Source of the DNA: Candidatus Heimdallarchaeota archaeon
Lineage (GTDB): Archaea; Asgardarchaeota; Heimdallarchaeia; Hodarchaeales; Hodarchaeaceae
Direction: 5' to 3'
Assembly: GCA_020353515.1 (NCBI GenBank)
Contig: CP070695.1
Span: 3,001,231-3,065,230, forward strand
DNA length: 64,000 bases
Below are positions 1 to 64,000 of this stretch, piece by piece; the first letter of the stretch is position 1, and the number at the start of each line of letters is the position of its first letter. The notes under the pieces are model-generated. The model was not told the DNA's origin. It saw only the letters and a list, made by a program, of their open reading frames with translations, and ran no database searches. A program made the position numbers and the translations under genes.

Positions 1-17
1 TTTTTAAAAGGAAGAAC

Positions 18-1259
18 TTGAAAAAAGGAAAAATTATGAGGCAGATCGTCAGGATAATCAGTTTCTTGTGCTTATGTGGTCTAATTCTTTCTATTTATTT
101 CATAAATGATCATAATGTTACTGGTTTTTCATTTAAACTTAATTCTTCATGTCCGACGAAAAGATTCAGTCATAACATGGTTTATGATACAAGAAATAGT
201 CGGATCATCCTTTTTGGTGGGTACACTATGATAAGTACTGAATACATTCAACTCTCTGACACCTGGATATTCGATTGCACGACCAACACTTGGTCTGAGC
301 AAAATCACACAATTCATCCATCATCGAGACAGAACTTTGGGATGGTTTATGATCCGACAAGACAAAAAATCCTTTTGTTTGGGGGAAATAGTGATGATAC
401 GTGGATATATAATTGTAGCACTGATTCATGGACTCAAACACATCCAGATGTAAAACCTCCTGCTCGAACTGATCCTGCAATGTATTTTGATCCAATAAAT
501 GACAAAGTAATCCTTTTTGGAGGATATAGTACTGAAACTGATGAAAAATATAATGATATCTGGGCATATGAATTTTCAAATAATACATGGACAGAACAAC
601 ATCCTCAAGACGAAAGCCCTAGTCCACGATATGGCCATCGAGTGATCTATGATTCATATAATAAGAAAGGTCTTTTCTTTGGGGGCCGTGCTGAAGAAGT
701 CACAAACGAATTATGGCTATATGATTATGGAACAAATTCATGGGAAGAAATTGATCAGCCTCAGACGGAAAAACCTGAAACACGATATTGGCACGAAATG
801 GTTTATGACACGGATAATAATGAAGTAATTATTTTTGGTGGACGGGAAAGTGAATGGATTTCTACTTCCATTTTCAATGATACATGGATTTACGATCCAC
901 AGCTTAATGAATGGGAAGCCACTGACCCTGAGATGGCACCAACAAGAAGAACAAGCTCATCTTCCGTTTATGATTCTAATAATAAAAAAATGGTGATCTT
1001 TGGTGGCACCTTCGATATCCCCATCACTGAATCAAAAATTCTTAATGATACGTGGATGTATAATACTGTAAATAATGAATGGAAAAAAATTTCTCAACTA
1101 GAATCACTATCTGACACACTTTCCTCCACTCTTACTTCATCTGAAATCCCACCCAGTTCTTCTATTATTCCTGCTTCCTCCTCTGGCTTCACAATACTCA
1201 TCTTAGCGTACATACTCCCTCTCCTATTAGTCATGGTAAAAAGAGGATATAATAAATAA
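18..1259 (+). CDS. Secreted/cell-surface Kelch-repeat beta-propeller protein
   Basis: About six repeats of MVYD..xxILFGG..DTWxYD..W; hydrophobic N-terminus; Ser-rich linker, then SSGF + TM helix + basic tail. Start may be ATG at 36. Confidence 0.85.
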   Translation: MKKGKIMRQIVRIISFLCLCGLILSIYFINDHNVTGFSFKLNSSCPTKRFSHNMVYDTRNSRIILFGGYTMISTEYIQLSDTWIFDCTTNTWSEQNHTIHPSSRQNFGMVYDPTRQKILLFGGNSDDTWIYNCSTDSWTQTHPDVKPPARTDPAMYFDPINDKVILFGGYSTETDEKYNDIWAYEFSNNTWTEQHPQDESPSPRYGHRVIYDSYNKKGLFFGGRAEEVTNELWLYDYGTNSWEEIDQPQTEKPETRYWHEMVYDTDNNEVIIFGGRESEWISTSIFNDTWIYDPQLNEWEATDPEMAPTRRTSSSSVYDSNNKKMVIFGGTFDIPITESKILNDTWMYNTVNNEWKKISQLESLSDTLSSTLTSSEIPPSSSIIPASSSGFTILILAYILPLLLVMVKRGYNK

Positions 1260-1407
1260 GAAAGCCACCGATTGCACTTCATTACCTTCTAATTTCATTC
1301 ATAATTAAAAATTTAAGATTCACTGATGTTTATATGAGATTTAGTTATATCCAACTTGTTTCTTTTTCTTCTCGGTTTTAGAGGTTCAATAAAACTAACA
1401 AGGTAGA

Positions 1408-2046
1408 ATGATCATGTTACCAGCAAAACAAATTGCTTTATGGGCAGATAAACTTCGAGATATCTCAGCATTGGGTCTAAAATTCTCAGGGAATATTTAT
1501 AATCGAGAGAGATTCCAAAAGATCCAAGAAATTGCTATAGAGATGATAGCACTATCTACAAATACCTCAATAGGTCAATTGGAACCTTTACGGACGACTA
1601 TCCTCACACGACCTAGCCCCTTAGTTGGGGGTGATGCAGCTATCATTGACTCTGAAGGACGTATATTATTGATTCAACGAGCGGATAACAAGATGTGGGC
1701 GATGCCTGGAGGTTTGTCAGAAGTAGGTGAGACCCCAGTTGAAGGAGTATTGCGAGAAGTTGTTGAAGAAACGGGGTACAATTGTCAAGCTATCTCTTTG
1801 ATTGGCATTTTTGATTCGAGGTTGTGCGGAACAACCTACCCTCTCCAACTGTACCATTTTACGTTTCTTTGTGTACCACTAGAAGATGAAAAACAAAGAG
1901 TCCCCTTGCATCAACAGGAAACATTGGATGTTAATTGGTTTCATGAAGATTCTTTACCAGAAAACATTGACCCAGGGCATATATCACGGATATCTGAAGC
2001 GTTTCGGGTTTGGAGAGGGGATGAAAGGGCCTTTTTTGACAAATAA
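1408..2046 (+). CDS. NUDIX hydrolase with N-terminal Nudix_N-type extension
   Basis: Nudix box GGLSEVGETPVEGVLREVVEETG; N-terminal WADKLRDISALGL..YNRERF. Confidence 0.9.
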   Translation: MIMLPAKQIALWADKLRDISALGLKFSGNIYNRERFQKIQEIAIEMIALSTNTSIGQLEPLRTTILTRPSPLVGGDAAIIDSEGRILLIQRADNKMWAMPGGLSEVGETPVEGVLREVVEETGYNCQAISLIGIFDSRLCGTTYPLQLYHFTFLCVPLEDEKQRVPLHQQETLDVNWFHEDSLPENIDPGHISRISEAFRVWRGDERAFFDK

Positions 2047-2184
2047 ACTAAAATTCCTTCTAACTTTTCTCTTGGTATGTATTGCTATAGATCAATATTG
2101 ATTTCTCATGGGAGTAAATAGAACAGAAAAAAGAAATAAAGTCAATGAAATAAAATACTATTTGCTTCTTGGTGCGATTTAAAT

Positions 2185-3159
2185 ATGATGCAGCAAAATC
2201 CTATTCAAGATCTTCTTGAAAGTATTTTTAAAGCAATTCAGACATTTTTTCAGGAAATATCCGATCCAGTTGGTTTTATTGAAACTTATTTCATATTAGA
2301 ACAAGGTTACAATATTTACAATACCATTGTATATACAACTATTGGGATTCTCTCAATTCTCCTTATTGGAAAAATAATTGTCAAAATAAATCAAAAAGGG
2401 GAAAACCGCTGGGGAGAATACTATATCCCAGTCCAAATGGACTCAGAGTTTTTTGTTTCTATATTGCCATACATCTTCATTGGTTCAACATTGCGAGCTT
2501 TACAAGACATTGCCGATCAAGATAAGATTATATCACCATATGAGTTTTTTAAGCTTAGAATTTTTGTAACACCTTATGTATATGTCATTACAATCCTATT
2601 AACTTTAATTGTGGGACTTGTTTCGATTATACTCTCTCAAGAATATTTGAAAAACACCCAGCGATTTTTTAATTGGAGGATTACCTTTTTTACAATTGGA
2701 ATCATTATTGAAATTATCCTATTCTTACCAATTCCTTTCTTACTGACAGATCTGTACTTTATCAGTGGAGGTATAATCATCCTATTATTATCAGGTATTT
2801 TTGGGTTACTCTTTCATTTAACAGCTAATTATCTTTCACGACGGTATATTCCTGAAACACCAGCTCGAAGAGAGGAAGTTCTAGCAATGATAACTCAAAT
2901 GTTTGACGCATTTAATACCGTTATTGCTATTGAATTTTTTAATTACGAAGAGAAGCATTATTTGCCTGTTATTCTGTTTGATACTCCCTTGGGGGCATGG
3001 CCTTTCTTAATAGTAAAATTTGGGGTGGTAATGCTATTCATCTATGCTGTTCGTGGAGTTGAAAGTGAAGAAATCCAGAAATGGCTACTTTGGGTTGTAT
3101 TCCTTCTAGGTTTAGCGACTGGGACAAGAGACTTTCTCCGTTTAGTGACAAATACTTAA
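2185..3159 (+). CDS. DUF63-family archaeal membrane protein
   Basis: GYNIYNT, PYIFIGSTLRALQD, FVTP, YEEKH, LGLATGTRD motifs; multiple TM helices. Confidence 0.75.
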   Translation: MMQQNPIQDLLESIFKAIQTFFQEISDPVGFIETYFILEQGYNIYNTIVYTTIGILSILLIGKIIVKINQKGENRWGEYYIPVQMDSEFFVSILPYIFIGSTLRALQDIADQDKIISPYEFFKLRIFVTPYVYVITILLTLIVGLVSIILSQEYLKNTQRFFNWRITFFTIGIIIEIILFLPIPFLLTDLYFISGGIIILLLSGIFGLLFHLTANYLSRRYIPETPARREEVLAMITQMFDAFNTVIAIEFFNYEEKHYLPVILFDTPLGAWPFLIVKFGVVMLFIYAVRGVESEEIQKWLLWVVFLLGLATGTRDFLRLVTNT

Positions 3160-3161
3160 CA

Positions 3162-3302
3162 TCATGTCTCTATCACTGGATTGTAACCTGACTCATCCAT
3201 TGAAAAAGCCCACACTATGGCTTCTTTACATGTTCTAACATGTGGAGGAACACGTAAAATGTAAGTTTCTTTGGTTGTTGAATCTTGAACTTTAACCACC
3301 AT
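3162..3302 (-). pseudogene. C-terminal remnant of a DUF6745-like protein
   Basis: Not in the ORF track. Manual translation: (EEPL)MVVKVQDSTTKETYILRVPPHVRTCKEAIVWAFSMDESGYNPVIET*, matching the YxLRVPP..T..EAxxW..YxPxxET terminus; in-frame stop about 35 codons upstream. Confidence 0.6.
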
Positions 3303-3445
3303 TAGTGGCTCCTCATTCTTCCTGATTTGAAGAGGGGATAATCTATTTCTGGTAATTAATATTATAGGTTTTACTTTGATAATTCTCCGAAAACGATGCC
3401 AAAGGATTTAGAGAGTTTCGGAAAAACCAATGATCTCATCTAGGA

Positions 3446-4690
3446 TTACTTCGTTAAAGTGAATTGGGCCTTTATTTCGTTTAAAATGATCTCTAAATGT
3501 TCCAAATTTTTGGTTTCTATTGCCAGTTCAACAACTACATGGTTAAAAGGCAAATCAGGTGAAAAACGGTCTACATTAATATCTATAATGTTAGCTTCCA
3601 GCTTAGTTATGATTTTTAACAAATTTTCAAGCCCACCAGGCTTGTCTTCTACTAGAACTTTAAGTTCCCTATAGCGGCCAGATTTGATTAATCCTTGTGT
3701 TATGAGTTTACTTAATATTGTTATGTCTACATTACCCCCACTTACTACCAATACGACATTTTCATTTTTTTGTGCAATATCTCTGTACAACAGAGCTGCT
3801 AACGCTGTGGCACCTGCTCCTTCTACCACTGATTTACATCGCTCTAGTAGAAGGAGCATAGCTTGAGCTATTTCCTCCTCTTCGACAATGACTATATCAT
3901 CCAAATGAGATTTTATAATTGAAAAAGTGAACTCACTAGGGCTTTTTATAGCAATACCATCAGCTAATGTATTTCCTTTCTCAGTTTGTATTAATTTTCC
4001 TTCCTTAAACGACTTATAAGCAGCAGCCATCTCTCTTGTCTGAACACCAATAACCCGGCATTTTGGTTTTTTAGCCTTAATAGCTGTTACTATCCCTGAT
4101 ATCAGTCCTCCTCCCCCAATAGGACAGATAACTAAATCTACATCGGAAAGATCTTCCAATATCTCCAATCCGATCGTTCCCTGACCTGCAGCTATATGTG
4201 GGTCATCAAATGCATGAATTAAGGTTAAATCCTTGGTGTTTTTGATTTCTTTTGCCTTAATATAAGCCTCTTCAAAACTTTCACCGTATAGGATGACCTT
4301 TCCACCATAGCCTTTTGTTGCTTCAATTTTAGAGATTGGAGCACCTTTGGGCATAACAATAGTTGAAGCCACCCCAAATATAGATGCTGCTAGCGCAACA
4401 CCTTGAGCATGATTCCCTGTACTAACAGCGACTACTCCTTTCTCCCTGATACTTTCTTCTATACGAGCAATTTTATTATATGCTCCCCTAACTTTAAACG
4501 AGCCCGCTTTCTGTAGATTTTCGTGTTTAAGATAGACACTACACCTAGTTATTTTTGAAAATGTAGTAGAATGGTTTAACGGTGTTCGTTTTATCTTCCC
4601 CTCAAGTACCTTTTGAGCTTCAAGAATATCATTTAGTGTTAATTCAGACAAATTAATCACCCTGTTTTCCCCCATAATTTCATCCCTCAC
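3446..4690 (-). CDS. ilvA: Threonine ammonia-lyase (PLP) with C-terminal ACT domain
   Basis: LKHENLQKAGSFKVRG, GNHAQG, PIGGGGL, SGGN; ACT motif EDKPGGL. Confidence 0.92.
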   Translation of the reverse strand: MRDEIMGENRVINLSELTLNDILEAQKVLEGKIKRTPLNHSTTFSKITRCSVYLKHENLQKAGSFKVRGAYNKIARIEESIREKGVVAVSTGNHAQGVALAASIFGVASTIVMPKGAPISKIEATKGYGGKVILYGESFEEAYIKAKEIKNTKDLTLIHAFDDPHIAAGQGTIGLEILEDLSDVDLVICPIGGGGLISGIVTAIKAKKPKCRVIGVQTREMAAAYKSFKEGKLIQTEKGNTLADGIAIKSPSEFTFSIIKSHLDDIVIVEEEEIAQAMLLLLERCKSVVEGAGATALAALLYRDIAQKNENVVLVVSGGNVDITILSKLITQGLIKSGRYRELKVLVEDKPGGLENLLKIITKLEANIIDINVDRFSPDLPFNHVVVELAIETKNLEHLEIILNEIKAQFTLTK

Positions 4691-4712
4691 AAATAAATGT
4701 TTCTTCTCATAA

Positions 4713-5621
4713 TTATCCTGAATAAATACAGGGAAGGATGATATTGATTGAATTTTGGGTTAACCATAACCGCCCGTTGAAATATGAGGTGAAGAATTGA
4801 AGATATTGAGAAACTAAGCTAAAACCTTGCAATGTAGTCAGTAAGGTATCACTAGGAACACTAAAACTTATCCCAACTGAAAACCTATTCATAATTTCCA
4901 CTTCAATAGTGATTTGTAGCCCACGAAGCCATGTTAAAATTGTTGAAAAGAGATTCTCTGGAAAATGAGAGCTCGCCCAAATTTCTGGATTTGAAGTTTC
5001 AAGATCGTCCGAATCCAAGGACGAAATCATATTGAATTGTGTTTTAGAAGAGTTTCGAAGATAATGGAAACTAGTTCTCAAGACATTAGATAGGGATACA
5101 GGATAAATATTTGGAGGCTTGAGGAGCAATTGAATTAAATCTGTGACTATGATTGTTAAAATTTTCTGGCGATAAGATATATTGCTAAATCTTTGAATTA
5201 CTCTTTGATCCATTGATTCAACGCTTTTCATGAGATAATGACTTAGATCCATTAAGAGGGATCCTGTACGGAGTTCATAAGTGAGCTCCTCAACCCAATT
5301 GTTGATCATCGAAGTGATAGGTTGAGAAATTGATGAATAAAATATCTTATATGTCCTAAGGGGAATTGAATAAAGATCTATATGGAGTGAAAAAAGAGTT
5401 TTATTGCTTATTTGCCGAGTGCTAGGATGAATACCACTCATCTGAGCAAATGTTTGAGTGAAATAGAAAACCTCATCATGATCAGCTGATAGAATAATGA
5501 AGGGATTGAAGGGATTAGAATAAATAGTGGAGATGTTATTTCGGAGAACAACTTCTTTCATCCATACTGAAGAATTTATACCCTTTTTTTCTATTATTTT
5601 CGAGATATCATAATTCACCAT
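4713..5621 (-). CDS. Degenerate histidine-kinase-like protein (pseudokinase candidate)
   Basis: LLMDLSHYL resembles an H-box; the C-terminus (YFNGRLWL..IILP) follows the HATPase_c layout but lacks the N and G boxes. Confidence 0.5.
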   Translation of the reverse strand: MVNYDISKIIEKKGINSSVWMKEVVLRNNISTIYSNPFNPFIILSADHDEVFYFTQTFAQMSGIHPSTRQISNKTLFSLHIDLYSIPLRTYKIFYSSISQPITSMINNWVEELTYELRTGSLLMDLSHYLMKSVESMDQRVIQRFSNISYRQKILTIIVTDLIQLLLKPPNIYPVSLSNVLRTSFHYLRNSSKTQFNMISSLDSDDLETSNPEIWASSHFPENLFSTILTWLRGLQITIEVEIMNRFSVGISFSVPSDTLLTTLQGFSLVSQYLQFFTSYFNGRLWLTQNSINIILPCIYSG

Positions 5622-5850
5622 TTTTCCCTCATGTACTTAAAAAAAATTGATAGCTCTTTTGTGTTTCTGAGGAAAATATCCGACATTTTTTATATAGACA
5701 TTATTTGCATATATCCCCTATAGGAATAAAATGGTTAAAATTAGGAATTACCCTCGAAACGCTTACGATCGCTTTTAATTACACACTTTACGAAATAACC
5801 AAAAAATCGGCCACTTTCAATAGGTTAAGGAGCCCTGGTAACTGAATCAC

Positions 5851-7449
5851 CTATCTAGCTTTCCAAAGAATCTCTCCATTTACCATAGTAAGCTCGACCT
5901 TAACCTTCTTTATTTTCTCTAGAGGAAAGGAAATCAGATCCTCTGACAAAATGGTTATATCAGCAAGCTTTCCCGGCTCAATAGATCCTTTTATATCTTC
6001 ATCAAAGGAAGCATAAGCCCCATTAAGAGTATAACATTTAATTGCTTCCTCTAAAGAAATCTGATTCTCTTTTATAGGGTGATTTATAGCAGCCCAAAGG
6101 CCATATATCGGATTAAAGGGCCATGGAGGGCAATAACCACAGTCAGAACCGAATGCTACTGTAATCTCCTCATCAAGTAGCTTTTTATAAGGATTGCAGA
6201 GTTTAAGCCTCTTTGAACCCAAACGTTGTTCGTACATCCCTCCAGGTTGCCCCCATTCTCCTACAAAGTTAGGTTGCATTGCTGGCACCACTCCTAATTG
6301 CTTAATTCTATGCATTTGTGCTTCAGTTAAGATTTCACAGTGTTCAATCCTATGCCTATGGTTCATCCTAGGTTCTTTTTCAATCGCTGCCTCTATAGCA
6401 TCGAGTGCCACTTGAATCCCTTTATCACCAATTGCATGGATCGCTACTTGCATTCCTAGTTCATGCGCTCGGATAACCCTACGTTTGAGTTCTTCTGGAG
6501 AAACAGCGAATAACCCATAAGTAGAGGACTCATCAGTATATGGTTCAGAAAACACTGCGGTACGTGCTCCCATAGAACCATCTATGTAGAACTTTATGGC
6601 TCCGATTCTTAGAAAATCATCTCCAAATCGGGTTTTGATGCCTAGGGTCTCTAATCCATCCAACATCACATCTGTAAATTGTGCATCAGGCATGATATAA
6701 GCTCGAACCTTTAAGAATCCTTCCTCAACGGCTGTTTGGTAAGTATTGATGTCAATGGAGTCAGAACCTAGATCATGGATACTCGCACAGCCCCAGCTCA
6801 AAGCAATGTCACATGCTTTTTTCAATCCTGACAAAGCTGCCTCTTTCGTGGTGGGAGGTTTAACAGCACCAATTAAATCCATCGCTTCCTCACGAAGTAT
6901 GCCTGTGGCTTCATTGGTTTTTGAATCACGATCGATTTTTCCCCCTGGAGGATCAGGAGTTTCTTTGGTTATTTTAGCTAACTCAAGAGCACGACTGTTT
7001 ACTACCATTAAATGTCCATAACAAGGAGTGAGTATCAACGGATTTTCTAGAGAAATTGGATCAAGATCATCCTTGTTAGGATATCTTTTCTCAGTCCATG
7101 TACTCTCATCCCAGCCATGGCCAGTAAGCCAGCTGCCACTTGGTAACTTAGATATTCGTTCACTTATTTTTTTCACGACTTCTACAATAGAATTTGTAGT
7201 GGAGAGATCCACTGTTGTTAAGGTTCGTACTCCCATCAATAAAAAGTGAGTATGACTATCAATGAAACTGGGTATGACAGTCTTACCCTCTACATCGATA
7301 ATTTTAGCTTCTGATGGAATATTAACTCTTTCAGAAGGCCCAACATCAATAATTTTTGATCCCACAACAATAATTGTGCTATTTGGAATCGGAGGGGCTC
7401 CTGTTCCATCGATGAGAGTACCACCCGTTATTACAGTAAATTGATTCAA
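5851..7449 (-). CDS. Amidohydrolase, YtcJ-like (Amidohydro_3)
   Basis: DSHTH, KFYIDGSMGARTA, HAIGD, RHRIEH, GSD, GSIEPGKLAD. Confidence 0.92.
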   Translation of the reverse strand: MNQFTVITGGTLIDGTGAPPIPNSTIIVVGSKIIDVGPSERVNIPSEAKIIDVEGKTVIPSFIDSHTHFLLMGVRTLTTVDLSTTNSIVEVVKKISERISKLPSGSWLTGHGWDESTWTEKRYPNKDDLDPISLENPLILTPCYGHLMVVNSRALELAKITKETPDPPGGKIDRDSKTNEATGILREEAMDLIGAVKPPTTKEAALSGLKKACDIALSWGCASIHDLGSDSIDINTYQTAVEEGFLKVRAYIMPDAQFTDVMLDGLETLGIKTRFGDDFLRIGAIKFYIDGSMGARTAVFSEPYTDESSTYGLFAVSPEELKRRVIRAHELGMQVAIHAIGDKGIQVALDAIEAAIEKEPRMNHRHRIEHCEILTEAQMHRIKQLGVVPAMQPNFVGEWGQPGGMYEQRLGSKRLKLCNPYKKLLDEEITVAFGSDCGYCPPWPFNPIYGLWAAINHPIKENQISLEEAIKCYTLNGAYASFDEDIKGSIEPGKLADITILSEDLISFPLEKIKKVKVELTMVNGEILWKAR

Positions 7450-7555
7450 TAGATCAAAACCTCACGTAAAAAATAGGATTTCACATCGTAATATCGGCTC
7501 ATCTATAACGTCTCAATACACTGATAAACACTTTTCGAGTTCTTTGATAGTTATT

Positions 7556-8917
7556 TTAAATTCGTACTCCAGAAACGAAAATAAGCCCTCTCTGTCCAAC
7601 ATCTCGTCCTTGATCATGGTCATCAGCGAAAGAACAAGTCACACTCCAACCTGCTGACTCGAAAAATGATGGTACAGTTTTTTTATCAAGGCCCCATTTA
7701 AAATATGGAGTAAACGGGCCAAATACGAGATCTGCAAGAGCAGGAACACAAATATCTACAAAAATCTCACTTGTTTCGGTACTCATCAACGCTGCTTTCT
7801 GGAGAAGTGAGACAACAACTTGTTTCTCCAGATAATACGCAAGTCCCTCTAGCACCCAAAAAGTAGGTGTCTTAGTTGAAAATCCGTTTTCTCTCAGAGA
7901 TGAATCCCATTTAGGACTAGAAAGATCCTCAGATACACGTACGAGATTACATAGAGGTTTTTCATCTTTGAGTATTGCTTCTTTGTATTCTATAACCGAA
8001 GACAAATCTATCTCAAAAATGGTATGTGAATTTATTTTTAAATTCTTCAATCTATAAGCTCGAGTATCTAAACCCGCACCTAGAAGAATAATTTGGGATA
8101 TTTTGTTATTCATGCACCAGGGATTTAGCAAAGTATTCTCGATGAAGTATGACCGTACAAGGGCATAATCACCCCTTTGAACCACGAATTTATGCTTATC
8201 AGCATACGCAGTCATATCACCTGCTAGACGCTCTGCGAAAGGGTCAATAATCAAGGGGGAAGCGGATTTATATTCTTGAAAGCGGTAATAAGCCATTAAA
8301 CGAGCAGTGAATGGCAATGCATCTTTCTCCTCATCACTCGTCATGTAGGTAGCTAAAATTTTCCCGTTTCCTATATTAGTTGTAGTATCAGCTAGATCAT
8401 CACTTTTTTCGTCGTCTTCCTCTAAAAAGATTGCAGGCTGTTCTAGAAAATTCAAGTCACTAAGTTCTTGTCTTACAATTTTAACTAGTGGAGGTATGGT
8501 GTAAGGCTTTCCAATAGTTTGAACTTTCATACTTTCTTCGTATAATAGTGTCTCAGAAAATTGGTACCCCTCTAAACCTTTTGCACAACAATACACAATT
8601 TGTAAGAATGCTTTGAGATACCCCACTAGGTGAGCTTCTTTTTCTTCAGATGATCTCGATTGGAGAGTTAGTGCAGCGTCAAGCGGATCTCTTAACAATC
8701 TAGAGGAGATTAATCCAGCCTCTAAAGGATCTCTCAATCCTTTTACTATAATTTTCTTCATTGAAGGTTTCAGATCCTTCACTAAGTCGAGATAAGCAGA
8801 GAATCCCACCTCAGGATTCTGAATGTAAAGCTCTACAATTCTCTCAACTTCAGGGAGGAGCCGCCTCGAGAGTTCAATAGCAAAAACTTGGATCTTGGGA
8901 TCCATTAGCATTACCAA
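7556..8917 (-). CDS. LCM-family SAM-dependent methyltransferase with an unknown N-terminal domain
   Basis: DPFAERLAG, QIILLGAGLDTRAYRL, FEID, WVLEGLAYY in the C-terminal ~260 aa. Confidence 0.85.
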   Translation of the reverse strand: MVMLMDPKIQVFAIELSRRLLPEVERIVELYIQNPEVGFSAYLDLVKDLKPSMKKIIVKGLRDPLEAGLISSRLLRDPLDAALTLQSRSSEEKEAHLVGYLKAFLQIVYCCAKGLEGYQFSETLLYEESMKVQTIGKPYTIPPLVKIVRQELSDLNFLEQPAIFLEEDDEKSDDLADTTTNIGNGKILATYMTSDEEKDALPFTARLMAYYRFQEYKSASPLIIDPFAERLAGDMTAYADKHKFVVQRGDYALVRSYFIENTLLNPWCMNNKISQIILLGAGLDTRAYRLKNLKINSHTIFEIDLSSVIEYKEAILKDEKPLCNLVRVSEDLSSPKWDSSLRENGFSTKTPTFWVLEGLAYYLEKQVVVSLLQKAALMSTETSEIFVDICVPALADLVFGPFTPYFKWGLDKKTVPSFFESAGWSVTCSFADDHDQGRDVGQRGLIFVSGVRI

Positions 8918-9248
8918 GACATTCAGGAGAGATTTTGATGAATTTTAACTTTGATTATTTGACCTCGCTCTGTTCACCAAACTTCTTGGAGAAACAGATT
9001 TTCGTGTGATATTAAATGTTTCCTCCTTCTTTTCAAGAACAATCATTGATGCTTTACCTTTCTAAATATGTTAAACACAACTAAATTCTCTTTATTTGTG
9101 CCTCTAAAAATGGTTTTTTATATTCTGTAAGAGTTAAGTTAGTTAAATTGACTATTCAATGAGAAAATCCTTACTAATCTATTTTGTGAGTAAAAGGAAT
9201 TTCTAGAAGAAAGAATATCAGGATCATCAATAGCTGGAAGGATATACT

Positions 9249-12200
9249 TTGAAATATGCTTTTAAATATACCTTACAAGTCCTCAGTCGGCGTAAACGTA
9301 ATTTTTGCCTTACCGCCTTTGTAATTGCACTTGGGATATCTTTAGTTGTCCAGACACAGATTCTGGGAACAACAGTTGAAAGAAACTATAAAGAGATTCT
9401 TATCGAATCATTTGGAAACACTGACATACTCATTTTTTCCGTCAATGAGATTTATTTCTCTCAAAATGTTTCAGACATTTTGATACAGGAATTTAGTTCA
9501 GTCTTTGAAGGCATTCTCCCCCAGATTGCCTATCCAACGACTGCTTATTATCCAGAGAAAGGACAGTTTGAACAGGGAGTGAGAGTTGAGACGATTGGAT
9601 CAGAATTCGACGGAAGCTTTTGGGGATACATTTATTCAAACTCAACTGGAGAAAAACTAGATATTGCTTCATTACAAGAAGACGAGATCGTCATCTCTCC
9701 TGAGTTGGCTGATTCGTTAGATGCTAGAATTGGAGCCTCCATTACAATATCATTAAGAGACGAGAGGGGAAATCCCATTCTTCATAATGTTACAATCAAA
9801 AATATCTATAGTTATAGAGAATACGGAAGAACAGGGGATCCAAATGATTTTCGACGAATTTTGATGGGCGAACAAGCCGTTCAAACCCTCATTCCAAGCA
9901 GTATCGATCAGCCAATAACACAAATCTCAGTGGGAATAGAAGATCACCAAGAAAACTCTTTCCTTGGACGAGAACGGAGTGATGAGGCAAAAAGACAGAT
10001 TGAGACAATTTTAGATAAGAATTTTCAAGATAGTATGCTTATAACTGCTACCATAAGAGAGGATAATAGAGAAGGGCTGGAAGCGGGAATTTCCAGCTTG
10101 GCTGGTACATTTCAGATGTTTGGTGTTGTTGTAGTTATTGCAGGTTTATTATTGATCACCAACATTCAATTAATGAACATGGAAGAACGTGAGCAACAAA
10201 TCGGAATGCTTCGGGCAATTGGTGCTAAAAAACGAGATATTTTTGTATCGTATTCTATAGAAACTATACTAACAGGAATATTAGGAGGGATCTTCGGTCT
10301 AATCTTAGGAATAGTGGTTGGTATTTGGTTAAATGATCTAAGTAGGGGGATGCTTTCAGCAATGGGAAATCCTGAAGTAACAAGGTCTATCTTTGACTTA
10401 GTAATAGAGCCAAATGCGCTTTTATTGTCCTTTACTTGTGCAATTGGCCTTTCGTTTGTGACAGGAATGGTTCCTGCATTACGAGCGCAAGGAATCTCTA
10501 TAATTGATATCGTCCATGGGACAAAATCAAAAGACTTAATTTCCTCCTTTAATGGGAAAAAACCATTATGGCCTCTCGTTATTGGGGGAGTTATCTTAAT
10601 TTTCGGCCTTCTATCCCTAATTGACTTGATTCAACAAGGATACCCATTTTATGCACCAGAAGGCTTCCACAACATCGAGGAGGAAGCAGCTGCAAACTTC
10701 CAGGCTTTATTCTATGTTTGCTTGGGAATTCTTTTCGCTAGTTTCAGGTTAAGACGTTACAGACGGTTGGGTTTGACCGTTAGTGGCCTTCTGTTAATTG
10801 TTCTTACTGTATGGGGTTTTCATGTGGCTGTAGGATGGGCAGACGAAGGTGGCAATGCGAATAGTATTGCTATGAATGGATTATTAGCTGCAGTGATAGG
10901 GGCAACTACAATAGTAGGAGCTAATCTTGAAGCATTAACTGCAGGATTAAGAAAATTGTTTTCAATATTCAGTAAAACTAGAGCAACAGGACTTGTGGCT
11001 ACTCGTTATATCAACTCAAGAAAATCTCGTGCTGTTCTGACTTTCGCTACTTTTGCGGTTATTCTTTCGTTGAATTTCTTTGTGGGCTCATATGCCGCAA
11101 CCCAAGTAGGTGGTTCAAGTCACACATGGGAATATTATATGTCAGGAGTCTCGTTAGTTGTTGAATCTCAAACCCCATTTAATCTCTCCTCCCTTAACTA
11201 TCCTAATATTCTTCAGAATCAGTTTGAGGAAATAATACAGATATTTCCCTTGGGGGTAGGAGGAGTGCTTCCTTTTAGAGGCGCTAGTACTGATATATCT
11301 CCCGAGGAAGATATTTTCTACTCCAAACTTATAGCAATCGATTTTCCCAGTTACTCAACTGAGGATGGAGAAGTTTTGTATCCCTTCGTATTTAATAGCC
11401 TTCTTCCTCACTATACTCAAATGTCGATGATGGATCAATTAGAAAATCCAGATGAAGCACGAGAAGAAGCAAAATCATTTTGGAAAGCTTTCTTAGCAGG
11501 TCAAAGAATCCATCGAACAACACTTGAACCTGTGGATCCTGATGATCCGTTTGGATTACCAATGTTCATCAGTGAACGACTTTATTTTCTAGAAGTAGGG
11601 GAAATCATAAGTTTTCCGACAATGAATGGCAGCCTAGTCGAAATGATCTACGCTGGCAGATTGAGTTATTTCCCGTCCTGTAATCTCCGTATCAATGAAT
11701 TTGCCTCTGGAATTATCTTGAGCAGCGAAATCGCATCACAACTTAATATTATGAGTTATGGAATCAAGGAGTTTCTCATAGAAACCATACATGGGTATGA
11801 TTACGAAAAGAACGAGGAGCTTACTAGTAAAATCGAGGAATTTTCAAATAAAAAAGGGGAAGAATCTCTGTTGAGCTTGAGTGGAGGCACTTTCTATGGA
11901 ATTACTACTCATCATCTCTGGGATGTTGAGTACCATTTGAACGCTACAAATGCAAGCGCCCTCAATTTTCTGCAGATATTTATATCTACTGGGTTAATTA
12001 TCGGAGTCATTGGACTTCTCGTTGTATCCCATCGTTCTGTTAAGGAGAGGAAACGAGAGATCGGGATGTTAAGATCAGTCGGTTTTTCAAAGAAAGCGGT
12101 TTCATTAGCGATTCTCTTGGAATTATTGTTTTTAGGAGCCCTAGGCTTTATTACAGGGTTTTTAGTAGGAAATTATCTCGCATGGGTTTTTGCGGATCTG

Positions 12201-12344
12201 GTAAATTGGAAATTGATTATTCCTTGGGCTCAAGTAAGTACCTATGGTGTATTGATTATGGGGTCGGTCGTTTTAGCAGCACTAATCCCAGGTTGGTTGG
12301 CATCGCGGATTCCTCCAAGTGAGGCTTTACGTTATCATGGTTAG
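9249..12344 (+). CDS. FtsX/MacB-like ABC permease (two permease modules)
   Basis: EREQQIGMLRAIGA and ERKREIGMLRSVGF; C-terminal PSEALRY; two large extracytoplasmic loops. Confidence 0.9.
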   Translation: MKYAFKYTLQVLSRRKRNFCLTAFVIALGISLVVQTQILGTTVERNYKEILIESFGNTDILIFSVNEIYFSQNVSDILIQEFSSVFEGILPQIAYPTTAYYPEKGQFEQGVRVETIGSEFDGSFWGYIYSNSTGEKLDIASLQEDEIVISPELADSLDARIGASITISLRDERGNPILHNVTIKNIYSYREYGRTGDPNDFRRILMGEQAVQTLIPSSIDQPITQISVGIEDHQENSFLGRERSDEAKRQIETILDKNFQDSMLITATIREDNREGLEAGISSLAGTFQMFGVVVVIAGLLLITNIQLMNMEEREQQIGMLRAIGAKKRDIFVSYSIETILTGILGGIFGLILGIVVGIWLNDLSRGMLSAMGNPEVTRSIFDLVIEPNALLLSFTCAIGLSFVTGMVPALRAQGISIIDIVHGTKSKDLISSFNGKKPLWPLVIGGVILIFGLLSLIDLIQQGYPFYAPEGFHNIEEEAAANFQALFYVCLGILFASFRLRRYRRLGLTVSGLLLIVLTVWGFHVAVGWADEGGNANSIAMNGLLAAVIGATTIVGANLEALTAGLRKLFSIFSKTRATGLVATRYINSRKSRAVLTFATFAVILSLNFFVGSYAATQVGGSSHTWEYYMSGVSLVVESQTPFNLSSLNYPNILQNQFEEIIQIFPLGVGGVLPFRGASTDISPEEDIFYSKLIAIDFPSYSTEDGEVLYPFVFNSLLPHYTQMSMMDQLENPDEAREEAKSFWKAFLAGQRIHRTTLEPVDPDDPFGLPMFISERLYFLEVGEIISFPTMNGSLVEMIYAGRLSYFPSCNLRINEFASGIILSSEIASQLNIMSYGIKEFLIETIHGYDYEKNEELTSKIEEFSNKKGEESLLSLSGGTFYGITTHHLWDVEYHLNATNASALNFLQIFISTGLIIGVIGLLVVSHRSVKERKREIGMLRSVGFSKKAVSLAILLELLFLGALGFITGFLVGNYLAWVFADLVNWKLIIPWAQVSTYGVLIMGSVVLAALIPGWLASRIPPSEALRYHG

Positions 12345-12355
12345 GTGAAAAGGAA

Positions 12356-13042
12356 ATGAGAGAAAATATTTTAGTACTAAAAGATGTTCATAAGATCTAT
12401 GGGGAGGGTACACCCAATGAGGTTCATGCACTTAGAGGTGTTAACCTTCAAATCAGTAAAGGGGAGATGGTGGCTGTTATGGGACCTTCTGGGTGTGGAA
12501 AAACAACGATGCTTAATATATGTGGAGGTCTTGACTCTCCAACTTCTGGTACAATTCAAATTAATGGAGTTGATATTTCTACTTACTCAGATGGGCAAAT
12601 GACCACATTTCGTCGGGATAATATTGGATATGTATTTCAGCTCTTCAATCTATTCGATTATATGAGCGCTTTAGAAAATGTCATGGTCCCGTTATTAGCT
12701 CAAGGTTTTAGTTATCCAGAAGCAACACGGAGAGCCACCATGATTCTTCGTGAAGTAGGGTTAGGAGACAGAATTTATCATTCTCCTCCAGAACTCTCAG
12801 GAGGACAACAACAACGTGTAGCTATATCTCGTGCATTAGTGACTCAGCCTGCGATTATATTAGGGGATGAACCAACGGGAGATCTTGATTCAGTGACATC
12901 TGAAGACTTAATGGATATGTTTAAGCGAATAAATACCGATAACAGACAAACACTCATCATTGTAACTCATTCGGAATGGATTGGAGAACAATGTGAACGA
13001 ATTATCCGACTTCGTGATGGAGAAGTTGTGGAGGACTGTTGA
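12356..13042 (+). CDS. ABC transporter ATPase, LolD/MacB type
   Basis: GPSGCGKT, LSGGQQQRVAI, DEPTGDLD, VTH. Confidence 0.95.
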   Translation: MRENILVLKDVHKIYGEGTPNEVHALRGVNLQISKGEMVAVMGPSGCGKTTMLNICGGLDSPTSGTIQINGVDISTYSDGQMTTFRRDNIGYVFQLFNLFDYMSALENVMVPLLAQGFSYPEATRRATMILREVGLGDRIYHSPPELSGGQQQRVAISRALVTQPAIILGDEPTGDLDSVTSEDLMDMFKRINTDNRQTLIIVTHSEWIGEQCERIIRLRDGEVVEDC

Positions 13043-14862
13043 TGAGGACTTCTAATGAAGAATTATTGGTTGGATTTTTAATTAATAAATTGGACCGATT
13101 TGAAAATAAGAAACTGCAGAATGAGTTGCATAAGGTTTTGAAAAAAGGACTGCAAAACAGAAAATCGAAACTTTCAGTTGGAGAATTTAATACTTTTTTA
13201 CTCGCAAACAGTCATTATACAAATACTAATTTTCTTGAACCAGAGGCGAGATCTCTTGTTGAGGAACCCATTCATTCCTTATATCGTAATTATATTAAAA
13301 AAACAGCTAAGCTTTTACGTGCTCGAATGAAGTGGAACCGTTCAGAGTTAGAATCCAATAGTATCTTGGCGAAATTTTTGGAATCAACACCGAAGTGCCC
13401 TCCAAACCCCAATAATCTAATCTCTCAAGAAAATCAAAAAATGGAAACCTTTCTTGAACAAACAATTAATTATATAGTTGAACGTTCGTGGATCCTATTC
13501 TGGGCTTTCAAGCACACGGGTGAAGATCGAATTGTAATTCATGATGGAACATTTCATCGAGAATATGGAGTGGGAAAGACATCCTCGGCTCTTAATGCTT
13601 TTGATGAGTTATTAATCCTCAATTTTGCCTATTACTTCTTAAAATCTCTAAAACAATTATTAGATGATATTACAATCCGAGTGAATAATGTTAAAGATTC
13701 ATTTGAAGGATCAGAAGTCATTCCAGTCTTAAATCCCAATTTAGCAACAGAAGCTTTTGGGGTACTTATAGGAGATTTAGTAGGTGGTATTGATGCTCTT
13801 AGAACCATCATTAGGCAGATCACTAGAATTGAAGAGATTCAATCCTCAGCCTACGAAGAAATTGAATTATTGAATGGATTTGGGAATGAAATTAGAGCAC
13901 GAGTGAATAATGGAAAGAATCTTTCCGAATTGAAAAGGAAGTTCAAAACCAATATTGATACTTTACGAGACCTTCAGAACTCAATACGAGAATTACAAAA
14001 AGGAGCTCAACAAGGAGAGATTATTGTTAATCTTGAAAAATTTCATTCAGCGATAATAGAACTACCAATTCAATTGAGAGAAGTAAAAATCTGGGCTGAT
14101 CGGTTCATGGATATAGCTTTTCTATCTCCAGAATCAGGAGGAGTGGCTCTAGAATCAACCAAGGATGATGTTATCCATGAACATGAAGAGGGAACCGTTG
14201 TAGAGGCATTTGGGATTCATAAAACATATTCACCATCACAGAGCACAGTGTATGCTCTTCGCGGAGCTAATCTCAAAGTTCAGCAAGGAGAATTTGTTGC
14301 AGTCTTAGGTCCATCAGGAGCAGGAAAAACAACATTAATTAACATCATGGCTGGACTTGATGTTCCTGATCGTGGACGTGTGTTTATTAATGGAAAAAAT
14401 ATTGCGGAAATGAGTGATAACGAACTTTCAGAATTTAGACGGAATAACATCGGGTTCATATTCCAACAATACTTACTGGATCCCCGATTAAATGTTCAAG
14501 AAAATGTTACTTTGCCAGCATTAATGGCTAGTAAAACCAAAAATTTAGATACTCGTGTCCATGAATTATTAGTGAGTCTTGGGCTAGTTGAATATGCCCA
14601 TCAAGATCCAATGAAGTTATCTGGAGGCCAAATGCAACGGGTAATTATTGCACGAGCATGCATTAATTCCCCCTTGGTGGTATTTGCAGATGAACCAACC
14701 GGAGATCTAGACAGTGAAACTGGAAAGCAAGTTTTAACGACATTTCGACAGCTTTGTGATGAGAAAGGAATCACTTTCATTGTGGTCACACATGATCAAG
14801 AAATGGCAGCCTTTGCAGATAGAATTGTACGGATGAAGGATGGAGTGATCATCGAGGACTGA
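13039..14862 (+). CDS. LolD-type ABC ATPase with ~385-aa helical N-terminal extension
   Basis: C-terminal GPSGAGKT, LSGGQMQRV, DEPTGDLD, VTHD; start abuts the upstream stop. Confidence 0.88.
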   Translation: MMRTSNEELLVGFLINKLDRFENKKLQNELHKVLKKGLQNRKSKLSVGEFNTFLLANSHYTNTNFLEPEARSLVEEPIHSLYRNYIKKTAKLLRARMKWNRSELESNSILAKFLESTPKCPPNPNNLISQENQKMETFLEQTINYIVERSWILFWAFKHTGEDRIVIHDGTFHREYGVGKTSSALNAFDELLILNFAYYFLKSLKQLLDDITIRVNNVKDSFEGSEVIPVLNPNLATEAFGVLIGDLVGGIDALRTIIRQITRIEEIQSSAYEEIELLNGFGNEIRARVNNGKNLSELKRKFKTNIDTLRDLQNSIRELQKGAQQGEIIVNLEKFHSAIIELPIQLREVKIWADRFMDIAFLSPESGGVALESTKDDVIHEHEEGTVVEAFGIHKTYSPSQSTVYALRGANLKVQQGEFVAVLGPSGAGKTTLINIMAGLDVPDRGRVFINGKNIAEMSDNELSEFRRNNIGFIFQQYLLDPRLNVQENVTLPALMASKTKNLDTRVHELLVSLGLVEYAHQDPMKLSGGQMQRVIIARACINSPLVVFADEPTGDLDSETGKQVLTTFRQLCDEKGITFIVVTHDQEMAAFADRIVRMKDGVIIED

Positions 14863-14881
14863 CTGATACTACTCAATTCTA

Positions 14882-15883
14882 TTAATTTCGTTTTACTATC
14901 AATTCAACTATATCAGAATCCATTAGTTCATGTTCAAGGCCCACATGTTGACCCGAAAACTCAACTGAAGACCCCCAAACTCTTGCATAACGAAAATTCG
15001 CCAGAAAGTCGTTATGAATCTTCCCAGCTAACTCACTGATAGTAGTACCGATTGGACAAACAAAAGGTTGCTTAGCTGGTTTACGTTTTGGTGGTTTTGT
15101 ATAAATTCTAATGACTTCAATAATACTGAAGAGATATTCTTTCAACTTTACGAGCGAATCCTCATTTTCTATGGAAATAGGATGAATTGGTAACTTAGTT
15201 TTTGTTTTCAGTAATTGATAGTTTTTTCTAGAATTGGGCAAATCTCCTTTGGTAGCTATAATACCGAATTTATACATTGACTCTTTATTCACAACTATTT
15301 TTGCTTGTTCTAATTGCTCCATCAGAAAGTTGTATTGACGCTTAATATCAAAAGAAAGATCGACAACCAATAAAATTGCATCACATGTCCTTGCAACTCG
15401 TACAATCTGTTTACTAATTGCCCAATCCTCTTTAAAATCAAGAAATCCAGGTAAATCAATGATCTGAATTCTGAGATCTTTGTACTCACATGTTCCTGCA
15501 AGAGCCCTCCTAGTAGTATGCAAATAAGCTCCAACTTTCACATCTGTGTTGGTAATGGTATTCATTAAGGTGCTCTTGCCAACATTCGATAAACCAAAAA
15601 GGACCACCCTTCCATCTCCAGACCTAGGGATCAGGAAAGGATCATACTGTCTACTTTTCTGTTTAGGTTTTTCATGGGTTTCAGCAATTATTCTCTCTAA
15701 ATCCCGAACAAAAAGATTAAATGACCCAATTTTCTGGTCTAGTTTCTTTTTTCTAATATCTTCTATAGTGGCTTCTAATTCTTGGACTAATTCGTCTCCT
15801 TCAAGAATTCTTATCCTTTTGGCAACTTTAAATCGATACCATTTGAATTTTCTATCATTTTTATTCATATCTCTCAACTTCAT
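14882..15883 (-). CDS. OBG/DRG-like GTPase with C-terminal TGS domain
   Basis: G1 GLSNVGKS, G2 YLHTT, G3 DLPG, G4 TKGD; TGS IRIYTK..IH..FRYARVWGSS..GQHVG..DIVEL. Confidence 0.88.
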   Translation of the reverse strand: MKLRDMNKNDRKFKWYRFKVAKRIRILEGDELVQELEATIEDIRKKKLDQKIGSFNLFVRDLERIIAETHEKPKQKSRQYDPFLIPRSGDGRVVLFGLSNVGKSTLMNTITNTDVKVGAYLHTTRRALAGTCEYKDLRIQIIDLPGFLDFKEDWAISKQIVRVARTCDAILLVVDLSFDIKRQYNFLMEQLEQAKIVVNKESMYKFGIIATKGDLPNSRKNYQLLKTKTKLPIHPISIENEDSLVKLKEYLFSIIEVIRIYTKPPKRKPAKQPFVCPIGTTISELAGKIHNDFLANFRYARVWGSSVEFSGQHVGLEHELMDSDIVELIVKRN

Positions 15884-16067
15884 TTATGATTGAAATAAGT
15901 AATAAATATCTTTAGATGGACTTCAGAAGTGATAAGAACCAAAAGATTACAAAAAGGAGAAACTGAGAAAATGTGTTGAGGGATTATTTCCATTTTTTAG
16001 AAAAAAAATCGGTACTACCCACTCTACTATTCAGTTAATCCCGATGCTGTACAGGGTGTAAAAGCAT

Positions 16068-16170
16068 GTAATCACACTAATGATTACCACTTCTAAAGAA
16101 AGAGATAACAGCAAATAGATCTAACGAAAGTTAGAGCGCGAGCCGAGCTCGCGGCGTCCTACATAAGACG
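16068..16170. repeat. Cluster of short hairpins including a GC-rich REP-like palindrome
   Basis: GTAATCA-N6-TGATTAC (16068-16087), TCTAAC-GAAA-GTTAGA (16120-16135), CGCGAGC-CGA-GCTCGCG (16137-16153). Confidence 0.45.
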
Positions 16171-16348
16171 AATGGATAGTAACATTGTCTACAAGATTTA
16201 AGAATAAGTTCCAATTTATAAAATACTCCTTTGTGGTAACAAACCTTTATGATGGTACTGGATACATCTATACAAATTAGGGCATCAAAATACTGGTTTT
16301 TCTAGTTATATTCGTATTAGTCACTTTAATAGAAAAAGTAATGAATAT

Positions 16349-18688
16349 TCATTTTACAATCCCTCTTCTCTTTTTAAATATAAGACCCACTAAAACAAGA
16401 GTAGTTACCACAGGAAGCATAAGCCAGGAAGTATCCTGACTCGAGGTTTGACCGCTCATGTCACTTGAAACAGAACTCTCTTGACTTAAGGTTTGATCTT
16501 GTTGGAAATCTGTAATGAAACTATCTATAATGTCATTGCTAATACGTCTCGCATTGTATTCATCTTGCCTAGCGGTAGTAACTATTACTAAGTCATGTTC
16601 TGGGAAGATCTGAATTGTTTGTCCGCCATATCCAAGAGCAAAGTAATAATCTCCTCTTTCTGCACTAGTACTAACCCAGAATTGATACCCGTAACCTGGA
16701 GGATAGACAAATCCTCTTCGAGGTAACCCATCTATGTGATCGTGTGAAGATTTAGTGATCCAATCAGATGATATGATCTGATTACCATTCCATGTTCCGT
16801 TATTCAAGTATAGCTGTCCAAATTTCGCCATATTCCGAGGAGTCATGAATAATCCGATTCCCCCATAATTTATTCCATCTGAACCAGCCATCCATACAAC
16901 ATCCAACTCCTCGATACCTAAAGGTTCGAAAAAGTATTTTAGAGCAAACTCGAATGTAGAATATCCGGTTGTTTCTTCAATTATCGCTGATAATATTTGA
17001 GAAGCACCTGAATTATAATTATATTCGCTACCAGGATTAGCTATCATTGGCTTCGAAAGGACATACTCTACGCTATCTTCTGATACTGCTAAGCCTTCCC
17101 AAAAATCTGTTTGGTCTTCCCATTCCATCCCTGTGGTCATAGTTAATAGATGGTGCAACGTCATGGCTTCTTTACGCGAATCGATGTTATCAAATGTTTT
17201 ATCAGGAAAAAAGTCGAGGACTAACTGTTCTGTGTCTTGAATAAATCCTTTATCGATAGCAATTCCAATCATCGCTGATGAGAATGATTTAGTTGCTGAG
17301 AAATGTGTGTGTTTTAATTCGCGAGTATATTCTTGGCATTCATCATCATAAAAGTATTTCTCAAATACTAATTTACCAGATCGAATTACAAGAAGAGAAT
17401 GGAGATTATGATAATCAAGATTATTTAACCAGTCCAGATTTTGATATAATCTTGTAGAGTTGATATTTTGTTCCTCTAGACTTGAAGTAGGCCATTCATC
17501 AATGGGTTTATCAATAGTAAGGGAGGGATGATCTCCCCATAATTTCACTGTCCAATCCCAACTTGCTGAAGCGAGAATTGTGCCATCCATTGAGAATTTT
17601 ACTGATTCGATGGTGTTTCTATGCCCTGTTAGAGTGTTAATAATTATTCTATCAGAAATATTCCAAAGCTGGATTGAACAGTTATGCATTTCTCCAAAGG
17701 TAAGCCAGTAACGGTCAGGCCATGTTAAAGATGGATCAATCGCAACGGCGAGAGTGGAATCATCGGGGGAAAGAGCAATAGACCAAATAGACTGACCAAT
17801 ACTGATTTCATGAATAATGTTTCCTGTAGAAACGTTCCAAAGTTTTACTGTTTTATCCAAACTTCCAGAAATGATTATTGTCTCCTCATTGGAAAATGTG
17901 ATTGAAGTTATCTTGTCATTGTGATTAGCATATGAACGTAATTCTAAACCTGAAGATACATCCCATAGCCTGATGCTTTTATCCCAAGATCCAGAGATTA
18001 ACCTTGACCCATTTTTTGAGAAAGCAACTGAGGATACAGAATCAGAATGACCAGTGAAATTACGTAAAACTTCCCCAGTGCTCGCATTCAAAAGTCGAAG
18101 AAGCTTATCTGGTTGATTACCCTGTTTCACATCAACCATCCATTCACCACCTCCTACTGCTAGTGTTTTACCATCAGGAGACCATTTTATATCAATGACT
18201 CCATGTGGAAACATAGACCAAGAATTCAGGTGTTCCCCAGAAGAGACATTCCACAGATTAATTTTATTATCAATCCCTCCAGAAGCTAACATCTCACCTG
18301 AAGGGGAGAAATCTAATGTAATGATACCATAGTGGTGTCTGTTCAGTACATGTAAAATTTTACCATCAGTTAAGTTCCACAAGCAGATTGTTCCGTCAGA
18401 AGAACCTGAAGCGAGAATAGGGGCAACTGGTGAAAAAGCTACCTCCCGTACCCGCCAGCCATGGCCAGTTAGGTTAGCAAAATTATTAAAAATACTATTC
18501 GAGATGGAGCAAGATTCTATAATTGTGTTATCTATAGTGTTTGCTTGCAGTTGATTTGTATCGCTAATATCATTAGTTTTTACGCTATTAATACTTATAA
18601 ATGGTGAAAGAAAGACTATAATAAAGAAAGAAGTACTTAAACCTATTTTTTTTAATCGTTTCATAATTTCACAACCAGTTCTGAACAT
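16349..18688 (-). CDS. Surface-anchored WD40-repeat + serine hydrolase (beta-lactamase class C-like) fusion
   Basis: Repeated GH..V..VAFS..LASGSxDxTxxLW; SxxK (SATK), YN, LGYGGQ; signal peptide; Ser/Thr linker, TM and KKRR tail. Confidence 0.88.
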   Translation of the reverse strand: MFRTGCEIMKRLKKIGLSTSFFIIVFLSPFISINSVKTNDISDTNQLQANTIDNTIIESCSISNSIFNNFANLTGHGWRVREVAFSPVAPILASGSSDGTICLWNLTDGKILHVLNRHHYGIITLDFSPSGEMLASGGIDNKINLWNVSSGEHLNSWSMFPHGVIDIKWSPDGKTLAVGGGEWMVDVKQGNQPDKLLRLLNASTGEVLRNFTGHSDSVSSVAFSKNGSRLISGSWDKSIRLWDVSSGLELRSYANHNDKITSITFSNEETIIISGSLDKTVKLWNVSTGNIIHEISIGQSIWSIALSPDDSTLAVAIDPSLTWPDRYWLTFGEMHNCSIQLWNISDRIIINTLTGHRNTIESVKFSMDGTILASASWDWTVKLWGDHPSLTIDKPIDEWPTSSLEEQNINSTRLYQNLDWLNNLDYHNLHSLLVIRSGKLVFEKYFYDDECQEYTRELKHTHFSATKSFSSAMIGIAIDKGFIQDTEQLVLDFFPDKTFDNIDSRKEAMTLHHLLTMTTGMEWEDQTDFWEGLAVSEDSVEYVLSKPMIANPGSEYNYNSGASQILSAIIEETTGYSTFEFALKYFFEPLGIEELDVVWMAGSDGINYGGIGLFMTPRNMAKFGQLYLNNGTWNGNQIISSDWITKSSHDHIDGLPRRGFVYPPGYGYQFWVSTSAERGDYYFALGYGGQTIQIFPEHDLVIVTTARQDEYNARRISNDIIDSFITDFQQDQTLSQESSVSSDMSGQTSSQDTSWLMLPVVTTLVLVGLIFKKRRGIVK

Positions 18689-18808
18689 TTATTATTAGTA
18701 AATTAATTTTATTTTTTTTTTCAACACATGGTCTTTTTCCCCAAAAAGTTATAATGATTATAAAAATTTTATTAATAGGGCAATGCAAAGTAAAAACTAG
18801 TCTAGAAA

Positions 18809-20296
18809 TTGAAGATCAACTCTAAAAAAGGTATCATAATGAACGATTTTCAGGACATTATCATTAAAGAATCTGATCCTGTTAAGATCGTTGACACAGA
18901 TAAATGGGTTGAAATTATTTTCGATTCTAACTATTTTTCCATAATTAAGCTTCTAAATGAAGGTTACAAAACCATTGAAGAAATGCATTGCGAATTTAAT
19001 AGAAAAAAAGATGTAATTGCTAAGAGCACTCTATACAGACACGTTAGATTCTTGATCGATAATGAATTCGTCATTAAATCTGGACGAAGAATAAAAAAGG
19101 GTCAGAGTGCTACAGAAAATTTATATGGAACGGCAGGGAGATTATTTCTGCCGGAAAATCCGTGGAAAAAAATATGGCACTCTAGTAGTGGTATCGAGAT
19201 TAGTCAGATTGTCGGTAGGATGATAAAACATCATTTTAACAATAAAAATCCACATCTGCATCGGCTTTATAAATTCATTAAGGAGCAGGAGGATGCTTTT
19301 TCCCAAACAGCATTAGCTGTAGTTGAAAAAATAACTCAAATTAATTCCATAATAGAGGATAAAAGGGTAAAAAAGGAACAAGAAAAGGCGGATCTGGCTC
19401 TTGCTGCTGTCAACAAGCTAACAGGTGATGATGCAATTGTTTTTTTCACTCTTATAGGTTGGATAACTTGGTTTATTGAGAAGGAGAATTATAAACAATT
19501 CATTTCTGACTTAAAAGAGTGTTTTTCAGATGATTCACCCCTAATTCACAAAGCAGTAGAAAAAATAGAGATACAAAGTAATAAATCATCAAATCAAGAT
19601 TATATCATGCGTAAACAACAAACTGTCAAATTCATTCCTAGTGAGCTAGTCCCAAAATACTTCTATGAAATAAATTATCGAGCAATCTTGTATATACTCG
19701 AATCTTCTAGTATACCAATGACAATAAAAGAAATACATGCATTACATTACGATACGATCAGTAAAATCAGTGAGGACGAAAAACAATCTAATCTGGAGTA
19801 TGACCCGCAACCTGTTCTATTCCGAACACATAAACCAAAAGCCGAGAACACAGTATACCGATATGTACAGGACTTGATCCAGAATGGACTAGTTATTGAA
19901 GCTGGCCGACGAATGTATCCAGAAAAACCTTTTACTCAGATACTTTATACAACTGCTGCTGAATTTTTCATACTTTTAGAAAACAGCGATGAATTCTGGA
20001 AGTACGACGGATGGAGGCAGGTTATCCGTGCGCTTGCGTTCGCAGTGAGGTGTTACTTAGACAAAAAGACCGTGGATCACGAAAAATTCTACAATTTGGT
20101 TACAAATATGGAGAAAGCAAGGTTAAAGCTCCTGAAAAAATTTTTAGCTAGTTCAGAAATCCCATATTTGAGACAGATAAAACCCCATGAAAAACCCAAT
20201 GCAGCTATTAGAATCTTGGGACTGATAGGGTGGTTCCTTATGGAAGAGGATAAGGAGAACCTCCAAAAACAATTATTGTCATGTTTTTCAGATTAG
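18809..20296 (+). CDS. Tandem-duplicated winged-helix (ArsR-like) protein
   Basis: Two homologous halves: STLYRHVRFLIDNEFVIKSGRR..LYGTA and NTVYRYVQDLIQNGLVIEAGRR..LYTTA. Start may be ATG at 18839. Confidence 0.7.
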   Translation: MKINSKKGIIMNDFQDIIIKESDPVKIVDTDKWVEIIFDSNYFSIIKLLNEGYKTIEEMHCEFNRKKDVIAKSTLYRHVRFLIDNEFVIKSGRRIKKGQSATENLYGTAGRLFLPENPWKKIWHSSSGIEISQIVGRMIKHHFNNKNPHLHRLYKFIKEQEDAFSQTALAVVEKITQINSIIEDKRVKKEQEKADLALAAVNKLTGDDAIVFFTLIGWITWFIEKENYKQFISDLKECFSDDSPLIHKAVEKIEIQSNKSSNQDYIMRKQQTVKFIPSELVPKYFYEINYRAILYILESSSIPMTIKEIHALHYDTISKISEDEKQSNLEYDPQPVLFRTHKPKAENTVYRYVQDLIQNGLVIEAGRRMYPEKPFTQILYTTAAEFFILLENSDEFWKYDGWRQVIRALAFAVRCYLDKKTVDHEKFYNLVTNMEKARLKLLKKFLASSEIPYLRQIKPHEKPNAAIRILGLIGWFLMEEDKENLQKQLLSCFSD

Positions 20297-20363
20297 ATTT
20301 AGGACTAATCAGTCAAATTAAGATAGAGTACTTATAAGTCTAGCAAGTTAAGGATTCTTATTT

Positions 20364-20939
20364 TCATTGAGACTTATGCAATCTAATAACTGTCATAAAC
20401 TCTGCTAATGGTGTCAAATCAGTAGCAGCAAGACTGTCTTCCTTCGAATCCCAACCAAATCCCATTTTCGCTTCTCGGGGAAGTTTTTCAATCATCCATT
20501 CAATAAATTGAATCTTCTCTGAGGTATCTTCAATTATTTCTACTCTTGGGTGAAAAGTTTGGAATCCAACTTGAACTCGTACCTTCTCAGGATTAGCCCG
20601 AATATTTCTAACCCAATCGGTTCTCTCTCCGAGAGCAGCGGAAATATGGATTACTCCGTTTATTCTATGAAATTCTAGTGGATTTCGCCTTGTCTTACCA
20701 GTTCGACGACCAATAGTAGTGAGTAACAGAAATAGCCAGCCAAACCCGAATAAAGGTAATATACGGAGACGATAGAGCGGAATTACAATTTTGTTCAATC
20801 TTTTCAGCCATTTATAAGACCGTGGGAGTTCTCTTCCCTTATGATGCATTAATCGATCCATATACGTGCCTGGTTTTGGGAATGTGACTCTCTTTTTCGG
20901 GGAAGGAGATTGAGATTGATTCAACTCTATCAACTGCAC
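20364..20939 (-). CDS. Deazaflavin (F420)-dependent nitroreductase family protein (Ddn-like)
   Basis: LLLTTIGRRTGKTRRNPL, DWVRNIRANP. Confidence 0.88.
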   Translation of the reverse strand: MQLIELNQSQSPSPKKRVTFPKPGTYMDRLMHHKGRELPRSYKWLKRLNKIVIPLYRLRILPLFGFGWLFLLLTTIGRRTGKTRRNPLEFHRINGVIHISAALGERTDWVRNIRANPEKVRVQVGFQTFHPRVEIIEDTSEKIQFIEWMIEKLPREAKMGFGWDSKEDSLAATDLTPLAEFMTVIRLHKSQ

Positions 20940-21086
20940 GAGAATGATTAAATATTAAAAGAATATTTTATATTAGGGTTTATTTAGTCACTTATTTTAA
21001 TAACATTGGCTGATTATAGAATATTGATTTTTAATCTGGATTACTTACAAAATATGGTTTTAGTATCTAAATCTTTGGTGAATAAG

Positions 21087-21983
21087 ATGATAATTGATAC
21101 TCATTGTCACTTATGGGAAGGGGAATTAGTATTAGAGGATTTACGCAATTATCTTACCTCTATGGCAAAGCTACTTAAAGCTGATCCCAAATTGGTCTTG
21201 GATGGAAGGGCAGAAAGATTAGTGGATGAAATGAACACTGCAGGAATCGATAAAACAGTGATACTTGCCCTTGATTATGAATTTCTCTTCCGAGGTCGGA
21301 TTACTTTTCAGGAATATAATGACAAAGTCGCAGAAATGGTTAATCAATTTACTGACCGATTAATCGGTTTCGCTGGGATTGATCCTAGAAGAGGAGAGAA
21401 AGCTTTAGAAGAGCTTGAACGATGTACTGAAAAATTAGGCTTGAAAGGTGTAAAACTATGGCCTTTAACAGGATTCTATCCCGATGAAAAAGACTTCTAT
21501 CCATTTTATAAGCTAGTAGAAGAAAAGAACATACCAATATTATGTCATACGGGTTCAGGACCTGTTAAAACGTATTTAAAATACTGTAGACCCGCTCATG
21601 TTGACACTATTGCCGTAGATTTTCCAGATATGAAGATAATTATGGCTCATATGGGAGATCCTTGGGTCAGGGAAGCTCTTACCGTGGCCGCAAAAAATCC
21701 GAATGTCTACACTGATATCTCGGCTTGGGAATCAGTCCTGAGATTCGCCCCTCTTATTTTCTGTCAAACTTTGATGGAAGCAAGAATGACATGTGGGATA
21801 GACAAGATTGTGTTTGGTTCAGATTGGCCCTTATTCACTCCTGTAATGTCACTGGAGGAGTGGGTGAACGGAATAAAGAACCTAGAATTACCTCCTCCTC
21901 TTCAAATGATGGGAATGCCCGAATTTAGCGAAACGGAAAAAGAAAAAATCCTCGGTAAGAATGCTCAGAAGATTCTTCTATAG
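21087..21983 (+). CDS. Amidohydrolase_2 family protein
   Basis: IIDTHCH, GVKL, PILCHTG, IIMAHMG, NVYTDIS, FGSDWP, ILGKNA; start moved to ATG 21087. Confidence 0.9.
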   Translation: MIIDTHCHLWEGELVLEDLRNYLTSMAKLLKADPKLVLDGRAERLVDEMNTAGIDKTVILALDYEFLFRGRITFQEYNDKVAEMVNQFTDRLIGFAGIDPRRGEKALEELERCTEKLGLKGVKLWPLTGFYPDEKDFYPFYKLVEEKNIPILCHTGSGPVKTYLKYCRPAHVDTIAVDFPDMKIIMAHMGDPWVREALTVAAKNPNVYTDISAWESVLRFAPLIFCQTLMEARMTCGIDKIVFGSDWPLFTPVMSLEEWVNGIKNLELPPPLQMMGMPEFSETEKEKILGKNAQKILL

Positions 21984-22006
21984 AATAGAACTAAGGTGAG
22001 ATTGCC

Positions 22007-22678
22007 ATGAGAGAACTCATCCGAAAAATAATTCATTTTCTCATTTTTTATCCAATATATTATTATATCTGGTTCTTCTTCCTTCGTCAAGATCTCCTTG
22101 AAAACACTCTTTTAATGGCCGTTATAATTCTATTTTTTGGAATCAATCTCATAGATATTCTCATTCGGCCGATGAGTGATCCTGAAGAACTCAAAGATAA
22201 GTATACAATAGTAGTTCTGCTGTTTTTTCTAGGAGGCCCATTGATTCTACTGCTTGCGTTTTTTGAGAATCGGGAACTAATATCAAAAGTCTTACCAATT
22301 TATGATAATCTTCTAATAAGCTACTTAGGTATTCTACTAATGATAATAGGTAGTATAATTATGTTGAGTAGTAGGTACCAGTTAAATAAACATAGCTACG
22401 GAGGAGTGTCACTATCAGAGGAGAAGGAGCAAACATTACTAACCCAAGGAATGTTTAAGTATATTAGGCATCCGATTTATGCAGGAGGGCTAATTATAAC
22501 AATTGGACTCGAATTAGCATTTCGTAGTTTGATAATTCTATCCATTCACACATTAATTTTTTTTGTAATATTTCGAGATAGAATGCAACGTGAAGAAACA
22601 GTGCTGCTAAATAAATTTGGAACCGAATATCAGACTTATCTCAATAAAACTAAAAGGTTAATTCCGTATGTCTACTGA
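22007..22678 (+). CDS. Isoprenylcysteine carboxyl methyltransferase (ICMT/PEMT) family membrane protein
   Basis: GMFKYIRHPIYAG, REETVLLNKFGTEYQTY..RLIP. Confidence 0.88.
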   Translation: MRELIRKIIHFLIFYPIYYYIWFFFLRQDLLENTLLMAVIILFFGINLIDILIRPMSDPEELKDKYTIVVLLFFLGGPLILLLAFFENRELISKVLPIYDNLLISYLGILLMIIGSIIMLSSRYQLNKHSYGGVSLSEEKEQTLLTQGMFKYIRHPIYAGGLIITIGLELAFRSLIILSIHTLIFFVIFRDRMQREETVLLNKFGTEYQTYLNKTKRLIPYVY

Positions 22679-22717
22679 TTGTATCAGAAAGAAATTAAAA
22701 TAAGGAGTATGAGAAAT

Positions 22718-22990
22718 ATGGCTTATGATATTAAATTAAAGGTAATAAAACAAGAAGGCCACTGTGTCGCTGGACACAAAGTTGGTGATGAGATCTTCAT
22801 CTCTTTTGAAAAGAACGAGATCCAAGGGAAAATTTGTTTGCATGCACTCTATTCAATATTACCCAAAGTATATGCAATGGCGTATGGGGCTGAGTTTCCT
22901 TGGTTAGAAAATCCTGATGTTAATACACATGCGTGTCCCGATGCTTGGAACCCCTTAGTCTATGAAGTGAGAAGAATCAGAAGAGAGTAG
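22718..22990 (+). CDS. TIGR04076-family Cys-rich small protein
   Basis: CVAGHKVGD, ICLHA, ACPD..VYEV. Confidence 0.8.
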   Translation: MAYDIKLKVIKQEGHCVAGHKVGDEIFISFEKNEIQGKICLHALYSILPKVYAMAYGAEFPWLENPDVNTHACPDAWNPLVYEVRRIRRE

Positions 22991-23001
22991 GGATTCACGA
23001 A

Positions 23002-23437
23002 TTACCAGATACGGGGAACTAATCGATATCTTACCTTCTTCTTATATTCAAGATACCCTTGCAGCTCCTCTTCCAAAGTTTTCTCTTCAAATATGAGGCG
23101 GAAAGACATTAAAACGATGAATATGAATGCTGGAACCAGAACAAGTAAGGACCCAAGAGATAACGTGACACCAATTAAATAATAGAATTACCTAAATAGA
23201 GGAGATGTCGAACATATCTATAGGGCCCTGTTGAAAATACCTGTTGATCCTCTTGGACTTCAACTACTTTGGAAAGATAGGGATTTCCCTTCATAACTAA
23301 AAAATAAATGAAAAGATCGATTGTTACTAAACCAAAGGTGCCTATACTAATTATTACAGGAATAGCAGATAATTCAAAACGAAAATCCAATCCTGTTACT
23401 ACTAATATAGAAAAAAGTGGGATGAGAGATGTCTGAT
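23002..23437 (-). pseudogene. 5'-truncated, frameshifted ICMT-family gene
   Basis: Frame 1 reads ..GLDFRF..STGPYRYVRHLLY..; after a frameshift near 23178 it reads IGVTLSLGS..EEKTLEEELQGYLEYKKKVRYRLVPRIW*; no 5' part (abuts the stop of the upstream gene). Confidence 0.8.
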
Positions 23438-24211
23438 TTAAATGGATCCTATCAAGATTGCATACACAATTGGACCAAGCATTGTTCCTCCTATGTTCGT
23501 AGTCACATGTATGCCAATTGAGGGTAAGATACTACGATGTTTCTCTCTTAAAGAGGCTGCAAAATATCCTAAAGTTGTTGTCATAAGAAAAATAACGCTT
23601 ACTGTTATAAGATCTGCCCCAAAAAATATTAAAGGTAGATGAATTGCACCAAAGAACATTGCACTGAAAATAACTGGATATGAGACATTTTGCTCACCAA
23701 TACTTATTTTCAAACCCTCTAAGGGATTCAGATAACCTTGTAACAAACCTCTGACGAAAATTTCTTCAGATATGCTGGCTAAAAACCAAATTAGGAGTAC
23801 TTTTTCTCTAATTCCCAAATCATATAAAACAGGATTTCCACTGGCACCAGTTATGATAATGATTATTGAGGCAATTGAACCTATTACTAGTCCTAGTCCT
23901 ATTATGACTCCCCATTTAAGTTCACCAATAGGTTTGTTCAATCCAGATTGTGTCAAATTTCCTTTAGTCAGAAGAACAATAATACCAAGAGAGAGAAAAA
24001 GAAACATTAAATCAGTTATTAACAATTTTGAAGCATTTCCTCCTTCTATAATTGGCCCATAAGCCTCATTGGTTAAAAATAGAGCCCCTATCTGAGAGAC
24101 AACATAAATACCCAATCCGATTAAAAAAGCTGTAACTAATAGATTTAAAGATTTATAACTTCCTATTTCCTCCCCTAATGTCTTATCCTCATTTTTTTTG
24201 ATATACATCAT
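23438..24211 (-). CDS. CPBP-family (Rce1/Abi-like) intramembrane glutamic endopeptidase
   Basis: EEIFVRG, FGAIH, SIGIHVTTN; multiple TM helices. Confidence 0.9.
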   Translation of the reverse strand: MMYIKKNEDKTLGEEIGSYKSLNLLVTAFLIGLGIYVVSQIGALFLTNEAYGPIIEGGNASKLLITDLMFLFLSLGIIVLLTKGNLTQSGLNKPIGELKWGVIIGLGLVIGSIASIIIIITGASGNPVLYDLGIREKVLLIWFLASISEEIFVRGLLQGYLNPLEGLKISIGEQNVSYPVIFSAMFFGAIHLPLIFFGADLITVSVIFLMTTTLGYFAASLREKHRSILPSIGIHVTTNIGGTMLGPIVYAILIGSI

Positions 24212-24269
24212 ATTTTCTCCTAAAATATCCTATATACTGAATTTATTTGTTAAATAATCCATTATTATT

Positions 24270-24330
24270 CGTTTTGCTAATTATGCAAAACGTGTTTATA
24301 AGCTTGATGCTTTTTGCAATAGGAGCAAAA
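24270..24330. promoter_or_regulatory. Two copies of palindrome TTTTGC-N7-GCAAAA (candidate operator)
   Basis: CGTTTTGC-taattat-GCAAAACG (24270-24292) and TTTTGC-aatagga-GCAAAA (24312-24330), between divergent genes. Confidence 0.6.
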
Positions 24331-24417
24331 CCAATAGAAATCTATTAAAGTATGAGTATAATTGTTAGATAATAACTAGCAACAGGTTTACTTACTGATA
24401 CTAACTTTAACGAGGAA

Positions 24418-25266
24418 ATGATAATGACAGCCTTTGATGAGTCAATAACTGATATAAAAATCGCGTTTAAGGTTTATTCAGAATACAAAAAAACCTATAT
24501 TTCGACATTTATAATATTTTTAACTGGAATTATTGTATTGGTCTTTACTGGTTTTTTTATTGCACGATTTGTTATTTTCGAAAACTATTTTCAATTTGAG
24601 AAGATCGTTAGATTGATTCTCCTGTTACTTACACCTTTGATTCTTCTTTTGGTATTTTTCTTACTTTTATCATACGCAAGGACTACTTTTGGTTTGACAA
24701 ATGATATAATGACATCTGGAGAATTGTTTACAGAATTCAAAAGAACTCTTACTTATTTTAAGAGATTTTGGTTATACTTTGCAGTTTTAACGTTACCTTA
24801 TGTTTTAATTATTGTTGGGGATCAGATGTTCACTATATTTAATTTATTCGAACTAATTCATTCTCAAGATAGCAATCGTATATCTATTGTAACCATCAAG
24901 GTTCTCGTCTATTGTTTTGATTTGATACTCTACATCACTCTAATTGAGACATTTCCGAGTATTATTGTTGTTAGAAATCTGAAGCAATGTATTATCGAAA
25001 ATTATTCAGTTGTACGCCAGAATTTAAAACGATTGATATTTTCAGTTGGGGGATATTACCTACTCTTTCGAGTACCAATGATTATTGTTGATATAGCTCG
25101 ACTTCTAATAGTTACCAGTGAGGAAACCTTTCTATTATTCAATATGATTTTCTTAATCTTCGCTTTCATAAACGCATTGGTTGGCCTACCTATTCTTAGT
25201 TTAATTTCCACACGAATTTATAACACCACTATATTGAAAACAAAAGCCAATGGAATTGAATCTTAA
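24418..25266 (+). CDS. Hypothetical multi-pass membrane protein
   Basis: About six hydrophobic segments; no motif recognised. Confidence 0.7.
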   Translation: MIMTAFDESITDIKIAFKVYSEYKKTYISTFIIFLTGIIVLVFTGFFIARFVIFENYFQFEKIVRLILLLLTPLILLLVFFLLLSYARTTFGLTNDIMTSGELFTEFKRTLTYFKRFWLYFAVLTLPYVLIIVGDQMFTIFNLFELIHSQDSNRISIVTIKVLVYCFDLILYITLIETFPSIIVVRNLKQCIIENYSVVRQNLKRLIFSVGGYYLLFRVPMIIVDIARLLIVTSEETFLLFNMIFLIFAFINALVGLPILSLISTRIYNTTILKTKANGIES

Positions 25267-25296
25267 GATTAATAATCTACTAGGATCTTTTTAGCG

Positions 25297-25629
25297 ATGT
25301 TTGAAAAACCTGAAGACCCTGATGAATCTTCTGATATTCCTAAAACAAAAGTAATCAGTGACCCTTCCGTTGTACCTGTTTTATTCCATAAACAGAAACA
25401 AATAATCCTCAAATTATTACTTGGGAAAGAGTTCAACATCATGGAATTGAAACAGGAAACCAAGCTGAATCCTGGTACCATTAAAAGATATCTAGATGAT
25501 CTAGCTTCAAAAGAATTAGTTACACTTACTCGTAAGGTACAGAATGAATATGGATTCTTTCTTAAATATTACCGTGCAACAGCACAATCCTTTGTTATCC
25601 ATATAGAGTGGCCTTCAGATGTACTTTAG
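25297..25629 (+). CDS. ArsR-like winged-helix regulator
   Basis: ILKLL..NIMELKQETKLNPGTIKRYLDDL..LV..KYYRATA. Confidence 0.8.
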   Translation: MFEKPEDPDESSDIPKTKVISDPSVVPVLFHKQKQIILKLLLGKEFNIMELKQETKLNPGTIKRYLDDLASKELVTLTRKVQNEYGFFLKYYRATAQSFVIHIEWPSDVL

Positions 25630-25653
25630 TACTTTATAAATTAGGCCTGTGTT

Positions 25654-27006
25654 TTATTGTTCAGTGAAAGATGCTACTTCATTAGTTCCGAAATTTATTT
25701 TGATATTCTCGCTACTGCCTTCTGTTGGTTTGAACCTCATAGACAGAGTAAAGAAAAAGACGGATATTATTCCCATTGATCCTAAGATAAATGCAGTGGT
25801 TGAAATCCCTAAGTTTTTAATTAAAGAACCTCCAATAATCGCAACGGGGGCACTTGTGATTAATAACAAAGTTGGTATTAATGAATAGATTGAATTTCTA
25901 TTTTGATCGGGTATCGAGTCCAAGAAGAACCTTGAGTTTAAAATCATCTTAAGACCATGAAAAAAGTAAATAGGAGTGTAAAATAGCATAAAGGAGAAAA
26001 TAGCTAAGGGATTGAAGGTGTTTGTGTCAAGGGGAAACCAAGTGGTTAAAATGGCAACCCCCCAGTAAAATAATACTGTATCAATAAAGGTCAAACTGGG
26101 AATCCAAGTAATTTCCATATTAACAGCTACTTTTGAGGCCAAAAAAATTGAAACAGATCCCAATAGTAAGATAACAAGTCTCATAAGCCCAACACCACCA
26201 TCAGATCCTGTATAAGACAAATATACTGGAAATAACATCATTTCAACCCATACTATAACAACTGTACTGCTGAAGCATAAACCTAATAAGAAAAAAAGCA
26301 TAGTCTTGTTGAAAAATGCAAAATGAAGCCCACCACCTAACAATTTGAAATAATTCGTAATAGATCTTCGTGGACGTTCAATCCCAGGAAAATCTCTGAC
26401 AATAATTAAAAAAACAATAGCGAACAAAGCCAGTCCTGCTGCTTGAATAAGAAAAACGGCTTGTCTGTAAAAAATTGTAGCAAGTATCCCTCCAAGAGCA
26501 GTTGCAATTCCAGGTACTATATTACCAATAGCAGTCCATCTTCCACTCAGGAATTTGTAAATTTTCCTTTCAGGATCACTTTTATCAGCTACTACCTTAT
26601 AGTTATTGTCAAACCAAGTGTCAATAGCACCAGATTGTTGAGATGCTGCAATCGCTTTAAGGATATATGCAATCAGGAGGGTAGAGAATGAATCAGCAAA
26701 AAATAACGAAATATAAGCTATAGCCTCTAGAAAAAATCCAGTGAAAAGGATCCAACGTTGGCCAATCCAATCACCAAAGGCTCCACTTGGATAATCTAGA
26801 AGAGCCTGTAGAACAAAACTCACAGCAATAAGCACACCTAATAGCTCGATACCCACCAAATCAATCACAAAAAGGGCAAAAAAGGCAGAAGAGAGAGTCC
26901 AGAATAATCCGAGAATCATGGTAGAATAAAATACTTTCATCACGAACTTTTGTGCCCTATCAGGGAGTTCTTGAATGCCTAGAAATGTATTCAAAAATCT
27001 AAACAC
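25654..27006 (-). CDS. MFS transporter
   Basis: DYPSGAFGDWIGQRW (motif A); about 12 TM; paralog of 33675-35036. Confidence 0.88.
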   Translation of the reverse strand: MFRFLNTFLGIQELPDRAQKFVMKVFYSTMILGLFWTLSSAFFALFVIDLVGIELLGVLIAVSFVLQALLDYPSGAFGDWIGQRWILFTGFFLEAIAYISLFFADSFSTLLIAYILKAIAASQQSGAIDTWFDNNYKVVADKSDPERKIYKFLSGRWTAIGNIVPGIATALGGILATIFYRQAVFLIQAAGLALFAIVFLIIVRDFPGIERPRRSITNYFKLLGGGLHFAFFNKTMLFFLLGLCFSSTVVIVWVEMMLFPVYLSYTGSDGGVGLMRLVILLLGSVSIFLASKVAVNMEITWIPSLTFIDTVLFYWGVAILTTWFPLDTNTFNPLAIFSFMLFYTPIYFFHGLKMILNSRFFLDSIPDQNRNSIYSLIPTLLLITSAPVAIIGGSLIKNLGISTTAFILGSMGIISVFFFTLSMRFKPTEGSSENIKINFGTNEVASFTEQ

Positions 27007-27129
27007 TGTTGTCTTATTCCTAAAGGTATTTTTAGATAAACTAACCCAAATATGCTCTTGATAAATTCAGGAATGTGAAATAACCTAAGAGACTTAAAAG
27101 AATATTTGATCTGGTAATATATTCAATAT

Positions 27130-28260
27130 TTAAGACTCAGGAAAAGTTACTTCAAAGTATTGCTCCTTCGATAATTTAAGGGGCTGTAACTGAATCCAAT
27201 CATTATATTTTGGCGGTCCAAAGCAAATATTGAGGGAAAGATTAGTCAAATCAGTGAGAAGGGAGTACATCGTCCCAAAACCTTCTTGATAAAGATGAGC
27301 ACTTGGACCATTAGGATACTCTTGACTAAATAGGTCTTTGAGTTGCTGGGTATTAATATTTGGTTGATGCCTCTGTACAAAATTTTTAAGCAAACTTTTA
27401 CGGGTCATTGAATTTTGTAGAAATGGTTCACCATTCAAAATGCCATCATTGTATGAATTATATGGAACCATTTCTGGGTTGAGATAGTGATTCGTGGCGT
27501 ATAAGTATTGAAATTCAGAGCTCTCATCGATGATGTCGATACTATATTTACCATCAAGCCATTCAACACGGATCGCATTACCCCCTTGATCAGCAATTGA
27601 AAAAATATAGGGAAAGCTAACAGGAAGCTCTTTAATAAGGTCAATTGCTTGATCAATACTTGCACATTGTTCAAGTATGGCCCGAACAAAAACTGCAAGA
27701 CCGAATCCTCGAGTTGTTAAGGGATATGCAAAAGCTCCTCCATTACTGATGAAAATCCCTAAACCTTTCTCATTAAAACCATTACCTCTACCAAATCCAA
27801 ACCCCATGAAAGCAAAATGTTTTAATTTCTGGTCAACTTGACTGGTGACGAAAGTAAAGTCCTCTAATGGATCAAGATAAGACCATTCATTTGAATAAGC
27901 TACAATTGTGTTATTTAGTGAGGTCAGCTTCGGTAAAAGCGTTAGAACTGAACAATTTCGTGGAATATCATATGCTGTCTGAAAAAACTGGATTTTTTTA
28001 GGATTAAGGTTCAATCCATCACAAAAACCTTGAATTTCGTCTATTATTCCAGGACAAGCCACTTCTATAGAGCTTTTGAAATCATTAAAGCTATTAAAAC
28101 CAAATTTTTTGAATTTAACTATATTATTTGAGATAAGAGATCGTTTATTAGGAAATTTGTCAATATTCTTTGCAACAGTGTATCCAACATCATATGAGGA
28201 GCCTTTGAGGACTGTTAGATAATATTTTTTCTTAATTAAATTCTTTTCATTCTTCTCCAA
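27130..28260 (-). CDS. Peptidase C45 / Ntn-hydrolase (acyl-CoA:6-APA acyltransferase-like)
   Basis: DEIQGFCDGL, nucleophile NCS, GFNEKGL, VRAILEQC, ATNHY, FGTMYS. Confidence 0.82.
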   Translation of the reverse strand: MEKNEKNLIKKKYYLTVLKGSSYDVGYTVAKNIDKFPNKRSLISNNIVKFKKFGFNSFNDFKSSIEVACPGIIDEIQGFCDGLNLNPKKIQFFQTAYDIPRNCSVLTLLPKLTSLNNTIVAYSNEWSYLDPLEDFTFVTSQVDQKLKHFAFMGFGFGRGNGFNEKGLGIFISNGGAFAYPLTTRGFGLAVFVRAILEQCASIDQAIDLIKELPVSFPYIFSIADQGGNAIRVEWLDGKYSIDIIDESSEFQYLYATNHYLNPEMVPYNSYNDGILNGEPFLQNSMTRKSLLKNFVQRHQPNINTQQLKDLFSQEYPNGPSAHLYQEGFGTMYSLLTDLTNLSLNICFGPPKYNDWIQLQPLKLSKEQYFEVTFPES

Positions 28261-28740
28261 ATCAATTCACATCCAAATTTGAAAAATTAGATCAGATCCC
28301 AAAACATCTATTTAAAAGATTTAAAATTGAATTCCGTATGGTTCCATTTTGTAAGCTGGAGGGCCAGCTAGAGGGCATGTATGCTTCACACCTCAAACTT
28401 TATTCTCTTCCAAGGTTAAATTGAGGTTTATAGCTATCAATTTCATTGTAAGATTGAGTTAGTTAATAAGGATTTCGTTTAGGGTATCTATTCCTAAATC
28501 AAAGGAGAATTGATTATTCTCTCCCTAATAGAAGAAATTTCGATCAATTTCTTTGTTCAAAATTTAATGAAGAGAAAGATAATACTATCGAGTTTAATTG
28601 CTTGATAACTAAAAACCCAAGTTTTAACAGATTTTGCACTAATTTTTCATTTAATTAATTATATTTTGGAGATATTTACCGTTTAAGACACTAAATAACT
28701 AGATTAAAAAAGAAATCACCCTCCTTTTTTGCGTGTTTTT

Positions 28741-29013
28741 TCAGCTTTCTGGTATTTCTTCACGAGAAATTTCAATAACGACTGGTCGTTTGGGATCTGG
28801 ACAACATCGTGAGTGAGTGTTATCCTTAAACCAAGGAAAACTCCCACCTGATTGCATCACTCTAATTGTAGGATAGATGGAGTTATAAGCCGATTGACAC
28901 AATTTACCGACATCTTCGGGAAAAGAAAACACTTCTCCTACTTTATGACCCCGAGGACAAGTTTTATCGCCAAGAATATCAGTAATTTCTAATTTAATTT
29001 TATAATTCGTCAT
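28741..29013 (-). CDS. TIGR04076-family Cys-rich small protein
   Basis: CPRGHKVGE, LCQSA, CCPD..PVVIEI. Confidence 0.82.
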   Translation of the reverse strand: MTNYKIKLEITDILGDKTCPRGHKVGEVFSFPEDVGKLCQSAYNSIYPTIRVMQSGGSFPWFKDNTHSRCCPDPKRPVVIEISREEIPES

Positions 29014-29180
29014 TTTCTTCGTAACCTTCTCTTATTTTTAGGAATGAATTCGCAAAGGAACAATTGTTTTTAGTTTTTGTGTAACTTGTTCACCATCAAA
29101 GCATTGAGTGATCCAAACAGTCAGTAAATTTTGGCTAGAAGAAAAGACAAATCGTCTTCAAAAATCGTCAAAAGAAGATA

Positions 29181-30008
29181 TTAGTTAAAATTCGATCCAC
29201 GACCGTTAAGAGAACTCTGAGCTGAAATATGCTTGATTGCCCAGATAATGATCACAACAGCAATCAAAATGGCTCCTGTAGAAAAGATTAAATTAACAGA
29301 TTCCTCGAACGTAAGAGCAGCTCCCATAGTTAGGATGCCAAAGGCAATCGCAACGAAAAATAAAGGGTCACGTGAGGAATGACGTGAAAAATAATAAGTT
29401 AGAGACAAAGCAACTGAAATGAATCCAATAGGTAAGATAAGTTCTACTGCATCATGGAAAGTTAGAGCAAATCCAAAAGCTACAATTGCGAAAGCAATCG
29501 CAACGAAAAATGACGGATCACGATGGGATTGTTGCGCAAAATAATATGTGAGAGTCAATCCAACAACCATAAAACCAAATGGTAGAATGATAGAAACAGC
29601 ATCGTCAATCATTAATGAAAAACCGATTGTTAGAACACCAAAAATAATGGCAACAAAAAAAGAAACATCACGTTCAGATTGCCGAGAAGCAAGAAATGCA
29701 CATGAGATACCGATGACTATGAATGTTATTGGTAGAATTATATCAAAGGAGTCGGGGATAATTAGGGAAATTGAAAAGGCTATTATCAAAACACCAACAG
29801 CCAATACAATGTAATAAGATACTTGGGTCTGTTGTTGAGGAGTTAACTTACGGAAGGGAAGATCACGTGATATCTGTTCACGAGCTTGTTTTTTCAACAT
29901 TTCAATCTTAGTAACATCAGTAGGGGAGTCGGTCAGTTTACTACCACATACTGGACAGAAGATAGAACCATCCTCATTAGCAGAGCCACAATTCTCACAG
30001 AAACTCAT
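29181..30008 (-). CDS. Zinc-ribbon membrane protein with internal 50-aa TM-hairpin repeats
   Basis: FCENCG..FCPVCG; three full copies of ILP.....SxRDxxFFVAIxF at exactly 150-bp spacing (29344, 29494, 29644). Confidence 0.8.
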   Translation of the reverse strand: MSFCENCGSANEDGSIFCPVCGSKLTDSPTDVTKIEMLKKQAREQISRDLPFRKLTPQQQTQVSYYIVLAVGVLIIAFSISLIIPDSFDIILPITFIVIGISCAFLASRQSERDVSFFVAIIFGVLTIGFSLMIDDAVSIILPFGFMVVGLTLTYYFAQQSHRDPSFFVAIAFAIVAFGFALTFHDAVELILPIGFISVALSLTYYFSRHSSRDPLFFVAIAFGILTMGAALTFEESVNLIFSTGAILIAVVIIIWAIKHISAQSSLNGRGSNFN

Positions 30009-30394
30009 TGTTAAGACACCATACCAATTATCTTATAATAAGCACTTCACCAATAGGCAATCATCATCAATAATATAAAAAAACTAATTTTGAGGCAACA
30101 ATATACACCTCTTAATAGGCTAATATGTTAATTGGCAAGTTAACCTGTAAGAATATATCAGATAATTATACATTGATAACGAAATTCAGTCGAAAGAATT
30201 AGCCATGACCTACTGATAATATTAACTAGCTTTTATACGTCAAATATCAATATGCTCTATAAAATTCTACAATTTAATTTTTATCATTTTGGTAACAAGT
30301 TCTCCCTTGATTATTCTCCACCGATGATGCTTCATTTGAGTTAAAGTATTAATATGTTGTATCACATCTTTCTTTAATCATCATCTGCTTCTTA

Positions 30395-31741
30395 TTGGTG
30401 AATATTTTGGAAGGAGAATCAGAAGAGTTTAGAATAAAAAGTATAAGCCCACGAAACTGGTTCATTATCTTCATCTTGGGCATTTCAGGACAAATTGCTT
30501 GGGCAGTAGAGAATTCCTGGTTCAACACATTTGTGTTTGATGAGTTAACTCCCAATCCTCAACCTGTTGCATGGATGGTTGCGGTAAGTGCCATTACTGC
30601 TACTGTGACAACTTATATCATAGGTTCTCTTTCAGATAGAACCAAATCTAGGTGGGGACGTCGTAAACCCTTTTTAGTAGCGGGTTATTTCTTTTGGGGG
30701 ATAACTACAGCTCTATTTCCTACCGTCTCGTGGATTGATGATGTTGGTATTGCAGTTGTTATGGTGATAATTGCTGATGCAATTATGACTTTTTTTGGTT
30801 CTACTGCTAATGATGCAGCTTATAATGCCTGGGTAACAGATATAACTGATCCAACCAACAGGGGACGTTTACAAGGTATAATTTCAACGACTACATTGTT
30901 AGCTAATCTTATTGCTCTTGGAGCTGCTGGGTTTGTTATTGATGCTTTTGGGTATTTTGTCTTTTTCTATGTGCTTGGAGGCATAGTTACCTTAACAGGA
31001 ATTATTACTGCTATTGTGTTGAAAGAATCTGTTTCTACAACCGAAAATCGGGCTACAAGAAAACCTATTCTTCAAGATTTAATTGATACCTTGAAACCTT
31101 CGACAGTAAAAGAAAACAAATTATTGTACTTATTATTCGGTTATATGGCTTTAACGGGAATAGCATCAAATATTTCCTTCCCGTATCAATTTATCTATTT
31201 CGAACATCACTTGGGCTTCACAAAATCCGAAATTAGTATAATAGGAGCCGCGATTATTATGATTGCTGTTATAGTTTCAATTTTCTATGGTTTTATAAGT
31301 CATAAATTCAATAGAAAAGTTGTACTGTTTATACTACCCATTCTAGGACTAATTCCAGGCATTGGATTTATGTTAGTCCAAACAGCAGATATTTTTCTTA
31401 TTATTCTGGTCGCAGGATCAAGTATAAGTCTGGGGATGATTTCAGGAATAACTCTTGGCGCGTGGATACAAGACAACTATCCATCAGGGAATATAGGTAG
31501 ATTTCAAGGTGTACGTATGATTTTCTTTGTCCTTATCCCTATGGTGATAGGCCCCCCAATCGGTGCGTTTGTTATCGAAACGTTCGGAGTACCAACCATT
31601 TTGAATGGCGAACCTGGGTTTATCCCTCCACCAGAAATCTTTCTTGCTAGTACTCTTTTTTCTCTGATTGCAATTGTTATTCTTTTCTTTATAACCATGG
31701 AGCAAGGTTTAGAACATCTAAAAAGAGGGAAGGAGGCCTAA
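30395..31741 (+). CDS. MFS/GPH-type sugar transporter
   Basis: AWAVENSWFN, GSLSDRTKSRWGRRKPF, DAAYNAWVTD; 2 bp from the GH2 gene. Confidence 0.88.
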   Translation: MVNILEGESEEFRIKSISPRNWFIIFILGISGQIAWAVENSWFNTFVFDELTPNPQPVAWMVAVSAITATVTTYIIGSLSDRTKSRWGRRKPFLVAGYFFWGITTALFPTVSWIDDVGIAVVMVIIADAIMTFFGSTANDAAYNAWVTDITDPTNRGRLQGIISTTTLLANLIALGAAGFVIDAFGYFVFFYVLGGIVTLTGIITAIVLKESVSTTENRATRKPILQDLIDTLKPSTVKENKLLYLLFGYMALTGIASNISFPYQFIYFEHHLGFTKSEISIIGAAIIMIAVIVSIFYGFISHKFNRKVVLFILPILGLIPGIGFMLVQTADIFLIILVAGSSISLGMISGITLGAWIQDNYPSGNIGRFQGVRMIFFVLIPMVIGPPIGAFVIETFGVPTILNGEPGFIPPPEIFLASTLFSLIAIVILFFITMEQGLEHLKRGKEA

Positions 31742-31743
31742 AA

Positions 31744-33504
31744 ATGAGTTCCCAGGACTGGCATCCTGTTCCAGGGCAATTAATAACTCGTTGGGTAAAA
31801 GATCTTGATCCTTTAAACCCGTTACCAGATTATCCTCGACCACAACTATGTCGAGAAGAGTGGTTGAATCTTAATGGATTTTGGGATTATGCTGTTCGTC
31901 CAAAAAAACATACTGAAATTAATTCGTACGATGGAAAAATACTAGTACCCTTTCCTCTTGAATCCGCTCTATCTGGGGTAAAGAAGAAATTATCTCATAA
32001 ACAACGCTTATTCTACAGAAGATTTTTCTCTATACCCAAAACCTGGAAATCAAATAGAATTCTTTTACATTTTGGAGCGGTTGATTGGGAAACAAGAGTT
32101 AAACTCAATGGAAAGGAGGTGGGGTCACATAAAGGGGGTTTTATTCCTTTCTCCTTTGATATTTCAGAATTTATTAACTATGAAGAGGAAAATGAATTAG
32201 AAGTTATTGTATGGGATCCAACAAACAAAGGCCGACAAGAACGAGGAAAACAATCATTAAGACCATCTCATGCTTTTTATACCGCTGTTTCAGGTATTTG
32301 GCAAACAGTATGGTTGGAACCTGTCCCAATAGCATATATCAAATCAATTAAAGTCACATCAGACATTGATAATCAATTGGTCAAGCTAAAAGTCCATGTT
32401 GAAAATATGCAACCTGGACAAAAAGTGACTATTGAGGTATTAGATGATAAGAAAAGAATTTTATCAACGGAAGGAAAAACTGAATTCATCTTAAACATCC
32501 CCAGACCAAAACTGTGGAATCCAAAGTCACCATTTCTCTATGATCTTAAGCTCATGCTCTCAGATAAAACTGGATCTCTAGACATTGTAGATAGCTATTT
32601 TGGTATGAGAAAGATCGAATTAAAATCCGATGAAGAGGGAATTCCTCGTATTTTGTTGAATAATCAACAAATTTTTCAATTTGGTCCACTAGATCAGGGA
32701 TATTGGCCAGATGGATTGTACACTGCACCAACAGATGAAGCATTACGGTACGATATAGAGGTAACAAAGGATCTTGGTTTTAACATGACTCGGAAGCATG
32801 TTAAAGTGGAACCCGCTCGCTGGTATCATTGGTGTGATAAAATGGGATTATTGGTATGGCAAGATATGCCTAATGGTGGGATCTTCAGTTTATTGACCTT
32901 TAAGCTTATGTCCAGAGGACGAAGAAGTAGAGAAGTAAGACATCAGTTTCGAAGGGAATTGACTGAAATGATTGATTACTTGTATAATTTCCCCTCTATT
33001 GTAGTTTGGGTACCTTTCAACGAAGGTTGGGGTCAGTTTGAGACCGAAGAAATTGTTGATCAAATAAGAAAACAAGACCAAACTCGATTGATTGATGCTG
33101 CCAGTGGTTGGTTTGATAAAAATGTAGGGGACATCAAAGACATACATAAATACCCAGGACCAGCATTAGAAACTGATTCTGCGCGTGTAGCTGTACTAGG
33201 TGAATTTGGAGGGCTTGGAATGAAAATAAATGGGCATTTTTGGACAGGAAAGAGGATATATTGGTCATATAGCAGATCAAAGACTATTGAAGAATTAGAA
33301 ACAAAATATAAGGAATTAATTATAAAATTAAAGCCATTAATTACCCAAGGATTGACTGCTGCTATCTATACCCAGCTAACTGATATTGAAGGAGAAATTA
33401 ATGGGTATTACACTTATGATCGTGAGGTTCTTAAGATGGAAAAACAATTCCTCGGTAAATTACACAATGAGTTGTTCTCAGATTACATTTCCACAAGTGA
33501 ATGA
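31744..33504 (+). CDS. Glycoside hydrolase family 2
   Basis: YPRPQ, WLNLNGFW, LLHFGAVD, SGIWQTVWLE, LDQGYWPDGLYT, FNEGWG, GEFGG, YTQLTDIEGEING. Confidence 0.92.
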   Translation: MSSQDWHPVPGQLITRWVKDLDPLNPLPDYPRPQLCREEWLNLNGFWDYAVRPKKHTEINSYDGKILVPFPLESALSGVKKKLSHKQRLFYRRFFSIPKTWKSNRILLHFGAVDWETRVKLNGKEVGSHKGGFIPFSFDISEFINYEEENELEVIVWDPTNKGRQERGKQSLRPSHAFYTAVSGIWQTVWLEPVPIAYIKSIKVTSDIDNQLVKLKVHVENMQPGQKVTIEVLDDKKRILSTEGKTEFILNIPRPKLWNPKSPFLYDLKLMLSDKTGSLDIVDSYFGMRKIELKSDEEGIPRILLNNQQIFQFGPLDQGYWPDGLYTAPTDEALRYDIEVTKDLGFNMTRKHVKVEPARWYHWCDKMGLLVWQDMPNGGIFSLLTFKLMSRGRRSREVRHQFRRELTEMIDYLYNFPSIVVWVPFNEGWGQFETEEIVDQIRKQDQTRLIDAASGWFDKNVGDIKDIHKYPGPALETDSARVAVLGEFGGLGMKINGHFWTGKRIYWSYSRSKTIEELETKYKELIIKLKPLITQGLTAAIYTQLTDIEGEINGYYTYDREVLKMEKQFLGKLHNELFSDYISTSE

Positions 33505-33674
33505 ACAAATAACTGACCTATTAATCTAAATATGTTATCTTCTCCGAGACAGAGATTCCACGACGTCGAGCGAGTAAAACATTTAACAAATTAAATTAAA
33601 TGCTAGTTAATCTAATTAAATGAGAAGTGACCCAAAGGGAAAAAGTGTCAAGTGGAAAAAAAAGTGGAGAGAAA

Positions 33675-35036
33675 TTATGGTCCTGTTGTTGCTGGTATCG
33701 TTACTTGAATCCCCATTGATTCAAGCTTTTCTTTAGCTGCATTCATATAGAAAAACATCCCGATCGTAATCATAATCGCTGAAGTGACACCCACAATAAA
33801 AGCTGCGGTAATCCCTGCTGGTAAACCATAACTCTCTATAAGAACCCCTGCTATCGGTAAAAGAAAAATTCCGAGAATTGAAATAATCGTGGGTATTAAA
33901 GAATATACAGCATTTCGATGTTCCGAAGGTACTAAGTCTACCATGACTCGTTGACGAAGAGTTGCTCCTAAATCGAATAAGGTAGGAATTGTGGCATTTA
34001 GAATTATGAGAGAGATAACACACCCAATCAAATTTAGTTCATTTGTAATTGGCATTATAGAAGTCAATATAATAAATAAAGGATAGAAAAGTAAGACAAA
34101 TAAGAAGGTAACATGGGGGACCTTATCAGTTGTAAAACGCTGACTTAATTTCGCTGTATATAATGATATTGGGACTCCTACAAAAAATACAATTGTACGA
34201 AGAGTCGAGGCAAGTCCATCCGAACCAGAGTAGCCAAAATATATTGGAAATAGAATAAGATTCCCCCAGATAGCAAATGATGCAAAGAGAAGAGCTGATC
34301 CGAGAATGAAGAAAAATGCTGCTTTACTGCTTAAAAGGAATTTTACTCCTCCTGCGAGATGTTTAAAATAATTATTAGAAGAATGATCCATATTTATTTT
34401 ATTTTCGGAACTTTCATCAACTTTCTCATCAGTAACAACAATATAAACAAGAATGATGATGATGATGAGAGAAACAGCTTGCAAACCAAACACAAATTGA
34501 CGTGACATAAGTGTAGCTAAGATTCCACCAACCATGAATGAAAATGCTGATGCTACCCTAGTTGTTGTTATTACACGAGCACGACTAAACCCATAAATTT
34601 TCCTCTCAGGATCAGAGTCACCTACGACTTTCTGATAATTATTATCCAACCAAGTGGCAATTGCTCCTGAATTTTGTGCATTACCAAACCCATTAAAGAA
34701 CGCGATGATCATAAAGGCAGAAAATGTTTCAGCTGAAGTCGTCAAGAAAAAGGCTGTTCCATAACTTACGTAAGCTATTATGAGAACCCATCGTTGCCCA
34801 ATCCAATCACCTAGAGAGCCAGATGGATAATCAAAAATTAATTGAACGAAGAAAGAGAAAGAAAGAGTAACACTAGTCAGTGCAAAACCGATCCTATCTA
34901 GCGAATACAACACAAAAAATGTATTTGATAGAAGTAAAAGAAACGAACTAAATGATTGAAAGAGGAGAAATGACCTAATATAGTATTGGGCCCGTGTAGG
35001 TAATTGTTTAATCCCCAAATAGTTACTTATAACCAA
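33675..35036 (-). CDS. MFS transporter
   Basis: DYPSGSLGDWIGQRW; SGAIATWLDNNY; paralog of 25654-27006. Confidence 0.88.
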   Translation of the reverse strand: MVISNYLGIKQLPTRAQYYIRSFLLFQSFSSFLLLLSNTFFVLYSLDRIGFALTSVTLSFSFFVQLIFDYPSGSLGDWIGQRWVLIIAYVSYGTAFFLTTSAETFSAFMIIAFFNGFGNAQNSGAIATWLDNNYQKVVGDSDPERKIYGFSRARVITTTRVASAFSFMVGGILATLMSRQFVFGLQAVSLIIIIILVYIVVTDEKVDESSENKINMDHSSNNYFKHLAGGVKFLLSSKAAFFFILGSALLFASFAIWGNLILFPIYFGYSGSDGLASTLRTIVFFVGVPISLYTAKLSQRFTTDKVPHVTFLFVLLFYPLFIILTSIMPITNELNLIGCVISLIILNATIPTLFDLGATLRQRVMVDLVPSEHRNAVYSLIPTIISILGIFLLPIAGVLIESYGLPAGITAAFIVGVTSAIMITIGMFFYMNAAKEKLESMGIQVTIPATTGP

Positions 35037-35094
35037 AATTAAACACCCTATCTATTTTATTGAAGTAAAGTCCTTTTTTCTTATTTTTGAACCA

Positions 35095-35304
35095 AATTAA
35101 TCCATTCAATTTGTCTTTGAATTAATCCATTCAGCAGAGATTTGAATGGGTACGATTTTTAAATATTCTCTTTAAGGTAAAAAAAAATCTTATAAATAGA
35201 AAAAAAAAAGAGATTCAATTGGATAATATAAGTTTAAAACTTATCTGTTGGATAATACGTGACATTAAACCGATATATACCTATTCTATTATATATTGAA
35301 TGGA
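35095..35304. promoter_or_regulatory. Repeated (T)CCATTCA boxes in a divergent promoter
   Basis: AATTAATCCATTCA at 35095-35108 and 35120-35133; inverted TGAATGG at 35143-35149 and TTGAATGGA at 35296-35304. Confidence 0.5.
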
Positions 35305-35347
35305 CATTTAAATAAAGAAGACAAAAATAAAGAATAAGAAATCAGTA

Positions 35348-36094
35348 ATGTGGATTCATATGCCAGCTCAAGAACAAGGATCGGCGCCTGTAGTACGATT
35401 TGATTCTACTAGTTCCTGTCCTGAACTCTATTCATTTATTCAAGATATTGATAAAGTTAAAATCTTAGAATTACAAAGAGGATTTAATAAACCTCCTATA
35501 CGTCCAGCTATTATGAAAGTTTTACGTGAAGGCATAGAAGATGAGAGTACGAAACAAAAACGATATGCTCTCAATGCTCGTGAAATTAAACAGGAATTAG
35601 ATAAAAACGAAGGTCTAATAAAAAGCTTAGGAAAGAAAAAGCAAAAAGCTCTATCTGAAATCAGTTACACAAATCTCTATTTTCATTTAAATAAACTTCT
35701 CGAGGTGGGAGCAATTCATACAGTCGTTATAGCAATTGAAAGAAGTCATAGAATTGCCTACTACGGCCGAACCGCTCAGGTAATTTTGATACGTGAGCTA
35801 GAAACGATACTTCCTAAATATGAAGAGATTTTTGACGAATTTAGCAAGTTTGTTAAGATCTTAAAACCGAATTTTAATGTAGAAGAGATTAAAATAATCC
35901 CAGAGCAATATTACAAGCTGAAAAACGAGCGAGAATTGATTATCGCTCATTGGGTTGCGGATCATGCTCATATCATTAGAGAAGCGAACATTGATTTTAC
36001 CAACATCTTTAGTGCCTTAAAAATCATCGATACAATAAATCCCCAATATGAAACTCTTTTGAAAAAATTAGCTGATTTTTTACCAAAATCTTAG
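35348..36094 (+). CDS. Winged-helix (ArsR-like) regulator
   Basis: RPAIMKVL..LNAREI..TNLYFHLNKLLEVG..YYGRTA. Confidence 0.7.
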   Translation: MWIHMPAQEQGSAPVVRFDSTSSCPELYSFIQDIDKVKILELQRGFNKPPIRPAIMKVLREGIEDESTKQKRYALNAREIKQELDKNEGLIKSLGKKKQKALSEISYTNLYFHLNKLLEVGAIHTVVIAIERSHRIAYYGRTAQVILIRELETILPKYEEIFDEFSKFVKILKPNFNVEEIKIIPEQYYKLKNERELIIAHWVADHAHIIREANIDFTNIFSALKIIDTINPQYETLLKKLADFLPKS

Positions 36095-36813
36095 ATTGAG
36101 ATTTTGATAAGCTTAAATCTCTCTGGGACAATCACTTCAATATCAGGTAGTACTTTTTCCACAAGGACTCTGAATTTTTTCATTTCTTGTTTTTGGCCAT
36201 GAATAGGAACAGCTATTTTTGGTTGCAAATCCATGACCATCGCAAGGGCTACTGCAGGAGAACAGGTCCTAGCAGTACCAATTGGTACAAATGCTATATC
36301 AGCTGACACGTCGGGATGTCGCCAATAACCCGAATCACCACCGTGAAAGACCTTTAATCTTCCTAAATTCACTAAATATTGACTTATTGGACCAACATGA
36401 ACTCCTCTTAGAGCTGACACCTCAAAATCATTTATCCTGTAAGTCTTAAAGGAAGAACCCGCATCACCAACTGTAAGTAAATTCGTAGGAACACTTGTGC
36501 TGAGTTCTTCGGAGGAGATTATGTCTGCTACTATGTGGGTTCCCGTCTCTGCGAATAACTGCAGAGCTTTTTCTTTGTTATAATGATCCCAATGATTATG
36601 AGTGAACGAGAGGAGATCTAGATGCTCAATTGCCGATATCTCAGATAGATCTAGACCCTTCCCAGGGTCGAACGCCATAGTGAAAGTTTTCAATCTTAGA
36701 ATAATTCCGCTATACCCTAGAAAAATGAATGCAGCATCATTATTATTTAATTCTAGGGAATACAGTGATTTTATTGCCTCTATTCGGTTTTGAGTCAATG
36801 AAATGATCTCCAC
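36091..36813 (-). CDS. MBL-fold metallo-hydrolase
   Basis: LGYSG, FDP, THNHWDH, FHGGDS, VPIH. Confidence 0.88.
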   Translation of the reverse strand: MEIISLTQNRIEAIKSLYSLELNNNDAAFIFLGYSGIILRLKTFTMAFDPGKGLDLSEISAIEHLDLLSFTHNHWDHYNKEKALQLFAETGTHIVADIISSEELSTSVPTNLLTVGDAGSSFKTYRINDFEVSALRGVHVGPISQYLVNLGRLKVFHGGDSGYWRHPDVSADIAFVPIGTARTCSPAVALAMVMDLQPKIAVPIHGQKQEMKKFRVLVEKVLPDIEVIVPERFKLIKISI

Positions 36814-36982
36814 TTTCGCTGATAATTGATTCTAGTTTGATTAATTATATTTATGTGATTTAAATTGCCCTTCATTTAATGAAACCACTAAACAAGGTTA
36901 AATTTCACTCATTATTGTTGCCTTATTCATTAGCTATATAAAATGCAGTAATTTGCTCTTCTTCAAAAGTAATGGTTCCTAG

Positions 36983-37927
36983 GTGATTGATTTGATTATT
37001 AATCTTACAGAAGACAAAATTAACGATGTGAAAAATTTATTAGATGAATATACGTCCTTTTTGGAACAAGAATACAAACTTAAAAAATCCGATGCCCTTA
37101 ATCTGATTATGAATAACATTAAAGATGAAAATAATACTTATTATGTTTATATAGATGATTCCACACCATTAGGTCTAGTCGGAGGAAGGAAAGAACAGAG
37201 CTTAGAAACTGAGGCGTACATAACGAGAATTTTTGTTTCAGAAAAAACTACAGATGGAAGCATTGAAATAAAGCTTTTTGAGAAAGTTTTTAGAGAATTA
37301 TCAAGTAAGTATAATACAATTCGAATTATGGGGTATCAACCTTCTACAAACCTGAAGAAAATTCTGAATGATTACAGCTTTCAACCTTTTGATAGATATT
37401 TCATGAGTATTTCGCGAGAAACTGTTGAGAATTTACCTGAGCCTGGTTTACCAGATGAATACTGCTTTGATACTTGGAATGAGGAATTAAAGGATGTAGG
37501 AATCGAAATAATGACTGAGGCTCACATTGGATCTGTAGATAATATCATTTTCAGTTTTTTCAGAAATCATACTACAGGAATGGCATTCATGCAGAATCTA
37601 GAAAACCATCGATGGGGAAAATTCAAACCTATTAATACTAGTATCCTTAAACATGAAGATACACCCATAGGAGTTTGTTTTATGACAGTGTTAAACCAAG
37701 GAAACGGATATATCCCAGATTTCGTTTTAAAAACGGATTATAAAGGTAGGGGATTAGGAAAAAAGTTGTTCATTAAAAGTCTTAAGTGGTTTTTAGAGAA
37801 AGAACCGAACAGTGAGGCCATTGATTTAGATGTTACAAAGAAAAATACAATTGCTTTTAATATCTACAAAACAATCGGTTTTTCCGTTCAAAGAACATAC
37901 TCCGTTTATACTTGGAATAAAGATTAA
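36983..37927 (+). CDS. GNAT acetyltransferase (two-domain)
   Basis: YKGRGLGKKL, LDVTKKNTIAFNIYKTIGF. Confidence 0.85.
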   Translation: MIDLIINLTEDKINDVKNLLDEYTSFLEQEYKLKKSDALNLIMNNIKDENNTYYVYIDDSTPLGLVGGRKEQSLETEAYITRIFVSEKTTDGSIEIKLFEKVFRELSSKYNTIRIMGYQPSTNLKKILNDYSFQPFDRYFMSISRETVENLPEPGLPDEYCFDTWNEELKDVGIEIMTEAHIGSVDNIIFSFFRNHTTGMAFMQNLENHRWGKFKPINTSILKHEDTPIGVCFMTVLNQGNGYIPDFVLKTDYKGRGLGKKLFIKSLKWFLEKEPNSEAIDLDVTKKNTIAFNIYKTIGFSVQRTYSVYTWNKD

Positions 37928-38218
37928 CATTCCTAATATCATATAATCTATATTTCATTAAAGTAAATGCTTGCATTATTGAAAATAATTTATTTAATCT
38001 ATTATATTCACTATTATATTAGATATACTGTCTATATTAGAAGAAGATAGAACTAGATGAATTCCCATGTATAATGGCGGGGAATAACAAAAACTAGAAT
38101 ACTTTTGGAAGCTAATTTGGGCGTCAAAATTGCATTAACTGTTATCCATATATAAAGTTTGAATTCATCTTAGGAGAACGATTAATTAACTCATTCAATT
38201 GAAAAAATTTCGAGATAG

Positions 38219-39379
38219 GTGCTTTTGATGAATTTACCTAAAAGAATTTTACTTCGTTTTAAACTTAGCATTATAATAGCCTTAGCTTTCCTTTTCATCC
38301 TAAATCTTTTTCTTTATAAGTCAGTAGCCTCTCAAAATCCTCCAACAATAGCCCTAAAAGAACTTGGTCAAATTGACACGGGAGGTGATGCATTTGACAT
38401 CCAAGTTGTTGATACTCTTGCTTATGTTATTGATATGCGGTATGATGGTCTGAAGATCATTAACGTGTCTGATCCCTCAAACCCCACTCTGATTGGTCAA
38501 TTTAGAGACGGAGGTGTTCCCCACGAACTCTTCGTTGACGAAGCACGAGATCTTGTTTTGATTGGTGACATGTGGGACGGCTTTGAAATAATTAATGTTA
38601 GCAACCCTCTCCAGCCGACAAAAGCTGGCTCATTTGATGATGGGGGAGAACCTGAATGGTTTGATGCTAATGGAAATATTGCTTATGTTGGTGATTGGCA
38701 GGAAGGTCTAGAAATTCTTAATCTTACTGATCCTTCGAATCCTACAGAGATCAGTCAACTTGATTTGAGGGATATTCTCGCAGTTCAGGTGTATCAAAAC
38801 TATGTATATCTGGGTCTACCCGAATCACTGAAAATAATTAATGTGACTGATCCCAATGCTCCTAACGAGGTTAATGAGGTCGATGTCAATGGTACTATAC
38901 GAGATATGGAAGTTTTTAATGATCTCTGCTTTATGGCTTGTGAAAAGAATGAATTTCAAATCTATAATGTTAGTAATCCTTTAAATCCAGTATTTCTAGC
39001 TCTTATATCCGAAACAGGATTCGGTATGGATCTAGTTGTAAATGGAGATCTTGTTTGGGTTGCTGGTTGGGTGAATGGTTTAGCAGTATTCAATGTATCA
39101 GATCCTACCAATCCTGTAAAGGTTGGAAACTATTATGATGATAGTGGTGCTACCAAAGGGGTTTATGTTAAGGATAACTTGATTTATGTCGCAGATAGCG
39201 ATGACGGCCTTGAAATCTTAGAGATAGATAATGAAAGCTCCCATCTGTCCACTACTGAAAGCTCTCATGATACCAGTGCAGAATCCTCGGAAAGCACTCA
39301 TGTGAGCAATTATAATTTCTTATTTTCTTATGTTAGTCTTTTCATGATTCTTTTCATCAATAAATCCCGAAAATCGTGA
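38219..39379 (+). CDS. Surface LVIVD-repeat beta-propeller protein
   Basis: Repeated AYV..GLxIxNVSDPxNP; signal peptide; Ser/Thr linker, TM and basic tail. Confidence 0.85.
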   Translation: MLLMNLPKRILLRFKLSIIIALAFLFILNLFLYKSVASQNPPTIALKELGQIDTGGDAFDIQVVDTLAYVIDMRYDGLKIINVSDPSNPTLIGQFRDGGVPHELFVDEARDLVLIGDMWDGFEIINVSNPLQPTKAGSFDDGGEPEWFDANGNIAYVGDWQEGLEILNLTDPSNPTEISQLDLRDILAVQVYQNYVYLGLPESLKIINVTDPNAPNEVNEVDVNGTIRDMEVFNDLCFMACEKNEFQIYNVSNPLNPVFLALISETGFGMDLVVNGDLVWVAGWVNGLAVFNVSDPTNPVKVGNYYDDSGATKGVYVKDNLIYVADSDDGLEILEIDNESSHLSTTESSHDTSAESSESTHVSNYNFLFSYVSLFMILFINKSRKS

Positions 39380-39458
39380 AAAGGAGAGAATAGATTTTTT
39401 TCTGCCAAAACACTTTCTGTGTTTATACATTTAAACAAGTAAAGATGAACTTTACCAC

Positions 39459-40415
39459 CTATTTTACTATAGGAAGGATATACTTTGAGAAATTATTCAT
39501 ATACTCAACTTCCTTCTGAAATGGAAACATGAAGATAAAATGAGACACATCTAATTCGAGATATTTTCTTAGCTGTTGAATTATTTCATCTTTTGTGCCA
39601 ATTAATGCTCCTTCAACACGATTTGAGTATTCCTCTACTGATATATTCCTTTTAGCTGCTTCTTCTTGAAAAATTTCTTGTTTTTCTTTGTGATCCTTAT
39701 ACAATCTTACCCAGAACCCTATAGATCTAGCTATTTCTTTTGGGTCTCTGTTGTGCTTGATAGCTTGTTCATCAAGATAATTAAATATCGTTTTGCAACG
39801 TGATGGGGAGAAAACCCAAGCTAAATTAAATCCATCACCATATTTAGCTGCGGTTCTAGTCATTTTCTTTCCTCCCTTGTTTGATCCAATCCAGATAGGG
39901 AGTCGGGGTTTAGTTAGCGGTTTAGGGAAACAAAGGGCGTCTTTCAAAATATAGTGCTTTCCAAAGTAAGAAACCTTCTCCTTCTCTTTCCACATCGCTC
40001 GTAAAACTTCAATTCCTTCAATCATTTGTTCAATACGAGTGCTTAAGGGAGGGTAGTCAATACCATAAGCCTGATATTCCATCTCCTTCCAGCCAGCACC
40101 ATAACCACAGATATATCGTCCATTTGATAAATGATCGAGAGTGGTTATCATTTTAGCTAGAATACTTGGAGTACGATAAGAATTACAGAGGACTAAAGAT
40201 CCGACTTTTAAAGTAGTGTACTTGGTTAGAAGATAGGTCATTAATGTCCAAGCATCAAATGCAGGAACCTCAGTGCTTTTCTCGTTAAGAAACATGTGAT
40301 CGGATACCCAAAGCGTGTCAAAACTAGTATTTTCACACATTACTGCAATTTGATCAATTGTTTCTTTAGTAAATCCGAATTGTGGCTCTATCTGGACTCC
40401 AAATGATAATTTCAT
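39459..40415 (-). CDS. LLM-class (luciferase-like), probably F420-dependent oxidoreductase
   Basis: WVSDH, LVLCNSYRTPSILAKMITTLDHLSNGR, GAGW..EYQAYG, PIWIG. Confidence 0.9.
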   Translation of the reverse strand: MKLSFGVQIEPQFGFTKETIDQIAVMCENTSFDTLWVSDHMFLNEKSTEVPAFDAWTLMTYLLTKYTTLKVGSLVLCNSYRTPSILAKMITTLDHLSNGRYICGYGAGWKEMEYQAYGIDYPPLSTRIEQMIEGIEVLRAMWKEKEKVSYFGKHYILKDALCFPKPLTKPRLPIWIGSNKGGKKMTRTAAKYGDGFNLAWVFSPSRCKTIFNYLDEQAIKHNRDPKEIARSIGFWVRLYKDHKEKQEIFQEEAAKRNISVEEYSNRVEGALIGTKDEIIQQLRKYLELDVSHFIFMFPFQKEVEYMNNFSKYILPIVK

Positions 40416-40511
40416 GAGTTATCCCGAGGTTAAAAGTGAAGAAAATGAACATTCTAAGGATTTTTGATGCAATATAATAAGATAAACTTATAGATGAAAA
40501 TGAAGTCGAAT

Positions 40512-41204
40512 TCAAGCAGGTTTTCGGACTTGGATTCTATAGTACCCCGAACCTTTTTGTGAGAGTAACTTCTCTTCAAGATTTGGGGGAAAGTATAACT
40601 CTGTATAAACAAGACTCTCAAATTTAAAATCCTTAAAGAATTCAATTATATCTTCTTTGTGGAAAAAGAAGTGGGGAATACCGTCTTCAACTCCTCCCTT
40701 TAATATGATAGTCTGATCATCAACTATAACATTAGTTTTATTCGTAAAAACTTCATCTTTTTCTTTAGTTTTAATTGTGCCATAGAATATACCTCTCGGT
40801 TTAAGAATTCTATGAATTTCAGATATTGTTTTAATTACGTCGTTCTTAAAGGCATGATGAATGACATTCATACTAATAACCAAATCAAATGTGTTGTCAG
40901 GTTGATTTATCTTCGTCATCCGCCCCTGTTGAACATCTGCCCTTAAACCTTCTTTATTTAACCATTTTTTGGTTTCTTTAATGGCCTCTTCGGAAATATC
41001 ACTTGCTGATACTTGATAACCTAGACGTGCAAAATATATTGTATGTCTACCTACTCCACAGCCTAAATCATAGATTTTTTTGTTAAGATCACTTCCCAAA
41101 GAGTAAGATAAGCGCATGACTGGTCCATCTGGTTTTTTCCACTCATTGATGTCATTAACTTCCTCCCACTTCCACCCTACCTGTATCGAGTTCTTATTAT
41201 TCAT
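40512..41204 (-). CDS. Class I SAM-dependent methyltransferase
   Basis: DLGCGVGRH, FDLVIS..VIHH, EIHRILKPRG. Confidence 0.9.
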   Translation of the reverse strand: MNNKNSIQVGWKWEEVNDINEWKKPDGPVMRLSYSLGSDLNKKIYDLGCGVGRHTIYFARLGYQVSASDISEEAIKETKKWLNKEGLRADVQQGRMTKINQPDNTFDLVISMNVIHHAFKNDVIKTISEIHRILKPRGIFYGTIKTKEKDEVFTNKTNVIVDDQTIILKGGVEDGIPHFFFHKEDIIEFFKDFKFESLVYTELYFPPNLEEKLLSQKGSGYYRIQVRKPA

Positions 41205-41557
41205 ATAGGTACCTCTAATTGAAAGTTGTAAAATATTATTTTAAAGAACGCTATTTTATATTGCTAGCAATGCGAAAAAGACATAATTACTAAAGAAAAT
41301 CAATAAGTTGAAAAACTGAGTTTATCTCTGAAAGCTTTTAACAGGTCGTTGCTCTATCTTCTTCTTTAGGAAGAAATTATTTAACCTTGATCTGACTAAA
41401 CCCAAGCAATTTATATCTAAAAAATAGAAATAAAAGTTAATCCCCCTCCTCACATCTCCTATATTATCCTTGATCAATTCTTTTCATAGAACTATTTTCA
41501 CTTAGATAGGAACATAGCATATAGAGTGGTAATCTGTTAAGGTAACCAATGTTAATC

Positions 41558-43240
41558 TTACCTTTGGCAATTCCTCAGTTTAATAACACTAAATGAAATG
41601 AAAACAATAAGTACAATAATGAGGTTGAAACCAGGGGTAGTTTCCGAATCTATAGTCGTTTCTGTTGTGATCACTGATGTAATAGTTTTTATAGTTCCAG
41701 AGGATGTTTGAGAAGAGTCAGGTGGCAAAGCTGCTAGATACCCTTCAATATCAATACGAAATAGAAATCCATCTTGATTTCCTCGGAGTGTTTGTTGATA
41801 ACCATTATCTGTTGTAAAAAAATCCGAGGAGGCTGTCATACCAACAATATAGAGATTATCATTCGAAAAGTATTGATGCCAAGGATGATCTTGTCCTAAA
41901 CCTCCCAAATAAGAACTAAACAATGGTTGTCCTGCTGGGGAGATCTTCATGATAATAACATCACAAGACTCACCATGTACTGTTTGAAAAGCATCTATGA
42001 GAGGAAATCCATCAGGCCCAGCGATTCCACTAACAAAGATATTGTCATTAGAATCAATATTCACGTGGTGTACTGTATCCCAAGCAGATCCACCAAAATA
42101 ACTGGAAAAGACTAATTCTTGGCCATCTGCGGTTAGTTTGGCTACAAATCCATCTACTTCGATGTGACTGTAATTCTCTTGCCAAGCATTTACTGTAGGA
42201 AAATCAGAAGACCAAGTTCTACCAGTTATAATGATATCTCCAATGGAATCAACGGCAACTCCAAAACAATCATCCATGTGTGAACCTCCAAAGTAAGTCG
42301 CATAAATCAGCTGGCCAGAAGAATTGTGTTTTGCAATGAAGAAATCTCTATGAGAAACACTACTAATGAAATCCTGATATGCATCTTCTGTAACTGGGAA
42401 GTCTTGACTCCCTGTAAATCCAGTTGTAATAATATTATCCTGACTATCAACAGCAATCTTGTCAATTCCCTCATAGCTGCTCCCACCTAAGAATGTAGAG
42501 TATACAATTGTAGAACAATTTGCTGATATACGCATGAGAAAACCATCTGATCCACCAGCCATAATTGGTTGAGCAGCATCGGGTGTAACTGGAAAATTGG
42601 CCGAATCGGTTCCCCCAGAGATAACAAGATTGCCTGCATAATCTATTTCACAATCATTAACATAATCATTGCCTGATGTCCCAAGATAACTAGAATAGAG
42701 TAATGAACCGTTGCTGGAAAATTTTGTTATGAAAATGTCATAATAACCAGAATTATCTTGCTGGTAGGCATCATCCGTGATTGGGAAATCATTTGATTGG
42801 CTCATCCCAACTACAATAATATTATCGGATTCTACCGCTTCGACAAATAACCCCCCATCCATACTGGATCCCCCTAAGAATGTCGACCATAAAAGTTGCC
42901 CTTCTTTATCAAACTTCGTTAGGAAGGCATCACCACCAACACCATGATTATCGTACCCACCACCAGCAAAAGTATCCTGAAATGCGTCTAGAATTGGAAA
43001 ATCGGTAGATAAGGTGAGTCCAGTAACAATAATATTCTCTTGGGAATCAATAATTACATCTCTTATTTGGTCTTCTGTCATAGAGCCTCCCAAATAGGTA
43101 CTATAGACAAAATCTGTAATTTCAACTTGCATGTGTCGCTCTGGAAGTGGACTAATAGTAGATATACAACTGATGAAGTAGATTGTCAGTAGAAAAGTAA
43201 CCATAAAGGATAATATCTTTAATTCGTTTTTATTTTTCAT
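41558..43240 (-). CDS. Surface SBBP-repeat beta-propeller protein with PGF-CTERM-like anchor
   Basis: Repeated YSTYLGGS..D..IxxTG.T.S.DFP..A.Q..D.F; Thr-rich linker; TPGF + TM + basic tail. Confidence 0.88.
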   Translation of the reverse strand: MKNKNELKILSFMVTFLLTIYFISCISTISPLPERHMQVEITDFVYSTYLGGSMTEDQIRDVIIDSQENIIVTGLTLSTDFPILDAFQDTFAGGGYDNHGVGGDAFLTKFDKEGQLLWSTFLGGSSMDGGLFVEAVESDNIIVVGMSQSNDFPITDDAYQQDNSGYYDIFITKFSSNGSLLYSSYLGTSGNDYVNDCEIDYAGNLVISGGTDSANFPVTPDAAQPIMAGGSDGFLMRISANCSTIVYSTFLGGSSYEGIDKIAVDSQDNIITTGFTGSQDFPVTEDAYQDFISSVSHRDFFIAKHNSSGQLIYATYFGGSHMDDCFGVAVDSIGDIIITGRTWSSDFPTVNAWQENYSHIEVDGFVAKLTADGQELVFSSYFGGSAWDTVHHVNIDSNDNIFVSGIAGPDGFPLIDAFQTVHGESCDVIIMKISPAGQPLFSSYLGGLGQDHPWHQYFSNDNLYIVGMTASSDFFTTDNGYQQTLRGNQDGFLFRIDIEGYLAALPPDSSQTSSGTIKTITSVITTETTIDSETTPGFNLIIVLIVFISFSVIKLRNCQR

Positions 43241-43443
43241 TTTTTATTCCTCAATGAAAATCGAGCCTTTGAGTTATCACTTTGACTGAAATTGTCTAAG
43301 AAAATTGCTCGATAAACCAACCCAAGGAGAAATAGATATGAATAAAAAGAAAGATAGTATTTTCAATATTGAAAGTATTTTTTTGGCTGTTGTAGAAATC
43401 AGAACAGCGATAATTATAGTTTGGTCTCAGAATTATGACTAAT

Positions 43444-44544
43444 CTAAAGCTCTTTTTCTCTTAAACGATTAATAGTGATCTGCAAAGCCTCATTTAAGGT
43501 GGAAAGAAATAAAAAACCTTTTGATGTGATTGAAAAGTTTCTATATCGGGCATCTTGAAGAACTTGAGCAGATACAAATGCCTCGATGTACTGTAAGTCA
43601 ACTAGCTTTTTTATTTCTCTGGTAAGGGTAGGAGTTGGGATATTTAAACTTTGAGCTAATTTAGTTGGGTTGGTTTCACTTGGATCCTGATAAGCAATCT
43701 CTATAAGTGTTAAAACTGTTCTTCCTTTCATCTCTGATCTGAGATCATTTTGAAAAGTAGTAGGAAAATACTCTACCATGGATGGCTGACTTACTGGTTC
43801 CAATTTTGGAATATCTCTTAATTCAGTAAGATAAGCATCTCGAATATTGTCGAGACCAATGACTACTTTATGACGAATTTCTTTTAGAAATTCAGCTTCA
43901 CTCGACTGTACCAATTCAATAAAGGTTTTCTGTCCTTTGAACCTTGGACTAAGACGCAAATATATGAAACCAACCCCTGAGAGAAGAAAGATAGAACCAA
44001 AAAGACTAAATAGTAAAACAAGAAGATTATCAGGTTCTGTATCTGTGTTTCCGTTAATGGTTGTGGTAGTAGAAGATTCCTCTTCCTGCTCTTCCCGATT
44101 ATCAATAGTAAAAGGACCATCGGAAATATCTTCTTTTGTCTCCCAATCCTTACTCCCTGCAATAACCTTAACTAAATTATTAACGCCAAAAGTTTTATAA
44201 AGGGGAGTGTTCCACTCGTAAGTCTCTTCTAGGATGGAAAAAGCCAATTGAATCCAATTTTCCCCACCATCATGGGAATAAAAGACAGAATACCAAGGGT
44301 TATCTCCTAAGTACTGAATATCAAGGGTCCATTGAATTATCACAGTTCCGTTAAGAGTTTCCCCTCCATTGGGAAATAAAACTGTAAGCCCATTATTTTG
44401 ACTAGAATCATCGTTTCCAAGAGGATAGTGGAATTGTTCACTCGAAAATGAACCAACATTAATTATTGGACAAATAGGTATAAAAAAAATGGTAATAAGG
44501 CTTCCTAGTATTAATAGATTAATTTTTCCCATGATGAATTCCAT
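43444..44544 (-). CDS. Membrane-tethered winged-helix regulator with extracellular beta-sandwich domain
   Basis: Signal peptide; TVLFPNGGETL..W..YS.DGGENW..WNT..SDGPFTI; TM LLVLLFSL..FIYL; C-terminal PTKLAQSLNIPTPTLTREIKKL..DARYRNFSITSKG. Confidence 0.8.
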   Translation of the reverse strand: MEFIMGKINLLILGSLITIFFIPICPIINVGSFSSEQFHYPLGNDDSSQNNGLTVLFPNGGETLNGTVIIQWTLDIQYLGDNPWYSVFYSHDGGENWIQLAFSILEETYEWNTPLYKTFGVNNLVKVIAGSKDWETKEDISDGPFTIDNREEQEEESSTTTTINGNTDTEPDNLLVLLFSLFGSIFLLSGVGFIYLRLSPRFKGQKTFIELVQSSEAEFLKEIRHKVVIGLDNIRDAYLTELRDIPKLEPVSQPSMVEYFPTTFQNDLRSEMKGRTVLTLIEIAYQDPSETNPTKLAQSLNIPTPTLTREIKKLVDLQYIEAFVSAQVLQDARYRNFSITSKGFLFLSTLNEALQITINRLREKEL

Positions 44545-44780
44545 TGACTAAGTTTATTGGAACCTTTTTGAAATAATTTGTCACTGAAAGTAAAACCGGC
44601 GTGATCAGAAATATTAAGAAAAAGAATTAATTTAACTCTTTACCTTTGAAAGATTCCTTATTCTTTCTGGAAAAAATTTACACTCTTGCATATAAAAAGA
44701 TAATATGTGAAATTGTTGCCAACTCCGATATATATTTATTCAACAAGAATCATTTTTAGTATGATAGTAAAGACAATTTT

Positions 44781-45059
44781 GTGGTAGCTACATTTGATGA
44801 TTATATAATTTTATATCGGATCGATAAATGCGGTGTACATGAAACTCTGAAAGATTTTGCCGATCCTGATGATGCTTATCTCTGCTCTTGTTATATCGGT
44901 GATACTGAAGACTATAATAGAGGAGAAATTATTCATCTGAGACGTACACAAACTTTACACCATGGTGATTTCTGTGATGAACTATATTGGAATAATGAAC
45001 TATATAAGGATGTCAAACAACCCTCTTTAGCATTTACAAAAAGTTTAGGTGAAAAATGA
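44781..45059 (+). pseudogene. 3' remnant of an L-2-amino-thiazoline-4-carboxylic acid hydrolase-like (ATC_hydrolase) gene
   Basis: YRIDKC..YLCSCYIGD..LRRTQTL..GDFCD; lacks the N-terminal half. Confidence 0.6.
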
Positions 45060-45149
45060 TATTAGAAATAGATCATTTGTATAAATGAAGTTCACTAAGC
45101 CTTTCAATCTACTACTCTGAATATTTATCAAACAAAAAGGAGATGCCAA

Positions 45150-46061
45150 ATGAAGCATAGTACGAATTCTAAACAGTGGATCATCAGTGACAGTCCATCT
45201 GAAGAGGAAATGAAAATAGTTCAGAAGGGAATTGAGGATCATAATAAGAAATTTTCAAGTGGTGGATTAGATATTCCTACTCCTGATATCAGTTTGGTTT
45301 TGAAAGACTCTAGTGGGAACATCGTTGGAGGTGTGATCACAAGTATGCTAACTGGAGTGATGCACCTAGAGGTTCTCTGGATAGATGAAACATATAGAGG
45401 TAGAGGTCTGGGAAGAGATCTTGTCTTACAAGCTGAGCGGATTGGTAAAAAAAAGGGTTACTCTGCGTCACAGACATGGACCTTTTCATTTCAAGCACCC
45501 GAGTTTTACCAAAGCATTGGGTACAAGGTCGTTGGAATTTTCGACGGATATACCAATGGTATCACTGAATATATTCTCCTCAAGAAATTTGAATCAGATG
45601 AACAGAACCCATATGAGGTTAATGAACTAAATCCCGTAGACTTTACCATTTTAGAAGACAAATCCGAGACATCGATGAAAATTCTTCATGAGGGATTACG
45701 TAACTACGTCGCGGAGCATGTTGGCGAATTACGCAAGAAAAATCCAGGAATTCACATTAAATTGGTAATAAAGAATGAAGATGACCAAGTCATAGGAGGA
45801 GTACAAGCTTATACAACTCTTAAGGCAATACATGTCGTAAATCTTTGGGTCGATGAGAAATTCCGTAATACTGGGTTTGGTAGAGAGCTTTTGACGACTG
45901 CTGAAAAAATTGCCAAAGAAAATGGTTGTATTTCAGGATTATTGAATGTTTTATCATTCCAATCCCCAGAATTCTTTCAAAAGCAGGGATACATCATCTT
46001 CGGGGTTTCTGACGGTTATTCTGATTCAATCAAGGAATATTTTCTTAAAAAGAGATTCTAG
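45150..46061 (+). CDS. Tandem GNAT acetyltransferase
   Basis: Two copies of LWxDExxRxxGxGRxL..AE..SFQxPEFxxxxGY. Confidence 0.9.
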   Translation: MKHSTNSKQWIISDSPSEEEMKIVQKGIEDHNKKFSSGGLDIPTPDISLVLKDSSGNIVGGVITSMLTGVMHLEVLWIDETYRGRGLGRDLVLQAERIGKKKGYSASQTWTFSFQAPEFYQSIGYKVVGIFDGYTNGITEYILLKKFESDEQNPYEVNELNPVDFTILEDKSETSMKILHEGLRNYVAEHVGELRKKNPGIHIKLVIKNEDDQVIGGVQAYTTLKAIHVVNLWVDEKFRNTGFGRELLTTAEKIAKENGCISGLLNVLSFQSPEFFQKQGYIIFGVSDGYSDSIKEYFLKKRF

Positions 46062-46116
46062 ATATATAGGAGAAAGATTTAGAACTTCATTATAAAAATT
46101 TGAAGAAGATTCAGGG

Positions 46117-47025
46117 ATGTCTATACAATCACGACCTTACAATAAAGGCAAAGACTTCGATTCTATTATGAGGTTTCTAGCAGATCTCTATGAAAGAACC
46201 AAATCTTACGAAAATTGGTTTCCAGATCGTTTTGAAAATAGCAGTGACACACGAGAAGATGGTGTTAACATCTGGGAGAAGGTTGAAGAAACAAGTACTC
46301 CACAAAAAAGGACTATCGTTACTTTAACTACTCGTGATTCTCCTAGGGATTTTTTTCTTCACGTTGACCCAGATTATCGGTATGTAGAGAGAGAAATGAT
46401 AGGATGGATAGAACAACAATTCAGAAAAATGAAGAAAAAACCAGAAGGGACAGAAAAACTATGCATTAACATTCTGGAAGGAAACCCTCTGCGTGAAGCT
46501 TTACTTACTGAGTTAGGTTATAGAAATGAGAAAATTTATGGATATTACAGAATCCGTAAAGGCGATTCACCGATTTCTGAATACAAGTGCCCTGAAAACT
46601 TCAAAATAAGAACAATAGAACGATCAGATTATGATCAGCTTGCGTTACAAATTAGAAAAGTATTTGGTCATGGAGAATGGTTTACCGCTGAAGTATTAGA
46701 ATGGATTGCTCAGTGTTCATTTTATCGAGAAGACTTGGATCTTGTTGCAGTAACTCCAGATGGTACAATTGCCTCCTTTTGTACCTTTCGACTTGACCCA
46801 AATAGTAAGATCGCCAGCTTAGAACCTATGGGAACAAATCCTGACTACAGAGGACTTGGGTTAGGAAAATCACTAATAACAGAGGGAATCAAAAGGTCAA
46901 TGAAATATAATCCACCATTTTTCTATATAGATGGTGCTGCAAATAATCCAGCTGCGAACCGTTTATACGATGCGACCGGATTTACAGAAAAATATGCTAT
47001 AAATTCATGGGTAAAAGAGATATGA
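46117..47025 (+). CDS. GNAT acetyltransferase
   Basis: LEPMGTNPDYRGLGLGKSL, NPAANRLYDATGF. Confidence 0.88.
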   Translation: MSIQSRPYNKGKDFDSIMRFLADLYERTKSYENWFPDRFENSSDTREDGVNIWEKVEETSTPQKRTIVTLTTRDSPRDFFLHVDPDYRYVEREMIGWIEQQFRKMKKKPEGTEKLCINILEGNPLREALLTELGYRNEKIYGYYRIRKGDSPISEYKCPENFKIRTIERSDYDQLALQIRKVFGHGEWFTAEVLEWIAQCSFYREDLDLVAVTPDGTIASFCTFRLDPNSKIASLEPMGTNPDYRGLGLGKSLITEGIKRSMKYNPPFFYIDGAANNPAANRLYDATGFTEKYAINSWVKEI

Positions 47026-47043
47026 TTAGAAGTCTGGATTTCA

Positions 47044-47146
47044 TTTTATCATCAGCAATGACATTTTTTGTTTCAGAGTGCTCCTTTTGGGTTTCTGATG
47101 GCCATCCTGACGCAGAAGAGTATTTTCTCATAAAGAGATTCTAGAT
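47044..47146 (+). pseudogene. Degenerate copy of the 3' end of the GNAT gene at 45150-46061
   Basis: Translates VSDGHPDAEEYFLIKRF* versus VSDGYSDSIKEYFLKKRF*; AAAGAGATTCTAGAT identical at 46049-46063 and 47132-47146. Confidence 0.8.
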
Positions 47147-49894
47147 TTTTTTCATCTTTTTCTGTTTCTCAAATAATTTCTGAGTTAAAAAATCCCCAAC
47201 TTTTTCCATTTTATCATCGATTGTAACCAGTTGTGTTTCGGAATGCTCTTTTTCTGGTTTCGGAACGCTGAATATAGACAGTATTCCAACAATCTGATTT
47301 TCTTGATTCATAACTGGAAGTATTGACTCTCCAGTGACTGAAAAGACTCCCCAGGCTTCTTTCAGAGTTTGATTTAACGTGAATGTATAGTGTATGGGAA
47401 AAGCTACTTCATAGACTCGGATATTATCTAATTTATTTATCTTTTGAGCCCTATTGAAGGGAATTATTCCTGTAGGAACACCTGTTTCTGTTACTATCCA
47501 TGTCTTTTTTTGTGCATTAGGACTCACTAAATCAGTTGTAAATTGATCCCATTCAACAACATCGAAGTTATCCTGAATATAATCATTGATAGAATTATCA
47601 GCGTTCCTTATTTCAGATAAATCTTTTGAAATTTTATCAAAATCGAACGAATATTCTATTGGTGTCTTTATCAATTTAATTGCTTCACTAGTTACTAATA
47701 TAGAGGAAAAAGATTTTCCTATGGTACCATTAGCGTAAAAATCTGATTCTTTCTCTTCATAGATACGGTGATTGTGCCCTACAACAATTTTTAGATTCTT
47801 CAGTCTCTTTAGAGATCTGAATTTGGAAATATGTTGATCCATTGGTGGTCTGAAATCTTTCCAGAAACCAAGGTCACCGTGTTCGATCCAGATGTTTTCG
47901 TCGGTATAGTGATTACCAAGAAAATGAATATCTAATTCTCGTTTTAATTTATCTCGGAATTTGTCATAGAAGCTTTCAGGGTCATGGTTACCAGCAATTA
48001 TATGGATTCTTTGGTTTCCTAGTGAATTTTGGATTTGTGATAATTCATTGAGAAGAGAGACTCCTTCTTTGTCTGTTTCTTCTAGCTCGTTTACTCTATC
48101 AATGTTTAGAACATCACCAGCGATAATAATGGACCTAACTTGATTTTTAATACCTATTTTCTTTATTTCTACAAGACATTTTTTAGCAAGTTTATTATTG
48201 AGTCCCCAATGGAGATCAGAAAAAACGAGGAGAGGATATGCAATCGGTTCGTGTCTTTCTTCCGATTCTTCTGGTTCCAGATTTTCGAGAATATTACCAT
48301 AAACTTCTTTCATGGTGCTTCTTAAGTCATTATTCATCAATTCTAAAGCATCAATGGGCAATTCATTAGTTAGTTTGTATTTTAATTGAGATAAAATAGT
48401 ATATCCTTGGATAAGCTTATTACTTTGCTCCTCTGTTATAATGTTCCTTTCCATGGCTACTTTAAAGCGGTCGATTGTGGAAGAAGTAAATGTTGTTTCT
48501 GTAAGAACCGCAAAAATAGTACCAATATCTTGTAAAGCAGTTAACGCAGAAAATTTCTTAAATATCGAATCCCATGTATAGGGAGCACAAACTCTTAAGT
48601 ATTCTCCTAATTTATCCGTTTCATTATCAAAAAAATCAGTTACTCGTAATAAAATTGGAATCAGTTCATGAAACGATTTTTTGGCGGCTTGAGTAATTGA
48701 TCTTCTCAAATAATCCCCCTTTCCGATCGGTTTTTCATAAATGGGAATCATATCAATGATCGATTTATAGATAGACCAGCAATACTTACTTATTCCATCC
48801 TTCCGCTCTTCAGGAGACAACGGAGTTTTTCGAAGTTGTTCTATAGACCTTAACATTTTATCGAGTTCGATTCTCTGATTTTTCTCTAAATAACTTTCAT
48901 CACCTTTCAGAAATGCTCGCAAAATATTCGATATAGAATTCTCATGAAAATTAAGATTTTTTAAATTCTCCATCTTACATAATTCAAGGTTGGGAACATA
49001 TCTCAAAACATTGTCCAGAGTTTCACCTACTTGTAAAAATTGTTTGTTATTTCCTTCGTGAATCAGAAGCATGTCCAAATCAGAGTTCTTAGAATACTCA
49101 CCCCTTGCATACCCTCCACAGATACCAATTATGAAGTTACTTGGAATCCCTACCTTTAGATGGTTATCTGGGTTAACTTGGAGGAGACGATTGAACTCTT
49201 GATTTTTTTCTGCTAACAACACAGCACTTTCAAATAGAAGCATTAAGCGTGAAAAGAGATTGGATGATGTTCTTTCACACCAAATTGATCCCATATAAGT
49301 ACTTATTTGCTTCATATTCCAGTTAAGTTTAGCTGTTTCTTTTAAATTCCGATAAGAGAGAAATTGCTCCAACTTTGGAGGACGAGAATGGGGAGTAGAA
49401 GAATAGATATATTCAAAAAGGAGATTGGTTGAGCTGAGAAAATCAGGAAGAACGGTAACTGCCTCATTCATAGGTCCCTTTATTATGATGAGATCGTAAA
49501 TGTTTACTGAATTGTTATTCCTTTTTAATAACAAGATACTATCAATAAGCTTGATCTCACCAAGAGTATTGAAAAGCTCCCAATAACCCGATCTAATCAT
49601 TTTATGGTTAATTATATTCTCAAAAAGGTCAATGGAAGATTTTATCACATTGCTTTTCGAAAAACGGTCTTTTGATAGTTTTTTTGGATCTATCCAGTCA
49701 TCATCTAAGAAGAATATCCCTTTTTTAAACAGACGATCTTCTGGAAGATGAAAAACTTCCCCTTCCTGTGTTAGTAGAAGACTAATGGCTGGAGTTGAGA
49801 TATATTTAAGATCTTCTAGGGATAATATCTTCTGTAAAAATTTTTGATCATCTAAATAAAACTGTAAAGTTTTTATTGCACTAGGAAAATCCAT
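47141..49894 (-). CDS. Multidomain protein: GlnD/DUF294-type nucleotidyltransferase + helical substrate-binding domain + metallophosphoesterase + CBS pair
   Basis: GGYARGEYSKNSDLD; STIDRF..IITEEQSNKLIQGYTIL; SDLH, GD, GNHD, HGD, GHNH; TLKEAW..LPVMNQENQIVGILS. ATG at 49894 lies 2 bp after the upstream stop (the ORF track uses TTG 49939). Confidence 0.8.
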   Translation of the reverse strand: MDFPSAIKTLQFYLDDQKFLQKILSLEDLKYISTPAISLLLTQEGEVFHLPEDRLFKKGIFFLDDDWIDPKKLSKDRFSKSNVIKSSIDLFENIINHKMIRSGYWELFNTLGEIKLIDSILLLKRNNNSVNIYDLIIIKGPMNEAVTVLPDFLSSTNLLFEYIYSSTPHSRPPKLEQFLSYRNLKETAKLNWNMKQISTYMGSIWCERTSSNLFSRLMLLFESAVLLAEKNQEFNRLLQVNPDNHLKVGIPSNFIIGICGGYARGEYSKNSDLDMLLIHEGNNKQFLQVGETLDNVLRYVPNLELCKMENLKNLNFHENSISNILRAFLKGDESYLEKNQRIELDKMLRSIEQLRKTPLSPEERKDGISKYCWSIYKSIIDMIPIYEKPIGKGDYLRRSITQAAKKSFHELIPILLRVTDFFDNETDKLGEYLRVCAPYTWDSIFKKFSALTALQDIGTIFAVLTETTFTSSTIDRFKVAMERNIITEEQSNKLIQGYTILSQLKYKLTNELPIDALELMNNDLRSTMKEVYGNILENLEPEESEERHEPIAYPLLVFSDLHWGLNNKLAKKCLVEIKKIGIKNQVRSIIIAGDVLNIDRVNELEETDKEGVSLLNELSQIQNSLGNQRIHIIAGNHDPESFYDKFRDKLKRELDIHFLGNHYTDENIWIEHGDLGFWKDFRPPMDQHISKFRSLKRLKNLKIVVGHNHRIYEEKESDFYANGTIGKSFSSILVTSEAIKLIKTPIEYSFDFDKISKDLSEIRNADNSINDYIQDNFDVVEWDQFTTDLVSPNAQKKTWIVTETGVPTGIIPFNRAQKINKLDNIRVYEVAFPIHYTFTLNQTLKEAWGVFSVTGESILPVMNQENQIVGILSIFSVPKPEKEHSETQLVTIDDKMEKVGDFLTQKLFEKQKKMKKI

Positions 49895-49896
49895 TT

Positions 49897-51867
49897 TCAA
49901 TCTTCCATTAATTGTTTCAAGCCCAGTGTTGTGATCCAATCAGGCCTCCCTAATTGCATAGAATCTTCAGGTGGGATAAAATTGAGGTCTTTGAGAGTCT
50001 CGAGAGCTTCCATTCGTATAAACGAGGATTCCTCTGGATCAATGAATATCTTAAATACTGGCCTAGTGATACTTGATGTCTCGTGCTTTGCCAAGGCTTC
50101 TAACGAAGCCTGTCTTAGAAGTTCATTAGAAGACCGTTCTATTACTGAATTTAGAAGAAAGTCAGTTACTTCTGAATTGGGAAATGTTCCTAGATTTCTT
50201 AGGGCTATCGCTCTAATTATAATAGAGAGGTTTTCATCCTTGGCAATAGCAATCAATATTTCTTCATTGATCCCATGTCGCGCGAGGAAATCCACAATGG
50301 ACCTTTGAACAGGGATGGGAGATTCTTTAATTGCCTCTAGAGTATTAAACGATTGATGTAAATTACTTGAAAACCAAGAAAGAGAGTCAAGAGCTCTTCC
50401 TCTAAGGAATGGGTCATCCATTTTATTTTCAGCAATGGTCTTGAGGAAAGGTACGAGATTAAAGCCGACTCTACTGATGAGAATTCTTAGAGCAAGTTCA
50501 CGGAGCTGAAAAGGTTGTGTTGAATCTTCTAAAATGTTAAAGTATTTGGTAGTGATATGATTGGTAGATAGAACAGATTTAATTGCTGATAAACTTGCAT
50601 CAGGAAACTCATCAAATATTTTTCTCCGTAGAAGTTGTGCAGATTCTTTTAATTTGTTCTCGGGAATTCCTTGACCAGAAACATGAATAGAGGCTCGAGA
50701 ATTATGAGGGTGTACTTCAAAAGAGATTTCTGGAGATTTCTTAGCAAACTCCTCTACTTGATAAGTTAAATGAAATTCCTCTGCGCCCTCAATTTCGAAC
50801 CCCACCTTGGAAGAAATGTGGTGTTGTAAATAATTCAGACAAAGCCACTTAAGAGATGCTAACTCATAAGGATTTTCGAGAATTTCAGTTATTAACTGAT
50901 TAATTTTCTCCTCTTTCAACTTAAGTGGTAAATTTCTAATAATTTTACTTCTCTCTTCAAGTGGAACCTTTCTATTAAACAATAACTTCCATTCTTCATG
51001 CCTTCTATAACTGGAAACACTTCCAAATAACAACTCTTCTTCATTTTTCGCGGTTTTTATACCAGGATGATTTTTTATTGTTTCAATAAGCTTTACAATG
51101 TCTTCCAGTTCAGTTTCTCCCTCGAATCCTTTCTCAATGAGCTCCTGTTTTGATAACATTTCCGTGGAGTCATCAATAATCTTCAGGAGGGAGTAAATAT
51201 TATCAATGATGGGATTGACGGAAAATTTTTGCTTAACTCTGAAGAATCTGAAGGTGCATCTAGGAAATCCCTCTGCGATCGTTTCTTCACGCTCAAACCT
51301 TACCCACTTGGCCACATTTTTAGCAATAATTCCATCATATTCACACATAATTGACCCAAGATCTTCACGGCCGAATTCCTTGAAGATTTCATGATAAAGG
51401 CAACGATTGATATCAAAAGCAAACTCCTCCTCGGTAGCTGAAATCTCTTGAAGTTTGAAGAATTCATTATCATAGGTTTTTTGATTACTTTTTCTAGTAT
51501 TTTCGACAAAAGTTGACCAAGGATTTTTGGAAGAGGACATGAATCGTCTCTGTGGTTCTAAGACAAAATCTTCCAGCATTACCTTATAAATTGTTAATAC
51601 ATGTTCTGTTAGTTGCTTTTTATCTTTTTCAGTAGATGGAAGTGATTCCTCTAGAGCTATAACAAACAAAGGATTTATTCCATGAAAAATTATTGTTTCA
51701 TTTTGTTTTTCTTTTAATTTACCAAATAGTTCACTAAATCGCGTAGTAAAAGAGGAAAGGATTTTTTCGCTCTCTTCCGAATTAAAAGCGTTTTTTATTT
51801 GATTAGATGTTAAAGTAATAATAAACTGGAATAACTGATCCATGTCAAAAGTCGCAGCCATTTTCAT
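49897..51867 (-). CDS. ATC_hydrolase/V4R-like domain + winged-helix-like segment + HEAT-like repeats
   Basis: FDINRCLY..MCEYD..RFEREETIAEGFPRCTFRF; repeats such as DPFLRGRALDSL, SIIIRAIALRNL, ELLRQASLEAL, SFIRMEALETL. Confidence 0.75.
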   Translation of the reverse strand: MKMAATFDMDQLFQFIITLTSNQIKNAFNSEESEKILSSFTTRFSELFGKLKEKQNETIIFHGINPLFVIALEESLPSTEKDKKQLTEHVLTIYKVMLEDFVLEPQRRFMSSSKNPWSTFVENTRKSNQKTYDNEFFKLQEISATEEEFAFDINRCLYHEIFKEFGREDLGSIMCEYDGIIAKNVAKWVRFEREETIAEGFPRCTFRFFRVKQKFSVNPIIDNIYSLLKIIDDSTEMLSKQELIEKGFEGETELEDIVKLIETIKNHPGIKTAKNEEELLFGSVSSYRRHEEWKLLFNRKVPLEERSKIIRNLPLKLKEEKINQLITEILENPYELASLKWLCLNYLQHHISSKVGFEIEGAEEFHLTYQVEEFAKKSPEISFEVHPHNSRASIHVSGQGIPENKLKESAQLLRRKIFDEFPDASLSAIKSVLSTNHITTKYFNILEDSTQPFQLRELALRILISRVGFNLVPFLKTIAENKMDDPFLRGRALDSLSWFSSNLHQSFNTLEAIKESPIPVQRSIVDFLARHGINEEILIAIAKDENLSIIIRAIALRNLGTFPNSEVTDFLLNSVIERSSNELLRQASLEALAKHETSSITRPVFKIFIDPEESSFIRMEALETLKDLNFIPPEDSMQLGRPDWITTLGLKQLMED

Positions 51868-51911
51868 CCATTCCAGATGTCCACTGAAGCTATGTTTTTA
51901 CTTGTTTATAA

Positions 51912-51946
51912 ATACATTTATATATATTAAGAGATACATTTATGTA
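51912..51946. promoter_or_regulatory. Direct repeat ATACATTTAT x2 in a ~106-bp divergent promoter
   Basis: 51912-51921 and 51934-51943 (22-bp period); TACAT-TT-ATGTA palindrome at 51935-51946. Confidence 0.4.
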
Positions 51947-51973
51947 CTAGTTATTGTACTCACAGGGAATAAT

Positions 51974-52366
51974 ATGAGTTCCAAAAACAGAAAAAAAAGG
52001 CTTAAAAGAACCTTAAAGCAAAGAGCAGAAGAAATTTTTCGTTTTATTAACAAAAGCAGTGAACCAATCGCTAAATCCCGATTTAAAGATATTGGTCTAA
52101 GTACAACATCAGCAGATAACTGGTTAGACTTGATAATCTATATTCAAAATCAAAATCGCCTTCGATTATTCAAAGCTGGTAGTTATACTTTCGTTGACAA
52201 ACAAGTATTTATTGACCGAATATCATCGAGTAAGTACCTCCAATTATGTTGGAATAACTTTCTAAATCCAGAGGAACCTTATGAAAAACGCCTTGGTTAC
52301 TTAAATGACTTTGGAAATGCTTATTTTTTCCTAGAAAGAGCAAAACTTGATCAAGTGGAAAAATAA
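51974..52366 (+). CDS. Small basic winged-helix-like protein
   Basis: ATG at 51974 avoids overlap with the divergent gene; Lys/Arg-rich N-terminus; EIFRFI..PIAKSRFKDIGLSTTSADNWLDLI. Confidence 0.65.
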   Translation: MSSKNRKKRLKRTLKQRAEEIFRFINKSSEPIAKSRFKDIGLSTTSADNWLDLIIYIQNQNRLRLFKAGSYTFVDKQVFIDRISSSKYLQLCWNNFLNPEEPYEKRLGYLNDFGNAYFFLERAKLDQVEK

Positions 52367-52414
52367 TCCCGCTAAGCATTAGTTTTATTGGTTACTTTCG
52401 ACTAATCAAAATTA

Positions 52415-53068
52415 TCAATTAAATACGATACCATACTGATTTTCATAAATGGTGTTGCGTCTTATTGTAGTTTTATTAGATGAATCTCCAATCCAAATTC
52501 CAGCTTCTACACTATTAGTTATAGTATTATTAGTAAGAGTAGCTGGGCCAGGGCAAGCTTCAATTCGAATTCCATTTAGATTAGTATTTTCTACTTTGTT
52601 ATCTGAAATTATTAAGTTTCCTGAAAAATATGCCCCTATTCCTAGAATATCAATATTCTCCACAATATTTTCATCGACAATCCCATTGATGACATTATAG
52701 AAGAGTATTCCTCCCCAAGTCTCCGTTAGACCATTGAGATAGTTATCTCTAATGATGAAATAAACATTAGTATCATGGATCACAATTAAATCTCCATAAG
52801 AATCAGTAATATTGTATCCTTCTATGATAAATGTATTACTAGAAGTCCCATCACCAGGCCAGTCTTCCATTACGGCTATCTCCCTAAAATGATCAATTCC
52901 ATAGATAATTATACGTTCATGGGTTTCATATTGCACGAAACCAAGACTCGAATGGATCGTTTTTGATGCTTTTCTCGGACAAAAGGGTCGTATATTCAGA
53001 TTGTTTGACTTCTTAAAGGATTCCCTCACCGTATTCACACATACAATGCAATTAAAAGAAACGATCAA
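52415..53068 (-). pseudogene. Truncated right-handed parallel beta-helix (NosD/CASH-like) surface protein
   Basis: WPGDGT..IIEGYNI, I.DN.V/NNTI.N..GI repeats; ends abruptly without an anchor; signal-like hydrophobic codons upstream lack a clear start. Confidence 0.6.
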
Positions 53069-53377
53069 GGGGAAAAACAGTATTAAGAGTAAAAAGGTGG
53101 ATCTAATCTGTACCTGATAAGAGATAATTATTCAACCTTAATATCCTTTCTTCGGTTAAGATTCCTGAAACATTATTAAAATATTGGGAGAATGAAAGTA
53201 TACAATCTTCAGTCATAATGATAGCTATACCGTCATTTTCTTAAATGAGTCTGAAATACTTCTTGGACGAAACCTAACTGCTTGAAACAAGATTACAGAG
53301 TTTAAGAGATTTTTAAATTCAATAATCTTCCATCAACACCCTCTCAAAGCTGATTAGCTTTTTATCATTGTAGGTAC

Positions 53378-53503
53378 TTGAATAAAAGAAAATACATCGT
53401 TATCAGGATCTTTAAAGGTAAATTCTCAATTTCTACAAGCCTTATCATAAATATCATCACTATGATGATTTCTACCTGATTTCGATATCTTTCATACGAA
53501 ATT
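53378..53503 (-). pseudogene. Degenerate copy of the 3' end of the VOC gene at 55144-55533
   Basis: ATCAGGATCTTTAAAGGTAAATTCTC identical at 53402-53427 and 55192-55217; CTACCTGATTTCGATAT at 53472-53488 and 55257-55273; in-frame stop and frameshift. Confidence 0.85.
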
Positions 53504-53643
53504 TAAGACACTTGATTCTTAAGCCTGTTACAAAAGAAAATTCTGTATTTGATTCTGATTATTTCCAAGAATTATCAATCGACAATCGAAAGATATTGCA
53601 CCATTCTCTTCATTTATTAATGCAGGAACGATTTGAGTGTACC

Positions 53644-54627
53644 ATGAAATTCCTTCAGAAGCTTTTGAAAGAAATTGCTTTAATTGGCATTCTTGTTATT
53701 ACATCTGGAGTGGTTATCGCAGGCGTAGTTCTTGCTTCCCATTCTATGAATGAACTAAACAATGCTACCAATTCTAATGATGAGATTCGTGTAACACTAT
53801 TAAATAACGCGGGAGTAATGATAGAAGCAGAAGACACCAGGATCTACATTGATCCCTATAATTTATCATCTAATTATTCTGATTATCCTGCTGATGCAAT
53901 TTTCATCACCCATAATCATGGCGACCATTATGATATAACGTCAATCGATCTCATTAGAACTAATGATACTAGTTTTTACTTTCCAGCCGTTATGATCGTG
54001 GAAATATTCCGATATGGTGCAAATCCCGTAGTTCCTGAAGATACGTTTGAAATCAATGATTTCAATGTTCGCTGCTTCTATATGTACACGATGCCTGGAT
54101 CAGATCAATCAAGCCATCCTCGGGAATTTAATTATACCAGTTATATTATTGAAATTAATGGTTTTGCAATTTTTCATGCCGGTGATTCCTGGAATATTGA
54201 TGAGTACGTGCAATTATCTGGTGAGATAGATCTAGTTCTTCTACCTCTTGGTCCAGGGTGTCAAACAATGACTGAGATAGATGTTGTCTCAGTAATAGCT
54301 ACTATTGATCCCAGTTATTTCATACCCATTCATTTCACTGAGGAGGTAAAGGAGTCATTTATTGATCAATATAATGATACCATTGAGGGTTCGGGCTGTG
54401 ATATCATAGATCTAGATTCTTTCGAATCATATACATTTGATCCACCTGACATAACAATTGATCCAACAGATGAGACGACTGATAATATCACAACTGATGA
54501 CACAACAAATAACACAACAACTGATATTGGATCAAATACCCCTGGATTTTCGCTGTCAGCAGCCATCTTAGCGGGAGTATGTTTGCTAATCTGGCAGATA
54601 AAGAAAAAGAAGTATGACTCCAATTAA
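53644..54627 (+). CDS. Surface-anchored MBL-fold hydrolase with PGF-CTERM-like tail
   Basis: IYIDP, THNHGDH, FHAGDS, IPIH; signal peptide from ATG 53644; Thr/Asp linker, TPGF + TM + KKKK. Confidence 0.85.
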   Translation: MKFLQKLLKEIALIGILVITSGVVIAGVVLASHSMNELNNATNSNDEIRVTLLNNAGVMIEAEDTRIYIDPYNLSSNYSDYPADAIFITHNHGDHYDITSIDLIRTNDTSFYFPAVMIVEIFRYGANPVVPEDTFEINDFNVRCFYMYTMPGSDQSSHPREFNYTSYIIEINGFAIFHAGDSWNIDEYVQLSGEIDLVLLPLGPGCQTMTEIDVVSVIATIDPSYFIPIHFTEEVKESFIDQYNDTIEGSGCDIIDLDSFESYTFDPPDITIDPTDETTDNITTDDTTNNTTTDIGSNTPGFSLSAAILAGVCLLIWQIKKKKYDSN

Positions 54628-55034
54628 ATGAAGAATGGAATAAATCGCTTAGTCCTCTGTATGTATTGGATATATTCCTCCCCAAATTTTTCATTCATTG
54701 CTTCCTCTTCTCTCTTTATTCTAAAAATGATTACCATGATTGTGACACCGAATGGTAATCCAAAATACCAGCTCGCGAATAACAGTGACAAGCCAATACC
54801 CACAGTGATCAGAGCTGTGTACATCGGATGTCTAACATAACGATATGGACCTGTAGTTATCAAAGATTGTTCTTCCCGAATATGTAATAAAGTTAAGTAG
54901 TTTTGACCTAAATAAAGCTGTGTTGAAAATTCAACACAGATTCCTAAGACTGCAAGAATTACACCTATCCATCTTATCCACAATGGAAAAGGAAGTGAAG
55001 ACCAATCTAGAAATAGCGGGTTTATGATGAACAA
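54624..55034 (-). pseudogene. 5'-truncated ICMT-family methyltransferase
   Basis: LITTGPYRYVRHPMYT, REEEAMNEKFGEEY..RFIP; N-terminal TM part missing, TTG start only. Confidence 0.65.
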
Positions 55035-55143
55035 ATACTAAATATCAGATGTAATAATTCATTTTCGGTCATCATAGACATCTTCCTAGTCATCTGTATG
55101 TGATTCAATTCATTTCTTATGAACTTTGGTTCTTATCACTAAA

Positions 55144-55533
55144 TTAAAGGTTTCTTGGCTTGAGTTTTGAATAAAAGGAAATTAAATACCCATCAGGATC
55201 TTTAAAGGTAAATTCTCGATCTCCCCACGCTTTATTTTCAATATCATCAATTACTCCTACCTGATTTCGATATTTTTCATAGATTTGATCCACATCTTCG
55301 ACTTGAATATAGAACTGAACTCCAGACCCATCAATCCCTCGTGGATGTAACTTGTGGTTGATGTCAGAGAAGGTTTTTCCAATACCAAAACGATCGTCTC
55401 CAATACGAACACAAACCCATGTTGGATCTTTTTTATTTGGATAATATTTATCTATCTTAAATCCCAAAATATCTCGGTAAAATTGAATTGAATTCTCAAT
55501 ATTGGACGCGTAAATCATAGGCTCTAATTTCAT
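55144..55533 (-). CDS. VOC (glyoxalase/bleomycin-resistance) family protein
   Basis: SIQFYRDILGF, FYIQVEDVD, WGDREFTFKDPDGY; start moved to ATG 55533. Confidence 0.9.
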   Translation of the reverse strand: MKLEPMIYASNIENSIQFYRDILGFKIDKYYPNKKDPTWVCVRIGDDRFGIGKTFSDINHKLHPRGIDGSGVQFYIQVEDVDQIYEKYRNQVGVIDDIENKAWGDREFTFKDPDGYLISFYSKLKPRNL

Positions 55534-55683
55534 TATCTTCCTGCATCCTTCCGATAAATAGACAATTTTAATTGAGGAAATTAAGAGGTTTTGGAACAAG
55601 CGAATCATGCATGAAAGCTTATATCTGAGGTGCGAGAGAAGAATTTATCCACTTTTATTTGAAATAGAAGGTGTAAATCACTT

Positions 55684-57060
55684 ATGATAAAAGTTGCTTT
55701 CATCGGTGCTGGTTCCCTAGTTTTTGGTGAAACCCTCCTCACAGATATCCTTACTTTTCCAACACTTCGGGATGAAATTGTCTTATGTCTTGAAGATATC
55801 GACCCAAAAAGATTAGATCTCATGTACAAATATATGCAGAAATACCGTGAAGATAATCTTCAAATCCTTGAAAATATTACAATTGAGAAGACAACAAATC
55901 AAAAAGAAGCAATTACTGATGCAAAATATATTATAAATGCAGTCCTTATTGGTGGTCTGGATGTTGTAAAGCATGATTTAGAAATTCCCTTCAAATACGG
56001 TGTGACTCAGTGTGTAGGGGATACTATAGGCCCTGGTGGAGTTTTTCGCTTTTTAAGAACCACTACGTTTTTTGATAGTCTATTAGAAGATATCAGAACT
56101 CATGGATATAAGTCTGATGACTCTAAAGGATTAAGACCGCTTCTTTTAAACTATACCAACCCCATGGCCATGAATACTTGGTATTGTAACACGATATCAC
56201 CCAATTCAACCATTGGATTGTGTCATGGAGTTTTTGGGACAGCAGCTGTATTGGAGGCAGCTGTTCATCTAATGGAAGTGAATCCACAAGGTTTCGACTA
56301 CTTATGTGCTGGGATAAACCACCTCGCTTGGTTCTTAAAAGTCCAATATAAGGATTCAAATTCAGAATGGCATGATGCCTATCCTTTAATTCGAGAAGCA
56401 AGTAAATCTCAATACTTTTTGACAGATATCGAGAAACTCCGGGTAGATATGATGAATGCAACTGGGTATTTCATGACTGAAACCTCAGGTCATCTAAGTG
56501 AATACTTACCATATTATCGAAAGAGTTCTAGCTTATTAGAGAAGTATAGAGGAGATGGATTCTATGCGGAGCTCGATCATGCTTTAGATTATAATGAGCA
56601 AAGGGTCGCTCAACAGAATTTAGAGAAGGAATTTACAGAAAAATTAAACCAAAATTCTCTCCCATTCAAAGAAATTCCTTCTTGGGAATATGCACCACTA
56701 ATTATAAATGCCATGGAGAGCATAATCCCAGTACGAATCAATGGGAACGTGTTAAACAAAGGATATATTACGAACCTTCCCCCTAATTGTTGTGTAGAGG
56801 TTCCAATCTTTTTTGATAGCTTGGGGGCACATCCTCAAGGAGGAATTGAACTACCTACAGTGTGTCAAGCGCTTTGTATGTCAAATATCATGGTTCAGAA
56901 AGCAGCAGTCGAAGGGGCACTTACATTGGATCGTGAGAAGATTTATCAGGCTGTATTACTTGATCCAAACACTGCAAGTGTCTGTTCACCCGTTGAGATC
57001 CGCGAGATGGTTGAAGAATTATTTGAAATAGAAAAACAATGGCTCCCTCAATTTGATTGA
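55684..57060 (+). CDS. GH4 NAD-dependent alpha-galactosidase/glucosidase (MelA-like)
   Basis: FIGAGS, QCVGDTIGPGG, LLNYTNPM, GLCHG, GINH, TETSGHLSEY, VEVP. Confidence 0.92.
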   Translation: MIKVAFIGAGSLVFGETLLTDILTFPTLRDEIVLCLEDIDPKRLDLMYKYMQKYREDNLQILENITIEKTTNQKEAITDAKYIINAVLIGGLDVVKHDLEIPFKYGVTQCVGDTIGPGGVFRFLRTTTFFDSLLEDIRTHGYKSDDSKGLRPLLLNYTNPMAMNTWYCNTISPNSTIGLCHGVFGTAAVLEAAVHLMEVNPQGFDYLCAGINHLAWFLKVQYKDSNSEWHDAYPLIREASKSQYFLTDIEKLRVDMMNATGYFMTETSGHLSEYLPYYRKSSSLLEKYRGDGFYAELDHALDYNEQRVAQQNLEKEFTEKLNQNSLPFKEIPSWEYAPLIINAMESIIPVRINGNVLNKGYITNLPPNCCVEVPIFFDSLGAHPQGGIELPTVCQALCMSNIMVQKAAVEGALTLDREKIYQAVLLDPNTASVCSPVEIREMVEELFEIEKQWLPQFD

Positions 57061-57210
57061 GAAATATAGAACTCTCCAAACAAGTTTAAGTTGGAATATT
57101 CAGTTTTTCCTTTTTAAGAACCACTCTGCCATATTCAAAAACTTCTTTAGGAAAAAACTCAACATGTCGAAATAGAATTCAGAAATTTAGAATAAAGGAA
57201 ATCCAAAAGT

Positions 57211-58146
57211 ATGAGCTTTCATGATCGCGTTTTCATTCTAGGTTCAGGAGCAATAGGATTAGCGCTAGCTGTTCACTTAGTAAATCAGAACCGCGAAGTT
57301 ATTCTTGTTAGAACAAGTAGAGATGATGTTTCAGAGAAAAAGACGGAAGTATCTATGAGAGATGTCCGCGGAGAGATAATCAAAGCTTCAATGAATATGG
57401 TTTCTCTAAGTAAATTAGAAAAATTAAATGGACTTATTGTTATTACAACTAAATCATATGTTAATAAAATGTTAGCATCAAAACTCTTGAATAAAAATAT
57501 TAATTCCCCATTGGTTGTAATGCAAAATGGGTTAGGCGTAGAAAACCCGTTTATTAATAATGATTTCTCTGAAATTTATAGATGCATTCTTTTTGCTACA
57601 AGTCAAACATTAGATGAGAATTTCATCCAGTATAAACCAATTGCTCCCTCATCTATCGGAATCATTAAAGGTAACAGCCATAACCTTCAAAAAATCGTTA
57701 CACTGCTTGATACACCAGGATTTCAATTTGTTATCGAAGAAAATCTTCAAGACAAAATTTGGCAAAAAGCTATCATTAACTCTGTTTTCAATTCCGTTTG
57801 CCCATTACTTGAAATAGATAATGGAATTTTTTATCGAAATGAAGATGTGACTCGTATCGCTACTGAAATCATCAAAGAGTGCCTTGTGATTGCTTCCGCA
57901 TCAGGAATTACTCTCACTGCAGATCAGTTACTACAGCAAGTGCTAAAAATCAGTGAATTATCAGATGGACAATTTATTTCAACCTTACAAGATATTAAGA
58001 ATAAAAAAGAAACAGAAATCAGTTTATTAAATCTAGAAATAGCCAGAATTGCAGAGAAATTAGAATTAAAAACACACGTTGCGAAAACAGAATTACTTGG
58101 GAAGCTGATACTCCTTAAATCGGAAATTCATATGCAAAAAGTATAA
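57211..58146 (+). CDS. Ketopantoate reductase family protein (ApbA/PanE-like)
   Basis: GSGAIG, TKSY, MQNGLG, IWQKAIINS, STLQDI..ETEI. Confidence 0.85.
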   Translation: MSFHDRVFILGSGAIGLALAVHLVNQNREVILVRTSRDDVSEKKTEVSMRDVRGEIIKASMNMVSLSKLEKLNGLIVITTKSYVNKMLASKLLNKNINSPLVVMQNGLGVENPFINNDFSEIYRCILFATSQTLDENFIQYKPIAPSSIGIIKGNSHNLQKIVTLLDTPGFQFVIEENLQDKIWQKAIINSVFNSVCPLLEIDNGIFYRNEDVTRIATEIIKECLVIASASGITLTADQLLQQVLKISELSDGQFISTLQDIKNKKETEISLLNLEIARIAEKLELKTHVAKTELLGKLILLKSEIHMQKV

Positions 58147-58249
58147 TGCTTATTTTATTAACCACAAAATGAAATTGTTTGCTGTATTTGTAGAAATGAG
58201 CAATTAGAGCTGATGTGTAATATATGTAGTTCTGCAAGAATAGAAGGGG

Positions 58250-58299
58250 ATACTTTCAACATAATTTGATTGATTGATTGATTGAAATATTGAAAGTAT
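58250..58299. repeat. 10-bp inverted repeat enclosing a (TTGA)5 microsatellite between convergent genes
   Basis: ATACTTTCAA (58250-58259) ... TTGAAAGTAT (58290-58299); TTGA x5 at 58266-58285. Confidence 0.55.
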
Positions 58300-58373
58300 T
58301 CTTTCAGCTAGAATAAAGAGGGAAACAACCATCTATCCAGTTGGAAAGTCAAACGAATTTGAACTACTGAAGT

Positions 58374-59264
58374 TTAGCCAAGAAAGGAGGCAATTGTATT
58401 GTTAACAAACCCAGGGGCTTCAATGTGAACCCAGTGACCGTATTCAGGGTGATATACTAGTTTGAATGCCCCCTCAATGTACTCGTTAAGCCCGAAAGTT
58501 AATGATTTATCTAAAGCTACATCTTTCTCCCCCCAAATCACAAGCGTAGGGCATTTAATTTTGGGAAATCTCTTGATAAAGCTAGCTTGATGGTCTTTCT
58601 TAATTGAGAGAATTTGAGTAATGTTCCAATTCGCACGGTAGTAATTGATACTAGATTCCAATGCTCCTGGTTGTGACCATGCTTCCACATACAGTTGCAT
58701 ATCCTCCTCTGTAAACGCCTGTTTGTTAGAAATAGATCCAAACACCATTCGTTGAAGTGCTTCGTAATTATTTTGACTTAAGATTTCTTCAGGAATGTTA
58801 GGGAACTGAAAAAAGAATACGTACCAACTTTTTTGCAGTTGTTGGAAGCGCATTGACCAAAACGCTTCTAAAAGCGGTACAGGATGAGGACAGTTAATAA
58901 TAACGAGTTTCGATACTTTTTCAGGTTCCATCATCGAAAGATTCCAAGCTACAGCACCACCCCAATCATGACCGACGACTATGGCTTTTGATTCTCCTAA
59001 AGCTGTAATCAGCTGACTGATATCTTCAACTAAGAGAGAAGTTGAATAACTATCAACACCTTCTGGCTTACTGCTCGTATTGTATCCCCGTAAATCTGGA
59101 GCCACAACTCTGAAGGATTCTGATAATGCAGGGATCTGATGTCTCCACGAGTACCAAAAATCAGGAAAACCATGAAGTAAAATTACTAACTCACCTGTTC
59201 CGTTCTCCACATAATGGAGCTTAACATCCCCCACATTGATATGACCATCTTTCCAAGTATTCAT
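58374..59264 (-). CDS. Alpha/beta hydrolase, epoxide-hydrolase-like
   Basis: HGFP, APDLRGY, GHDWGG (Asp nucleophile), NYYRA, GHWV. Confidence 0.92.
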   Translation of the reverse strand: MNTWKDGHINVGDVKLHYVENGTGELVILLHGFPDFWYSWRHQIPALSESFRVVAPDLRGYNTSSKPEGVDSYSTSLLVEDISQLITALGESKAIVVGHDWGGAVAWNLSMMEPEKVSKLVIINCPHPVPLLEAFWSMRFQQLQKSWYVFFFQFPNIPEEILSQNNYEALQRMVFGSISNKQAFTEEDMQLYVEAWSQPGALESSINYYRANWNITQILSIKKDHQASFIKRFPKIKCPTLVIWGEKDVALDKSLTFGLNEYIEGAFKLVYHPEYGHWVHIEAPGFVNNTIASFLG

Positions 59265-59485
59265 AACTGTCTAATCCTCCAAAACTTTGATAAAATCAAA
59301 ATAGATGAAATTCTGACTTAGAAGAAACAAATTTCCTTAAATATCTTCTTACAATATATTCTTTATAGAAGAAACTAAGACTTTCATAAACTTTTGTTAA
59401 ATACCCCATCACTAGTACTCGAAACAACAATTGTACTTGAAACAGCACAGGTACTAAAAAAAAGGAGTAGAACAACTCGAAATAC

Positions 59486-60304
59486 CTATACAGAATTCTT
59501 AGTGGCTTTTAACGAGAATGTTAATGGGACTTGCTGAAACCTCTCTGGTAGGTGCCACCATCCGTCCCCTTTTTGTTCAAGAAAGGGTAACATCTTCCAA
59601 GCAACAAAGGGGTACTCATGAACAAAGTCTATTCGTAAACCTGCTTCTATGAGGCTATTGACAATTGAACCCATATCATGAGCCCATCCATATTCTTTCG
59701 TATTGGTTAATTTTGTTCTTTCGTCTGCATAAGAACCCTCTTCATCAAATTCAAGTGGTTTTTCCTGATGAAAATAAGGGTAACGAACAATAAGGTCGTT
59801 TTCACATTCATCGTCAAAGATATTTCCCGTTGGATGAGAATCTAATATGTAAAAGAAACCACCCAGCTTTAAAAAGTGAGAAATAAACTGTGCCCATTTT
59901 TTCAGATCAGGTAACCAATATATGGCTCCATTGCTTGTGAATACAATATCAAAACAATTCTGCTTCAAGCTAGTTCGATCTAAATCATAGATATCAGATT
60001 GAATGAACGTGGCTTCAATGCCAATTTCTGCGCTCAATTGCCTAGCTAATTCGATGGCACGACTGGAAAAATCAACCCCTGTGACGTGAGCTCCCAACCG
60101 AGCCCAAGATAAGGTGTCTTTTCCAAAATGGCACTGTAAATGTAATAATTTTTTCCCTTTGACATCACCAACCTCATTAATTTCAAGATCACTAATAGAA
60201 ATGCCTCCTTCCTTGAACTTTTCAACATTGTAGAATTCACTCTTGAAGTGAATAGTTGCAAGTTCCTCCCAGCGTTTTTTATTGATTTTAATATACTCTT
60301 TCAT
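59486..60304 (-). CDS. Class I SAM-dependent methyltransferase
   Basis: LLHLQCHFGKDTLSWARLGA, GVDFS, FDIVFTS, WLPDL; start moved to ATG 60304. Confidence 0.9.
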   Translation of the reverse strand: MKEYIKINKKRWEELATIHFKSEFYNVEKFKEGGISISDLEINEVGDVKGKKLLHLQCHFGKDTLSWARLGAHVTGVDFSSRAIELARQLSAEIGIEATFIQSDIYDLDRTSLKQNCFDIVFTSNGAIYWLPDLKKWAQFISHFLKLGGFFYILDSHPTGNIFDDECENDLIVRYPYFHQEKPLEFDEEGSYADERTKLTNTKEYGWAHDMGSIVNSLIEAGLRIDFVHEYPFVAWKMLPFLEQKGDGWWHLPERFQQVPLTFSLKATKNSV

Positions 60305-60344
60305 GTGGATTCCACATCGATACCGTGCAAAAGGAATTAAGAAA

Positions 60345-61520
60345 TTATACTTCACAATTAAAAGTAGTAATAAATTGTGTTCCCTTGGAATAATCATCTT
60401 GAACACGACTTTCAATAGAAATTCGACCGTTATATCTTTCTACAAGAGTTTTTACAATAAATAATCCCAGACCAGATCCCTTTCCTTCTTTCTTAAATTC
60501 AGAAAAACGAGTAAAAATTTCTTCTCGGATATTAAGCGGAATTCCCTTTGCATTATCTGTAATAGTAATAGAACAGACTCCATCATCTTGAGAAGAGGTT
60601 ATATCAATTTGTTTGATTACATTTTGATTATGTTTTACAGCATTTGTAAAGAGATTGATAAATAAATATTCAATCAATGAATCAGCAAGAATGAATAAGT
60701 TATTTGGTATGTTTTCTATCGATACAACTATCTCTTGGTTTGGGTAAAGATTTATTATAAACTTTTTTGCCCTAACAAGAACAGGTTTAAGTTCTATGGG
60801 TTGTAATACAAAATCTTTGGTTATTTGAGTTTTCATCAATACAGAAACATTTTCTAATAATTTAGTTGCTTGTTGTATACCCTTCTTTGCCTTAGATAAG
60901 AAATTTATGACATCTTCTTGCTGGTCAAGATTTTCAGTGAGTATTATATCAATATAACCTTGAAATTGTGTAAAATAATTCCTAAGATCATGAGTCATTA
61001 AATCAATCAAAAACTCATTCTCATTAATTTTTTCATTCAGAATTGACTCCTTCGCCTTATATTCTGTAAGATCGAATACTAGTACCCAAGCTTCGGCCCA
61101 TGTTGAAACAAACTTTTCAGGAATATATGTTAAATATCTCAAATAGATTAATTTGCCTTTCTTAGTTACTGTATAACCTTCTACATAACTTTGTGATTTT
61201 CCCTCTGATAAGTCAATTATGGCTTCCTTAAACGGTGGAACTTGGAATGGAAGACTCATATACTTTGAAATGGATCCTAGTAATTCTCTTTTTGATTCTC
61301 CCTCAATTAATTCCATCATTGATCTATTAACATCAACTATCTTTACTAATTGTGCACATTTCATTATCTCTGAAGGATTTTCGTCAAAATATTGTCTGAT
61401 ATCATCTGTTTTTTCCTTCAATGAGTCCAAGTATTTCTTTAGATCAGATAAATCTTCTTTCCAGATTGAAAGAGGAGATCCTTCAAATAATCCCCGGAAA
61501 ATTGTATCTAACTCGGTCAA
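60345..61520 (-). CDS. Soluble PAS-domain sensor histidine kinase
   Basis: H-box THDLRN, N-box NLFTNAVKHN, DNAKGIP, GSGLGL; PAS-like IVDVN segment. Confidence 0.9.
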   Translation of the reverse strand: MTELDTIFRGLFEGSPLSIWKEDLSDLKKYLDSLKEKTDDIRQYFDENPSEIMKCAQLVKIVDVNRSMMELIEGESKRELLGSISKYMSLPFQVPPFKEAIIDLSEGKSQSYVEGYTVTKKGKLIYLRYLTYIPEKFVSTWAEAWVLVFDLTEYKAKESILNEKINENEFLIDLMTHDLRNYFTQFQGYIDIILTENLDQQEDVINFLSKAKKGIQQATKLLENVSVLMKTQITKDFVLQPIELKPVLVRAKKFIINLYPNQEIVVSIENIPNNLFILADSLIEYLFINLFTNAVKHNQNVIKQIDITSSQDDGVCSITITDNAKGIPLNIREEIFTRFSEFKKEGKGSGLGLFIVKTLVERYNGRISIESRVQDDYSKGTQFITTFNCEV

Positions 61521-61547
61521 TAGTTCACTCTTCCTTCAATAAGTAAA

Positions 61548-61608
61548 TATGTGATATCACATACAATTTGATATCAAAGTGGTAATATATCAATAGTTTG
61601 ATATTAAA
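61548..61608. promoter_or_regulatory. Three TGATATCA-core palindromes in a divergent promoter
   Basis: TATGTGATATCACATA (61548-61563, perfect 16 bp), TTTGATATCAAA (61567-61578), TTTGATATTAAA (61597-61608). Confidence 0.65.
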
Positions 61609-61648
61609 ATATGTGTGAATTTACTATTTATTCTTAATCACTTGCTAG

Positions 61649-62365
61649 GTGAATAATTTTATGAAAGTAATCGCAATTAATAGTAGCCCCCGTAAAAATA
61701 AAGGATTGACTGCTAATATCTTGAGACCGTTTCTTGAAGGGATTCGGGAAAGTAAAGCAGACTTAGATCTATTTTATACGAAAGATCTTACGATTAATTT
61801 CTGTCGTTCGTGTTATCAGTGTTGGACTACAACACCAGGTAAATGTAGCCAGAAGGATGATATGGCGATTTTACTTCCCAAGTTTCGGGAAGCAGACATA
61901 TGGATATTCGCTTCGCCAATCTATTGTGATGGAATAAATGGATCAATGAAAACAGTAATTGATCGCTTGATTGCTTTGATGAAACCTGTTACTGAGTTAC
62001 GCGCAGGTCGTTGTCGGCATCCACTAAGAGAAGATGTGAAACGTGGAAAAATAGTTTTTGTATCTAGTGCTGCGTGGTGGAAGATGGAGAATTTTGACCC
62101 AATGATTACTTATTTCAAAGCGTTTTGTAATAACTTTGATCGGGAGTTTGTTGGCGCGCTACTAAGACCACATTCAGTCGCATTAGTACCACTGCGTAAA
62201 GAGAAGGTCATTGATGATATAAACGCTGCTGCACAAAAAGCAGGCAATCAAATTATTAAGCAAGGAAAAATATCTCAGCAATACTTATCAACGATAAGCC
62301 AAGAATTAATGCCACAAGAGGTCTATATTGATGTACTCAACAAAGGTTGGGAAACAAAATCATAG
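61649..62365 (+). CDS. Flavodoxin-fold iron-sulfur flavoprotein / FMN reductase family
   Basis: NSSPRK, CRSCYQCW..C..KDD, ASPIY, MKTVIDR. Confidence 0.88.
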   Translation: MNNFMKVIAINSSPRKNKGLTANILRPFLEGIRESKADLDLFYTKDLTINFCRSCYQCWTTTPGKCSQKDDMAILLPKFREADIWIFASPIYCDGINGSMKTVIDRLIALMKPVTELRAGRCRHPLREDVKRGKIVFVSSAAWWKMENFDPMITYFKAFCNNFDREFVGALLRPHSVALVPLRKEKVIDDINAAAQKAGNQIIKQGKISQQYLSTISQELMPQEVYIDVLNKGWETKS

Positions 62366-62547
62366 ATTACTAAATCATTTTTCTTTCAACTTCGTCTAGA
62401 CTCGACATTGAAAAGATTATTTGTCTCTTGAGGAACGTAAGCGACAATAGATTTTTATTGACAGAACAGAATTAACCAGTTGGACAAAAGAGAGGACGTT
62501 CTAAGTATCTTTTTTCATGTAATATCAAGAATTTGATCGGTGATGAT

Positions 62548-62876
62548 ATGGGAGAATATAAAGAAAAGATCAAAAAACATTTTTGTATGTTGGTTTGTTC
62601 CACAATCAGTGATATTGATGATGTAAAAACTTTTAGAGAAAAATACGAACCTATATTCCAAAAAATGACTCAATTATCGCTGTACGTTCGTGGGATTACC
62701 ACACTAATGAAGAACCCCTTTTTGTAGTTAAGACGACGAATGGAGTAAACCTAGCAAATTCGATACCAAATAGTACCTTGTCATATTGGGTTGGTTCACT
62801 TAAGAATGAATCGATAATGATTGAAATTAATGAAACCGCTTTAGATGAATTAAAGTGTAAATACGAAAAATCTTGA
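62548..62876 (+). pseudogene. Possible frameshifted small hypothetical gene
   Basis: The ORF from ATG 62548 stops at 62727, but the -1 frame is open from about 62639 to TGA 62874-62876 with no start of its own near its beginning. Confidence 0.35.
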
Positions 62877-62884
62877 AGACTTAT

Positions 62885-64000
62885 TTATTGATCAGCTTTA
62901 TTAACTCCAAAGGGTATAATATCATCGAGATAAGATAGTATCATTCCTAGCTCTGGTTCTTTGAGCTCAGAATTAATGAGATCAAGAACACTCTGAACAG
63001 TGACTATATCCTTCAGATATGAAAGCCTTAGATCTTCCATATCCGCATCAAGAACCAGAATTTTGTTTTTCTTTTCAGAAGTATCCCAGGGAGGCCAATG
63101 AGGGTGACTTTCTCCGTTTGGATTTCCTGTACAAGCAAAGTTGGCAAGGTAGCTCATACATAAATCAGTCAGTTTCTCACGGCCAGGACGATTATGCTTT
63201 GTGTGGGTTTTTCCTATCATCATAGATAAAGCACCCATACCCATCCCTAAGAAAAAAGGAAGCTCCGCAGCGTGGTGAGCACCCAAGTCTCGACCCATGT
63301 TTTTGGGAAGAACACTCACACCATCATTATCTGGGCTTCCCCAATCAAAACGGTACGCATAAATGGGGATATTAGTGTTTGATGTCATTTGACACACTAA
63401 GGAATCAAGACCACTCACTCGCCATAATAGGGAACGATAACCCCAAATCAAGTCATATTTCCTTGTATTCCGTGGGGGATCTTTTCTAAAATTACCAAAG
63501 AGCTTCAATTCGTCTTTAGTACAACCAATAATAAGCGGTACCTTATTCGCCCACTCTCCAGTTGAAAACACAGCATAACCTTCTTTTGGTATTATAGTAC
63601 CATCGGTGAAAATAGTCCGCCAGTCTGCCATTCCAAAATCCCTAGTGGGAATACATTTCGTGATCTTAAATGCAGATTTCGAACGAAAGTAATTATTGAC
63701 CTCTCTTTCAGACATTTTGCCGATAATTTGCTCAGCTTCTTCTCGGTTCTTAGCTTTACGATCTTTGATGAGGAGGTTTACAAGAAGATTGTCACTTTGA
63801 GCTTCTGCAGCGTTATTACTCCAAATATAAGATAATCCACTCTCAACAATAGCACGATGGAAGAGGCCTTTTGCAGGAGTGGAAATAAGGAGGGAAAGAA
63901 CATTAAAGGCACCGCCAGATTCACCCGCGATTGTAACATTATCAGGATCTCCTCCAAAAGCTCTTATGTTGTCTTGTACCCATTCTAAGGCTTTTATGAT
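62885..64000 (-). CDS. Type-B carboxylesterase (5' end beyond the window)
   Basis: Frame stays open to the window edge: ALEWVQDNIRAFGGDPDNVTIAGESGG, GLFHRAI, GCTKDE, YRFDW, GAHHAAEL, NFACTGNPN. Confidence 0.92.
   Translation of the reverse strand: MIKALEWVQDNIRAFGGDPDNVTIAGESGGAFNVLSLLISTPAKGLFHRAIVESGLSYIWSNNAAEAQSDNLLVNLLIKDRKAKNREEAEQIIGKMSEREVNNYFRSKSAFKITKCIPTRDFGMADWRTIFTDGTIIPKEGYAVFSTGEWANKVPLIIGCTKDELKLFGNFRKDPPRNTRKYDLIWGYRSLLWRVSGLDSLVCQMTSNTNIPIYAYRFDWGSPDNDGVSVLPKNMGRDLGAHHAAELPFFLGMGMGALSMMIGKTHTKHNRPGREKLTDLCMSYLANFACTGNPNGESHPHWPPWDTSEKKNKILVLDADMEDLRLSYLKDIVTVQSVLDLINSELKEPELGMILSYLDDIIPFGVNKADQ

Follow-up and report, generated by a model that had tools for sequence, protein, structure and literature searches.

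The window, a 64-kb stretch (64,000 nucleotides) of Hodarchaeales DNA, contains a cassette of three genes, here designated A, B and C (Table 1). The junction between genes A and B reads GAA GAT TGA AA ATG GAT on the minus strand, in which the stop codon of gene A (49897–49899) and the ATG of gene B (49892–49894) are separated by 2 bp, as described in the original prediction. The first in-frame ATG of gene C that yields a homologous N-terminus is located at 51974, leaving a gap of 106 bp after the ATG of gene A (51867); gene A may also start at M3, at 51861. A divergent winged-helix gene had been predicted here, separated from gene A by a gap containing a 10-bp direct repeat; the 106-bp gap and the repeat were both found, and the winged-helix label received no support from Pfam.

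Table 1. Features of the A-B-C cassette, with positions in the window.
Feature	Position	Strand	Basis or remark
Gene B, 917 aa: N-terminal domain, NTase, HEPN-like helical domain, metallophosphoesterase, probable CBS pair	47141..49894	-	Translation, Pfam, 23-sequence alignment
B residues 1-169, alpha/beta N-terminal domain	49388..49894	-	Model pLDDT ~80
B residues ~240-335, predicted Pol-beta-type NTase core	48890..49177	-	NTP_transf_2, hhalign to GlnD
B residues 398-543, four-helix HEPN-like "NTase substrate-binding" domain	48266..48703	-	VIA-align
B residues 554-746, metallophosphoesterase	47657..48235	-	Pfam Metallophos, invariant columns, VIA-align, Foldseek
B residues ~765-880, probable CBS pair, then SIFSVPKP motif and C-terminal helix	47255..47602	-	Subthreshold Pfam, PDB profile
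Gene A, 656 aa: sensor-like domain, winged-helix-like module, alpha/beta domain, HEAT repeats	49897..51867	-	Pfam, AlphaFold model
A residues 1-210, ATC_hydrolase / V4R / H-NOX-like domain	51238..51867	-	PF14196
A residues 214-312, module X, winged-helix-like, homologous to C	50932..51228	-	hhalign, model
A residues 351-435, small alpha/beta domain	50563..50817	-	VIA-align
A residues 436-656, HEAT-repeat domain	49900..50562	-	HEAT_2
Divergent promoter and operator region	51868..51973	.	
Repeat copy 1, ATACATTTAT	51912..51921	+	
Repeat copy 2, ATACATTTAT	51934..51943	+	22 bp from copy 1
Degenerate third repeat copy, GTTATTGTAC (reverse complement of GTACAATAAC)	51950..51959	+	Sequence reading
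Gene C, 130 aa: Lys/Arg-rich N-terminal tail, module X-like winged-helix-like core, two C-terminal helices	51974..52366	+	

The product of gene B was analyzed using an alignment of 23 family members with 55–84% identity. Its N-terminal domain, which is also found in a split form of the protein (P0110), showed no match in Pfam, PDB-sequence or Atlas searches. It is followed by a predicted Pol-beta-type nucleotidyltransferase (NTase) core, in which a GG...SDLD motif precedes an A-x-x-x-G-D block and residues G260, G261, D272 and D274 are invariant in the alignment. NTP_transf_2 was detected at 22.7 bits (cut-off 21) and matches all 23 family members; the core is poorly modelled (pLDDT <50), so that its class is assigned from sequence. 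An hhalign comparison of the NTase profile (A5) with residues 1–384 of Escherichia coli GlnD gave an alignment of 79 columns (aligned part 88–175; E 4.2e-7, probability 92.7%, 35% identity), and control minimal NTases (MNTs) aligned only over a 26–38-residue motif. No alignment was obtained with GlnE; this, like the subthreshold scores of DUF294 and DUF294_C given below, counts against a role in protein nucleotidylylation. The nearest Atlas feature clusters carried DUF294, DUF294_C, SidM_N and GlnD_UR_UTase (scores 0.82–0.88), a result that serves as a lead only. GlnD and SidM/DrrA, the named relatives of known function, modify proteins.

The helical domain of B was aligned by VIA-align with YutE, SO_3166 and other HEPN chains at Z ~10 over 114–134 residues; the 23-sequence alignment contains no conserved R...H pair in this region, and the domain lacks a conserved Rx4-6H RNase motif. 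DUF294_C reached 13.7 bits in gene B (cut-off 22.5) and matched 8 of the 23 members below the cut-off (best E 0.008), and DUF294 matched two members, likewise below the cut-off (best E 8.5e-4). In the metallophosphoesterase domain, identified by Metallophos (PF00149) at 33 bits (cut-off 21.5), all five motifs are retained, namely D560-x-H562, G593-D594...D599, G635-N-H-D638, H672 and G706-H707-x-H709; D560, H562, G593, D594, D599, G635–D638, H672, G706 and H707 are invariant, and H709 is present in at least 90% of the 23 sequences. The best structural match was LpxH (VIA-align Z 15.4, 174 aligned residues, rmsd 3.3; Foldseek E 1e-7), followed by MJ0936 (Z 13.6) and SbcD/Mre11 (Z 12–13), and the matches include both phosphodiesterases and pyrophosphatases. 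Because the top match cleaves the pyrophosphate of a UDP-sugar and nucleases come next, this result counts against protein nucleotidylylation; no known protein de-NMPylase was present among the VIA-align matches. LpxH and Mre11/SbcD share the fold and all of the metal-binding motifs with the B domain, but identity is 14–22%, and the B domain is fused to an NTase and has neither a Rad50/SbcC partner nor a lipid A pathway context. The region that follows is probably a CBS pair, an assignment made from sequence for a poorly modelled segment: CBS (PF00571) scored 14.1 bits, below its cut-off of 24, with subthreshold matches in 5 of the 23 members, and a profile of residues 745–917 retrieved mostly CBS chains as its top PDB matches (E 0.002–0.05), including MJ0922, a CBS-pyrophosphatase, ST2348, PH1780, OpuCA and MJ1225, of which ST2348 spans the whole pair. 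The SIFSVPKP motif downstream of it is conserved.

The AlphaFold model of the gene A product has a mean pLDDT of 83.7. ATC_hydrolase (PF14196) was detected in its N-terminal domain at 68.9 bits (cut-off 28.1; E 1e-18), and Foldseek matched this domain to soluble guanylate cyclase, in the beta chain that bears H-NOX (E ~1e-3). ATC hydrolase, V4R, HNOB and MetOD1 are related by a shared secondary structure and a three-Cys cluster (PMC5847659), in agreement with the V4R-like label of the original prediction, and the A domain likewise has three invariant Cys residues (C156, C175 and C204); unlike the domain in PoxR/MopR, it is not fused to AAA+/sigma-54 or REC domains but precedes a winged-helix-like module and HEAT repeats. 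The model of this module, termed module X, comprises helices 219–233, 240–245 and 254–262 and a hairpin at 271–282. The small alpha/beta domain superposes on the C-terminal domain of aIF2-alpha (Z 10.2, rmsd 1.6, 75 residues), which is a resemblance of fold only. HEAT_2 (PF13646) was detected in the C-terminal domain at 34.4 bits (cut-off 27.7), and VIA-align matched this domain to alphaRep (Z 15.4, rmsd 2.8, 175 residues); HEAT repeats are protein-docking scaffolds.

Judged from its sequence, protein C is a free-standing paralogue of module X: the C family and the module X segments were aligned by hhalign over 98 columns (probability 97%, E 9.4e-11), and C matched the ATC-X-EutA protein of locus L016 in BLASTP (E 5e-11). 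It belongs to no Pfam or NCBIfam family, and the label "winged-helix-like" derives from its homology to A residues 214–312, which are modelled as three helices and a beta-hairpin. Its tail is strongly basic. In the promoter region shared with gene A, ATACATTTAT occurs as a direct repeat; the window contains four copies, compared with 0.49 expected from shuffled sequences. Repeat copy 1 overlaps a TATA-like element, TTTATATA, and lies within a 12-nt block, ATACATTTATAT, which is identical in 9 of the 11 compared loci, with one- or two-base differences in the other two (L016 and L039). The degenerate third copy corresponds to the third copy in other C1-type loci (compared with L031, L039 and L016). 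Repeats of the form TAYATWAATGT with 22–24-bp spacing, in two or three copies, were found in all 11 loci, and a search of the 4.94-Mb genome for pairs of TA[CT]AT[AT]AATG spaced 18–28 bp apart retrieved the cassette repeats as the sole instance. The position of gene C beside its own conserved operator is consistent with a role of C as a transcription factor.

In every related locus with sufficient flanking sequence, genes A, B and C are all conserved and keep their synteny, and the neighboring genes differ. Gene A lies directly upstream of gene B in all of the flanked loci, and gene C runs divergently in 11 of 11; the flanks are unrelated. The self-contained unit postulated in the original prediction was thus recovered, and the three genes, whose co-occurrence and synteny it had raised as a point to be checked, travel together across related loci of Hodarchaeales-type archaea only. 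The cassette was seen exclusively in Hodarchaeales-type genomes and metagenomes; a search of the 21 closest genomes detected it in 13, and a profile search of 1.84 billion proteins revealed no relatives outside its own family. Homologues of A and B are 55–84% identical, and protein C is 96–97% identical between genomes in which A and B are ~70% identical. We tentatively regard the cassette as a lineage-specific, self-contained regulatory unit.

Two variants of the cassette were identified. In the split variant, an operon with overlapping starts encodes a HEAT-only protein, an N-domain-NTase-HEPN protein and an MPE-CBS (metallophosphoesterase-CBS) protein; the HEAT-only protein of locus L028 (288 aa) matches A residues 442–627 (E 6e-12), and the HEAT repeats are the only part of A retained. 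This variant keeps HEAT, NTase and MPE-CBS, which marks these three as the core parts, and contains no ATC_hydrolase domain. In the expanded variant at L016, an ATC-X-EutA fusion with an EutA-like ATPase and an Amidohydro_2 gene are inserted inside the cassette, which hints at small-molecule chemistry and counts against protein nucleotidylylation. At a single locus, L015, a SAVED gene lies 4 kb from the cassette.

No published description of the cassette was found in the literature searched, and this agrees with the original prediction, which knew of no described system with such an architecture. Among the closest known systems, GlnD likewise carries a Pol-beta NTase at its N-terminus, a phosphohydrolase and, at its C-terminus, a small-ligand domain within a single chain, and its NTase core can be aligned with that of B; GlnD uses an HD domain as eraser and two ACT domains as sensors, whereas B has a metallophosphoesterase, a probable CBS pair and an extra N-terminal domain. 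Identification of B as GlnD itself was rejected: TIGR01693 matched residues 258–287 only, at 15.5 bits against a cut-off of 519.4, and neither HD nor ACT was matched in Pfam or NCBIfam, Metallophos and the probable CBS pair occupying their place. PII (PF00543) had no match anywhere in the 4.94-Mb, single-contig, 96%-complete genome, compared with matches in 13 of 14 control genomes, which also argues that B is not a GlnD; the lack of PII and glnA genes noted earlier for the window extends to the whole genome for PII, and two glutamine synthetase genes are located ~2 Mb from the cassette.

Proteins of the DUF294/COG2905 type (cNMP-binding domain, CBS pair, NTase and DUF294_C) share with B a GlnD-like NTase, a helical domain of HEPN-like type and, probably, a CBS pair; B differs in its reversed domain order, the absence of a cNMP domain and the fused phosphoesterase, and all of the matches are below cut-off. 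In bacteria, DUF294 genes often adjoin a gene for a DnaQ-like exonuclease. Rel/SpoT (RSH) enzymes likewise pair an NTase-like synthetase with an opposing hydrolase in one chain, under the control of C-terminal regulatory domains, but the RSH hydrolase is an HD domain and the product is (p)ppGpp, and no search detected a sequence relation between B and the RSH domains. In MNT-HEPN systems, too, a Pol-beta NTase is followed by a HEPN-fold domain, and the title of PDB entry 8xdj indicates that MNTs AMPylate a protein. B is far larger, and an MNT-HEPN toxin-antitoxin identity was rejected because its helical domain lacks a conserved Rx4-6H, MNTs align over the short motif only, and the cassette does not resemble a toxin-antitoxin pair.

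The cassette looks like an undescribed switch that adds and removes nucleotides, and our best guess, offered tentatively, is that B acts by reversible protein nucleotidylylation. The activities, contacts and protein substrate that we infer would be as follows. B would be a two-way switch, in which the GlnD-like NTase adds an NMP to a hydroxyl group of a protein and the fused metallophosphoesterase hydrolyzes the NMP phosphodiester again, and an adenosine-type ligand on the CBS pair would set the balance between addition and removal. The HEAT repeats of A would dock B or the client of B, translational coupling across the 2-bp junction would keep the synthesis of A in step with that of B, and the Cys-bearing V4R/H-NOX-like domain of A may supply a second signal; the most likely target would be A or a client that A holds. 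By binding to the shared promoter at its direct repeats, C would set the level of all three genes. That Hodarchaeales carry a dedicated circuit for reversible protein nucleotidylylation, unlike any design seen elsewhere, is possible but somewhat doubtful; in it, a GlnD-like writer would be fused to a metallophosphoesterase as eraser and to a CBS pair as energy sensor and would act on a HEAT/V4R-like sensor scaffold, with a free copy of the winged-helix module of that scaffold as transcriptional read-out. The writer/eraser circuit of the original prediction is plausible and partly supported by the self-contained unit, the intact NTase and phosphoesterase motifs and the GlnD-like core. Its suggestion that a winged-helix module may be the NMP target found no support; C and module X have no invariant Tyr, Ser or Thr in common, which also weighs against protein nucleotidylylation in general.

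It is rather unlikely that B instead makes and destroys a free nucleotide-derived signal (for example a dinucleoside polyphosphate, an NDP-X compound or an oligonucleotide, whether linear or cyclic) as Rel/SpoT does, with the NTase as synthase, the phosphoesterase as hydrolase and A as regulator or receptor. The logic of synthase, hydrolase and small-ligand domain generally fits Rel/SpoT as well as GlnD; the structural neighbors of the phosphoesterase include the UDP-sugar pyrophosphatase LpxH as well as Rv0805, a cNMP phosphodiesterase, and Ap4A hydrolases (Z ~10); and in the best PDB sequence matches, CBS pairs regulate a pyrophosphatase. However, the resemblance of the NTase is to GlnD and not to any cyclase or CD-NTase, no SAVED or CARF-type receptor domain is conserved in the cassette, and the obligatory HEAT partner is more easily explained by a protein substrate.

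An improbable alternative is that B reversibly nucleotidylylates a small metabolite or xenobiotic, the ATC_hydrolase domain of A being an enzyme or substrate sensor, so that the role would be in metabolism or detoxification, not signalling. ATC hydrolase is by name a C-S bond hydrolase (PMC5847659), nine ORFs with this domain are present in the genome, kanamycin nucleotidyltransferase also combines an NTase with a HEPN-like helical domain (PMC3710099), and the insertions at L016 point in the same direction; nevertheless, the split variant dispenses with ATC_hydrolase, and built-in reversal would be unusual in a detoxification enzyme. A low probability is also given to the processing of nucleic-acid ends, in which the NTase would add untemplated nucleotides to RNA or DNA 3′ ends and the phosphoesterase would trim or heal them, in parallel with CCA-adding enzymes with HD domains, Pnkp and LigD, while C and module X bind nucleic acid. 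The phosphoesterase matches to SbcD/Mre11, PolD DP1 and the Pnkp phosphatase domain (Z 9.7–13), a weak TIGR00619 sbcD match (E 1e-5) and the basic tail of C are consistent with this, but no PAP/CCA, PolX or ligase family was matched in Pfam or NCBIfam, the best NTase alignment is with GlnD, C adjoins its own operator, and the presumed sensor domains (CBS and V4R-like) suggest signalling. An anti-virus defence role, in which the NTase product or modification triggers growth arrest, is very improbable: the varied genomic contexts, the presence in only part of the closest genomes and the weak NTase-motif matches to PADLOC candidate systems and HalB are outweighed by the restriction of PADLOC-DB 2.0 matches to B residues 250–298 (E 3e-4 or weaker; none for A or C), a conservation unlike that of fast-evolving defence genes, the lack of a toxin-like effector in the cassette and the incompleteness of several match-less MAGs.

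In bacteria, central metabolic switches are formed by bifunctional enzymes that add and remove nucleotides, among them GlnD, GlnE and Rel/SpoT; an archaeal counterpart for which the set of partners is defined is not known to us. The cassette is a compact, highly conserved candidate for such a switch in Hodarchaeales, the order of archaea considered nearest to eukaryotes, and its putative eraser and sensors differ from those of the bacterial enzymes. Because of its isolation among the 1.84 billion proteins, the system would define a new enzyme family even if its substrate were a free nucleotide or metabolite. The parts are defined at the residue level, and the catalytic residues, the 106-bp operator and the natural split variant make the hypothesis directly testable.

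Genes A, B and C, which encode a sensor-like HEAT-repeat protein, a protein with nucleotidyltransferase (NTase), metallophosphoesterase (MPE) and probable CBS regions, and a small homologue of an internal segment of A, respectively, keep a constant arrangement wherever they could be compared. When all fetched loci were searched with the three proteins by tblastn, A lay directly upstream of B in every locus having any upstream sequence, and C was divergent, about 100–120 bp from A, in all 11 loci reaching that far. The 2-bp gap between A and B was repeated in the three loci read with gene calls (L013, L014 and L015), and the genes flanking the cassette vary between loci. The three genes therefore travel as a unit, in keeping with the co-occurrence and synteny expected of the three-gene system originally predicted. 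The A–B junction, the divergent position of C and the repeats in the gap between A and C were likewise confirmed in every particular by ORF coordinates and motif search. A TTG start would lengthen B so that it overlaps A; the longer form is not needed, because the homologues instead share the start MDF... in the alignment.

Coordinates of the three cassette genes in the window
Gene	Position	Strand	Description
A	49897-51867	-	ORF of 656 codons, stop TGA
B	47141-49894	-	ORF of 917 codons, ATG two bases after the TGA of A
C	51974-52366	+	130 aa, divergent from A; ATG at 51974, where the N-terminus common to the homologues starts

The genome containing the window is a single contig of 4.94 Mb (~35% G+C), and the closest homologues of A, B and C belong to organisms named Hodarchaeales, Hodarchaeota, Hodarchaeum mangrovi, Heimdallarchaeota B3 and Kariarchaeaceae. 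Of the 21 closest genomes searched, 13 had B, whereas none of the 19 searched genomes of four other families of the same class did. A profile of the NTase and helical domains of B retrieved seven sequences at E <= 0.001 from 1.84 billion representative proteins; six belong to the family, whole or as fragments, and the last one is apparently spurious. This is accordingly a narrow family, whose A and B members align at 55–84% identity. The claim that no system with such an architecture had been described agrees with the full-text literature on DUF294 with nucleotidyltransferase, on PF14196 and on Hodarchaeales with nucleotidyltransferase or metallophosphoesterase, in which no description was found.

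In B, the Pfam domain NTP_transf_2 was detected in 23 of 23 members, with G260, G261, D272 and D274 of the NTase GG...DxD motif invariant, and Metallophos or Metallophos_2 was detected in 21 of 23, with all five metallophosphoesterase motifs conserved; this conservation of both sets of catalytic motifs suggests that the two active sites are intact. The AlphaFold model of B (mean pLDDT 65) is poor in the NTase core and the C-terminus and usable for the N-terminal domain, the helical domain and the phosphoesterase. The phosphoesterase fold best matches LpxH (VIA Z 15.4, Foldseek E 1e-7), followed by MJ0936, SbcD/Mre11 and polymerase B-subunits. The helical domain (residues 398-543) has HEPN-fold matches at Z about 10, and GlnD, GlnE, DUF294 and kanamycin NTase likewise have a HEPN-type domain after the NTase (PMC3710099); an RNase of the HEPN type was ruled out, as the Rx4-6H motif is not conserved. 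The C-terminus (745-917) contains two CBS-like units in the alignment, and its profile retrieves mostly CBS proteins in the PDB. The whole-B profile gave nothing significant against PDB sequences, and residues 1-169 had no detectable relatives in Pfam, in PDB sequences or in an Atlas feature search with residues 1-175.

The NTase had been described as GlnD/GlnE-type, a description that holds for its GlnD half. In hhalign, the profile of B residues 170-548 aligned with residues 88-175 of E. coli GlnD over 79 columns (probability 93%, E 4.2e-7, 35% identity), a stretch that reaches from GG...DxD as far as the x-G-D block, whereas two archaeal minimal NTases matched the B NTase profile over only 26 and 38 columns and the NTase of E. 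coli GlnE did not align with it. The language-model feature neighbours of B, useful as a lead only, are clusters with DUF294, DUF294_C, SidM_N and GlnD_UR_UTase (scores 0.82-0.88), and DUF294_C matches in B members are subthreshold in Pfam. Together with the GlnD alignment, these matches place the B NTase, at the level of sequence, nearest the GlnD-like clade and outside any curated family. PF03445, when searched in 151 genomes of the phylum, matched small MNT-like ORFs only and did not help to class B. B is not GlnD itself: it does not have the HD and ACT domains that belong to GlnD, it falls short of the GlnD equivalog model, and its genome yielded no PII gene. The PII family (PF00543) had no match in the window's single-contig, 96%-complete genome, although it matched 13 of the 14 genomes used as controls. 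The two glutamine synthetase genes lie about 2 Mb from the cassette and are adjacent and convergent, tail to tail (G000:C1:958623-960630). Among other systems, a known defence system was rejected, since PADLOC gives nothing past the NTase motif, as were a CCA-adding enzyme, a poly(A) polymerase and PolX, none of which is supported by any family search.

The AlphaFold model of A is good (mean pLDDT 84). Residues 1-210 form an ATC_hydrolase domain (Pfam, E 1e-18) with three cysteines invariant in the alignment. Galperin and co-workers related the ATC_hydrolase family to V4R, HNOB and MetOD1 and pointed out that its three-Cys cluster is shared with PoxR and MopR, which sense phenol (PMC5847659); the V4R-like label given to A agrees with that paper. 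Foldseek also retrieved the H-NOX-bearing chain of soluble guanylate cyclase. The ATC_hydrolase domain occurs in nine ORFs of the window's genome, most of them short (160-311 aa) and stand-alone, and therefore represents an expanded family there. The domain in A is followed by a segment of three helices and a beta-hairpin in the model (residues 214-312, hereafter module X), a small alpha/beta domain (351-435) and HEAT repeats (436-656).

Two variant architectures were identified. In L016, whose B is 34% identical to that of the window, the order is C, an ATC_hydrolase-X-EutA fusion, Amidohydro_2, ATC_hydrolase-X-HEAT and B; thus in this distant variant a gene joining an ATC_hydrolase-X module to a EutA-like ATPase of full length (E 2e-130), and after it an Amidohydro_2 gene, are inserted between C and A (L016:2943-6233). 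Nearby are a Tn7 TnsA-like gene and a PIN gene. The EutA homologue of the window's own genome was considered and set aside, as its neighbours, an ABC transporter and a molybdopterin enzyme, do not link it to the cassette. In L028 to L030, from an organism of 30% G+C, the cassette is split into genes with overlapping starts, in the order HEAT-only protein (288 aa, matching A 442-627 at E 6e-12), N-domain-NTase-helical protein (533 aa) and MPE-CBS protein (376 aa, 40% identical to B 551-913). From these variants, the NTase, the MPE-CBS part and a HEAT protein make up the invariant core, and both C and the sensor-like head of A are additions in the Hodarchaeales forms.

C, whose tail is rich in Lys and Arg, belongs to no Pfam family, and hhalign against the whole of A gave a probability of only 8%. 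Its homology to module X became clear only with isolated X segments and the L016 intermediates: C matched the X segment of the EutA fusion by BLASTP (E 5e-11), and an X-segment profile matched the C family with a probability of 97% (E 9.4e-11, 98 columns). C is thus a free-standing paralogue of module X. A complex prediction for A (656 aa) with C (130 aa) scored 0.11 against a mark of 0.32, which counts neither for nor against binding. Across the window, L013-L016 and L031-L040, C falls into two distinct subtypes that share about 35% identity, C1 (70-97% identical to the C of the window) and C2 (33-38%). C1 has evolved far more slowly than A and B, being 96-97% identical between genomes in which A and B are at ~70%, and keeping 70% identity even in L016, whose A and B are at about 35%. 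A tree of B, run for swapping of C subtypes between cassettes, is unresolved at its base and compatible with a single origin of C2. A C2-type tblastn match in an unannotated gap of the window (53173-53313; 40% over 47 residues, E 0.005) contains internal stop codons and was treated as noise; it could be a relic or chance.

The start codons of A and C are 106 bp apart, and ATACATTTAT is present twice within this gap, with a spacing of 22 bp. On the A/B strand, the 12-nt block ATATAAATGTAT is unchanged across 9 of the 11 loci compared, with 1-2 base differences in L016 and L039, and is followed by a T-rich TATA-like element. Towards C, TAYATWAATGT has one extra copy in C2 loci and two in C1 loci, 22-24 bp apart, so that the operator repeats number two and three, respectively. 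TA[CT]AT[AT]AATG occurs 71 times in the window's genome, and the pair in the A–C gap is the only one spaced 18-28 bp apart. This pattern suggests that a dedicated regulator, for which C is the obvious candidate, binds the repeat region, and that the region controls both divergent promoters. A sigma-70 promoter and terminator scan, a model unsuited to archaea, performed no better than shuffles. Among the sequencing runs listed, all were of sediment-metagenome DNA and none of RNA.

Known two-way nucleotide switches combine a transferase, a hydrolase and a ligand-binding domain in one chain, as B appears to do; HEAT repeats are protein-docking scaffolds, and GlnD modifies a protein. Given the switch-like build of B, its GlnD-nearest transferase and its obligatory HEAT-repeat partner, we tentatively favour a reversible nucleotidylylation whose target is either A or a protein that A docks. 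As we infer the activities and contacts of the three proteins, B would add and remove the nucleotide, its probable CBS pair would signal the adenylate or energy state, the Cys-bearing domain of A would report a second ligand, and C would autoregulate the cassette locus. The switch logic is familiar from GlnD and SpoT; the parts and partners are new. A free nucleotide messenger, made and destroyed by B, is the leading alternative, though an unlikely one. Modification of a metabolite, for which the EutA and amidohydrolase genes of L016 speak, is improbable, nucleic-acid end processing is about as improbable, and a defence role is very improbable indeed.

Several neighbouring genes were also recorded. 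In the window, two GNAT acetyltransferase genes (45150-47025; one two-domain, 303 aa, the other 302 aa) are convergent to B, and a 366-aa ORF (43444-44544) has a weak MarR-type match at its C-terminus only (residues 273-321, E 0.002). L015 alone has a SAVED-domain gene (14651-15757) about 4 kb downstream of B and, upstream, a Lactamase_B gene with a weak anti-Pycsar match, both probably coincidental. In the same locus, an Arf/Ras/Roc-type small GTPase gene (4752-5270), not kept in other loci, adjoins C and is of interest because DrrA/SidM, a GlnE-like enzyme, AMPylates a small GTPase.
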